Positions 1 to 64,000 of a stretch of 64,000 bases of DNA are shown piece by piece. This stretch comes from Marsupella aquatica (taxonomy: Eukaryota > Plantae > Marchantiophyta): NCBI GenBank assembly GCA_973895155.1, contig OZ316898.1:4278480-4342479 (forward strand). Reading direction: 5' to 3'. Below the pieces are notes generated by a model, which saw only the letters and a program-made list of their open reading frames with translations, was not told where the DNA came from and made no database searches. A program made the translations under genes and the position numbers. Each line of letters opens with the position of its first letter. The stretch's first letter is position 1.

Positions 1-114
1 TAATGTTATATCTAAAATAAATAATAACATCATCTTATAAGTAAAAAGTATTATCCAATAATAAATATAACAATTCTTATAATATTATTATATTCTACTT
101 AAAAAATAGGGTTA

Positions 115-202
115 CATTTGTGAAACCTCACAAAAAGGGAACAATCAATCAAAACAGTTGAACTCAAAACCTATTGATCTCCACTCAAGTGAGTTACAGC
201 AC
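115..202 (-). mobile_element. Degenerate tRNA-derived SINE-like copy
   Basis: Minus strand reads TGTAACTCACTTGAGTGGAGATCAATAGGTTTTGAGTTCAACTGTT...TTCCCTTTTTTGTGAGGTTTCACA and aligns by eye with the copy at 22102-22243. It has A-box-like and B-box-like motifs. Confidence 0.45.
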
Positions 203-915
203 ACCCTATTGTTTTTCTTGGGGCCCTTTCCCCTCTTTTCCTTCTTGGGTTGCTTTGCCTTTGGGATCATGTGTCCAGGGTTCTGCCTTTTTTGCCCTTG
301 GGCAGTGTGATATATTGATCTCCACTCAACACTGCCTTTGTCAGAATAGCTCGCCAGCTTATTTAGAATAACTGTAATCTTTTGTAATAAGTTACCACTG
401 TCTTACTACTGTTAGTATCACACTAAGTTATCCAAGGGCTCCCACAATGACAAAGGAAACTGACTGTGACTAAGTTTGGGGCACAATGATGGACTCTGCA
501 AAACACTGTCTTTACATATGGGTCTCAAGCACCACTGTCAGGATGAGCCATATTTAATAACTCCGTAGAGGGAATGATTTGGTGTGCAGGGTGAGTGTAC
601 TGAGAGTTTAGTTGTCACTCTTCAATGTTGGAACAGTAATTAGATATAAATTATTCTTACCATCTTCTCTTTCAAAAGGTTACATTACCCACCTTGGCTA
701 GAGAGGAAAAACTTAAAAATACACTGGTGCAAACATTTTTAAACTTTGGCTTCTTCTGTCAAGGGTTTTTATATGTATTTCATTTCATTTTCAATTCATA
801 TTTGGGTGTTGAGTGTATTTCCGAGACGCAAAGGCCCTCTAATTATATTTCTCACACAGCCAAAACACACCAAAGCAGACCAACCGCAAAACGCGATCCT
901 GCAGGCGAGAGACTC

Positions 916-1148
916 AATAGAGGGAGGTAACAAGACAACCCCTAGGAAGACCAAAGAACCAAAAAGCCCTTCCAATTTGCTTTGCAATAAAGAGTCAAAA
1001 GTGCCCCAGGTATATGTTGAATGGACCCAAATAGAGGGAGGTAACAAAGGAACCCCCTAGGGAGACCAAATATCCAAAAAGCCATTCCGATCTGCTTTGT
1101 AATAAAATAGTCAAAAGTGCCCCAGGTATATGTTAAGTGGACCCCAAA
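916..1148. repeat. Tandem duplication, ~115-bp unit x2
   Basis: AATAGAGGGAGGTAACAA...AGTCAAAAGTGCCCCAGGTATATGTT..TGGACCC occurs twice head-to-tail. Confidence 0.85.
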
Positions 1149-1414
1149 ATGAAAATGTGACCCCATAAATGATCCATACCGTTGATACCTGGAATCAAGT
1201 ACCCGAAACCTCAACGATTGGTTGGGAGAAAACTTTTGCTTTGGGGTCCATCAGGCATATACGTCCAAGTGCCCCGCATCTTGTAAAACTACTCCTTTTC
1301 ATTCATCCCAATTTGAGAAAAGTGGTCACCTGAACAGTCCGCCGCCAAATTCCTGCAAAGCCTGAAAAGGCACAAAGGCACAAAGTCACAAAGTCACAAA
1401 ACACAATATGGTTT

Positions 1415-2050
1415 CCTGAGGGCGGGCAGGCCACGCCGGGTCCAACTGGACGGGCAGTTCAATAAACTTAATGATAACTACAATTCAGACTGATTGCTCT
1501 CGGGCTGTGCGGGCAGTCCGAAGTGGCCTGCTCTGTCGAGAGGGCAGCAGGGCGGGCAGGGCCAACTATAATACAGACACGGGCCATTGGGCCAACCTCC
1601 TGCCCGTTGGGTCAAATGGGGAGAAAACACCGCAACAAGTCCGGGCAGCCCGGCGGGAGTGTGCAGGCTATTGTCGGCGGGCAGCGTGGACAGGATGGGA
1701 TTGTAATGTATATAATAATTAAACTTATTATATACTACTATCAGTGATGAGAAGCGGTCAAGCCGCGCCGGGCAGGACAGCAAGAACGAACTCGAGGGAC
1801 ACAGCTGACGGCGGCGATGAGATCGCAGATTCGAGCCAGTTAGCCAACGAAGCGCGCAAGCAACCACGCGGTGAGTCATCTAGGCTACGTCGACGGTGGG
1901 CAGGAGGACAGCATAGTAGATTGGTAGCAGCAGCAGCACTATGGCCCTATGGCCCTATGGGACTGGGACGACGGTCGGACCGGCCACCCGTAAGGAACGG
2001 AGGCTGTCCCCGGGACAGGAGACGGCCGGCCAAAGTCGGTACCGTACTCG
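1415..2050. other. GC-rich island with repeated GGGCAG motif, probably a TE relic
   Basis: Abrupt rise in GC and about 8 GGGCAG copies in 1420-1780. The ORFs here have no recognisable homology. Confidence 0.4.
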
Positions 2051-5000
2051 CTCACGGAACAGAATCGGGGTCAACGTCGGCCACGTTTGCGTGCAATTTC
2101 GAGGGAGGTAAAGTTATTCTGGAAGGAGTATGGAACTATGGTGTATGACTCTATGGACCTCCAAAATGGAAAGCGTTAGTTCATGGGCCTGAGTGATCCA
2201 GATTTGTGATAAATCTTGATGGACCTTAAATCCACATACCCAAAAGCTCATAGGATTGGTTGGCGGACTAGTTTGGTTTGGGGTCCATCCAGCAAATACC
2301 TCCACGTTGAAGTGAGATGCGTCCCGAGTGATCCAGACCTTTCATTACCCTTGATAATTAGACCTTGCATTAGAACACCTTACAAAAATGTAATTTGTTA
2401 GGGAGAAAATTTTGGTTTGAGTTCCAACGGAACAAATATCTCCACTTTAAAGAGCGATGGTGATTTTGTGTTTCGCCACTGTTAAGAGAAAATATGCTAG
2501 GAACATAATATTACTTATCTGCTAGATTAGTTTCTGACCCTTGGTAAATCATTAAAAAAACCATACCGTAAGGTATCCAGAAAATTGTGGCCACTAAAGA
2601 CTGGTGATTGGTGATGAGATGAAAGAAAGGAGCTTAGAGTATTTTTCAGGTCTTTCCTTTTCTCCTTTTCTTGTCATAGCACCCAATGGCTCTGATTTAG
2701 ATTGGGTGCTTAATTTAGATAGCACCCTCAAAGAAGGGCTTTACCTGTTCTCCAGGTATCCATGTGTGTTGGTGCCAAGCTCACTTAGGCAAGGGTAGGT
2801 TGATCATGGTTCTCCTGATGTGCTTTTAGCTACTAATACCATTGCTAGATCCAGATGAACGTAGGGCCTCCATAACCCCATGTGATGCATAAGTACATCC
2901 AAATTCCAATCTAGTTCAAGAAAACTCGCTCCAGAACATGCAAACAGTTTGTTAGGGGTCAAGAGTATTGCTCCTGTTTCCAGGATGGCCTCATATTCCC
3001 CAGGGAATGCTCCTTTCCCCAGGCAATGATTCCAGCGTGGGTGGTTTTGGTAAATGTGAGCTCTCTCTGAGTTCTATGTTGAATGTGAACCATATCTTCC
3101 AAGATAAAAGAATGCCAACAGTAGGGCCCCCTCTCAGCTGAGTTTTCTTTCTTTATTTACTATAGAATGTTACAAATATGCAAACAGTGGCATCTACCTT
3201 TTATATTGCACCATAATGCTATATGCAAATGTAACACGTGGGTGATGTTATATTGGAATAGAACATCAGGTGTTATAAAATCAGCAAACGACACAAGTTT
3301 GAGTAATAATACATTTTTTTACTATAATACAATATCTCTGCAAAAATGTTTTTTCTGTGTACAAAATGAGAGAAAGCCGGAGCCAATCCTGGCCCTTGAT
3401 CAAAACCTGATTTCTTTGGCACCACCATCCAACACTTATCCACGGAATGCACTATATTAAAGTGCACGGGACATCATTTATGCACTTCAAATCCATATGT
3501 AAATAGTCTTCACTATCTAACAAGTGTTTTGTTTCTGGTCACACATGTTGGACTTCTCAAACTACAAGCCGTCAAATTGCACATTTCAATTAGATAAGTG
3601 CATGAAACTACTTTATGTGATTGTTTGCTGCACTTACCAATCAATGCTTTTGACATATGCATTTGCAATAATGGATAAATGCATGTGTACCCTTATAGAT
3701 GGAAATGCACTTATGTACTTGTGGTTTAGAGCCCATATTTTTTGATTTACTGTAGGTTAACCTGCACTTGTGCAAACTCCATTTTTTGGTGCATTTACAA
3801 AGAACATTCTTGTAAATTTAGAGTAAGTCATGGTTGGCCTGCACTAGTCTAGTTTACACTTATGTACGGTTCACTATATACATATGAGGGGCCATAGACT
3901 TAACATAATACTATAATTAAAAAAAAGGACTGAAATTGGTGTACTCTCACATTCGAATACAACTGCATCACAAGTTTTCATATTTCAAGAGAAATCAAAC
4001 TTGGCATGTGGAAGTATAGCCCCAGTTTATTATTGGTAACTGAGACCATCGTGTTATATCGAAGCGATTTTCTATTCAATTTTTTGGGGGAAGAGAGTAG
4101 GGCTCAACGTGACCGCTGGCATTCTAAAGAAACTTTAACTGATTATAATTCCCTCTCCATCAGTGCAACCCTTTTCAAAGAGTAGAAAGGATCTAAGAAT
4201 AAAATGACAGGGTAGCCACATACTCCATACAGTATGGAACATGAAGTTACTGTAGACATGAGGGACAGTTTTTTCCATGTCTCCGTAGTTGGAACATTCC
4301 ATGTGTGAAACGTAGTAACCTACAACTTCCTACAACCTAGCTACACGACGTCTCCTCTCTTCTCCTCTCCTCTCCTCTCAATCTCTCATCACCCGAGAAG
4401 AAGAACATGGTCAACTAGACATCGATGTGCTCACCTTGTTATCCTCGTGAGGCGACTACTATGGACACTAGTGGCGATGGTGATAACTATGCTCAACTTT
4501 CCAATTCATTGGAGGGATTGCGGTAAGTTGTAGTGGGAAATCCTGGCACGATGGAGCTTTACGAGTAGATTGGTCCTAAATTAGCATGAGCCCCACCAGT
4601 CTCCTCACTCTAATAATGCCTCGACTCCCTTCTCTCCTCTCTCTAATGACGATAGTGTAGTGCTTGGTTCCACGTTGATGGGGAAGCGAGCCGAAGATTG
4701 TGACATGTAGTCCATACTTTTCTGATGAAAGAATCAGGCCCACCTCCACTTCTTCTCGCACATTAGTGGGGAACATTCCATGTGACGAAAAGCTAGTTAC
4801 TGTAGCTGCCTGCTGGTTGCAACAAAACGAACAGGTGAAGGTACGAGGGGAAAACAATAAGACATGATCTGTTTGTCTTTCTTGTACGTATCTCGAGGTT
4901 TTGTCAATCAATCAATCGATGTAAAACAAATACTCTTTGATCCAATCCCGACAGATCTGTCATTTGGTTTTGCGGAATCTTTAAATGAAACAAGTGACTC

Positions 5001-8000
5001 CACATTGAAGCGACAGCAGTGAACCTAGCCAGAGATGGGATAGGGGGATCAGTTGGCTACAAATTGAACACTAGCCATCCTGAACGATAATGCCATTTTG
5101 GCTTTAGGAAGTTCAAGCTGGGCTGGATCGCTCACAAGCAAAGATCGTTGAAGGCTGTGTTGGGTGGTTCACCTTACAGGGAGCTTGTGGTCGAAAGAGA
5201 AACACATCCAAAAAGTTGAACTACAAATGTATCTGCGTCAGTCAGCTAACAGGTTTTCTATTTTCTGGGAAGAAGAGCGCAATTACCTTTTTCGCTTTGC
5301 CCCAGGACTTGTTAGTGTTTCCTCTGTTGTTTACCTTTTCAGCACCAAGGGTTGATTGACAAAACAGTATTTTTCTGACAGGACTGACGAGCGACTGTGG
5401 TCAACTTCAATGGTTTACTGGGTCATTACGATCCCCTTGGGCTTCGTAATGAAACAGTCATTTTCCTAAAGAAAGAGACAATTCCCTACCTGTCTGCTCT
5501 GAAAGGAATCGATGCCATGTGGGGGATGCCCTTTTTTGGAAGTCAAATTTAGGTCACATTTATTACAGTCACGAGACAATTCATCAGATTTTCCACTGTG
5601 AACAATCAGATAATCATTTATATTAGAGCCTGGGTGCAAGGAACCGGTTTGGTGCCCTTTTGGAGGTCAATTTAGAATCTTAATGTCAGGGAGAGCTTTC
5701 GTCGGGAGATGTGCATCGTTCAGTCCCAAACCCCAAGGGGGATTCTTTTGTTCACTTCCTACGGCAATCACTGTGATTCGCAGCTCGTGGGGTTGAAATT
5801 GCTTCACATTCCTCATGCACCAACAAGAGCGAATGAATGATCTACCCAGAAGGGAGCGAAGATGCCTTCTTTTCTAGAGGCTCCTGTTTCGGCTCACTTG
5901 TTCGCTCTAGGTTAATGACTTGGAAAAGCATATATTTGCACGTTGAAAAGCCATCTGCACTGAAACAAGACACCCTCTCAACTTAGCCTCTCCGTGGGCC
6001 ACTTTGAATGTGAGGGATCAAAGCGAAGCCTCTGATGGCCCTGATCTCACGCATTGAATGCATCCAGCTGCCCAGTCTACCGATGGAATCAACGTTTACG
6101 TGTAACACATGTGGTTGCACATGGGTTTGGCAAGTTTGGTCCCTCGAGACTTCTGCTTTCCCATCCTGATGGACTCCTGGAGAAATAAATGTCCTGCTTT
6201 ATGGCTGTAGAATCCTGGAGTCCCAACATGCACTAGTTAAGACCAATTTTAAAAGCCACTCCGAGGAAATCTAGGTCTGTCTATAGGTAGTTGGATTTGC
6301 ATTTTCTTAGGTTTTTCCTCGCATGACTTAATTTAAACCTAATACTGGTGAAAAGATAAGTCATAGTCACTCGCTTCAATTGAACAAGGCTCTTTTTTGT
6401 TGTAGTGGTCTTGAGAAAATATCTTGTGAATGTAGTGGCGAGTGGCGAGTTAGGTTAAATATCTGTTTCAAACTCTAACGCAAAACTGGAGACAGCAGGA
6501 CTACAGTACAACTTCAATATCAGATGTAATCTAGTGGTCACCGTACGCATCCTCTACGGCGGGCTCACTAATTAGGCAAGCTACTGAAAAAATACGTACC
6601 TTCCACCATAAGCTGTAATTATCCTTCCGGATAGATTCCAAGTAGATGATGAGACTGGAAAATGCAAACAACCCAGGACAGACGTGCGAAATTGCAAACA
6701 CAACATAATCGTCACCGTAAAGGAATAGATAATTATGGAAACGCAGTCGCTTAACGGTAACTACGTACAAAAGCATCCCAGCTACAGTGACATTACATTT
6801 CAAGGGAGATCAATTTCATTGAGCGGAACTAGCATGCTGCTACCGTGTATTACCCTTCTAATATCGAATGTCTCCGTATTGTGTCATAACGCAACATCAA
6901 CTCCAAGGAGATCCATGTGCAAGCGTTGAAGGTGTTTACAAAGAGACTGAGTTACCATTCCTTCCTGAAAGAGGTTGCTATTAGTGGGGGGAGCAAAATC
7001 TTTGCGAGTGGAACTGGCGGCTGCTTTCGCTATATAACTTCACAGGTGCTAAGGAATTCAGAACCAAGCCTCAGAAGTTTTTATGGTTTCAGGTTTATTA
7101 GTTCACCTGCTCTGGTATCATTCTCTCCTGTTGTTCCCACCTTCATGGTTGTAATTCTCCTTTGTTATTTTCATGGGTTGTGATTCTCCTTTGTAATTGC
7201 ACAGACTGTACCTTCAGCAGACCCACCGCTCGTTCCTGATCATTATCATGCTCGTTTGTTAATCTTGTGATAGTCTTCAAAAACTCCATGGGCTGCAAAG
7301 ACTGAACGACAGAACTTCAAATGATTGCCGAGTTATGAATGTGTACCGACCTACCTGCAGGCCATGGACGGAAGCCAGAAATCTGCGAGTCGAGAGTTTG
7401 AGAAGGCTACCACCAGAATGAGCCAGAAGAAATGATGTTTTCTTGCGAAGGAGCTACCAGCTACTGGTATATTGCATACATTATGAATACACGGAAAGAT
7501 AGGGTATAATGAGCTCTAAGGACACAAATACACAATGACATCCAGCTAATGATCGATCCAAATCAGAGGATAATATAAAGCTAAAGCTGTCGTTGAACTA
7601 CAGTACGTCATTATTGAATTTCAATAATTAAACAGTCAGTGAGTGCAGACGCAATAGGACCCGTGCACATCTGCGTGCCCTCATGAATGGACCTTGGGAT
7701 ATGCATTTACCTGGCTTACGGCCCGAACGCTATTATCGGACATAATTATATTGATTTTACTCTTTCAGATTGAAGATGAATATATAGAATATATAATAGT
7801 CGAAACGAACACAAACGCCAAACTGGGATACAGGGTCCCAAAAGCCCAACCATCCCGACAAAGGGAGGGGAAAAAACACAGAGAAGGCCGAAGAGGCCTA
7901 ACAAGCCAACGGTCCCCGACAAAAAAAAGGAGGACAGATTGAAGAGGAAACAGATAGGCTATATCATCATCAGATATGTTTGCGTTCACTGTAGCTACCA

Positions 8001-10701
8001 CTAAATCGGCGTAGTACCAGGAAAGTCACGTTATTTACATCTGAATAAAGTTTGTCGTTGGTGGAAAGAGAAGAAGGAGAGCACACTACTGTAGGTTCGG
8101 TGCTATGGATGAGCTTTGTCTTCCCTGAAAACTAAGTAGCCAGATCCTGCAAAGCATTGCATTCCAGAACAGGGAGACAAAGGCTCTTTAAGACGAGCAA
8201 AGACTAGGCCAAAGGAAGAAGCACAATTCCCGAGGACGACACTGTGTGGACAGTGAGTGTGTGAAGCTACGTAGGGTTCGGTCTGGATATCTAGTACCCT
8301 TGTGTTTCCATGCAAGAGGCATCACTTTGTATGCACGGCAGGCTACTGACATTGTTAGGTCCAGCTACGTGTTAGAGAGAGGGGGACAGATGCAAGGGAT
8401 GAACACAAATCTCCAAATCTCCAACTCTCCAACTCTCCAAGAGGATATGTAATTTGGGTCTGCCAATGCTGTAGCAGCTGTATTACAAACCGTAGCATAC
8501 TTCGCTATTGTTAGCTGTTTTCATCGATGTGGAGCTGGAAAGAAGGACGAGCCAATACGCCACAAATCACTGCCCTGCATTCGTGCAGCAGCTATCAACC
8601 TTCCAAAAAGAACCTTCCAAAACTACCTGTTGGGAGATTAGAGCTATTTGACACCTAATCATTTTCCTCCAAACCCTTTTTTTTTTGTCTTGAACTGAAA
8701 TGGTTGTCTTGAACTGAAATGGGGAGTAAATACAATTAGACTCTCCTCACTCCAATGTAACAATTTTCTGTAGGTAACCCAGACCAGGGTGAGCCCTAAT
8801 GGATCCCACAGGACCTGCACCAGGAATGAGAGAGGATTACATCAGGGCCACAAAGTGGCACAAAGTGGGTAACCAGGGGCCGAGCACATAATTAGAACTC
8901 CAATCCACTACCCACAAACCCATCCCACCCACATATATCCTCCGGGGTGTAGTGGAGGGGGATTGAACTGGGACCAACTGGGACCTCTCAGTTCCAGGCA
9001 AATTCTTGGGTGGTTAGATTTGGATTGAAGCTCGATCAGAGGACTGCACGGTTGTGACCTAACGATGCTACTGACAGCAGTTCTCTTGAGATAGTGCCTG
9101 CCGCGAATTATACCTATCAGTCCATGAGCCAACTGTTTGTTATGCGTGCTGCAGATAACAATTAAACTTAATTAATTCCTTGGGCAGCTCGTCACAGTTC
9201 GAGATATGGTTGCAGCTAGAGAGAGGCGTAAGAGAGAGGGGAGAGAGTTTAGGGTAGAGCTTAGAGAGAGCGGCAAGAATCTTGGTTGAGTGTCCAGCAA
9301 TGCTGCGTGCTACACTACGTAACTCCCGTAGCCTCCGTCTCAATTCAAACGTGAGCAGAGGTGCAGCTCGAGAGATGAGAACCTGCGGGAAGGACTGATC
9401 GAGAACAGTGGTGTGTATCACATTGACACATAGTTACGGGTGGACGGACGGATGGAAGGACAGGCTGCTTGTGAAGGACAATACGATAGGCGGACAGGCC
9501 AACTCATCACTGACTCGCTTCTGATGGGGTGATGGACACACTACCCAGCTCGATCCATTCGAGAGTTTGTGCAGCATGTGACCCTTTGAAATTATCACCG
9601 TTGCTCAATGAAATCCGCAAAATACTCAACAGAGCAAGGTATATTGTCGTGCTAACACCAGTTAGGGCCATTCCTGTCCGACGCAAGCGCTGCAGCGGTC
9701 CGAGAGTCCGATCCACATGGTCCAGTCATGGGATTAATCCTCCGCTTTACAGTAACCCCACGTTACGAATAAAAACGCCATCAGCGTCCTCTTAATTCTA
9801 ATGCAATTACATCACCACAATTGCAGAACCGACCCAACACCCATCTCCCCTGGCCAATCCCCCTCTCCCCCTGCTCTAGCTGGTTTGACTCTTTCCGTCC
9901 CAACCGCGTGGGAATGCGGTGGCGTGGCGTGGGTAACACAATGAGCGATGCGCTTCCGTGTTACGCAAAACAACATGCTTTGTGTACCTTTCTCTCGTTC
10001 TTTCAAGACTACGGTAGTGAGAGGTTCCATTCCAGTACAGCTCAAAGTCCTCCCCCACCGAGGGTGGAGGCTACTGTAAGTCACTGTACTCGATCCAGTC
10101 CACATGGGCCACTTCTGCTCTCGCATGCTCCGCTCTCCTCCTGGTTACTGGTTACCCTGATGACCAGGACTACGAGCTTGCACACATCTTTGGCCTAGGC
10201 TTAGCTCAGCTTTACCACTCATAATCGTAGCCTTTGTATTAGACTGTTTCAAATTTTTTGTCAATGCTCAGGTACAGTGAGGGGCAATGGCGTACTGTAT
10301 GCTCTATGCAGTCTGTTGCGCTGCCTACATTAATTAATGGAGTGGAAGCGTACCGCTCGAAATTCCTAATTCTGTACTGCTATCTGCGTTTTTTTGCGAT
10401 GGTAAAAAGCCGGCCTACTGTTACACAATTGCTATTCAGTCAGAACATTTCTCTTTGCCTGGAAGGGTGGAAGGAATCAATGACCCCGTAGATGTTGACC
10501 AGGCATTCCATCACTGCAATCCCTGAATAATTTGTGATACGGTGTCAGTACTACTGTAGCTGCAGAAACTCATGACCAGATCTTACAAAGCATACCCACT
10601 CATAGACCTGAAAATTTTTGGTTTTCTATTACTGATGCTCCTGGTCTATTCAACATTGTATAAATTGCTGGTTTGATATGGGAAACTGCTCTGCTGAATG
10701 C

Positions 10702-10762
10702 AGACTATGGCTAGGTGGAGAAGACCATGGCTAGGTGGTGAAGACCAAGGCTAGGTGGAGAA
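10702..10762. repeat. 20-bp minisatellite x3
   Basis: AGAC(T/C)A(T/A)GGCTAGGTGG(A/T)GA repeated three times. Confidence 0.85.
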
Positions 10763-10936
10763 TCAAACTGTACGCACGACATAAATTGTGTAACTTTTGT
10801 GCTTTCTTCTGTGTCTAGCTTATGAGAAGCTCGAAAAAGGCTAGAAGACCATTCATGTCGGAAAATTTCGTTATTTGAATTTCAATCTTATAAAGGCTGC
10901 AAAAGCACCAAATGGCAAAACAATCTAATAATTGAC

Positions 10937-11736
10937 TGTTTTGGGGTTAAAGTGAAAATTAGCTTTATAACATACGTTATAGCCCAATGCTTGTTTGGTG
11001 CAAATTGTTGTTGCTGCCATGCTGCAGTTGAATGATGAAATATATGGTCATTGTAGCTGTACAGTTGCTGCCCGGGGTTGCTGCAGGCATATTTTTGTTG
11101 TGAAAATGTTGTCAAAACTGGGTGTGCAAGTTTGCCTAAAATTGTCTTTGCGGCTGTGCCATTGAGGCAAGGAAGTCATTGAGAAAATGAAGAGTTGTGG
11201 AGGCAACCACACTATTGTCATTGCATCCATGTGGTTGTTGAAACATGCTATGCTCATTGCAGCCATGTTGTCAATGTGATAGTGTTGTCAAGAGTGTGCA
11301 CGAGTTCACCTTGTCTGAGTTGCAGCCGTAATTTTGAGGCAAGGAAGTCAATGAGGAAAGGAAGTGTCCCCAAGGCAACAAAGTCTTGTTGAGCAGGTTG
11401 TTAATGTTGGGGTTGATGCAAAAGAGTTTCAAAGCAAAACCTAGTGAGAGGTGTCCCACTTCAGGTCAGGCCATGGTCCTTGCCTCGGGGAGTGAGGAAG
11501 GTACCGCCTTGCCTTGGTGGGTGAGGATGTTAGCGTCCTTGCCTTGGTATGCGAGGCGAGGTGGCGAAGGGCTGGCAAAAGGGCAAAGGGGCAAGTTTAG
11601 CCAAGAGTTTAGCGGGGTCCATTTTGACTGAGTCATTGAGGGTCACAAAAAGTGGTAATGGACTGAACAGCCCCAATTGAGTCCTGGCCAAACCTGCCCA
11701 AAAGCAGTTTTGCAAATAGACTGTAACCCCCAAACA
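10937..11736. mobile_element. Putative degenerate solo LTR or TIR element (~800 bp, TGT...ACA termini)
   Basis: Left end TGTTTTGGGGTTAAAGT matches the reverse complement of the right end, TGTTTGGGGGTTACAGT, at 15/17. No TSD is visible (TTGAC versus ACACC). Confidence 0.4.
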
Positions 11737-11860
11737 ACACCGTCATAATTGCATTGTTAGTAGATGGTTCACCATGGAATATGATTAATTGTTTTAAATG
11801 ATCTTTAGCAAAATATAAGGATGTACATATATTTCATCTTATTATGAGGAAGTCTCATAA

Positions 11861-12244
11861 TTAATCTGTGGACCCCGATGTTCATCCAAGGAATGTGTGT
11901 GTGATGAAGTGAAATGAATTTGCAGCAATGCGGTAACCGATGGGTTTGAGTCTCCTAGTGATCTGGGTTGAGATGATCTCTTTGGTTTATCAACAGAAGG
12001 TTGAATGTGGAGGAATTGAGTTTTTTGACAGTTTTCGCTTACACATTGGAGAAACTGTATTTCTACCATTCCCGATTGATCATTTGTGACTTAGGTTGAG
12101 CATTACCGCCACAAGACAGACCCAAGAATAACACTCAACTGTTGGCAAAAGAACGCTTGTCGTTTTGGTAGAAAGAGCACTTGTCATTTTGGTAGAAAGA
12201 ACGCACAAAATGAATGAGCCATCACTTCACATGGGGGTCCGTAA
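11861..12244. mobile_element. Non-autonomous element of the GGACCCC-terminus family (short member)
   Basis: Starts TTAATCTGTGGACCCC and ends GGGGGTCCGTAA, the same termini as 20852-21642 and 62426-63260, but with an unrelated interior. Confidence 0.5.
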
Positions 12245-13392
12245 ATAAAATTGTTCTAAAAAATGATAATAACAACCCCTATAACAACTATTGAATAGGG
12301 TTTGTATTTTTTTATCTATAAATAATGTCAAATTAATCAAGAGAAAATGGCAAAGTGCACTACTATTCATTCCAAAATCAATATTATTCTGAAAATGGGA
12401 GTTATAAGTGATGTTAATGATTTCAACAAAATTAAGTGTTATCCCTGGGCCCCCACTCCTTTCTAATATGGGGAGGACGTGAGAACCGTTCAAGGGTCAT
12501 TTTTATCCCTTCGACGGTAATTTTTATAATTCGCTTACAATTCCGCAACCTCCGCATATATATCGAAACCACTTTGTAATTTGCAAGATCCCTTGAAATG
12601 ACATCCTTCTTACTTTTGTGGAAGGGTAAATCAATAGGTAGCAACACGTGGCATCATATTGTTGGTACATGTGTCAAGTTATAATTGGTACACGTGTATT
12701 ATCCTTACAGTATCCATGTCTCCTTCATAGATTAAAATGTTAATACTGGCAGCTATGCTAAGCCAGAAAAGTTTTGAAGGGAGGATTAGGGGCGATCCCG
12801 GGGGCGATGGGGGATGGACCGGGTGTGTGGAGTGAAATTGTAATATATGAAGGATAATTATTATTGCCCAAAATTCCCTTTTGTAATACATTGAAGATAC
12901 TTTAATAAGAGAAATTTTTTGGTTTTTATAAAAAAACAAGGATAATCTCTATTGGAGAAAAATTAATAAGGAGGAGTACCTGCGTAGGGGAGGCTCACAG
13001 GTATGATTATATAATATACAAAGAGTGAGGGTCCAGGGAGTGTTATTTACACATGTGTGTTTAGAGAGTTGAGGGGGCTCAAAAGTAGGAGGAAATACAT
13101 GGAAGGGGGTTTGTCAGATGAGATCATCCTAATGAAGTTTTAATTTCTCAGTCACATGAGACAATCTGAAAGCCTCCCACTATCTCACCAAGGAAACAGA
13201 AAATTGGTATAAGAAGTTTAAGTGGGCAAGTCAACAACAAAATTTCCTATCACTAAAAACATTGAGCATTCTCTGCAAGTGAGGTGGATTATCCATATAG
13301 CAGCGTTGTGTATGCGATAATAGATGAGGTGACTGTTAGCTTACTAAAAACTGGCAAGTGAGAAATGTGATCCAGAAACCAAACCACAGAGT

Positions 13393-13467
13393 GATGATTC
13401 CATTCTCAAAAGAAACCCAAATTGAACAAGATGATTCCATTCTCAAAAGAAACCCAAATTGAACAAG
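13393..13467. repeat. Perfect 37-bp tandem duplication
   Basis: GATGATTCCATTCTCAAAAGAAACCCAAATTGAACAA x2. Confidence 0.9.
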
Positions 13468-13573
13468 CCTGAATACCTCCTATTGGCTCCAGTTTGGGTA
13501 CACTGCTCAAAACCATCTCAACATGCCCAACACTCTTTTGCATCGACCTTGTTTCAGAAAAGAATATGAGACG

Positions 13574-13681
13574 TACAAATAAAGCACGGTTAGCTCATCT
13601 AGGGCCAGTATATCTGTTCGAGCTACATACAAACAAAGCACTGTTAGCTCATCTAGGGCCTGTATACCTGTTCGAGCTACA
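13574..13681. repeat. 54-bp tandem duplication
   Basis: TACAAA(T/C)AAAGCAC(G/T)GTTAGCTCATCTAGGGCC(A/T)GTATA(T/C)CTGTTCGAGCTACA x2. Confidence 0.9.
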
Positions 13682-14852
13682 GTCTTGTAGAGACGTTGCA
13701 CTAATGAAGATACCTCGAAAATTGTCAGTCCTGGCATTCACACTTCCCCAATTAAACCATACGGTAAGGTACAAACGTACAAACCTGATGTGACGGTGGA
13801 GGGATAACGGAAAACGTGTAGAATCTGTGTGGTACGTGGAATGTTTTTAGACTAATCAAATTGAGACATTGTTTCGTGTTCAAGGTGGCTTTACAAAAGG
13901 CTGGGGCGATTGCTTCTTTTTAATTTGTATATCTCTCAGATTATATCTGGACCCTAGTGAATGGTAACGGTTGCAACTGAATTTACAAGAACTAAGGGAC
14001 CATTCAGGTTTCTACTTAACCTGCATGGCAAGATATGGACCAAGCTGCCCATTTTTTCTAGAATTTAAGACCACTGCCAGAGGTGGTCCAAACGTTTGCA
14101 AACTTTGACTTTTTCATTCAAGACTAATGAATGCATTTATTGAACTTCATTTCAGAAATTTTTTAGTCGGGTCTTTAAAACAAGAAGTAGTTCATCAGTT
14201 TTATTTGGTGAACGAGTCACAATGCGTGTCTAAATGCCCCCAACTACTGATAAAGTCACTCTTAGTCCTATGGTATGATGAGACCCTACATATACTGATA
14301 ATTATAGTGCACCCCCTTCTGATTCTGTCTTAAAATTCTGAAAAGTTTTTCCCCAAAGGTAAACAGGTGTCACAGTATAAACTCTATGGGAGGAGATGTA
14401 GGAGCTGTCCCCAGATCTGGCAGCCCATCCCGCCTTATCCCACCTCGTGTTGTAAAGTGCCCTGGGAGAAAATGGGAATTGACACATCCTAGTATGTTTG
14501 TTTGTCTGGAGTTTGGGGTGACCATGTGGATGAACTTGGACCACACCTCCCAAACCTACAATAGGTCCTAGGTAACCTTCCTGCACACTTATCCAAACCC
14601 TTGCCCAATCATGCTTGGTGGAATCTCACCAACTCCAAACTCCCATACTTGTAACAGCACCCCCTCCCTACTCCCCAAACCGCCACCAATTTAGGAAGGA
14701 TTGTATAATATGAAATTGAGGGAAAAAAATGATATCAAAGAAAGGGAAGGAAAGAGATGCCCTACTTTTACATTCATGATAGGGTGACGTTTTTTTTCCA
14801 ATCAAACCACCTCACCTGAACCACGAGAAGGAAAGACTGGACATTATTTGTA

Positions 14853-15310
14853 GAAGGGTCAAACAAAGTACAATGAAGAATAGAAAACATCAAGGGAACC
14901 CAGAAAAGACAACATACAAAAGAGCCAATAGCCCACAGCATAAAGTCCTTGAGAAATCCTAAAATATGAACCCTCTCAAACTCTATAACAAACTGAACTA
15001 CAAGTGATTTTAAAATTTAAAAAAAATTGGGTTTGAAAGAAAATCAGAAGTTTGCTCCCTTAGAGTATAACCCTGTCCCAATTGCAGATTTAGTTACCAC
15101 ACTAGGGATTACCATTAGCTCTTGCCACTTTTGCATTAGATGTGTACCATTAGCTCATCACACTACTGGGATAGTAGCTCCTTTTCCCTTTTCCCATTGT
15201 TTCCTTTTCCTTGGTTTCTGGGGTTGCATTGCCTCTTCTTTAGTGTTATCTTTGTCCTATGTGGACCTCTTTGCTTTTCCTTCATTATACTTTGTTTGGC
15301 CCTTTTTGTT
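14853..15310. repeat. Two diverged copies of a dispersed repeat in inverted orientation; third copy near 16915-16985
   Basis: GAAGGGTCAAACAAAGTACAATGAAG (~14853) matches the reverse complement of CTTCATTATACTTTGTTTGGCCCTTT (~15280-15305). A similar CTCATTATACTTGGTTTTCCTCTTTTG lies at ~16955. Confidence 0.55.
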
Positions 15311-17279
15311 AAAAGTATGGTTTTGCGTTGAAGAAAATCAAATTTTAGTGATCTAGAGCAACTATAGGAAGTACCGATCTGTGCTGGGTATGCATTGATA
15401 CTTAGATAGTGTGCGGCCTACTTGCCAACACACTAAATATATATATATTCACAGAATAGGGTCTGAAGTGCCTCGTGAAGACCCAAGGGAATTTCCTTAG
15501 TTTATGCATAGCATAACTAATGGTCATATTCCCTACATTACTCATGCCCCATGCATAGGCTTCATTTTCAGTAGGCATTAAATCAACACCTGGCCATTTA
15601 TTCACCCCCTACAGCCAAAACACAAACCAAGACCTCCGGGTACTCACTTGTTTTCTTCCAACCACATGCACAAATTAAATAAGTATAGAGTTTTCATTAG
15701 GTTTAGCAGAAGACTTGTGATTTTTTTTGTGGAAATCAATGAAATTAGGTGTCTTTAAACCCAATTTTCAGCATTTTAACTAAAATTGGAGATTTCAGAA
15801 ACAGCATGGGAATATTCTAAGAATGTTCCAAAAATATGGGTTTAAACACTTTTAAAACTTTTCCTTTTTATTTTTTACGGTTTTCATTACTCAAAAATGT
15901 TGCACATGATATGAGATCCCCTTAGAGTGAGACCCCAAAGACCAAGACAAGGTGTTTGAAAGTCACAAACCAAGATTTTAAACGATTGACCGCCTTGGAG
16001 GCGTTGTTGCTTTCTATGGCACTTGTTGGTGCTGTTTTAAGTTCCCTTCCCGCGGGACTATTGCGGGTTTATTTCTAATATTATAAAAATCACCCTTTAA
16101 GGAAGATTTTAAACGATTGTGTGTGTTCTGGTCATCTGGTAGGTGTTACTTAACAACGAGTGACATTTTTCATGTGTAGGAGTGAGCTTGAATTTACATG
16201 GTTTTGAAAGAAGTATTGAGTGGAAACCTGGCAAGAGGGCACAAGCAGTTTGAGAATTGAATGGAAACCTAACTAAATAGGCTTCCAGTGCAAGCTTTCG
16301 TGACTCTTCACTGACTTTGAAGTCACCAATTAAAGCTTTTCAGGGATAAGCCTTGATGATGTTACTTTCCCAAGAAAATGGTAGTATAACTATATGTTAT
16401 GCTACGGTTGAACGAGCTCGAAAATTCGAATAAAATCTCCAAAACGCGTTCCGGGGACTGGGGGAGTGGGACTGTGGATGGTTGACGCCAAGCATCCTGA
16501 GAGCTCGATCAGCTTTCTGGATCCTAGACCAAGAGTCTGAGTCGGAACTATAAATGGTGCTTCCAAGCAATTCAGAAGCAAAGATGGAGGGGACTGAGGG
16601 GCGTCGTTGGAACATCCTGTACATTCTTCCAGGCGGGTAGGTTGACGAAAAGCATCTTGACTTTGGGAGTCCAACTGTGATGACCTTTCACAGTTAAAAC
16701 CAGAGGATCTAGCGAGACAATCATGTAGAAAAAATAAACAATGTCTTTATGCTGGGGACAAACATTGAACACCATAAGCATGATTCCATGAAGTTTGACA
16801 TTGAGCATGTCGAGAGTTGAAAGCGGCGATCTCTGACTCACCATGAGGTGATCTAACTAGTGGAGTGGTAGTAAAAATTCTCTTTTTTTTTTTTTTTTTA
16901 GTTGCATTTATAATTTTTCTTGTTTTTCCTCTTTGGACTTCTTTTGCTTTCACCTCATTATACTTGGTTTTCCTCTTTTGTATAAATTATGGCTCCTGTT
17001 TATTTAAACTCAGTTCCCCTTTGTAAAGGAAATAGATGATGGACGAGATGAGAAGGATGTCTTGGACTTTTGGGCGTTACACTACTTCAGCCGGCCTATT
17101 CTAATATAACGTTTCTTAGGACAGTATGCTGAAACACGTTACTTTCAGGTTTTAGCTTTTGCAGAACTCAAGAGACTTCTATGTAACTTTTGACAACATC
17201 ACCATAGAATAATGGCCCATGATGCATAAATTCCCTTATCAACAAATATCATCATTTGCTATATATATCCCCTGTTGGT

Positions 17280-17680
17280 AATCACACATCAATGTACATG
17301 TGGCTGCATTCATTGATTGGAAAAAAAAAACTAGGGTTATCAGGGTTGCATAGATGTCATACATTGTATATGTCATATTTTGATGTGCAGTTATATATAG
17401 AGCCAACTGTCACACTCTCTGCTGATTTCATTAACAGCTTTCAGCCAGAATCTTGAGAGGCTTGTTCCTAAATCTTTGAGAACCCTATCTTAATCACACA
17501 TCAATGTGGTAACATAAGGTGTGCATTCATTAGTTTAACAAAATTAAGAGATTTATCATGGTATGGAGTGATGTACATCTTGTATGTCATATTTTGATGT
17601 GCACTCACCATGACCATGTCACGAGGACTCTTTTGGGAGGACCCTTTTGAGAGGCTGGTTCCCAAATCTTGAAAAGTTTC
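17280..17680. repeat. Diverged ~212-bp tandem duplication with an inverted dispersed copy at ~22940-23056
   Basis: AATCACACATCAATGT at 17280 and 17492; TGTCATATTTTGATGTGCA twice; reverse complement TGCACATCAAAATATGA at 22941. Confidence 0.7.
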
Positions 17681-19627
17681 TTTTTGTTCAAAATATAACA
17701 CTTGCAAACATTCTTTCTTTTTGGCTTTTAGAACCCTCCTTTATATAAATAAACATAAAATAAGACGGTTTTAAGATAAAACAGAAGCCCAGCGATTCTT
17801 TCTTGGCAAACGAGGAGACTCCTTTGTATGTGACAATTCAAATATATACGGAGTAGCAGCTATCATGCACGTAAAGTGGCCCCAGTCAAATTCTGGCAGC
17901 TTCTTCTATATGAGGAGTGTCAATGGATTCGATGCCGCCACTGGGTATGCAGCAGAAAGTTAGCCAAAAGGAAGGAAGGGTAGCTATAATTTCCTCTTCC
18001 CACAATTTTAGGGCAATTAGCCTTAGCCTAGTCTCTCTTTCTTTTCGTTACCTGGCCTTGTGGTTTAAGCTTCCAATGGCAGACGAGGACATGCGTGAGT
18101 GACTCTCTCTTTGTTTCAGTTATGGTGGCTTTTTGCTGTAGGGATCATAGCTACGGTGCTATAGCTTGGTTTTGAACGCGGTTTTAGACGTTTAGGGTTT
18201 AGACCTGCAAAGAACCGGCAGTCCCCCGATCCATGCACCGTCTCTGAAACCCAGCTACTGGGCTGTAATTAATTCTTCATCAGCCTGCTGGCTGGCTGTC
18301 TGTCTGTCTGTCCCATCGAATCCATAACTCGCCGGCACGAGACGACTATAGATAACACAGAAGGAACAAGGAACGGGCTGGGTTAATGAAAATTACTCTA
18401 AGTGCAACTCATCAGATATCTTACGATACACTTACCCATCACAGATGCATCAGAGGACTGTACGTGCTATCTCGGGTACAACAAAAGTCTCGGGGGAAGT
18501 CTATGGTAGTGAGTCGGATTCGTTGCAAATGGCGAACTCTCTTAGTTGGAATCCCGGTTGGAATCCTGCATCATCTCATCGATAACGTGTTCTAGGCAGA
18601 CAAAACTTTTCTGTCAGCGTCTCCACTTTGGACGAAAGGTCTACATGATTGTGTTTCTGAACTCCCAAAGTTTAGACCCTCACTCCCTACGGTAGACTCT
18701 GGCGCACATCAACTTACGGTGTGAGGTGCAGTATTTCAAGTGAACCCCCATTTGAATTCTACATGATCTTTCAATTTCCTTATATTGTCTATGTACAGAA
18801 TCTGACTCCGTATTACTGTTGCAATTGATCTCATCATCTCGTACCAGGTCACCACCTATGACGGATGAGCAGATGCATGTGATTGAACTCTAGCTAACTA
18901 ATGATTCTCTCTGGTGTCACGTCTCGATCGGTGCTTGAGGTCACCGTGTCCCTCGATCATATTACACTCCCGGATTACACTCATTGATCAAAATTAACTA
19001 TTTCATTCATTCTACCCCAGATCTCTAGCATTAGTTGGAAACTTATATCTGTTCTCGCGAACATGTTTCAGAGTGGAAACACGATTTGTCTTAATGTTCT
19101 CACAGTTCTTCTATTTGCAATTATAAATGTTGTCGTTCTGGCTGTTCAGATGTCAGACGGTGTTATATCTCAGCTGATGTGAACCTCTCAGTCTCATCTT
19201 GTCTGTCCCCGTCTCGTGACGCTCATCATTGCATTTTCAGTAGCTTATCTGATCAAAATCTCTGTTTCTGTTTCTGATTCTTTTTCTGTTTTTCTCTTGA
19301 GCGGAAACTTGACTGAAATTAAAAGAGACAACCAAGAGATCCAAATAAATTTTCTTTCATGTCTCCCCTGAGCAGCTTTATCTGACAGGAGCTCAACTAC
19401 TTTACCTGTTGCGAGGGCCTGTACAGATGTTCAGTAACAGACGACTGCAGCACTTTTGTTTACATACTGAAAACAATACAATTCAAATATAAAAAATACA
19501 AGCTGGATATAGTCTTGTAACAGCGTCTTTGAATCTTCTTCATTCAATGTAGAGATCAATCAATGGCAGAAAATAATTGTCAGAGATTGTCCACAATTAC
19601 CGTAATTATTGGCGCCGACCTTTCTGT

Positions 19628-19671
19628 GACTACAGAGGTGACTACAGAGGCGACTACAGAGGCGACTACAG
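19628..19671. repeat. 12-bp minisatellite x3.7
   Basis: GACTACAGAGG(T/C) units. Confidence 0.9.
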
Positions 19672-20851
19672 CAGGATCATGGCCCTCCTGCACAGGCATA
19701 CAGTATTCGCTCCTGTTAGACTCATGTCGGACTTTCTTCTCCTTGTGTACTACTATTTCATAATTTCACCGCCCTTCTCCACTCGTTTTCCTGTGACTCA
19801 CCCAGGTTTCACTCTTTGCATGTCTGTACCTTGTGTTTCTCCGAGTTACCAATGGTCTTCTCTCCCATTCATCGGTATAGAGCTTACTTTAATTTCCTTC
19901 ATATTCTACAATCTGGTCGGCATGCACACCAGCATGGCTGGGAGACGGAGGATCTCATGCCAGGACGGATCTTTCAGTACCATGCTGTAAAAGTGCTCAA
20001 ATAAAGAAGAGTATTTCAGATGATAGTTTCCTCAAGCGTCCATTTGCAGAAGAACGGCAAGGATCCTCTGGACCAACGCTGTTCTCTAAGTATTTCACGC
20101 TGACCAACCAAGTAGGTTACAGGCCCTAGAGGGCGGACGGTGCAAACCAGTCTCAACGTACTTCAGCAACATATATCTTCTGAGGTTCTGGATGTACACC
20201 CTGGTGTAACGTGAAGAAAACTGATCAATTCTTCGTAGGTGTTTGATCGCCTTCGTTATGGTGTCAATTAAACGTAAATGATGAGTCAAAGTCACGAGCC
20301 TAGAAGCTTGCCTAGTCGACTAGCAAACTAATTCCAAACTATTTACTACCAAAATCATGATTCATAATTTTGGCCATAAAGAGTGATTTTATGCCATGAC
20401 CACAAGTCACTGGAGACTGTCGGGGAAGAAAATTAGAGAAAGTTTATACACATTAATCCTGTGAGAATTATGAGAAATGCTACTGACATTTCTTTATGGC
20501 CAAAAGCCAAAAGCCATCACCGGTACCAATGAGGCTTTTGAGACTCTCTAATGGCATATAATGACCACTAAATGTAAGGCTAATAATCATCCCCATTGTT
20601 TGGTTCTTGTCCTGGCTGGCTTTTTGCTTTGGCTCAATCAATATATTGTTTTGCTGTGAAACAAAATATGCTGTTAAAATTCCCCAGCCAGGCTGATGAC
20701 AAATTAATGCCTCCCAAATTCTTGTGTGACTAGTCTCAGAAAACACCCTCCCTTATTGCAAAATTCAAAGCTTGGTCGGGGCTCACTTCCACACAGCCCG
20801 TCATGTGCCAAAGAGCATAGTGTTTTTTTATTTAAATGTGAAATAATAAAA

Positions 20852-21642
20852 TTAGTTCGTGGACCCCTTGGGTAATAAAATCAGGGGGAAGAGTCGATCT
20901 GAGCCGTCTCCATTTCTTATCTCCGGAAATCTTGTCCGTCCATCATAATGGCCAATCTATGGCTCAAAAGAAAGATCTCAAATAGATCTATGGATGGGTT
21001 CTGTCCGTTTTGCAAATGGGTTAATATTTTTCAAATGAAAAATTAAACAAATCCAAGCCTTCCTAGCCGTCGATTTTGTTGATTTTACGATCTTTGCCGT
21101 CCATTTTGTAATGCCTCTAGAAATCTTATTCATCCATGTTAGAAGGCAATCTAGGGTGCAAAAGAAAGATCTCAATGAGATCTATGACTGGGTATTTTTT
21201 GTTTTGAGAATGAGTAAATAATTTTGAGTATAAAATTTGATGAAATTTCAAGATTCCAGCCATTCCTCCTCCCCGATCCTGGGTTTCTATGTGCTCTTCC
21301 CATCATTAATGGCCGTAGAATACGAGAGGTCCTTACATACCGGGAGTTGCGGTTTAACAAGAAAGTTATCAAGTTAGTTATTAGTCATTATTTATTATAT
21401 GAAAAATATTTTTTATAAATCTTTGAATTTAAGTTTTAAAATTGGAAATGTAACTAAAACGGTTACATAGTGACAATTTTAACCGTCTTGCTCTTTGTAT
21501 TTACACCCAAATTGACACAAACACGAATGAAAACTATAAGTTTGATTCTAAAAACCGACAAGTCTTGTTTGTTGCGGTTGTTGTTGACGTGGCACGCTGT
21601 GGTGCCAGGAATTTTGGAAGGGACCTCTAGTGGGGTCCGTAA
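20852..21642. mobile_element. Non-autonomous dispersed element, copy A (~790 bp)
   Basis: High-identity direct copy of 62426-63260 with sharp shared boundaries TTAGTTCGTGGACCCC...GGACCTCTAGTGGGGTCCGTAA. It lacks ~44 bp present in copy B. Confidence 0.85.
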
Positions 21643-22101
21643 AAAATGTTAAAAATCAGTCTAGGGTAGTGTAAAGAAAACAAAATTGTCAAATGTCATA
21701 ATATGATTGGCTTGACCCTATCTTGGAAGAAGTAATAAATGCCACAAAAGGATGCATATTGGGGTGCATATATTAAACCATACATGGTCATTTTGCAGTC
21801 CTCTATTGCTCCCGTACAGCTATAGTTTGACACACATGAGCTTTATTCATGTAAGTTTAAATAGTGTTTTGACATGCCCTATTTGTCTACGCACCCTCAC
21901 TCTTGGGTTGTGGTAAGTGCACATCCAAAAGCAGCAGCAATATCAAGAGAATGAACAACATATCAAGAGAATTAATCCGTGGACCCCGTGTTATTTTAGA
22001 GACAGTTATCTAGAAACTGAAGCCCAAATGGACCTCCAAGTCTAAAGAAAAAAATTCAAAAATGGACAAGTCTATGTTTGACACTTGAACATTTGCTAGA
22101 C

Positions 22102-22243
22102 TTTTTTTTTTCTTTTTTCAAAGGAGAAATCTGTGACACCCCACAGAAAGGGAAGAGTCAGCCACAAAAGTTGGAGTTGGAAAGAGTCAGCCACAACAGT
22201 TGAACCCAAGACCTATCAGTCTCTACTCAAATGAGCTACCACA
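22102..22243 (-). mobile_element. tRNA-derived SINE-like element with poly(A) tail
   Basis: Minus strand has TGGTAGCTCATTTGAGTAGAG (A-box-like), GGTTCAACTG (B-box-like) and ends in an A-rich tail. A related copy lies at 115-202. Confidence 0.55.
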
Positions 22244-23121
22244 AAGTAATGCCTCTCTAGGCTAACAGTTACCAAATTTACCGAGGCAACCATAATTAAC
22301 ATGAATCACAAAACCAGCTGCAGTGTGAACTACTGTTTAATGTTGGGTAGCTAATTGCCCACTTCAGCAAAATGGTGTTTGACGGTTTCCTCCACGGTAC
22401 CGAAAGGATGTCAGATGCACTGAAGTTGCATCAAAAGTAATCACTTTTCAATTCCTACACGCAGAGAGACAAAGAGAGAGAAGCCGTTGGTGTCATCAAA
22501 TCACTAACTTCGCAGAATTGTTTTAGACAAAACGTTCATGGAAACATATCTCCAATTGTAGAATTCGAAATTGATCGAAAGCTAGAGAAATTTAGAAACT
22601 CATGACCACCTTAATTAGTACTTGATAAAATCTCCCAATGTCAACGTATCATACGTAATGAACAACACTTAGTGACATCAAAGAACAAGTGGGTTTAGTG
22701 TGGTGTGGCAAATCCATTCAACATGTGTGCACCTTCCATGTAGCACAGTACCCCATATGCTGCTGCTTAATTATTTTGGATGTGCAATAATTACAGGTCT
22801 CATCCAGGTTCACTTCTTGCAGGCTAATAACCCAATCCCACTATAGCTGATTGATCCATGTCTGCTCAGGTCTATCCCAGCCCTACTTGCCCCCACTTGC
22901 CCCTTGGACTAAACCCTGAGGGTGGTGGGGTCCCAGTAATTGCACATCAAAATATGATGTATAGAGTGTACTACATCCCTTCATACCATGATGAATCTTG
23001 TTATTTCTTTAAATCATTGAGAACACAGCCCATATTATCACAATTTGATGTGTGAATACCCAAAGGGTCAGGGTGGTGTCCTTGTGGGCTCATAACAGGT
23101 GGGTTTGGACATTACTGTCAT

Positions 23122-23401
23122 GAATGGAGTAACAACTTTTGGACTAATTAAACCCCTCAGGTGGACGTCCTTAAAGCCAATAACACCATGGTTTTGGCAC
23201 GTTACTACACAAGACTCGCCAGTATGAAGTAACAACTTTTAGGCTAATACTCTCAAGTGTGGAGTAACAACTTTTAGGTTAAAAACTCTCAAGTATGAAG
23301 TAACAACTTTTAGGTTAAAACCCTCTCACTCAGGTTCGTGCACATAACACCTTGGTCGCACGTCAGCGTACTCTCTATAACTTGTATGAAGCAACAACTT
23401 T
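23122..23401. repeat. Cluster of ~35-bp repeats (core GTATGAAGTAACAACTTTT x5)
   Basis: Three tandem units at 23221-23330 plus spaced copies at ~23122 and ~23384. Confidence 0.8.
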
Positions 23402-26341
23402 GACAGAGGTACGAAGCAGCGATGGTCGACCTTAGATGGGCTCATTAATGGCAACTAGAGGAGACGTGCAAGAAATCACGCCTGCCTACCACTACTGAAG
23501 ATTCCCACAGCAGCAGCAGCTTGAGTCAAGATCGAGATGGTTCTGATGAGGAAATGATGAATCGATGACTTGGACTCTTCAGTCAGTCGAACGAATGTTT
23601 CGCTTGCAAGCTGTCGAAGTGTGCGTCCATCCCGAGGTCATTCAACAGTCAGTCGCTGCTCTCGGATTACTCGATCGAGGAAAGCTAGGCATCCAAGTAA
23701 GTTAGCGTCACAGTCGATCTGTGACTTTCTCAGGTGACGGTTCTGTTTGTTTGTTCAATGTTTCATGTTGTTGGCCAACTACAACTCCTCTGTCCTCACA
23801 TGACACATGGAGTTCATTCCGTTTTAGTTGTCGTCGGTCCCTGCCACCTTTTTCCGTTTGGTGCTTTGACCCACGAGGAAATCCTTTCCCTATCCCCCGG
23901 ACCGAGCAAGACTCTTGCTACTGCACATTTGCAGTCCGTGATTCGTCCTGCAACTTATTCGCCATCCGAAGAAAGGGGAGAGAGCTCTAGCGAGAAAACG
24001 AATTCTCTTACTTTTCGATTTCAATAATTTATCCATTTAGCTTGAAACTTAAGAATAATATGACGGACCACTTAAATTTAAACAAAGACACGAGGATCGT
24101 ACAATAAATATGCATGAATCCTTCGGGCATGGGCAGAATGATGCCTTCATGAAAAAGAAAATGATTCTGTAGTTTTGTAAATTCTCTCATATCTAAAGCT
24201 AGATCTGCATAATAAGTAAAGCTAATGTAGGCCTAAATGATGGAGCCCAGCAATGAAGGAGAACCCAGCAAGGCAGGCAGCAAGGTTAGTGGAGAAGTAC
24301 TCAACAAGTTAGTGTACCAGATGCTAACTCGTTCTGTACTTCCCATTGTCAGATATATGTCAGAAGTTACGAAACAGAATTGTTTATGGGTAAACAGTTA
24401 TGTCTGCTTAATTCTCCTACTCATTGAATTCTTTTGATTTTTGAGTTTTGGTGATACGGAATATATTGAATATTGAACATATATAACAAGCAATTGACAA
24501 AACAAAGTTCCTTGAGCGGTAGTCATTAGCTGCTGCAGTACTAGCCTAGACTTCTGACTTGATTACCACACCAGCACATGATTGCCCTTGCCGGGATATA
24601 AGCTAGCCCAAGACTTAGCTGGGTTGCCACAGAAAAACTAGCTGGTACGTAGCGTGAGATACATAGCTGTGCATGCTCCCCTAATTGGCCACATTCCCTG
24701 ATGATCAGCCAGGATTAACGGTCCGTGCATGCTTCCATGAAGAGGTTTGTACTCGTTAATCACAATGTCAAATCATCCGCAGGATGTTTGCAAAATCAGC
24801 GACCCCTCGTTGAGAAATTCACCGGGAGCTGTGCTGATTGGATCCTTCTCCACAAGCAAAGGTCTTAGCTGACTCGGAGGCGTACTTATGCTTTTACTTT
24901 TTCATGGTGAATTTATAGTTGTCCTGACCAAAGCTGTCAGCTACCAACGTTTTCGCATTGGATTGTGTGAGATGGAGAGCCCGGCCTGCAAAAGCTGCTG
25001 CAGCTATGGTTTGACCGCAATATTGAGTTTTGGAACCATTTTATTGCAAGTGACTGACTCTGTGCAGACCTGGATACTACAGTAGAAGTACTTGTCTCCC
25101 GGCCTGCTAATCTGCACAGAGCCCACCAGCCTGGCTGCCTGGATGCAGAGATGGACACTGTAGCTGATTGGTAAGGGTCGGAATTAATCGGACTGGAAGC
25201 TTACTGTACTGTTGGTACCCTGCAAGGTCAATCTCACACGAGGCAACCGTATGACCGAGATGGAAGGATAGACTGAGCCACAGCCATGATTCGTACTTGA
25301 TTGAACCCTGCAACGATATACTGTAGCTGAGAGTGAATCATAAAACCCTTCAGAAAATCTGGTCCGGAATGGGCTTCACAGGTACCGTACTGCGCTCGAT
25401 TCTTTGCATGGCACTGTCAGGAACTACCCATGTGCTTCTCGCTGGAAACATTGCGCGATACAATTATGCTCCCCTGCTGCTCGCTTGCTGGGATTTGAGT
25501 GGTCCCAAATAGCGTTGCCAAAACAATTCGTAGTGCAGCCGCTCAGAGTAGCAAATCTTTAAATGCATAGGATTCAAGGTGGACGAAAGTGGTGGCCTAC
25601 AATGACGTGAACCAAAAACTTGTTTAGACAGGATTGGTGCAAGTTCGTTCGGAGATGTCACGCCCTTAACACTACTGTATGTTTCCCGAGTTATGTGAGA
25701 AAGAAATTGGCCCGCCCTTCCCGTCTTGTCTTGGAAATGCCTGCTCAGGTTGTTATCTATGCTGGTCGTTGAGTCCAACATTGACTAAAAATGTTCCTCT
25801 CGTTGAGTCTAGTATTGACTAGAAATGTTTCCTCAAGGTGGACATAGTGACCTGATAATAATACACTTCTGCAGTAGTCAATTGATGGGTCCGTACTCAA
25901 GGTAAAGATGGCAAATGACCTTCCAGGGCAAGTGATCTGCTTACAGGTGAACACAGATAATTCACTGATCATTTTTTTCCTTCCTATCTCCTACCCTCAT
26001 CCCTATTCTTCAAGGCGATAAAAAAATGGCTACCTTACCTGAGTGAGGTCCATTACTTCACGGCAATTTCTTAGAAGTGTGGCGAAAAGAAATTAATAAA
26101 ATATTCGCAATTAATTATTTTGTGATGCAGAATTTAGTATCAAAAACCTTCACAGGATTACACTACGTATGATACAGGACAGAAAGCAAAGAGTGGGGGG
26201 ATATCTTTCGCAGATCGCACCCTCAGCTTTCATGTTGACATTTGAAGGGATCAAGTAATTCATGTTCTCCTTATGAAAGGCCTGGACTGAAATGGAAAAT
26301 TTACACAACCAGGCTTGGGGGACGCAGGAGCTGTCTACTGA

Positions 26342-29300
26342 TCAAACTGCTTTTGGTGACTCTTTTATTGCGTAGGTCTGCTGAAGGTACTCCACGATAT
26401 CAGCACTCTCAAACATGTTAACTCCGGTATTAGGATCTTCCAGATAGGGGGCCTGCATAGAGGAACACGGAGAGAGCCAGCATTCAACACAAAACTGAAT
26501 GGGTTACTGACATTAATAATCAAAACTACTTCTGACGGGAATATTGATACTTCTAGCAGCAGCGATTCTTAAGAAACCCAGTGCAACTATTGGGGTTTTG
26601 TCCAAACACCATTTATGATGGCATACGATTACATGATTAGGATATCTGCCACATAACACAACAGCAAGTTTACCTTTCGAAAAGTGGGTTCGCTCTTAAT
26701 AAAACACTTTTTGTTAGGAAAAATCTTGCCAGTCATTGACCTTGGGGCACCTCCCAATATCCTTGAGAGGGCCCCAGTATACCACAACAACCTATATGTG
26801 CCCGCAGCAAATAACCTTATAAGATTTGGGTACCTGGAAATGACCGACCCGTTGAAACAGTTCATCCCTCTTTTTACTTCCACGGGGAGTGCTGTGGAGA
26901 CAATAGAAGGGCGTATTAGTGTCCATGAAGACGGTGCATGAACTGTAGCAAAGAGCAATAGTAAGTACTGCTCTCCTCCCCCCCCTCTTCCCCTTCACAC
27001 ACACACACACACACAAGAAAAACAAACCCAGTCCGCCTCTAGACAAATGGTTCTGCACCACGATAGATTTTCTTGGTTCACAGAAGCAAATATGTCATGT
27101 CAAAACATACGAGAAGGTAATCAAGGGAGTGACCTGTAGTAATAATGCGGCAGCTCAAGTTCCACCAACTTTTCCCTCACAATCTTACAGAATGGGGATG
27201 CCTGTATAAGGAATAGGATGAACCTTCGATTTATTAGTTAATATTCATAAGTTTTAAATACTCATGCATGAATGACTTTTTGTTCAATGGAATCCGACGG
27301 GGCCAACTGACCAATGTAAACGGACTTCCCACAGACGACAGCCACAAGTCAGAAAATTTCGGTAGCAAACACGGGAAACTAAAGACAAATCAAGGTCCCC
27401 TATACACAAAAGGAGATGGGAAAGCAAGCTCGGCATTGACACTTCCTAAGCTCCTAACAAGCAACGGCGAGTCAGGAGTAAGCAAGGACCTCATAAGCCC
27501 ACAGTTTAAGGGGTTCAGCGGGGAGCCGCGATGGAGTATATCCTGATCCCTGCAGCAGCAGATTTGCAGAATATTTATGAAATTAATTTTGGAGGTTTAA
27601 GTTGGATAAAATGATTTCGCCCCGAGCTCAGAACGGCTGAGACGAGAGTAACTATCTAGGACCAGAAGTAAAAACTTGCTTCAACTTTGTCTGTCATTAT
27701 GAGAGCAAGTACTTACCTTTCCTGCTCGAGCAAGCATTGCAAAACCAGCTGTAATTGCCTGTATCGACAAGAAATTCAGATATGAGCTTTCTCATTTTTT
27801 TAGCGGTTTTTCATGAGGTAATTTTGCATATAACAATCAAGAAAGACGAGTTTCGTTCGTCCAACGAAAGTTATTATCTGTGGCCACTCTTCTTAGAAAA
27901 ATCTGTGACACAAGAAAGCTACGTCTACTCTGTTTCAAGAGTACTTCAATTTCTAAGGTAATTCATCAGTCTGAATGCTATTTCCCAGAGAGAAGACATA
28001 CCGTGATTGGACCCAGAGATAAAGCGAGTGGGACCTTTCCGTTTCCTGTTGGAATGAGGCAAAGCGAAGTAAAGCTATCAACAACTTAAAGAAAACAATG
28101 CATAGAAACGAAGAGTCCTGTCTTAAATTTAAAAAGGAATAACCAGACTATAACCAGAAGTTACAATACGCATCGTCCTGCAAACCTCTTTTTCTGAATT
28201 CCTCGCTAGGCATCGCACGATAAACCAAATAAACTGGCATGGACAGGTTACCATATTTTTCAACCAAATACTTGATGATATCATCTGACTCGTACATTGA
28301 TACTCCTGTGTTGGGATCAACCTGTCACCAATACTCACTTCCATTACTCGAGCCATACATTCTGGTGACAAGGCCCTACTGGATCGAATAACTTGCTGAT
28401 GAAGAGCTCAAACCAGCGACCAGGATACAGTCACATACCATATAGGGGAACTGGCTTTTCCCTCCCATCTGAATAGCCTTGGGCCGAAAATTTGGTCCAT
28501 TCTTTGGGGTCGGATAGTAAAGTACATCTAGATCCAAGATGGAAACAATTTCTCGAACCTGTTGAGTGTAAGATGTAAACTGGTCAGATACCTTTATCTT
28601 TGACTTTAAACAGATAGAGCGCGAGAGGAAGTTCTGGAGCCACCAACTAAGTTCAAGTGCGTGATATGTATATTAATTGTGTTGAAGTACCCATACTATT
28701 TTTACTTTCACTTCAGTTTCGAGGTGAACTTACTTATATTCCAGTCTCACGGAATCCAATTTAGTATAGTGCGGCCGAATTTAATGTCAACCAATATAAA
28801 TCACTACAACCCAATCAAGCTTATGTCCGATGGGACAGAACGTCGAAGAGGGCTGACATCTTGCAAGAATATGTCCCATCTGATTTTGGAATGTTCATAT
28901 TCCAGACAACATAGGTAAAAAATGACGAAGAGAGAGAATTGAGAGGAGTGGCAAACCTTCCGGCAAAAGGGGCAGCTGCAATCGTGATATGGCAAGGTTT
29001 ACAATACATTCCAAAAGCAAAAAGGTCAGTACCATTGGAAGACCCCATGCAAACACACCATTTTCCCAGTAGTATAAACTCCGATCCAAAACCAGACAAA
29101 AGTTGTGCCGTTTATTGAGTATACTGTTGAACATCAAAATCGCCGATAGCAGGCCTTTCATTGGAAACTCACCCCTCGAATTCATATAGCTCAATGGGCA
29201 GCTCCGGTCTTGGACCTGGGCTACCTGTTTCCAGAGTCTTACGCCCTGGACATTCGCAATCCATTTCATTGTCAGTGTTCTGATGATGACCATCCACAAC

Positions 29301-30793
29301 CACAGAATATCATGTAAGGCCATCATGCAAGCCAGCTAGACAAGAACGAGATCGCACGATGGTCAAAGATAGGACGGTGCTCGTCATTACCAGCAACCTC
29401 GAACGACGAATGGCGGTCACCAGGAAATTCATTAGACGGCACCAAAGTCACTTTGTATCTGCAAAATCAACAGACACCGCCATGGTTGGCACACAATGGA
29501 AACCCCATCACGAGGCAAGAGGGAAAAAACCACGATGAATGGAACATCTTTGCAAAGTCAAAGCCAACCCACACCCCGTGTGTCCATAGCACGACTTGTG
29601 GACCCTTGAGTTTCTTTCCTTCGAAATTCAAAACTCAGAGAATTTCTTATCAGATTGTCTCAATCTGAAAGCTTGACTTGATATTTGAAATTGAACTTAA
29701 AGAATTCAATGTTCAGAACCAGGGTCTAATAACCCCTTTCCAAAACTATTAGTAGCAGCAGTAGTGGTGGAAGCTGCAGTAGAATCTACGGATATAATAT
29801 TCTCACTGCTCCTGTATATATCATTTTATGGAAGTTCCCGTGTGCACATTCCATAATAACACAACCCACGTTACAGCCCTTGGTCACAGTAGACGACTTC
29901 ATTGCGTTCATTCGTGCATTCTCCCCCAGTATGGCCAAATCGAACCTGCCGGGCAAACTTATGTCTACCGAGTAGCGAGTGTGCGCATTGACTACAGTGT
30001 CAGAGCGGGAATAAGTGCTTGCGAGAAGCAAAACCCAGACTTAGGACAAACTTGTAGTCGTCCGATGAAATTGCTGCTGACTATGCAGAAAGATCAATTC
30101 CACCCAATTCTTTCCTTTGGTTTTCAGTTTGATGAGTCCAGATCAGGCTCTAATTCAACAACAGCTCAGGTTCCGATTCTCATATCAACTTGGTAATTCT
30201 TAATGAAATTGACGGCTACCATGAATTGCACGATGAAGCGTGTGTACAGAGAGACTTACGAGTCCCATACAGCCACAGAAAAATGGGGCTTACCCTTGGA
30301 TAAAAGCACCGGAGCCAAAACGGAGAACGGTACCCACGGAGCCACCGAGGATATTGAGCAGCTGCCCCGATCGTACTTTGAAGCGCTCGGGAGCCTTGGT
30401 CCCCCACTGTTGTGCCCCAGACGAAGGCGCTGCAGTGGAGCCCTCCTGCTGCTCATCATTGTTCTTGTCCTCCGACGGAGGAGGTGGAGGATCTGCCACA
30501 GAGGAGGCACTCTGGGAGTCAGGGGAAACAGCGTGCAACGCAGACGACATGGACCACCTTGCAGCAGCAGCTGGAGTATCCACTGATGATGGAAATTGCG
30601 AATTTGTGAAGGTGGGGATTTTGGTCGAGGTCACGGAGGTCCTGAGCGTGCGTTGCTGTGCGCGTAGAAATGTCGGAAACCCAGTACAAGCTAATGACTG
30701 CATTTTCCCTGCTTCTGCTCCTCCTCCACCTCCTCCTGCTGTCGTCGTTCCAGCCACTGCTACCAATGTTGTCACCGCTGTGGTGGCAGCCAT
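26342..30793 (-). CDS. Plastid-type thioredoxin-fold protein with two glutaredoxin/GST-N-like domains (At5g03880-like), ~410 aa, 12 coding exons
   Basis: Exons 30793-30294, 29458-29391, 29245-29173, 28975-28957, 28558-28439, 28321-28252, 28045-28002, 27758-27717, 27549-27490, 27201-27134, 26891-26834, 26452-26342 splice in phase with GT-AG ends. Motifs: PRPELPIELYEFEGCPFCRKVRE, QFPYMVDPNTGVSMYESDDIIKYL, WAYEASPFCKIVRE, FQAPYLEDPNTG. The A/S/T-rich N-terminus resembles a transit peptide. Confidence 0.93.
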
Positions 30794-31007
30794 AGCCACT
30801 GCTTGCTCCGTATAATTACCTTTCTCCCTCCACCCACTTTCGTTCTTTCTGAATCTGGGTATTTCTCCTCGAGCTTCGAATGGTTCTCCTCCACGCTCGG
30901 CTCTGGAATTCTGGATGAATCTGATCGGATGATGAGGTTATTTATTTTAGGTACGTGTGAGGAAGAAAGAAAGGGCGTCAATGTGGCACAATTTTGTCCT
31001 CGCCAAA

Positions 31008-31347
31008 GCCATACATGCCAAGAATCCAATAGTGGGTCTCAAACTGAAAATTTGATGTTTGATGTACCTTAACTTAGTAATCAAGGTTACCCACAACAGC
31101 CATACATGGGAACAATCCAATAGGGGGTCTCAAATCTCAAATTTTGATGGACCCATAATTTAGTAATTAAGTTACCCACATAAGCCAAGAATTCCAATAG
31201 GGGGTCTCAAATCTCAAAGTTTGATGTACCTTAACTTAGTAATTAATAATTAAGGCTACCCACTAAAACCAGACATGCAAAGAATCCTACTGAGGGTCTC
31301 AAATGTCAAAATTTGATGGAGCTGAACTTAGTAATTAAGGTTTCCCA
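31008..31347. repeat. Diverged ~80-90-bp tandem array (x4) just upstream of the thioredoxin-fold gene
   Basis: Recurrent ATCCAATAG(G/T)GGGTCTCAAA...TTTGATG...CTTAACTTAGTAAT..AGGTTACCCAC. A related inverted fragment lies near 59995-60020. Confidence 0.75.
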
Positions 31348-32423
31348 TAGAAAAAGTTGATCTGTAACTTTCTGCCAGGTCATATGCTATGACCATAAGT
31401 CACTCTAAAGGCTAGTGAAGACAAAACTTTTGTATAATCCTGTGAAAAACTATGGCCAAAAGCCATCATCCCTAGCTATGAAGCTATGCTCTAATAGGGT
31501 GTGTCAAAGCACTGCCATATGCAAAGTCAAATGGTTGTGACTTTTTGGCAGTACTCTGATCCTTAGTGGGCAAGTCTATAGGTGCCCATAAGGTTTTTGT
31601 CATGGCCATAAAACCATTCTATCGTCATACTTCAATTAATTAAGCCCTATATAGACACACCTTATTATGTATCCTTGTTTTAGAGGGCTGTCTACCGTAA
31701 TTGTTGAGTTGAGATTTTTTCCAGTGGGAATATTTGCCTAATCCCATCTCACTTGAAAGTTTTGCACTTTTTGGCCAAAAATTCGACCAGATATTTTGGA
31801 TTAGATTAGCCAATTTTCCACCTAGCTACCAACCCCATAGCTAGAATCTGATGATTCTCATTTTAAATCTAGGATATCTAATGGTCAGAAATTACTCTAA
31901 AAAAAAAGATAAGGAATATTCTTAGCATGTTCTCCTTCACACAGTGACATGTGCCACCCTGGCTGAAATGAAAGTTCTATGAAGCCAGTTTGGTTTTGGG
32001 AGGACCCAGAACTGGATATTACACTGTTCACTCCTATTACTCTTATGAATCCTCTTTGAGTGACTCCACAGAATTTAGACAGCTGCAGGTTGTAGGCTTA
32101 CCAAGGTTAATTTTGGAGTGCCACTTTGATCTGTGCATTAAATAATAATTGGCTACAATCATTTTCAGGTATGCAAGAAAGAGCAAATCACTGTGACATT
32201 TTTTGAACAATTGTATTTGTATTGGGTTGTTAAAATTTTAGGGCCGAGGACCTATGAATTCACATATTCAAAACTGAAAAGTTAAGTTTCAGGGTACATT
32301 TCGATGAATGACCAAATCAGTTTGGGAAACCAACATTCACTAATCACTAGGCAAATCCCTTTGGCCATTCCAGCATGGAGACTTTTTTTGACTCAGGAAA
32401 GTCAGAATAAACCATATAATAAT

Positions 32424-32753
32424 TGTTGAACTAAGACGTCATTCGCAACGACCATAAAACCATGACTTATTCCATGCACACGTAGTCGACACAATCTCTA
32501 CGTGGTTCACCTCTTCTCCAAGGCTACGTCCACACGAACACTCAAGCTTTACTTCAAGAGTAAACGAACACACATGCTCTCCCTCTTCCTCAAGTTGCTC
32601 CGTTACAAAATGAGTATGCACCACTCACCAGCGGCTTACACTAGCCCATATACAAGGTCACACACGACTAACCTAACCTCAGCTAAGACCCTAACTGTGG
32701 TTAGCCTAAGTGCCGTAATCTTTGAGTCACAAGACTAAGAGCAATCCTTAACA
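32424..32753 (-). repeat. 3' LTR (330 bp)
   Basis: TGTTGAACTAAG...CCTTAACA; 6 substitutions versus the other LTR by manual comparison. Confidence 0.97.
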
Positions 32754-32755
32754 AA

Positions 32756-32770
32756 CTCCCCCTTGACTCT
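32756..32770 (-). other. Polypurine tract
   Basis: Minus strand AGAGTCAAGGGGGAG, 2 nt before the 3' LTR. Confidence 0.9.
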
Positions 32771-32957
32771 AGTCTTGGGGACTGCAATTTCTGCTATCCA
32801 TATGAGATACTCAGCGGGAAATTCTAGACAATCACCTAAAACCATAGGTGTCCCCCTAAAAACCATTTAAGGTTAACTAAGAGTTAACTAGAATTAAGCC
32901 GTAGCCATAACAGGATTGAGTAACTCATATACAGAAATCACATCTTGTTAAGTTACT

Positions 32958-35900
32958 CTACTTGTGTTGCAAATGCAAAACCTGCAAAGTAGCACGGTGT
33001 CTTGAGTAACTCTCCAAAGGAATCACTTTGGTAAAAGCATCAGCCGGGTTGAGTTTTCCATCAATCTTGACTAGCTTAAACATTTTATCAGACACTGCTT
33101 GCCTAATAAAATGGTACCTGATGTCAATGTGCTTCACCCTGCTATCCATCACCTGGTTAATAGCTAGGTGAAGCACACTCTGGCTGTCACAATGAAGAGC
33201 CATTTTTCCATGCTCCAATCCCATCTCAGTGACCAGCTTATCCAACCAAATTGCTTCCTTTGCTGCTTCTGTTGCTGCAACATATTCTGCTTCTGTAGTA
33301 GACTGAGATACACACTTCTGCAAGGTAGATCTCCAACTTATGCATCCTCCTCCAAGAGTAAACACATACCCAGTCGTTGGCCTCCTTGTTTCCAGACAGC
33401 CTCTGTAGTCAAAATCTACATAGCCAACCAATGATTTGGTTTTGTTTGATTTACTATCAAACAACAGACCATAGTCTATTGTGCCTTTAAGATACCTGAG
33501 AATCCATTTCACAGCCTCCCAATGTACCTTCCCTGGATTTGACATGAATCTACTCACTTTGCCCATTGCTAGGGCTAGATCAGGCCTGGTACATGTCATC
33601 AAATACATTAGACTGCCCACTGCCTTCTCATAAGGAACCTTAGTCATCAAGCCTCTCTCCACTGGATCCGTGGGGCAGAAAGCCGATGATAACTTGAAAT
33701 GTGGAGCCAAAGGAATACTTACTGGCTTACAATTTTCCATGTTGAATCTTGCAAGTACCTTTTCAGCATACTTGCCTTGATTCAGCCACAATTGTCCAGT
33801 TTCAAAGTTCCTTGCAATCTCCATACCTAAGATCCTTTTGGCTTTCCCAAGATCCTTCATTCAAAATTCAGAACTCAATTTTTCTTTGAGTTTGTCAACC
33901 TCAGTTTGATCCTTAGCCGCAATCAACATGTCATCCACATAGAGCACCAAAATGAGCAAACCAAACACACCATTCTTGACTGATTTCGTATACACACAAG
34001 GGTCATACACCATCCTAGTGAATCCTTGTGCAAGCATGAAATCATCAAACCGCTTGTTCCACTGTCGAGGAGCTTGCTTCAATCCATACAAGGACTTAAG
34101 CAACCTGCAAACTAAACTCTCTTGGCCCTTCTTCACAAAGCCCAGTGGTTGCCTCATGAAAATTTGTTCTTCCAAGGTGCCATAGAGAAAAGCAGTAACA
34201 ACATCCATTTGATCTAACACCAGATCAAAAAACATAACAAGTTGACACAAAATTCGTATCGTGGAATACTTGGCAACTGGAGAGAAGACCTCATTGTAAT
34301 CCACTCCCTTCTCTTGAGTGAATCCCTTGGCAACAAGCCTTGCCTTGTATATCTTGTCTCCTCCATCTGAAGAGTTGTCCTTCAGCTTGTAAATCCACTT
34401 GCTATCCATCACTTGTTGATCACTTGGCAGCTGCACCAGCTCCCATGTTCTGTTATCACTTAAAGATTGCAACTCCCTCTGCATCGCTGCATTCCATTCA
34501 TCTTTCTCGTCTGAAATGCACGCCTCATGATAAGAAAAAGGTTCTCCTTCTTCCAAGATCAGTGCTCTGTCATCATCTTCAGGTGCAATGTCAACATCAT
34601 CTAACCTTGATAAATCTGTCCATTGTCCATACCTTGTAGGAGCTCGAGTAGTACGTCTCGATTTTCTAGCTGATGATTCTGGTTGATCTTGTTCTGTTGG
34701 TTGAATTTGAGGTATTCCAACAACAACCTGCTCCTCTTGTTCCAATACCGAAACCAGCTCCATTCTCGGAGCACCTCCTTCATTTATGTCATGAAAACTC
34801 TCATGACCAATCTCCCCCACAACATGGTCCAGGATAGGAGATTTACCTTTGTCAGTACGGGAAGCCTGAGCATCCTCCCCCTCCTTTGATGATCTGGATT
34901 CATTAAATGATATATCTCTACTGACAAGCAATGTACAAGCTTTTGGATCCCATAGCCTGTAACCTTTCACACCTGGTTGATAACCAAGAAAAAGACAATT
35001 TTTGGAAGTAGAATCTAGTTTAGATCGATTTTGTTTAGGTGTGAGAGCATATGCATCACTTCCAAAGACTCTCAAAACCTGATAGTCTGCGTGCCGTCCA
35101 TACCTCATTTCAAATGGCATCTTGAAATTGATTGCACTTGAAGGAGAAAGATTTACCAAATAAGTTGCCGTATTTATAGCTTCAGTCCAAAATTCATGCG
35201 GTAAACCTGGTTGGCTCAACATACTCCTCGATCGCTCCAATAGTGTTCGGTTTAGCCGCTCACAAACACCATTCTGTTGAGGAGTATAAATTGTCGTGAG
35301 ATGACGAGTAATCCCTTGCTCTGCACAATATAGTTCAAATTCACTTGAACTGTACTCTCCGCCGTTATCTGATCGCAGATATCTCACCTTGGATCCAGTC
35401 TGATTCTCAATTTGGACTTTCCACTTCTTAAAAGTGCCAAAAACTTCAGACTTGGCGTGTAGAAATGTGATCCACACATACCGTGAGTAATCATCAATGA
35501 ACGTGACATAGTACAATTTTCCATAAAGTGAGGGAGTTGGGGCTGGACCCCACACATCACTATGTACATACTCAAGTATAGCTTTGGTATTGTGAGTTCC
35601 AACACCAAAGGTTCTCCTGTGCTGCTTCCCAAGCACACAGTGTTCACAAAAATCTAGCTTAGTAGATTCCAAATTAGAAAGAAGTCCTTTCCTGCGAAGT
35701 ACTGCCAAACCCGTTTTACTCATGTGTCCTAATCTGCAGTGCCACAACTGAGTCATCTCGCATTGAGATCTAGTTACACTGGCTTCTTCACAAATCACGT
35801 TGCCCTCCAACAGGTATAGATTCTTGTGCCGCTTACCCTTCATGACAACCTTGCCTCCGGTTGATACTTGAAGAATACCATCAGCAGAACTCCACCGACA

Positions 35901-36185
35901 TCCATTTGCTTCCAGCATTCCAAGAGAAATCAAGTTCTTTTTCATGTCAGGTATGTGTCTAACATTACTCACTGTTCGCACAGCTCCATCAAACATCCGA
36001 ATTTTCACGGATCCAATTCCAATAATTTGACAAGGATGATCATTCCCCATCAACACGGAACCGGTTGATACTGAGTAAGAACTAAAAAACTCTTTCATAC
36101 AACAAATATGATAGGTACAGGCACAGTCTAAAATCCATTCATCACCGTTGTTACTGGATGAAATGCAAAGGGCAACATCTTGACT
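32958..36185 (-). pseudogene. pol: Copia pol (protease-integrase-RT-RNase H) interrupted by an in-frame TGA at 33861-33863
   Basis: WILDCACTYH (PR); WHCRLGH...CEHC, SDVWG, RSDNGGE, NGVCER, GVKGY (INT); KARLVAKGF, YVDD (RT); TEAEY, HCDSQS, NPADAFTK (RH). SEF*MKDLG is broken by a stop. Confidence 0.93.
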
Positions 36186-37088
36186 TCACAAGATTTCATC
36201 ATCAAGCAAGTCAATCATATCAACATCAGTGGCTGCGTTCGCTGATGGTTGATGTGTCTGCTTGACTCGACAGTCTCGTTTCATGTGGCCAGACTTGTTA
36301 CATTTCCAACATATAATTGGTTTCCTTTCTAGAGATTTCTCTCTAGACCTGGATCTAGACTTAGATCGAGCCTTCTCCTTGCCTCTATTCTGTGAGGGGT
36401 ACGTTTGTGAAAAGGACCTATTTTCGCTAGTCATCCGCTGTTGAGTCCTCCCGCGGTTCACATTCAATGCACTGCCAGATGAAGATGGTGTCTGGGTATG
36501 ACCCAGTTTCTTCTGTGCATCATCTGACAGCAAAGAGCTTACCACCTCATCATATGAAATAGTTTTGAGGTCTCTATACAAGAGAACCTGCTTCAAACCT
36601 TGATACGATGGGGGTAAGGAGTTGAGAAGAAGAATTGTCTTATCTTCATCTTCCACTCCCTTGCCAAGATTTGATAAATCTACAGCTAGGCTGTCGAATT
36701 CATCCAAATGATCTCGAAGCTTGCCTCCTTCTTTTAGCCTCAAGCTCATCAAGAGAGACTTCTTGTACAACCGATCTGAGGCATCCTCTCGGTAGTACTT
36801 CTCTCTGAGGGCCTTGAATAAGGATACGCAATCCTCGTAGTCGTCCAGCTTCTTAATGATATGCGGCTTCAGATACAGCATAACCGCATTCATAACAATC
36901 ACTTGCTCTTGCCTCCATTTCCTCAACGGGATCTCCTCCTCACTGCTAGACTCCTCCCGAGTCGATAGCAGATGATCTAGGCCCATAGCACGAAGAATTC
37001 TCTTAACCTGCTTCTCCCATAGCAAATAATTTGTGCGCCCATCATATTTTTCCACCTCAAACTTGACACCTCCAAACTTGGATGCCAT
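36186..37088 (-). CDS. gag: Copia Gag with CCHC zinc knuckle
   Basis: ATG at 37088: MASKFGGVKFEVEKYDGRTNYLLW..., LLNSLPPSY, CWKCNKSGHMKRDC. It ends in a TGA in frame with pol. Confidence 0.92.
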   Translation of the reverse strand: MASKFGGVKFEVEKYDGRTNYLLWEKQVKRILRAMGLDHLLSTREESSSEEEIPLRKWRQEQVIVMNAVMLYLKPHIIKKLDDYEDCVSLFKALREKYYREDASDRLYKKSLLMSLRLKEGGKLRDHLDEFDSLAVDLSNLGKGVEDEDKTILLLNSLPPSYQGLKQVLLYRDLKTISYDEVVSSLLSDDAQKKLGHTQTPSSSGSALNVNRGRTQQRMTSENRSFSQTYPSQNRGKEKARSKSRSRSREKSLERKPIICWKCNKSGHMKRDCRVKQTHQPSANAATDVDMIDLLDDEIL

Positions 37089-38944
37089 CGTTGTCCTCCC
37101 AACGTTCTCCACGTGCTATTGTTGTGCTGCTCCCTATATGCTTTTTCCTTCCTTCCTTCTCGTTGACTCAAATCCAAATCACGAAAAAATGTCGTTTTTC
37201 ACAACTTTCCAAAAAACTTGAAACTTGTCACTGCCACGTAGCCCACCAGCCTAGCAAGCCAATGCTGAAATCCAAAATTGAAATCGAGTTCCGACGAAAA
37301 ACTTTTTCACGTTTCGGTCGGGGTGGGTAAAACTCAAAAAAGTCTCCCCCGTTTTGACCACCTCGGGGAATAAGAAAAATTTTAAGTACCACCCGTCGTC
37401 AGAAATGCAAATCGAGTGGTGCACCGCGTTGCTAGCTTCAGTGGCTACGTCCTCGCCAAAAAAGATCCAAAAAAAGTTACCGTTCGGACCTTGGAATCTT
37501 CAACTAAAGGCCGAAAAATAGCTCTCTGTTTTTTCGGAATATTCCTTGGACTGTGCGGCAGGTCTCACAGGGGGCCATTCCCCCTGTCGAAGCGGTTAAA
37601 TTGCCGGGTGACCGGGCCCGGGATGTCGTTTAACCAATGGGAAGAGAGGATGAGAATTAAAATTTGGACCTTAAGGGGGTGCTAAGCCCCTTAGTAAAAA
37701 TACGGCCCTAAAAGGCGCACGAGGCCAGGCGGAGTATGGCATGAGGGAGGCGCAAATACGCGCTCCTATACGCGCGCCAAGAGAGGGCACGAGGCCCTAT
37801 GGAGCATTAATGAGGGGGGTATGCCAAGGGTCGCAAGGCGTGGGAGGATAACCGCTGACGAAGGGGAGGGAGAGGGTAAAATGGCTCGCGAGGGGAGGAA
37901 GGCTGGGCAGGCGAGTGCCAAGTGTGGGCACGAGGCCCTATGCACCGTTAATAGCCCACAAGGGAGGAGGAGGCGCATGGCAAGGCGAGGCGAGAGGGGA
38001 GGTGGGGCACGATGCCCTATGGAGGATTTAAGAGGGGGGGTGAGGTGTCGCAAAGGCAAGAGGGAGGGAGGAGGCGCGATAGGCTCAGTAAGGGGGGGGC
38101 GTATACAGGGCGTATACTCGCGCCCAAGGGGGGGTGGTGGCTTATACAGGGCAGCAGGGGTATACAAGTGCCCCCCAAAACCCCTAAAAGCCAACAAAAA
38201 AAAATTTAAAAAAAATGCCTCAAACAAAAATGCCGGGAACACACCTTGTCGCCGCCTTTTCCAACAAGAAAAGTGATCACCGCCGACGGGAAAAAGTTGC
38301 CAAATTTCACCGGCGCCGTCAGCAGCACCAGAAAGGGAAAAAATTTCTGTCACGTTGCCTTCACTCCGCGTCAAGTGCCAATCCCGGACTCAAAATGACC
38401 GCCTCACCGCGATCTCTCCTTTAAGCCGTAGCACTTCACGAATCTTCCTCCGAGTCGGACGTAACGACAAGAAACCCCGCTTCAGTCAAAAGAAGACTTC
38501 ATAGCCGGTCAGAAACTCAGAACGGCTCTTTTGCTCGGAACGTCGCACTCGCTACACCTTCGATAGTAGACCAGCTACCAAAATGATCAGCTTTGCCCGA
38601 TCTACGATTTGTGCTATAGTATGCGACGCCTCGCGCACCACTAAGCTCACACCGTCGGGAAAACGATCTCAGTTCCCCCCCAAAAGAACCGTCAAAGAAA
38701 ACCGTCGAACACGAATCACAAAAAATCCAGAACGACGGAAACGTGAATTCCTCCGCACCACGAACTCCGTTCAGAGATTTCTTTGCACCGTCGGAAAGCC
38801 CTTGCCCCGATCTATCCGTTGAGCCCAACACCTCCAAGTTCCATGCGATAGATCTCCGTGAAATCCACCAACTCTAACCGCTGGAAAAACCGTCACCAAC
38901 ACGTCACGAAAATTTTGATCACCTCAACATCACCTCCCAAGTTT

Positions 38945-38956
38945 GCTCTGATACCA
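38945..38956 (-). other. Primer-binding site for tRNA-iMet
   Basis: Minus strand TGGTATCAGAGC, 2 nt after the 5' LTR. Confidence 0.95.
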
Positions 38957-38958
38957 AT

Positions 38959-39288
38959 TGTTGAACTAAGACGTCATTCGCAACGACCATAAAACCATGA
39001 CTTATTCCATGCACACGTAGTCGACACAATCTCTACGTGGTTCACCTCTTCTCCAAGGCTACGTCCACACGAACACTCAAGCTTTACTTCAAGAGTAAAC
39101 GAACACACATGCTCTCCCTCTTCCTCAAGTTGCTCCGTTACAAAATGAGTAAGCACCGCTCACCAGCGGCTTACACTAGCCCATATACAAGGTCACACAC
39201 GACTAACATAACCTCAGCTAAGACCCTAACTGTGATTAGCCTAAGTGCCGTAACCTTTGAGTCACAAGACTAAGAGTAATCCTTAACA
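38959..39288 (-). repeat. 5' LTR (330 bp)
   Basis: Direct repeat of 32424-32753 and adjacent to the PBS. Confidence 0.97.
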
Positions 39289-41441
39289 ATAATACTATTC
39301 ATGGTGAGGAAAGATACACAATTACAACTGTTTTTTCAACATGGGCTTGGTCAGCTAGCTAATTCAACTTGGTGTGTAACACTACATGGGATATTAGGTT
39401 AACTGCTGTGAAGAGTGTATAACTTCAAGTGGGCCTCCTTGGCCAACATCTACCTTTTCTTTTCTTTTCTTTTCATTTATTTTTTGTGGTTTGATACTTA
39501 TCTTTGGAAATCTGAAGGTGACAAATAGACGATACTGACAACTGTTCTAAACCACAAGATCCAGTTTAAAGGACTCCAGATAACCCACGTTTACTCATTT
39601 CACTTCCAGTACAAACATGTACACAAGAGAGCAAATGGCATTTTCAAGATTTCAACGATCAGTCTCTTTAGTTCACTACAGGTGCCAATCTAGACATCAA
39701 AATAGATATAGGTGAGAGCTTTGTTACTAAAAGCATTGCATCGCCAATCAGCATTTTTAGTGTAAGAGGGTCCTTCCTATCAGACGTATGTGGGAGAGCC
39801 AGCAGCGTAGATCTACTGGTCACCTTGGCAAATTAATAATGGCCAATGAGGAGGAGGGCCTCTTTTATATTAGCAACATGGTTTAAATTTCACTAACGTC
39901 AAGAACCTTGCAAGTTCCACCTTTCTTATGAATATCTACATTACTATCAAATATTGTGGTCGATTGAGTTAAACCCTAAACCCTAAATGGAGTCTCTTGC
40001 TAATGGAAATGAAGGACATCAGAGGAGAGCGACCAGAGCATTTAGGGTTACTTGAGTTAGGGAGAAGAAGCTGGCAGAAAGTAAACAAGATGGGAAACGC
40101 AGGACCACACAAACACAACAATTCTTAGCTACCAAGGCCTGATGCCAAATTCCTAGCAAACTGGCCTTGTTCAAGGTTGACAATAAATGTCTCCAGAGGG
40201 AATACATAAAAAATGTGACCGAGCTTAAAGCCAAATTGCAGACATATAACATCAGCTTAATCAAAACAAGTCACCTGCGGCAATGGGGGGGGGAGTGCAA
40301 ATTGTAAAGAAGTTCTCACTAACTAGAAGGTAAATTGTGAGTAGACAATGAAAAGGTCAAATCAGTTTCTAATGCCCAGAAACATCACAAGACTTCCAAA
40401 TGCTTCAAATGAAGCTCCTCACCCAAATCCTTCGGCTCCAATGCCCCAAACAATCGAATCCATGCACAAGATCCCGCCTTCAGCCCATCTGGTTGATGGT
40501 GACAGGGCCAACGAGTGCTTCATATTCTACGATCACACGTAAAAGAAGCACCGTCTTGGCGGCTTCTGCATAGGCATAGGGCTCGTCGAGTGAGATATTT
40601 TGCTCGACTCCACATACTCCAGAAAGTCTTTACATTCCCGCCAGGTAAAATACATGTTTGGTTCTGTGGCCATCGTTGATTGAGTGGACAGGATACTTCA
40701 AGACAGGACTAACAGAGTAGAATTAATTGCTTCAGGGAAACCTTCCAGCCTTGCACCCTTCCCGTCTCATCCTGTACAGGAGTTAAGTTATTTTATCATT
40801 TTCTAACTTCAGTTTGGCTGTTCTTTGAATTTAGGCTGATGAAAAGCAGAGGTTGGAAACTACTTGAACATTATAGTTTCCCTCTACATACTCCTGCACC
40901 TTAATCCAGACAGTAGATTTGAAAATCAAGTATTTACCAGATGGCCTTCTATCAACGAAGGAAGGTGGAAGTCAAATTGATGCACAATGCAATCAATGGG
41001 ACTCCCACCACAGAACATTTCCTACAATTTTATTAGCACCGGGTGGAAGCTTGCATAAATACAGCACATAAATGGTTGAGATCCAGCAGGGCCAAATGCC
41101 CTCTTGAGATGCATTAAACCGCGGCAGTTCGAAGGCTTGAGCTCACCTTGACTGTAAAGGTTGCTCAATAAAGGCAACAATCTCTTCAGATCGATATATG
41201 TTATTGATGATCAGCTGTGTTGAATTTATGGCAAAGAGGACAGTACCCTGCTGCTTCCTCGAGTCAAAGGTAGTCACCAAGTAACACATCATCAGATACA
41301 TCTGGGTTTGGTTACAAATGAACAACTAGTGCAAATCGTTTTCATGGCTGTGGATAGAATTAAGGGCCCGCTTGATAAGTTAAGTGTCTTGCTGTCTAAC
41401 TTTACGACTCATTAATTTGAGCCCAGACAAACTTGACGTGA

Positions 41442-41621
41442 TCACTTACCCCAGTTGGATGGAGGTCCATCTGCATTAGACTTCCATAGGTATATCATGC
41501 CAATACAAACAGTTGCAACGGTTGCCAAATTGACAATCGTTGTCCAACTCCTCTCCTGGGAGCCATATTTAGAGGATTTGAGGGGTGCATAATCTGACAA
41601 GTCGAGGTATAGTCTCAAAGC
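41442..41621 (-). CDS. Alternative duplicated terminal coding exon 14b of the CBSCBSPB gene
   Basis: It has its own acceptor taggtttttgttgcag|GCTTTGAGACTATACCTCGAC, paralogous to the exon 14a acceptor taggtttttgtcgcag|GGTTTGAGACTATTTCTCGAC, in the same phase 0. It encodes ALRLYLD...WTTIVNLATVATVCIGMIYLWKS... with an intact TM segment. Confidence 0.75.
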   Translation of the reverse strand, partial: ALRLYLDLSDYAPLKSSKYGSQERSWTTIVNLATVATVCIGMIYLWKSNADGPPSNWGK

Positions 41622-41634
41622 CTGCAACAAAAAC

Positions 41635-44600
41635 CTAGTTAGACCTCCTCAGGACATATCCAAGAGTTATACCGACAACTATTACGGTTGCTGCAACTAC
41701 TGCTGTCTGTACATAGACTGGGTTCGAAAGCCAGCTGCTCTCTTTCTCATCATTTTCGTAATGGACTGGTTCGACACTTCTGGAGGGTGCCTTTGCGAGT
41801 TTGGAAGGCGTAGTCGGATAAGTCTTTTTCTGAAGATGCGAGTAGTCGAGAAATAGTCTCAAACCCTGCGACAAAAACCTATTAGCCCCTTAATGAAAAG
41901 AAAAAACTGTAACAATAGACCTGGCAAATGCCTCAAACCATCTCCAGCTTCCAAATGCACTCCATTCGAAGTTCTACCACGAACAGGGAGACAACCCATC
42001 CTGAACAATTCCCGCAGGCTGAAGTAACTCCATAAGCTGCAAAAAATAGCCTGGACTCTAGTCTAGTCAACATGCCAACATTTCTGCCACCAAAACATCT
42101 TGATAGACTCACCTTCCAGCCAGATATCCGTGCAAAGTTGACGGCTGCAATCAGATCACTATCACTTCCCAATAGAACCCGATCTCCTTCATCATCTTCG
42201 TACTGTACACGTCCACAAACCATTTTCAATCTCAATTTCGGGAAATCGTGTGTCCATAGCATGCTCCCAATGTTCCAAGATGCTAGTTTTACAATCAATC
42301 CTAATTGCTCCACATCAATCTCCCAATACATTATCAGCCTTGCTTAGCATGTCTGCTAGCTGGCTCTGAAAGTAAAGCTAAGCCAGAGACAGAATTTGCA
42401 GAAGTGCTTTACTGGTAAATCCAAAATTGTTGTCAAGCAGGGACAAGATACCATGATATGAGGAAGTTGTGTGACATCAACATCATCTCCAACACGTGTT
42501 ACTATTGTTGAAATAAGTTCTGTGAGGCTTTCTGTCCCTGTTCCACAACAGTAGGCAACCACAGGATTTACAGCCCAATTCCTTAAGCGTGCATAGTTCA
42601 AGTGTGGAAAAATAAATGTTTCGAGTATATAGACATACCACACAATTTGAAAATCCATGACAGTAAGTTTGCAGGAATGGCTCGTCCCCGCAAACTTTTT
42701 AGAAGTAATATTGAAACCTGAATTATCATGAAGGAGGTTCCTTCAGCGACCTAGTAGTAAGACAGTTTCCGGGACAATACTGCTGCTCAAAACTTACCAC
42801 AATTGAAACGATGCACACGACCCTTCCGATCCTCTAATTTGAAGGAGAAGGTAGTTCCTAGACCCATCGGTGGGTACTGTTGTCTTCCAGCTTCTGAGCC
42901 ATACACTTCCGATGCGGCAAGCCTCCCAGAATTGTCACTGTGACATAGGCCACATTGACCAACTGAACATTAGTAGTGTTCAGAGCAGCTCCTTTGGATC
43001 GTACACTAATAACATGTCAAGGAGACAACAACCAAAGAGGCTGAAATTTGTGCCTTTCAATTTTAATTGAGTATTTATGATTTCATCAAACATAGTATAT
43101 GATGGCCGTCTGAAGTGCATCCATTGCAAACCCCACTGCTGGAAACAGTATCTTTCACAACTGACCTACGGGTGTCATCATCATCTTCCCCTGGCTCCAA
43201 CGCAAGAGCTGAATCCCAAAATTTCTGAAGCATTGTACCTCCCACATCACCAGAAGCACCGTTTTGATTGTTTCCAACCTACACAGAACATCGTACTTGA
43301 ATTAATATTTCAGTTTGTAAACGCAGGGCACAATTAAAATTGGAAGCAACTGCATTCAAAGATAATGTGCAACCTGATTCTGTAGATATAAATCAATCTT
43401 TTCGAAATTGAGGCAAAAGCAATCGCTACCAGAACAGTCATATCATTAATTTTGATAGATCTCACGCAAAGGAACAAGTTTTCTTCTAGATAGGATTTGG
43501 GGACTGTGCAAGAAAACGTACAGTGGCAACAGCTCCATGTGTAAGCTGCAAAACATCCAGGCAGGCCACCACAAAACCATCTGCACGCAACCCAAAACAT
43601 TACACCACATACTCACACAAAAAGCTAAGGACATGCCGTACGAAGAGAAAGCTCAACAGACACTCACCCTGATCAAGAACTGGTAGATGCAGAAATCTTC
43701 CATCGTGCATTGTGTGCAGCGCATCCACAATAGTTGTTTCTAAAGAGGCACACTCCGGATTGGGAGTCATCACCTGGATTTGAAAACATCGTCAATTCCC
43801 TATCACAAATCTAGATGACAGGAAGTAAAATCTAAGCAAAAGGCTTCATTTGAACACCTCGGTCAGCTTCGTACAAAACGCTTACACGATACCTTCTCCA
43901 CTGGTGTTGACTCGGGTGGCAGTCCCATTGCAACAACTCGCATTAACACATCTTTTGAACTGCAGCAGAAATGCAAAACAAAAGTAAATGTCAACTTTGA
44001 TGAAGATGAAGACTAATAATGCTAAGCAAGTTCAGAAAAGTTGGATGTTTACTCTGTTTGATTGGTAATGTGATATAATAATCCACTTGGCATAATAGCG
44101 ATCCAAAAGTCCCAAACCTATGAACAAAGGACTGTAGAAGGCAGCTCCTACGTGAGAATGCCCTGAGGCTTGTTTGCTGACGTCACAATAACAGAGTTGA
44201 CTCGCAAATCGCGCATCTTCTTTGTTGCTGAATACACAGTATCAGATAGGGAGAGAGTTGCAACTCTGCAAAGTAGACAAGTAACCACAGAGGCATAAGA
44301 GCAGTAACCAAAATCAACAACCTCTTTCAAAACTAAAAATATCGAAGAGACCACACCCTGACAATCTACAGGCAGATCTACCCTTCACGCAGTAACACAG
44401 TAAAAAATGATAAATCGTCTTTCAAAACAATTATGCAAGAATGAGCGCGAAAAATGACCTACTTGTTCGCTTCTGTTAACAGGGAGCCTAATGTAGGCCG
44501 AAACATCCGCTCTCGTAAAGTCTCAATAAAGCTTGAAGGAGCTGTCCAAGACCATGCATAACTGTAGGGATTAGAATTTTTATTTTATTTTATTTTAGTT

Positions 44601-47305
44601 TTTATATTTTGGTTGTTGGTGATATCTATATCATCTAAAAAGACCCGCTCAGCTCCAACAACAGCAACTGCATCAGGTATTCACTGACCTGCTAGATTGT
44701 TGCCCCATTGACGTTCAACACCTTCAACTGCAGCTGCAATGGCATTGCCTTTTTCTGCAGCCCTCTCCATACGTGCGATTGCATCATAAAGGCACTTTGT
44801 GATGTCGAGGAGAGCAACCACCTCACCATTTTCAACTACAGGAAGATGCCGAAACTTGCCTGCAGAAGATGTGGTTATTCGGCAGCTATAACGCAGTCGT
44901 CAATATAGTAAAGACACAACCTTCCATTCGCAGTACGATACTAAAAGCTTGTGAATATCTAAAACAGGGAACCCACAATGAAACTGAGCAAGCAGAATGG
45001 AACCCTAATTACCTTGAACCATTTTTTGAAGGGCGTCCACTGCCAAGGTGTCTCCCATAACAAAAATCGGATTTCTAGTCATAACTTTGGACACTGAGGT
45101 CTCTTCAGGTTTGAGACCCTCGGCAATAACCCTGGTAGCCACATCCTGCAATAGAAAAGATAATTAAATCAACGGTCAAAAATAAGTAGATCGACTCATA
45201 GGAACTAAACTTTGGCCACTGGCAAATGTAAAACTTGGAAGGCATAATTTAATTATCAACTATACAAGAAATTCCAGTTCGAGTTTCCGCACCTTATCTG
45301 TGATGATACCACACAGCAAAGCACTGGCATCAGTGAGTAAAGCAGCATCTACTCTTCTTGTAGCCATCCGACGGCATGCATCTGCAACAGTTGTCCCATC
45401 TGGGATAGTGAGAGCCTTAGATAAGCGCAATCTTTTCACTGTCCGCTCCCCTGGCGTCCTGTGGAATCAAAATTAATTATGAGGAGAATTCTAGTAATAT
45501 GAAACTAGAGATGAACCAAGAACATCAGAAATAACGAGAACATCAAGGTCAATCTAAATCCAAATCGCCACATGGCTCGGATTTAATTTCCCAGGGGAGA
45601 ACGTATAAATGCGTTTTTATACCACAAATTCCAACCAGAGAGTGACGAAACTGAATGAAATAGAAACAGAAAGACCAGTTGGGACAAATATTTGCCAATA
45701 ATTTTTATATAGCTTCCAAAAGTCCAGACCTAGGCAAGAGTAGTAAGACCCGTACCCTCTCTGGTCTCCAAGTGCTACTGAGAGCACAGCCTGGAATTAA
45801 ACTGGTGAATAGATACTGGGATCAAAGAAACTGCCAAAATAAATTCAAGGAAGGAAGGAACTCTTTTATCTTCAAATAGGTCAATACTAAACCTATATAG
45901 TAGGATAGGCTTGTCTCCCTGGATGCCAGAGCCGTCTTCTTGATAAGATTTGAACTCAAGAAACAATAATTTATAATTTTCCCAAGGAATCTAAAAGTTA
46001 TTTCTCCCTTTGTCGACGTAATACAATTGTGTCGCGGAAGCAAGAGACTACGATGGGACTCCCACCATTCTACTGAAAAAAAAGTTCAATAGCTGATGCA
46101 CCCTTAAGCCGGTACTGAACCGTAGATAGTATGACCTAGAAAGGTAGGGTTTTCTGTGTGTATGTGAGATGAAGATACAAGGATCTCTTAGTTCTGTGGA
46201 AAGCGAATGCCTTTTACACCCTAAATAATTATACACACAAGTACCTCATAAAGGCTGAGGCCCTCTTGAGCTGCTCTTGTAAGGCGATCAAGGTTCCTTG
46301 TCTCAATCGCCATTTTCCTTTTCTACTTCTGCGGGAAAAACTTCTGCTCCCCTCGTGCAACATTCTATTGAAGAAATACGCCCTGCATCATTGATGCTGT
46401 AGAGCGTGGGGCTTGATACCTTTTTGAGGCATTCGTACTTTACTAAGGAAGTCACCTATGTTTTCAGAGATTAATTAGCTTTTCAGTTTGTGTTGAGTCT
46501 ATGTTTTTTCAATTAGGTAATTACTATATAGCTTCTGGTTTAAGCTTCCATAACACAACGAAATCTGATGGTCCCTTTGCTCCTCTTATATTAAGTAGTG
46601 GGCCATAAAGTACAACATAAAAACGACCTGCCCTACTTTGCAAATCCCATGACAGGGTCATCTCCCTCTTATAAAATTAGTATTCGCGACAATGCCCCAG
46701 CGCATTGGCTGCTACAGTCGGCAGAATCACCAATCATCTCTAACTATGGGAAGGGTTTCCAATGCTCACAACAAAACCAAAACACAAAGACACAGAATAA
46801 AGAAATCAAGTTAAAGAATACAATAAAGATGGCCAAGAATTGCTTCCGCTAGCCTGAACAACTTGACCAATAAGCATTCCAGACGCCCACCAAATGGTTA
46901 CATCCGACAAATGGAAAGCAGACCAAGAAAGGAAGATTGAGATGATTGACGACTTGAATCTTGGGACTAGGATTTTGGTTCCAAATCTGATCGTTGCTCG
47001 TAACAACTCTGTTATCACTCAGTCAAGTTCATGGCAGATGTTGGTGTTTCTGACATGGTATGTGGGTATCCTTTACCCTAATCTTAACCAACAGCAGAAT
47101 CAGGATCCGAAGAAGAAGAAGAACGAAGGAACGAAGACGATGGAAGCTGAGATAAATCTTACGCTGGCTTTCCGCCTGATCTGCGTGCCCCACCGCTTTC
47201 AGACGGCGTTTTCTTTCTTGATCCCCCACTGCGTTTCGGTGTCGCAGTTTTTCCCTGCCGTTTTCCCCCTGCTGCAGCTGCCGCTGCAGATCCCGTGCTA
47301 CTCAT
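41635..47305 (-). CDS. CBSCBSPB: CBS-domain/PB1/C-terminal TM protein (CBSCBSPB family), isoform with terminal exon 14a, ~565 aa
   Basis: Exons 47305-47163, 45458-45293, 45145-45013, 44859-44689, 44541-44463, 44265-44152, 43959-43893, 43773-43668, 43580-43522, 43278-43166, 42937-42798, 42537-42452, 42202-42113, 41865-41635 splice in phase. Motifs: GERTVKRLRLSKALTIP, GKFRHLPVVENGEV, FSFKLEDRKGRVHRF, YEDDEGDRVLL (PB1) and a hydrophobic tail. Confidence 0.94.
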
Positions 47306-48569
47306 CCTGAATAGCTCGCTTTCCTCGCTCTCCCTTCTTTAGTACTATCTTTTCTTTTCCTTATCTTGCCTATTGTTTCCCTGTACGCGCGTGGACAGAC
47401 CCAATTTTGGCTTGGCTTCAATCCGAGTCGCCAATTCCTCGCTCCAGCCTTTCCTCCCTCCTCTGCAGCTTGACCAAAAGCTCCCCGAAACCGTCCGAAC
47501 AAAATGAAACAAAAATAATAATCACAGTAAATCACTCCATCTCAAACCAGAACGCCAGAGGCCAAACCTCGGATTTCTTCTCCGCTCTCAGAAAGATCCC
47601 CCGTCCACAAATGCTCAACCGAACTAACAAACCAAATCCAAATCCAAATCCAAATCACGTTAATCGATTCGGATCAAATCAACGGACTGCTGCGTCGATA
47701 CAATAACCGCAGCCACACAAAGAACTCGCATTGAGATCACTCAGTCCATCAATCAATCGCTCCTCCTTCCACCTGCCAGACACTCGCAAGCAATCGGCCA
47801 AACAAGCAATCACTAATCAGACAGCGAGCACGAAAGCTGCGGATTCTTGGTGGCGCTCAAGAATGGGAGATCGTTCCCCGAGTCCCACTCCTCCTCCTCT
47901 CCTCTCTCTCCTCCCTCTTTCCTCTCTCGTCCTCCTTCCTTTTCCTTGCTCCCTTCCTTCCGACAGGCTCCTCCACAGTAGAATGGCAGACGATCGTCCC
48001 AATTTACGGGCCACGATTGCCACTTTGGAGCTCAACCGAGTCGCCCAACAGCAGAGAAGCTATCATGAATGATGAGGACGCAGCACCGGAAGCGCCTGCT
48101 TCCTCTCCAATCCCAATCCCAATCCTCTCCTCTCCTCTCGTCGAGAAACACCCACCCAGCTCGCTCGCTCGAGTTGTTGTCCGTTAGCTCGATTGCAACG
48201 CCTTCCCACCGGAAAGAATTGCTCGTCTTCGCAATGGGAACAGCAGAAAACGTGAACCTGGGTCGGGCAGGGGCAACGGTGGTGGTGGTGGGGCAGACGC
48301 AACCATGGGCAGCCCGCTGCCCCTTACTCGTGTTTTAATGAGGTTTTTATAATATTTTGCTCACTCAAATTGTACATTTTTGTTCCAAATGTTATCATAT
48401 ATATTTTTTATTATATAGAACAATATGTTGATAAACTCAATTATTTTAAACATATGTCAAATCATGTCATAATAAATACGAATTATTTTGCTTACATATA
48501 AGACTGCAATTTGAAATACATGAAGCGTTGAAGCTTTTTTGCCCAGTAATTGTACATTTAAAATGTGAC

Positions 48570-48782
48570 AATATGTGGTTTACTATGCCACTATTTCCCA
48601 TGACTAACTCAATTATTTTTAATCAGTGAGTGTTATTTTCAATAGGTAGTTGTCTACCAGAAGAATTTCTTCATCCTCCCTCTAAAACACATGTGGTTTA
48701 CTATGTCTCTATTTACCATGATTTACTCAATTATTTTGCTTAAATGAGTGAGTGTTATTTTCAAAAGGTATTTGTCTACCAG
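48570..48782. repeat. ~120-bp tandem duplication in the AT-rich region upstream of CBSCBSPB
   Basis: ATGTGGTTTACTATG...ACTCAATTATTTT...AGTGAGTGTTATTTTCAA.AGGTA.TTGTCTACCAG x2. Confidence 0.8.
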
Positions 48783-50384
48783 ATATTTTTCTTGATATTC
48801 CCATGCGATAGAGAGCTCTACCAGGCTTTTCAATTTGCCTATCGATAAGTTTTAGATTTTTTTTCCTGCTTGTTGATGTGGTGTGGTTTTGCCTTGGTCC
48901 CTCGAGGCTTTTTGGCTCCTTAGTTATTTCTCCTTCATTGGGTCTCTCATCTTTGGGACGTCTCCCAATTAGATGCCTAGGTGGTAGTTTAGTAATAAAA
49001 TAGTAATTATTTATTTTCTTTTCTTTTATCTTATTTTATTTGACATGAGCGTGCTCTTTTCTTTTCTCTAAAGTGGTTCTAAAGTGCCATTCACCACCTT
49101 GACGAAAAAAAAAAGAAAAAAAAAACACTGCAAAATGACCATCGTGGTGAGAATTTGAGAGCACGTCAGACCGGCTTTGCGGGGACCGTTACGGTGTGCA
49201 GGGGAATTTACTTTTGGCGGGGACGGTCAAACGGGCAGCCCGTAGCTACTTCGTATTTATGTTCCTCCTTCTCTGGGGCAGACGTTCTCCCGCCCGTCTT
49301 CTGCTACAGTCACTAACTTGTCCGCCATACTGAGTTAATGTGTCCATGCAATATAAATAAATTGAAACTTTCGCATTCTGCCTGCCTGGTACTTGTGAGA
49401 ACCTCTCAAGAATTTGGTCACCTAGAATTTAAGGTATAGATATTTTTCAAAATTAAAAATGGCTCCATCTACATGTCCTTGGTAAATCACTTTTTAAAAT
49501 TGTAAGCCCCCAGACGAAATATTTTAGGTTCTTGTAAAAACCTCCAAAGAATTTAAAATTAAAGGTACTAATTACTTTTCGAATTAAAAATGGCAATATG
49601 AGGATAGTATATTGGCCTAGCCTTATTTCTGGGGATAGAGAATAACTGATGTTCCGCACAGGCCTGCACTGATGTTCAGTCCACCACTCACCAAGCTTGA
49701 CAAACCCAAGTCTGAAGGATGCATATTGAGGTCTACTATATAAGTGTTGCTCTCCTTGCTATGAAATTAACAACAGGATTGATTCAAATGTGCTCAATGG
49801 GATATGCCCCGTTGTAATGCTTACTTGAGACAATAGTCTAGAGAGAGAAGAACTTCTCACGAGACTGGCCATCTCTGCTTATAAACAGGGAAACATTATG
49901 AATTATGAATTTACGTTGCAGACAGTCTGCCAAAGTTCCTCTTTTCCAAGTGACGAATCGAACTGTTCCGCTCGGGAGCAGCTCTTGACCTACAAAAATT
50001 ATGATTTACAGAACCTAGTAAAAAACATCATGATCAGTCTGTTCTGAAATTTAGTTGCATAACTAGTGTTACAAGAAACACCCAAAGCAGTGCCTTCGGC
50101 GACCGTATGGCATGATTGCTTTCCACCCGTTTCTGATTATTTCATGTCCAAAAAGGGCTAAGCGGCTAACTATCTCGTTAGCCTGGCAATGATGAGCTAC
50201 CAAATGAGTGGAACAAAATTCATATGGGCCTTTCCACCTTGCATTCGGGTGAATGAATCACACTACACTTCCGCTAATCACTCTGACTTCACAATGAAGA
50301 TAATGGAGCAGACAACCTTTCAGATGCTCCGACTCCATGAAGTGTAGGTGAAGCGGTCACAGCTTTAAGATATTCCGACAATCT

Positions 50385-53300
50385 TTACATTGGAGGCAAT
50401 GGTCGTCGACAGGTAGGGCATTCCATTTTAATGTCCATCCACCGCTGTAGGCAACCAGCATGGAAAAAATGATCGCAAGGAGTCACCTGTTGATCAAAGA
50501 CCCGGAGAGAAAAAGATTAGAAACTTTTGCAATCTTAAGATCCGAAATGAAAGAGAGAATTCAGTACCGTGCACCAGAAATCAACTTTCTCGTAGCTCTA
50601 GATTAGAACATTGGCTTTACAATGCGTTGCCTGAAAGATCTAGCAGCCGAGCTAGGCCCAAAAGGTGGAAGAACTCTATCCAGTCATTCAGGGAATAAGT
50701 TCGGCAAACATCAGTGTTTGGGAAAACAAATCAGGCATGGTTCCGATATCTGAGTACCGTGGGTATTTAAAATCGGGTTTCTAAGAAATGGCCCATACCA
50801 TGCATTCAGAAGAGCGCCCTCCCATTTCCACGGAAGCCATGCAAATGACACAGTCCACAATCGAAGTTTCCTCCCCACCCATAGCACTGGTCATGGGAGA
50901 TCGCTCCACCCTTCTGAAGTAGCTGTACTTTTCAGGAAGAAACTGCGAATACAGCCCAAAAGAGAAGCCTGTTAGAATCACAAAATGGAGGCAACACAGA
51001 GGTAAACACGCAATGGAGAAATACGGCACAATATCGTATCTGAAGTCCGAAATGAGGGAAAACTCTCACAACAGGATCAGAGGTCGTGTAGTGCATATTC
51101 TTCCAAGCGATCATGCATGAGAGGACAAACCTGGCGAGGAATGAAGCACCGTGCACCCAGGTAGTGTTGTAAGAGGAGGACAGCAGCTTGCGCGAACATA
51201 AAAGCTGTGAGCCCAATGCACCATCTAGAGCTGGTTTCAACTCGCATGAAGTTGCGGGGACATCCGAAGGTGTAGAGAGGAATTGCCAGTCGTGTAATAG
51301 TCATTCCCAAAATATAATGTGGATGCAGAGGCTTTCGAGAATCACGGACCACATTGGCCACAATTTGGGGGATCCAAAAAGAGTAAAAGACGAGCAATAT
51401 GTAGCGGAGAATCGTGTGAAGCTCATACATGATGAGTATGCCACCCAATAAAAACCCATCTGCATCAATATCGGAAATCAGAATCACCGCCAGCAGCTAC
51501 TACAAAAATTCGGGCAAAACGTAGTTGGTATAGGTAATTATTCGATCCAGAAAGGAAACTTGATTGGAAAGTTGTTACGGAAGTAAGGTGTTTGCATAAA
51601 ACGGGCAACTTACAGAATCGTGAATAAAGAACAGAAAGTTCTCGCCGCATTGCTTCCCAGCCCTCTCCAGAGTTCGTAGGCCTCCTTGCTTTCCAGATGG
51701 CGAGTAGATAACGCATTTCAAAAATGGAGAATATGACAAATTTGAAAAATGCTGCTGTCGCGAAAGCATTGAACAACGACTCTGCTGATCCACGGAACCA
51801 AACCTCGTCATAAGTAACACCCTTACTTTGATTTTTGTTTCCAGAGTTAGTCTGAGAATCAATACTAAAGCTGTCATGGAATCACCACATGGACTCCTAG
51901 CAGAACCTTCAAGTTTAGCATTACATTTTAATTTTAATTTAAGTAAGTAAAATAAAAAAACTCCAAACTTCTAACGAAACCTAAACCCTAAACTTCTACT
52001 TTCATGCTTGCCACCACCCTAGATTTTATAACTCAACAAATATTCTAACATATCCAGTACGATCCCTCGGAGTGATCCCAGAAGCCAAGCGCAAACAAGA
52101 TCATGAATGTTCCATTACCTACGAGAATCCCAGCAGTGAGATGCAACAAGCACAAGTACGCGTCCATAATGGCCTGCTGGCCTATCATAAGAAGAGACAC
52201 CTTTGCAGCCCCCTGCACATCAAATTAGATTGCAATCAAAACTCTACATGCACACACAGATCTCTGTTCAAAATACGAGGCAGCCGTTACCTTAACTTAA
52301 CATTGAATAGGGTCAGCTTATCCAAAATCCACCGAAAGAAAATGGAGCGTCGGAAAGATTACCGATTGAGTATTGCTGTGTTCCATTTGACGAATCAAGA
52401 AGAGGACTTGTAAAAAGGAAATCTGAGCTCAATTGTTAAGGGACCACATAAAGGCTTCAAAATAAACCACTCCCTTGTGCATCCAACATTAAAGAGCTAG
52501 AGTCGCTCATAGGCATATGTGTGTGCAAGCGTAAGTACTCCAAGATGTTTTAACGATATCTGCATAGTCTAGCTTCGGACTGGTACTACTCTTGCCTAAA
52601 AAGCCCAGTGGAGTTGGAACCTTCTGACAGGAGACAACCATACCATAACTTGTAATTGAAAGTACAAAGCTGGCATAACTTGAGGATACAAAAGTCACCA
52701 TCAACGTATAGTTGACAGCCTTGTTATAATAGACCTCAACATTGACTGATGTGGCGTTTACAGTCAGTGGTGAGAAGCACTCTCCCTCATTTTCAATCAT
52801 TGGGCCTTCTACTAATCCCTGCATCTCACAGACTTGATGCTCTCGTTCTCCATCTGAACGGGCACAAGACAGCAAGTTCATTAAACCCAGTCCGCCAACT
52901 TAAAACCCATATCACCAAAGATTACGTCCTGTTTGCAAATTGAGTGCCGAAGAACCTTACAAGCGTTGCTGCAGGAAAACTTAGGTTTTGAGTCGGTAGG
53001 ACCATAACTCTTTGTCTGCTGTCCACAACAGATCCGTCAAAGGAAAGAGCGTGCTTACTCTTATAATCTGATAGAACTGTAGAGATTTGAGTAACCATTT
53101 GAACCTTGCAATGCTTCCCCATCTCTACCATGCTAGCTGTAAAGAGAACCAACAAAGATAAGAACCATCAGACCTCGTAAGTTTGTTAGAGGCTCAAAAG
53201 TTGGACTCAGCAGTGCAGTTCAGCTGGTCTAGCGAGTCTTTATCAGGGCTAGTAATGACACAACAGAGAAAAGAATTCTCCCTCCTACCCATGACTGTCA

Positions 53301-55210
53301 CAAAGCCAATTTCGAATAAAACTAGAACAATATAAAGTTTGAGAAAAGCAGACTTACAGCTCCTCCCTTTTCTTCGATACTGATCTCTTGTAGAATCTTG
53401 CAACACCTGCGACGATAACATGCCGAGCTGCACCATCAGCAACCCGCATGACAATCACAGTCAGAAATATGAGTGCTCCTCATATTTAAAATACGCCACG
53501 CAGGGAAGTCAAAGCTCCGGGAGGACAAAAGGAAAAAAAAAACCAAAAGACAAAAGAAGGAAAGATTAAAGAGAACGCAGGAAAACGGACAAAAACACTT
53601 CACGCGACCAGACACCTGGTGCGATAAACGTATGGAGCAGGGTTTACCAGATGATAAGGACTGGATTGAATAAAGTCATCGCCACGATAGAATTCTCCAT
53701 CCATAGCACTGAAAAGAAGACGAAAGACGTCAATCTCACATGAGAACCCTTTGAACTCCCCATTATATTACAAATTTGAGATGAGCTTAAGGGCATTTTG
53801 AGTGATATACAGGGCAATGGTCCCAAGTCATCCACAAGATAGCCAAGAGCCACAGCAAGATACAAATCAGAGTACAATCCCGACAACGAAATGGAACTCA
53901 CGTGCTTAACACCATCCGCAGTTGCCGGAATGGCCAGACATAGACTCCTTCCATCTTCATTTGCAAGTCGCCATCACTGCGATATGTCCCATCTTGTAGA
54001 ACGACCTCTCCCTAGTCCATCGTTCAATCAGAAAATCGCCCAGTAAAATAAGTACATACAATGCAAAGGCAAAATCTACAAACAGAAGAGAATTCTCCGT
54101 AACATTTATATACTGTTAACAACCAACATCATTTAGTTTCTGGTTTGAGATGCTCATACTTGTACATAGTGTACACCCCGTATGTCAGTTGGTGAGCTTG
54201 TGAGTTCAAAGATGATATTTCCGGATGTCTTCTGAAAGTCTGAAAACCTTGAAGACATGTTGCGGATCACCCAAGTCCCTAAGAAGCAAAGATGAAACAC
54301 AGCTTTAGCTTCACCTTCAATAAAATAGAGGAATACACGAGTAACCCTTAGGCGGGCTAATACAAGGACATAGTAACCATTCGACAACCCCACGACAGAT
54401 TTGGCAGCTGAATCGAACACTGTACTATGCCCTCGGTCGTCAGATGTGAAAGGCTAGTGAGTATTGTGCTTTGAAGCGTACCGAGAAACAACCACTAATA
54501 CGGGAGAGGCTTACCCTTGTAAGTCCCCGAAATATTCAGCATCGGATATGGTCCCATTCCACCACCACCCTCTGCAACCAGCCGCTGCACCATGACAGCA
54601 GATTGATTCAGTGGACAAGTCTCTCCGTGAAAATCACGTCCATGTAGGACCTGTCAACCTCAGGTAATGGCATTAGGCATCCACGCACCGGGAAAAGCAT
54701 CACAATTACAGACTGTAGAGGAATGCACCAAAGGTCCATGTGTCGGATGGGAAACAGCAGGTTCATGTGTTATCTTCAGACCATCAAATTCCCTTTGCGA
54801 TGGAGTCGAAACATGTATCTTCAGATTGAGCAACCAAAAAGAGAAGAGAAATATCCAATTCAGAGGAGAAATTAATTGAATTGAGCAATTCAGAGACGAA
54901 TTGAACTAAATCGAGGTCGACAAAAGACCTGGTCTAGCCATGGAGAGTGCTCGATACTGATACTCTTCTCCTTCAATGGCCTCACAGCAGCAGTACTCTC
55001 CAACAATACGCATAGTAATGTCAACCACGCAACTGCTCCAATTACACAATCTCTCCCCGTACAAGTACGTGGGCTGGTGCCAATTCTGTAGGACACACCT
55101 CTCCTGGAAGCTCTTTCTGCCCTTGAGCCTCCAGAATCAGCAGCCCATTCAAGAGGCTCTTTCGAAGCACACGATCTCACATTCGGGATTGGGGATATTG
55201 CGGAGGGCAT
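50385..55210 (-). CDS. FLY1: Transmembrane RING-H2 E3 ubiquitin ligase (FLY1/FLY2, TUL1/Dsc1 family), ~616 aa, 14 coding exons; start codon uncertain
   Basis: Exons 55210-54929, 54584-54515, 54278-54160, 54011-53902, 53708-53648, 53427-53358, 53136-53059, 52853-52690, 52422-52363, 52212-52119, 51781-51614, 51459-51131, 50942-50799, 50486-50385 splice in phase. Motifs: NISGTYKGTW, YYNKAVNYTLMVTF, QQAIMDAYLCLLHL, FSIFEMRYLLAIWKA, YSFWIPQIV and RING-H2 CVIC...CDHFFHAGC...CPTC. Confidence 0.93.
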
Positions 55211-57734
55211 ATTCCCAGCCCTTTTGCCTTGTCCTTCTGGACTTTCAAAAGACTTCTCATCAACCGCTTCTCCTTCTCGCCTAAACAAGATAACTTAATT
55301 CGATACTATTGTCCTCAGACGCTAGTCGTGTCTTCCGCAAAACGGTACATCTCCTTCCTGTCCGTTGCTTGAGAACAACCTTCGTATCTCTGTTAATCAA
55401 CCAGCTGGAGGATTCCCAGTTCACAATGCCCTTATGACATCAAATGCACTGCAACTAAGAACCATTTTATCAAACCTTTCTTGCACACCATGAATCAACG
55501 GTGGGCACATTGTTGGACCTGTATGAACCAACCTGGTCCGCCATAGAATGGCACCCCATGACCCGAATGAAAACGTCACGTCCTCGTGTTCACTACACGT
55601 GAGATCAAGGGAAGGGAAACCTGCCCTAAGTAAACCCTGGTGCCTTGTATTACTGGTCATTTCATCACCAAATTGTTCTTCCCTCGGAACTGGTCCTTGA
55701 TGTTTGCCAAAAACAACCCAATATTGTAAACTGCCTGTTCCATTTCAACCAAGGCATAGAAATGTTTCGAATTTCACTCCCAGATTCTTTCAGTGACGAT
55801 GTAGTGACAAGAGGTCAACACCCATGTGGCAAGGGCCTACACGTAGTGTACAAACTTGAGCTGTCCCTGGCTTCGCATCGGCCAGTTCTCGTGGGTACCC
55901 ACATGTCCTCTTCTCCTGAATATCCTCGCTACTTCCTCGTATCTGTCATTCCAAAGACAAATGGTTACAAAATGAATGTGAGCAAATTGCAAAAATCGAT
56001 GGCCAACAACTCTATGGCAGTTGTGGCAAATCCATGCTACTTTCCTATAATTAACTAAACTCCTTCCACCCAATCGAACGAATTGAAGTAAGGTAAAAAT
56101 TCAAATTGTATAGAACTCTTTGGACAAACAGAAATCAGCAAGGACCTAGACGATTTACGACGGGAAGGTTCTGACAGATGAGTTAAAACTAAAGGAAACT
56201 GAAGCATTTTAGCTGCATGTACAGCAAAAGAGACCGGCGTCCTACAAGATAACCAATGAGAGCCCAGTCTTAACGGAAACACATGTGTAGACATGTATAT
56301 GAAAAGAATGCAAATGATATCCTGACTCAATCATTTATTGAAGGATCTCAGGCTCAGAAGACACTGCTCGAAGTGCATGGAAAAGAATACAAAAAGTGTG
56401 TCCGGCCAGCGATGATGGAGGCCGGCCTTAAAGACAGAATAGCAGAGAATAAATTGACGCGGAAGTCCACTCAACCCCTTCCCACCTAGGAAGATGGACA
56501 GGCAGTAATTCAACGAATTTTCGAGCTAACGTCCGAGGGGACCACTCGGGCGGCTGGAGCAAAGTACTCTGGGCTCCCATAACCAAAGGTCCAACCGGGG
56601 CGTGACACAACCCACGGTGGCAAAGAGCCGGACAACATGTGAGAAAGTGATTCAAGGCCACAAATAAGGGAACCAAAGCCTCCAACCGACACAAAAAGAG
56701 AACGACTAATGTCTCTGTGAGAAAGGAACTATCGACAAGCTCTCGAAGTCAGCAGCACACGGAGCAATTACAGCAAAACAGGACGAGACAGAGCGACGAC
56801 GACCTTGGAGGAATTCCCATATTTCCCGCCGAAACGGGGAAACCAACGCAAGAGCATCCAAAGTATAACGCATTAATTGAGAGTTCTCGAGGGCCCACTA
56901 CACCCAGGCCAGACGAACAGAGAACCGGAGTCCGGCAGGACCCAATCACACAGACTGCATCAATGAGTCTTCAGGTGGTCTAACATCTAAAGGCAGACCG
57001 AGGGAGATAAGAGGGAGAGAACGAGTTGGAGAGAATTCAGAGTCGCCCAGGAAGCTCAATCATGACCACCCACCTCCGTCTCCCTCTGTTAAGGGATGTT
57101 GTGAGTCTCTGTCTTTTCACAACATCAAGAGGTCAATCAAAAGCAAGCGTACGGTTGGCTCGAATTGATTTGAAACAACCCAGGAGTGAAGGGCGGGCAA
57201 GGAGACTCCAAATTCACGTCTAATCAATGCCCAGTTCTGCTCCACTGAGGCCCACACTGAAAGCAAGCTTAAAAAGAGAATCCTCCCAGGCTGGGACCAT
57301 CAACCAGACCGACAGAAGATCCCGAGTGTACTCTCATCCAATCCCGGCTCAATTAAAGCAACATCCATCACGAGTTTGTACCTTCGTCTACATTCTACAG
57401 TGCTCCCATTCCTCTCTTCAGAAACTCGTCCCCTTCCTCTCTGCTTCGTTCGATCCTCCCTCCCTCGCCCCCTCCCTATTCGGCCGCAGCAGGAGGAGGA
57501 CTGCTTCCTTCCATACGACAAACAGAACAGGAAAGGACGGCACTCACAGCCTGATGAGCATCGCAGAACAGAGAAAGCTTTGAATCCCAGACCACTCCAA
57601 CCCAAACACACCGAACAGTAGTATTACTACTCTAGGCCTTACCTACTTCCCCATGCAACAGGCAGCAAGGCACGCCCAGTCCCGTCGATGCCAACCAACA
57701 AGTGCACTCGGGCAGTGGAGCACTCTCTCTCTCG

Positions 57735-57738
<4 letters not shown>

Positions 57739-57774
<36 letters not shown>
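57739..57774. repeat. (CT)18/(GA)18 microsatellite, imperfect extension to ~57723
   Basis: Read directly from the sequence; it lies in the putative 5' exon of the E3 ligase gene. Confidence 0.95.
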
Positions 57775-57777
<3 letters not shown>

Positions 57778-59203
57778 GGCCTCTCCCTCATCTCTCTGCC
57801 AGTCCCGGATGATTCCGTCTTCTCACAGTTTGTTATCCGTTCTCTAAATCTGTCAGCGCAGACAAACTCATGACTGGTGAATGGGCAGAGATGCAGAGAG
57901 GGAGGCGAAGGACAACACAGTACTGGAGACGGGCGTCAGGCAGATTGTGCAGGATTCTTGAGTCAGGAGAATTGGCAGGAAGGCCAGGAATAGGAGGAGA
58001 CTGGGGTGGGGACGGATTTTTGGCGATTTGGGAGAGAAAACTTCAGGACACTTGCAAAAGGGACCCCCAATCTACTACAGTAAAGGGCTCCAACCTGATC
58101 CCTCAAAGTCCACGGCCAATATCACTGTTCCATATCCAATTCTCAAACCATCAAGTTCCTACCAATCACCATCCTCTTGCCCCAGCAGCAGAAACGCCCA
58201 AAAAAAAGCATTTGGTGTTCACTGGTGACCCACAAAGCAAAACCAAAAGCTGGGCAGGCAGGGCTGGGCTGGGCAGCAGAAACGAGAGGAGAAAGTAATC
58301 CGAAGGTTAACAATCCATGTACCAAAAACATGTTCTGGAATATCCCTTCGACCCGAATCCCTCGAAAGCTTACACAATCGCTGACAATAATAATAAATCT
58401 CTAAACTTGAAGCTGTTTGTTTAGACAGAAACCTAAAGACGCTAATAAACGAACCTTAAAAGCGGGCAGCGATGGGCGGGCCCGGACAGCAATTGGAGTC
58501 GGTCCCTGACTTCCTCGCGGGCAATCGGGCATGGATGGGGTGGGCAATGATGAGAGGGGAAATCAGTGCTGCGGGCAGGGATGGGATGGAATCACCAAAG
58601 TGGTCCGAGGGCACGCCACGCATCTAGTAGTAGTGCATCACCGCCAAATTTCTCGCTGCCCGCCTCAATCCTGCCCGAATCGTTCTTGGTTCTCGATGGG
58701 CTATAACCGGACCTCAACGAGACCGTACGGTCGTCGTCAGCGACGAGGACAGAGACTTCGACGACGACGACGAAGACTCAAGTACCGAAAGCAGAAACGA
58801 CAACGGGGAGGGAAGTAAAGAGACGACCGACGGGCAGGAGGTCGCCGCTCCCTAGAGCGGGCACGTGGGCAGACGCCCGGGCAGAGAACCGGGCAGCCTG
58901 GCGGGCGGGCAGGTGACTCTGCAAGTCTGCAATAAGCAAGCAGGCAGGCAGCCGGGCAGGCAGGCAGGCAGGCGCCAGAACCCAGAAGAGGAAGGAGGGA
59001 GGCTGCCAACAGAATGATTTCTTTTCCTCTTTTCAAAATTGCGATCAAGTCCGAACCCAACGACCATTTCCCACCAAAATGTTTCGAGATCTCCCTCGGC
59101 TGGGCTGCCCTCAGACCCACGGCCCGGTCTTGTCTTGAATTGAACCACAACAAAACCGCTCTTGGGCACTGACACCAACCTCTGTCGAACACAAATCAAT
59201 TCG

Positions 59204-59321
59204 AAATTCCTCGAAAATGTCCCCAAAATTCCTCGAAAATGTCCCCAAAATTCCTCGAAAATGTCCCCAAAATTCCTCGAAAAAATGGAATGGGGCAGAG
59301 AGTTGGAATGGGGCAGAGAGT
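59204..59321. repeat. Adjacent minisatellites: 22-bp x3.7 and 18-bp x2
   Basis: AAATTCCTCGAAAATGTCCCCA units followed by TGGAATGGGGCAGAGAGT x2. Confidence 0.9.
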
Positions 59322-62300
59322 TCAGATCATTCCTGCAACGTCGGGCATGACGGGAGAAATCCTGAAGCGGTCAGCCCACTGTCACTGTACCATACACCAA
59401 TCCTATTCAAGGAAACGGCAGATTGTAGGGTCTCAAACGGAAGCATGGAAATGTTTTCAAGGCGACGGTCCGAGAGTGGAAGCGTAGGTACGGTCACGGT
59501 TTTGAGTTTTCGAATTTCTCTGAGTCCACGGGCAGGCGTGCCCGCCAAGCGTCGCTCTTCTCGATGTTTGGTTTGGGGCAGACCGGCATTGGACAGCCAG
59601 GCAGGCAGCCAGTCTGCGGGCAGGGGCAGGCGGTAGAGCGGCAACAATCATCATTATCATCGCCAAATCCAGCGGGGTCTGCTTTCTTAGCAGTGAGTTT
59701 AGAGGGACCTAAACCCTCCTCAGTTATAGCATCGCCAACGGCGTACTCTCTAGTACTGGGGCCTCTCCAGATATCATGGTGAACTATAGTGGCTGTTGGT
59801 GATAAAGACATGGCCATAGTTATGGGAGCTTTTGGTGATAAAGAAATAACCATAGATTTTTCATAGTGTTATCTCAGAGTTTCCTTTTTCCACTCCCTTT
59901 AAGTGACATATGGTCATGGTATCTGGGCAAGCTTCATGGCAAACAAACCTTATGGATCCTGATTTTGGTACTGCAAAAATTTCTTTGTATATGTAATCTT
60001 AACTACTAAGTTAAGGTCTGTTAAAAGAGGTTTATGGATAGGTTCTATTTTGAAAATTCTATGTAGAAATTGCACTTGAAGAGGTGACAGTAGCTCAATT
60101 TATACAGCAATGGCAGTGACAACATTGATTTTGAGCAAGGTGTGTGCAAACTTGATCATCCATATGCTAGTAGCGGGTGTGGGACCGATACCAAGAGCTT
60201 TGCTTGTGCATATTATGTGCCAAGTCACTTTTGTTCATAATTTACCATATCCAGGTCATCTTATCCGCCAGCATTTCAATAGTGGTGGCCAGATTTTTAG
60301 GTCATTCTCTCGGAACAGTATGACCTTCAGATTCTCAATGCTTTATGTGACTGTTGCCATATACTGTAGGTACTTTGAGCCCTCCCCTGAAATTTAGTTT
60401 GTCAATATGAAAGAGTTTATCAAGAGACAGAGTTTATCAAGAGACATTTTCAGGAGTAGGGGCATAAAGCTGAAGACAGTGCACACTGAAGATAAAATTG
60501 TCAATAATGCATTCAAGTTATCTATACTTTACTTTGCTTTGCAAGTCTATCATTCTCTGTAAAGTGAATCCATAGGCAGTGATTGTCTGGTTCCCAACTA
60601 TATTGTCATGCAGAATAAGCTTTTGGATAGGGATGGACATGGGAATCTGGATATAAGGAGCACTTACTATGCATAAAGCACAGGTATTAGGGTTCGTCTA
60701 AAATCCTCCAATGTTACCAGTTTAGCCCTAAATGAAAAGCACTTGGAAAAGCTGCCCCAAAGCATTTATTTGTGACAAAACATGGCATTAAAGTAATGAT
60801 TTTGGATCTCATGGCAGGTCTCTTGCAAAATTCCTAGCATGTAGCTCCTTCATGTTAGCACTCTCTGCCACAAACATGAACAACAATGTTTGTGGTGACA
60901 AACAAACACAAACATTTGTGTTCTTCACAATGTCCTAACAAATAGCTAGACCTGGGATCAATAAAATCTTAAGAAAATTGAAAAGCAATATACCAAACTA
61001 CAAAGAGTTGGAGAAATTGTGTGACTGCCTGTAACTTCCTTATTAGCTTTTTAGATGATAGTAATAATTTCCTTATATTTACTTAATTTACTTAACAAAG
61101 AACAACAATTAATTCTAGCCATTATTGATCAATTCATACAATTGATCATTTGCATAAAGGATTCGGGACAGTGGTGCACAATGGTCACAAGAAAATATGT
61201 GTGCCGGAGGATTCATAGATTGATGGACTTGATCAAATGTTGAGGATTTTGTAGGTTGATGGACTTGATCAAATGTTGATAATTAACTGTGACTATGTGA
61301 ACTTTAAAACAATTGTACTTTAAGTTAGTCAGTTGTCCTTTGGAGTATGTCAGCATCCTAAGATGCATCACAATAGTTTTTTAGCCACAATTTTGTCATC
61401 TCAAGCGGGTTTGGGCTCAGAGGTTTACATTGCTACCTAGCCTTATGACCTTGTTACTTAATGAATCTGGAAAGAAAGGGACTTCCCAAAACTTTTTGAT
61501 GACCCTCTTCACACAAATCAGATAAATTATACAGATTGAAGGAATCAAAGAAAAAAGTGAGATAAGATAAGAAAGACAGAAAAATAAAAGAGCTGGAAAG
61601 TTAGGGGGTAATTTGGAGGTAAGTCCCAAGTTTAATAAAAAATTAAATACAATCCTTTCATTGAACCGCTAACGATAGCACAGGCAATGGCCCAACAACA
61701 CCAAAATGTGATCAACCCCAGTATTCTTTGACCAAGCCTTTTGCATGTCGACCTAATTCATGAGTTTGACTGTGAGCTCATCTCGCTTGTTGTTGGAACC
61801 GTTTGACGCAAAGTAACACCAGATGACAATGTTGAGGCTTGGGTAATAAAGCACAAAGAAGGTCTACCAATTTACATATGTGGTAAGACAAGGGGTGCTG
61901 CTTGAGGTAGGCGTGGTAAATGAGACAACCTTTAATTGTGGGAGAATATGTATTAGTTTACTCACAAACATTAAAGCATGGGTACATAGACTAAATAGAT
62001 TAAATAACAGAAATGCTTCACAGCCATTTAAACTCTCCTTGTGTAGGGAATTGTCCCATATGACAACCCACTTACAGGCAGCCCTTGCCCAGAAACTATT
62101 ATTGACAATACTTGATTATATGTCTCAAAAATCTAGGTGAAGAATCCAAGCTATGTAATGTACTAAAGTGTAGGGAATTGTCCACGATGAACAGCCCACA
62201 CAAAGAAACAGGGCCATATATTTTGGACCAAACTTGACACTAAAGCTAGACATTCTTGGCGATGCCTAGAGTATATGTCAAAAGTGATTCCATGTGGAGA

Positions 62301-62425
62301 ATTGTCCAAAATGAAAATGGATATCTTTTGGACAACTCCCTCTTGGAAGTACGTTGCTTGATGTTTTCAAGTTGCCCAAAAACAACCTCACAACAGTATG
62401 AACAATTCACAATTTGTTAAATCAA

Positions 62426-63260
62426 TTAGTTCGTGGACCCCTTGGCTAATAGAATCAGGGGGAAGAGTCGACCTGAGCCGTCTCCATTTCTTATCTCCGG
62501 AAATCTCGTCCGTTCATCATAATGGCCAATCTATGGCTCAAAAGAAAGATCTCAAATAGATCTATGGATGGGTTCTGTCCGTTTTGCAAATGGGTTAATA
62601 TTTTTCAAATGAAAAATTAAACAAATCCAAGTCTTCCTAAGCGTCGATTTTGTTGATTTTACGATCTTTGCCGTCCATTTTGTAACGCCTCTAGAAATCT
62701 TATTCATCCATGTTAGAAGGCGATCTAGGTGCAAAAGAAAGATCTCAATGAGATCTACGACTGGGTATTTTTTGTTTTGAGAATGAGTAAATAGTTTTGA
62801 GTATAAAATTCGATGAACTTTCAAGATTCCAGCCATTCCTCCTCCTCGATCCTGGGTTTCTATGTGCTCTTCTCAACATTAATGGCTGTACAATATGAGA
62901 GGTCCTTACATACCGGGAGTTGCGATTTAACAAGGAAGTTATCAAGTTAGTTATTAGTCATTATTTATTATATGAAAAAAACTTTTTATAAATTTTTGAA
63001 TTTAAGTTTTAAAATTGGAAATGTAACTAAAACGGTTACATAGTGATAGTTTTAACTGTCTTGCTCTTTGCATTTCCAATGTTTTTACTTTTCTTTTTAC
63101 GGCACGGCGTCCCAAAATTTACACCCAAATTGACACAAACACGAATGGAAATTATAAGTTTGATTCACAAAATTGACGAGTCTTGTTTGTTGCGGTTGTT
63201 GTTGACGTGGCACGCTGTGGTGCCAGGAATTTTGGAAGGGACCTCTAGTGGGGTCCGTAA
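62426..63260. mobile_element. Non-autonomous dispersed element, copy B (~835 bp)
   Basis: Direct high-identity copy of 20852-21642 with the same termini. Confidence 0.85.
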
Positions 63261-64000
63261 CAATCAAACCCAACCACCAACTTTACTCAAACAGTGTTCC
63301 TATATCATCTAGGGGTAGCTTAACCAGGATGAAATCACATAGGCTCTGTGCTCGATTAGTGGATATATAGAACAACAACTCAAAAACATTATAACTATAT
63401 AGCAAATTTTTTATTTATATTTAGTGATCTATGTGGGTTGTAGAAGTCCACAGTGGCATTTTTCCTGAAAACTACAATAGCATAGGATGTAAACTTCAGT
63501 TTTCTACTTCCATCGTTTCTTTGTATATTGTATATAGGTTATAAAAAATAGGTCAAAAAGTGGGATGCATTCCAGTCCTTAGGTCAAACCCAGTGATTCC
63601 ATCCAAAGAAACAAACAAAGATTTCAACAGCTTCTGTCCTCCACATACATTCAACACTCAATTCCAAATGGAGGTACATTAAGATTGGATCGAGCTAGTT
63701 TGAGCCTTCATCAGTGACACACATTGAGAGCATCGTCTGCAATGCTGGTACACCTCTAGGCCAGAAACCCTACTGGTGGTGATCAAGGCACACTACAACA
63801 GTTTGGAAGAGATGAAGATGTAGATCTGCCTTATCACTGATATTTTTGTGGTGGTGAAATTGCGATAACTAAAGATGGACGTGAAGAAGAAATCAGTTTG
63901 GGAGACTTGGCAAGCCATAAAAACTATAGATGCATATGATCACAAGCAGAATGACCGGCGAGTTCATACAAATTGGAATTCATTTTCCTTGTTGTCTAAA

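Follow-up and report, generated by a model that had tools for sequence, protein, structure and literature searches.

Tandem duplication of the terminal exon of a liverwort CBSCBSPB gene and a putative second C-terminal membrane anchor

The CBSCBSPB-type gene on the minus strand of the window (the whole 64,000-nt stretch of Marsupella aquatica DNA analysed here) carries a tandem duplication of its anchor-encoding terminal exon. We consider it probable that the two copies are used alternatively, through exon 13 to 14a or exon 13 to 14b to 15 splicing, to give two isoforms with different membrane anchors. Comparative sequence analysis shows that the exon was duplicated and that the arrangement is conserved in six sequences, with purifying selection on exons 14a, 14b and 15 and with conserved splice signals. 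To our knowledge, CBSCBSPB proteins occur in all land plants and are linked to stress tolerance, with no known mechanism. The liverwort locus can be viewed as a natural experiment in which the same sensor body carries two anchors kept distinct by selection; this suggests that membrane location is central to function. The two short tails are directly testable as anchors.

Results

Gene identity and upstream exons

By homology, the window gene is a liverwort orthologue of the plant CBSCBSPB proteins. Its exons were mapped by tblastn with N. tabacum CBSCBSPB1 (P0014) and the Calypogeia fissa orthologues P0203 and P0274. Identity to N. tabacum CBSCBSPB1 is 66% across all exons, the window exons being searched singly, and identity to the named CBSCBSPB1/5 proteins is 59–66%. 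Exons 1–13 (42113..47305, minus strand) encode four CBS motifs and most of the PB1 domain. In exon-level matches, Pfam CBS falls on four window exons and PB1 on exon 13, corresponding to four CBS motifs in two Bateman pairs. The C. fissa orthologue P0203 has four CBS stretches, and its Pfam PB1 domain spans residues 411–494. The junctions of exons 11, 12 and 13 are supported by a natural spliced contig (L008, positions 1–255), and the spliced exons 11–13 of this contig match positions 1–70 of the 84-position PB1 profile. Exon 13 (42202-42113, minus strand) ends in phase 0, ARISGWK being followed by the donor gtgagt. The intron that follows it measures 247 nt when the 14a acceptor is used (41866..42112, minus strand) and is 77% identical to that of C. 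fissa, with many indels.

Two acceptors and two paralogous exons

Two acceptors follow exon 13, at 41866/41865 and 41622/41621, both in phase 0. The first opens exon 14a (41635..41865, minus strand), the canonical terminal exon. It runs from the last PB1 strand through a linker and a hydrophobic helix to the residues RRSN and a TAG stop, and reads GLRLFLD...YVLRRSN. The second opens exon 14b (41450..41621, minus strand), in which the paralogous strand is ALRLYLD and the linker is shorter; a further hydrophobic helix and KSNADGPPSNW come next, and the exon ends at the donor TGGG/GTAAG. The acceptors lie in a 38-nt repeat (41881-41844 versus 41637-41600) with 34/38 identical positions and a local score of 56, compared with 17.1 ± 2.2 for shuffled sequences. 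Copy 1 (41844..41881, minus strand) contains the 3′ splice module of 14a, with a CTAAT-like branch site, a T-rich tract and CAG, and the seven codons for GLRLFLD. Copy 2 (41600..41637, minus strand) begins with the 14a TAG, continues over 13 nt (41634-41622) with the spacer and acceptor, and takes in the opening seven codons of 14b. Immediately upstream of copy 2, TCTAAC (41643-41638) fits the branch-site consensus.

A preliminary description of this DNA had placed two paralogous phase-0 acceptors (41865 and 41621) after PB1 exon 13, and had read the TAG of 14a (41637-41635) as the first triplet of the repeated acceptor module, with 13 nt between the exons. The coordinates and the repeat bear this out. 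It had also assigned the last PB1 strand to both exons, in agreement with the Pfam PB1 span and with the AlphaFold2 model of P0203, which has a β-grasp PB1 domain, a strand at residues 489–494 and a helix at residues 538–564. Exon 14 begins at residue 488 of P0203, and its first seven residues are the last PB1 strand. Its further statement, that the linkers and tails have fully diverged, holds as well. The DNA-level alignment of 14a with 14b stops after the 38 nt, and single sequences give no significant match beyond the first seven residues (p=0.06 for protein, 0.1 for DNA). Significance is reached only when profiles are compared: that of six 14a sequences still matches that of six 14b sequences collinearly from one end of the exon to the other (P=3.2e-4). 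On this comparison, 14a and 14b are homologous along their full length.

Among five independent sequences, 11 of the 13 acceptor bases are invariant in 14b versus 7 of 13 in 14a. The near-identity of the acceptors is in part the result of concerted evolution and not of selection alone; short-tract concerted evolution at this locus keeps two competing splice acceptors alike.

Comparison with homologues identifies 14a as the ancestral form, because in all the distant and angiosperm homologues the C-terminus consists of a helix followed by L[RK][RK]S/A-G-N/E and a stop. Tails of the 14a type (helix, then L[RK][RK][SA]G[NE] and a stop) were found in about 100 full-length homologues among the matches listed. 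We had entertained the idea that 14b plus exon 15 was the ancestral end, the 14a stop having arisen at the duplication junction; the 14a-like ends of the distant and angiosperm homologues ruled it out.

Purifying selection on exon 14b

In the window, 14b is open from 41621, reading ALRLYLD...WKSNADGPPSNWGK to a stop. There is no stop at the place homologous to the 14a stop, where KSN is followed by ADG. The exon is likewise undisrupted in the two C. fissa copies and in three other relatives, five further sequences in all, and 14b together with exon 15 is intact in the window, L001, L010, L005/6/7, L008 and L009. Likelihood-ratio tests rejected ω=1 for both 14a (ω=0.17, p=1e-14) and 14b (ω=0.26, p=1.6e-6), with pairwise dN/dS values of 0.12–0.34 in 14b. 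Variable sites of 14b are distributed 11/7/23 over the three codon positions, and its indels are all in frame, of 3 or 9 nt only. Identity to C. fissa is 92.5% in 14b versus 77–79% in introns. The hydrophobic helix and the W...Y-L-basic landmarks of the family are preserved. Selection on both exons had been anticipated in the preliminary description and is confirmed by these values; 14b, whose state in close relatives it had proposed to check for frameshift or absence, is intact in every relative found.

It is extremely unlikely that 14b is a decaying duplicate, out of use in the window genome. As decay might produce, its first codon there encodes Ala in place of Gly, and there is a TGA beyond the donor. 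Yet the window sequence preserves the reading frame and helix of 14b, its acceptor and donor, and exon 15, and the window branches in the codon trees are short.

Selection on 14b would be explained only by splicing of exon 13 to 14b: no start codon is conserved in 14b, its frame differs from that of 14a, and its opening seven codons encode the strand that completes PB1. An ATG precedes the 14b helix only in the two C. fissa copies; four other lineages have TTG, and in L009 the exon contains no Met at all. Two other routes into 14b were considered. Read-through of the 14a stop was ruled out, as the two frames are offset by 16 nt. A donor within 14a joined to the 14b acceptor is unlikely, the sole phase-0 GT candidate (ACC/GTAATA) not being conserved in C. 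fissa.

A downstream exon 15

A candidate intron (41251..41449, minus strand; GT..AG) separates 14b from a candidate exon 15 of 50 nt (41201..41250, minus strand). The intron measures 199 nt here and 192-236 nt in relatives, and is annotated as an intron in C. fissa. Its divergence is neutral-like (JC 0.24–0.51), and its indel lengths are not multiples of three. Exon 15 completes a split Ala codon and continues with GYCPLCHKFNTADHQ and TAA. It encodes A-GYCPLCHK…Q before the stop, with a CxxC motif, and the predicted 14b+15 product carries the peptide SNWAGYCPLCHK. Identity to C. fissa is 98%, and the changes in GYCPLCHK are at third positions in 5/5 cases. The likelihood-ratio test rejected ω=1 here as well (ω=0.18, p=0.0045), and the stop is kept in 6/6 sequences. 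The tract upstream of the exon 15 acceptor is purine-rich and weak.

Thus 14b is probably not a terminal exon, since it is followed by a donor that relatives conserve, then by some 200 nt of intron and by the 50-nt exon under selection. The preliminary description had ended 14b at SNWG(K) and a stop. This end has to be given up, as GK-stop is confined to this genome, while the relatives conserve the GTAAG donor and exon 15. A terminal 14b that ends by read-through of the donor, here as SNWGK, would account for the window TGA two codons past the donor position and for the unspliced 14b–15 intron in L008. We consider it unlikely: the read-through ends all differ among relatives (K and two stops, KRSCHFF.., KYHATF.., and KLSRQVYTGSIE and a stop), whereas conservation and selection are evident at the GTAAG donor, in exon 15 and at its stop.

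One C. fissa protein covers the same region. CAM6092271.1 (P0001, 67 aa, 'unnamed protein product') takes in most of exon 14b, shares the 14b–15 intron and includes exon 15, but is modelled as a separate gene from an ATG absent in other lineages. The model could indicate that 14b and 15 form an independent small gene, a spun-off anchor duplicate encoding a tail-anchored micro-protein of about 60–70 aa, and selection tests alone are silent on what lies upstream. Such a gene is nevertheless improbable. The start codon is not conserved, the model ATG being TTG in four other lineages and 14b of L009 lacking Met, while the open frame, acceptor and PB1-strand codons upstream of the model ATG are conserved. 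The model start lies 35 nt past the stop of the upstream gene and so leaves no room for a promoter, and a second C. fissa locus with the same sequence has no such model. CAM6092271.1 is a probable mis-annotation in C. fissa, in which the alternative 3′ end of the gene was split off.

Transcript evidence

The exon 13–14a junction was seen only in the C. fissa annotation (P0203). The 13–14b (42113 to 41621) and 14b–15 junctions were found in none of the accessible sequence collections; these searches had little power, because they also missed contigs with the canonical 13–14a junction. A word search with 14b matched P0001 only, and one with 14a returned only genomic or intron-retaining ORFs. An alignment query that included 14b rows (A5) gave a 14b tail in none of the best 120 of 2124 matches, and the CBS-exon representative search gave a 14b-like tail in none of 150 family representatives. 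Applied to metagenome contigs, a degenerate junction pattern yielded two chance matches, one bacterial and thioredoxin-like, the other AT-rich.

Intron 13 is unspliced in both RNA-like contigs, L008 and L004. L008, in which the 14b–15 intron is unspliced too, carries 14a, 14b and exon 15 on one transcript with spliced exons 11–13. These retentions are also consistent with 14b and exon 15 being untranslated 3′-UTR elements of the 14a mRNA, such as a regulated intron that serves as an NMD switch, with an incidental coding-like signal. Exon 14b necessarily lies within the 3′ UTR of any 14a-type mRNA. Splicing of the 14b–15 intron in such an mRNA would leave an exon junction about 190 nt downstream of the 14a stop, an arrangement known to be NMD-prone. 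We regard this reading as very unlikely. The substitutions are mostly at third positions and the indels only in frame, the helix and family landmarks are preserved, and ω is significantly below 1 in two separate exons whose frames are joined by the proposed splice.

Discussion

The reading that we favour, alternative use of a duplicated anchor exon, can be put as follows. Tandem duplication of the terminal tail-anchor exon of a CBSCBSPB gene, together with its 3′ splice module, would have taken place in an ancestor of a Calypogeia-containing liverwort group. The upstream copy, 14a, kept the canonical family end, with the hydrophobic helix, dibasic RRSN and stop. The downstream copy, starting 13 nt past that stop, lacks a stop at the homologous place and now precedes a donor and a short exon 15. 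The phase-0 donor of exon 13 could pair with either acceptor. Splicing to 14a would give the canonical protein. In the product of splicing to 14b and on to 15, the CBS-PB1 body would be unchanged, and the final strand of the PB1 fold would come from the paralogous exon. The linker would be shorter and the helix less hydrophobic, and the C-terminal segment would consist of 27 residues that are neutral overall and include the CxxC motif.

Both proteins are predicted to be tail-anchored. A single helix lies near the C-terminus, and the other hydrophobic peaks of P0203 occur only within folded CBS cores. The preliminary description had attributed a hydrophobic helix to both exons, rightly so: over 19 residues, GRAVY is 2.26 for 14a and 1.77 for the predicted 14b+15 tail. 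The helix is followed by 4 residues in 14a and by 27 residues of net charge 0 in 14b+15. The isoforms may reach different membranes, or may differ in their lumenal or intermembrane-space chemistry.

The plant CBSCBSPB proteins (Arabidopsis and rice CBSCBSPB1-5, N. tabacum CBSCBSPB1) share the architecture of the liverwort protein: two pairs of CBS motifs and the PB1 domain are followed by a linker, a hydrophobic helix at the C-terminus and a short end with a dibasic motif. Unlike the window gene, no homologue among the matches listed has a second anchor exon or a 14b-like tail, and exon 14 is present only once in L003, a liverwort-like contig of more distant relationship. In the literature searched, the family is not treated as tail-anchored, and its universal C-terminal anchor receives hardly any mention. 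Tags placed at the C-terminus would be expected to hide such an anchor. At least one localisation study, on rice CBSCBSPB4, used C-terminal GFP (PMC5817877).

Alternative tail anchors are already known in animals. According to two reports, SLMAP (TA1/TA2; PMC2712456) and the DMPK isoforms (PMC2778554) each derive different C-terminal anchors from alternative 3′ exons of one gene, with hydrophobicity and flanking residues setting ER versus mitochondrial targeting. The liverwort gene is similar in having two candidate alternative 3′ exons, each encoding an anchor. It differs in kingdom and protein family, and in that its anchors are tandem paralogues with a duplicated splice module; their alternative splicing and targeting are predicted.

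It is conceivable, though doubtful, that choice between paralogous anchor exons sends a putative adenylate sensor to two organelle membranes and exposes the CxxC motif on the lumenal or intermembrane-space side. If so, the motif would provide a redox- or metal-sensitive handle, which the canonical form, ending 4 residues past the helix, cannot have. The gene would then stand as a conserved example, in a plant, of tail anchors exchanged by alternative splicing, and a widespread, poorly understood family would act at membranes. In plants, tail-anchored proteins of the outer mitochondrial membrane carry a dibasic signal, -R-R/K/H-X (X not E), in a short C-terminal segment (PMC4154396). As a sequence match, this motif fits the RRSN of 14a, 4 residues past the helix, and most tails of the family. 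The 14b+15 tail does not fit it, having a single K followed by D in its 27-residue neutral segment.

Two acceptors downstream of exon 13

The CBS-PB1 gene is an intron-rich gene located at approximately 47305-41201 on the minus strand. Searches were run exon by exon, each exon being a separate query. Pfam CBS matches fell on four exons and PB1 on exon 13, and the exons showed 66% identity to the Nicotiana tabacum protein CBSCBSPB1. Exon 13 ends in phase 0 at 42113 (..ARISGWK/gtgagt). Two acceptors follow on the same strand. The first (41866/41865, cag/G) opens exon 14a, which runs from 41865 to a TAG at 41637-41635 and encodes GLRLFLD, a linker, a hydrophobic helix and RRSN. The second (41622/41621) lies 13 bases past this TAG and opens exon 14b, which starts at 41621 and encodes ALRLYLD, a shorter linker and a second hydrophobic helix, then KSNADGPPSNWGK and a stop codon. 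The acceptor module and the first seven codons of each exon form a 38-nt direct repeat with 34 of 38 positions identical, and its local score was 56 compared to 17.1 ± 2.2 in shuffles. The preliminary description of paired phase-0 acceptors, a 13-nt gap and intact helices was therefore accurate. In the 13-base stretch leading up to the acceptor, five independent sequences agree at 11 positions for 14b compared to 7 for 14a.

The plant CBSCBSPB family was recovered by a CBS-exon search of cluster representatives and a later alignment search. Among the matches listed, all of the approximately 100 full-length angiosperm proteins end with a hydrophobic helix and a short basic end (LRRSGN, LKRSGN, LRRAGN and similar), as do far more distant multidomain relatives. 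Since its homologues all end in this way, exon 14a (..YVLRRSN, then the stop) is the canonical terminal exon and the ancestral form. The Pfam PB1 match in the 565-aa Calypogeia fissa orthologue (P0203) spans residues 411-494, and exon 14 starts at residue 488. An AlphaFold2 model of this protein, built on 37 homologues, assigns residues 489-494 to the last PB1 strand, 500-537 to a disordered linker and 538-564 to the terminal helix. From these positions, 14a and 14b each open with a strand that completes the PB1 fold. Outside the folded CBS cores, the C-terminal segment is the only strongly hydrophobic one, which fits a predicted tail-anchored topology.

Conservation of exon 14b and a candidate exon 15

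The 14b peptide search matched a single protein, CAM6092271.1 (P0001). This 67-aa "unnamed protein product" comes from the liverwort C. fissa, and its gene immediately follows the one for the 565-aa CBS/PB1 protein on L001, a contig of 24 Mb. The window aligned with L001 over the entire locus at 70-79% identity. The 14a peptide search matched three ORFs. Four sequence types were added through their contigs: identical Logan contigs from three runs (L005/L006/L007), two JGI contigs (L008 and L009) and a second C. fissa copy (L010). The tail of the window is only about 80% identical to that of each C. fissa copy, so the window matches neither and was taken to come from a related liverwort. All six sequences, the window included, share TCTAACTAG, the 13-nt spacer with the acceptor, an open 14b frame, the helix and TGGG/GTAAG.

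Right after the conserved GTAAG, the six sequences and their reading frames diverge completely. About 200 nt beyond it lies a 50-nt block conserved in all six. The splice annotated in C. fissa (TGG G/gtaag ... agcag/CA) extends the 14b frame into A-GYCPLCHK[FY][NS].[AG]D[HR]Q, followed by a conserved TAA. In the window, the candidate 14b-15 intron, with its GTAAG donor, spans 41449-41251 and candidate exon 15, which continues the 14b frame, spans 41250-41201 (minus strand). The original view of 14b as the last exon was not borne out, given the conserved donor and the conserved exon with its TAA: exon 14b is probably not terminal, and the second 3′ end probably consists of 14b plus exon 15.

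Compared with C. fissa, the window is identical at 77% in intron 13, 88% in exon 14a, 92.5% in exon 14b, 79% in the 14b-15 intron and 98% in exon 15. Pairwise dN/dS was 0.10-0.26 for 14a and 0.12-0.34 for 14b, with pairwise intron divergence of 0.24-0.51. Variable sites in 14b number 11, 7 and 23 at codon positions 1, 2 and 3, and indels measure 3 or 9 nt inside 14b and many lengths in the flanking intron. Codon-model likelihood-ratio tests against ω = 1, one per exon, gave ω values of 0.17 (14a, p = 1e-14), 0.26 (14b, p = 1.6e-6) and 0.18 (exon 15, p = 0.0045). Within GYCPLCHK, five of five changes are at third positions. The proposal that both versions of exon 14 are under selection is thus upheld by their ω values and by the 14b frame, open in every sequence.

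Probable connection of exon 14b to exon 13

Exon 14b cannot be reached by read-through of the 14a TAG because the two frames are offset by 16 nt. As regards an independent gene, no ATG precedes the 14b helix in any lineage but the two C. fissa copies; the start ATG of the 67-aa model is TTG in other lineages, and the 14b of L009 has no Met anywhere. Upstream of the C. fissa ATG, the 14b codons specify the PB1 strand and are conserved. L010 has the same sequence as L001, without the 67-aa gene model. Finally, the RNA-like contig L008, with introns 11 and 12 precisely removed, continues through intron 13, 14a, 14b, the 14b-15 intron and exon 15. The exon 11-to-15 region is therefore one transcription unit. 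Judged from the frame offset, the lack of a conserved ATG, the conserved upstream PB1 codons and this single unit, splicing most probably joins 14b to exon 13.

The 13-to-14b and 14b-to-15 junctions were not found by peptide searches, alignment searches (among the matches listed) or metagenome-contig junction-pattern searches. These searches yielded no contig with the canonical 13-to-14a junction either, which was seen only in the C. fissa annotation; we therefore attribute the missing junctions to poor transcript coverage of the clade. The RNA-like contigs L008:1-1378 and L004:1-2206 (JGI 3300056957 and 3300056954), from two different relatives, keep intron 13 with all upstream introns removed, and L008 also keeps the 14b-15 intron. 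Retention of intron 13 may reflect slow, detained or regulated splicing where two acceptors compete. If 14a-type mRNAs also splice the 14b-15 intron, the 14a stop would be followed by an exon junction about 190 nt further on, an arrangement prone to NMD.

Origin of the duplicate

Compared as single sequences, 14a and 14b showed no alignment beyond the 38-nt repeat. Profile-profile comparison of the six 14a with the six 14b sequences matched them collinearly throughout the two exons (P = 3.2e-4). In the family alignment, both share GL[RK]L.LD and, on either side of the helix, a Trp that hardly varies (before) and Y-x-L-basic-S-N (after). This pattern fits tandem duplication of a unit that begins at the branch site and extends to ...TCTAAC, and the likeness of CTAATAGG in the intron to CTAACTAGG at the exon end may have favoured the boundary. 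Codon 4 is CTG in both exons of L005, and both exons of L009 carry CTT TTT, as against CTA in other lineages. With such lineage-specific synonymous states shared inside one genome, 14a and 14b evolve in concert at their 5′ ends, which suggests short-tract gene conversion between the splice modules (window 41881-41844 and 41637-41600; homologous sites in L005 and L009). Identity of the acceptor regions is consequently no gauge of the age of the duplication. A more distant contig, L003 (Logan SRR33208215), has a single exon 14 ending in ..FLRRSNS and a stop (L003:3249-3437), and the 1.1 kb that follows holds no counterpart of 14b or of exon 15. The duplication may be lineage-specific and confined to a Calypogeia-containing group; this is only a hint, since L003 could be a paralogue.

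Comparison of the two tails

Features that steer tail anchors differ between the two 3′ ends. The best 19-residue hydropathy (GRAVY) is 2.26 for 14a and 1.77 for 14b+15. Past the helix, 14a has 4 residues (RRSN, net charge +2) and 14b+15 has 27 (net charge 0), with two His and a CPLC motif. The RRSN end fits the dibasic motif defined in PMC4154396 for plant outer-mitochondrial-membrane tail anchors, whereas the 14b+15 tail does not. We do not think that the destinations of the tails can be predicted from these differences. No paper tying tail anchoring to CBS-PB1 proteins was found in the literature searched. Rice CBSCBSPB4 carried GFP at its C-terminus when it was localised (PMC5817877). A tag in this position would be expected to hide a tail anchor. 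In animals, alternatively spliced tail anchors are already established, as in SLMAP TA1/TA2 (PMC2712456) and DMPK (PMC2778554), and the liverwort locus is a further candidate, well supported by comparative evidence.

Other features of the locus

In C. fissa, CAM6092271.1 (L001:10001-10415, CBCUJL010000007.1) comprises most of 14b plus exon 15 of the adjoining CBS-PB1 gene and is probably a split annotation. The exon-15 acceptor carries a tandem CAGCAG (NAGNAG; window 41251-41247), and use of its second AG would remove one Ala codon and keep the frame. Three consecutive long ORFs of 308, 745 and 300 aa (32958-37112, minus strand) contain gag-like, zinc-knuckle, integrase and reverse-transcriptase-like sequence; together they resemble an LTR retrotransposon of Ty1/copia type, nearly intact and lying about 4 kb downstream of the CBS-PB1 gene. 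Adjoining it, a G+C-rich segment (37766-38374) has long overlapping ORFs on both strands with low-complexity, proline- and arginine-rich translations, and could be an LTR or simple-repeat region.
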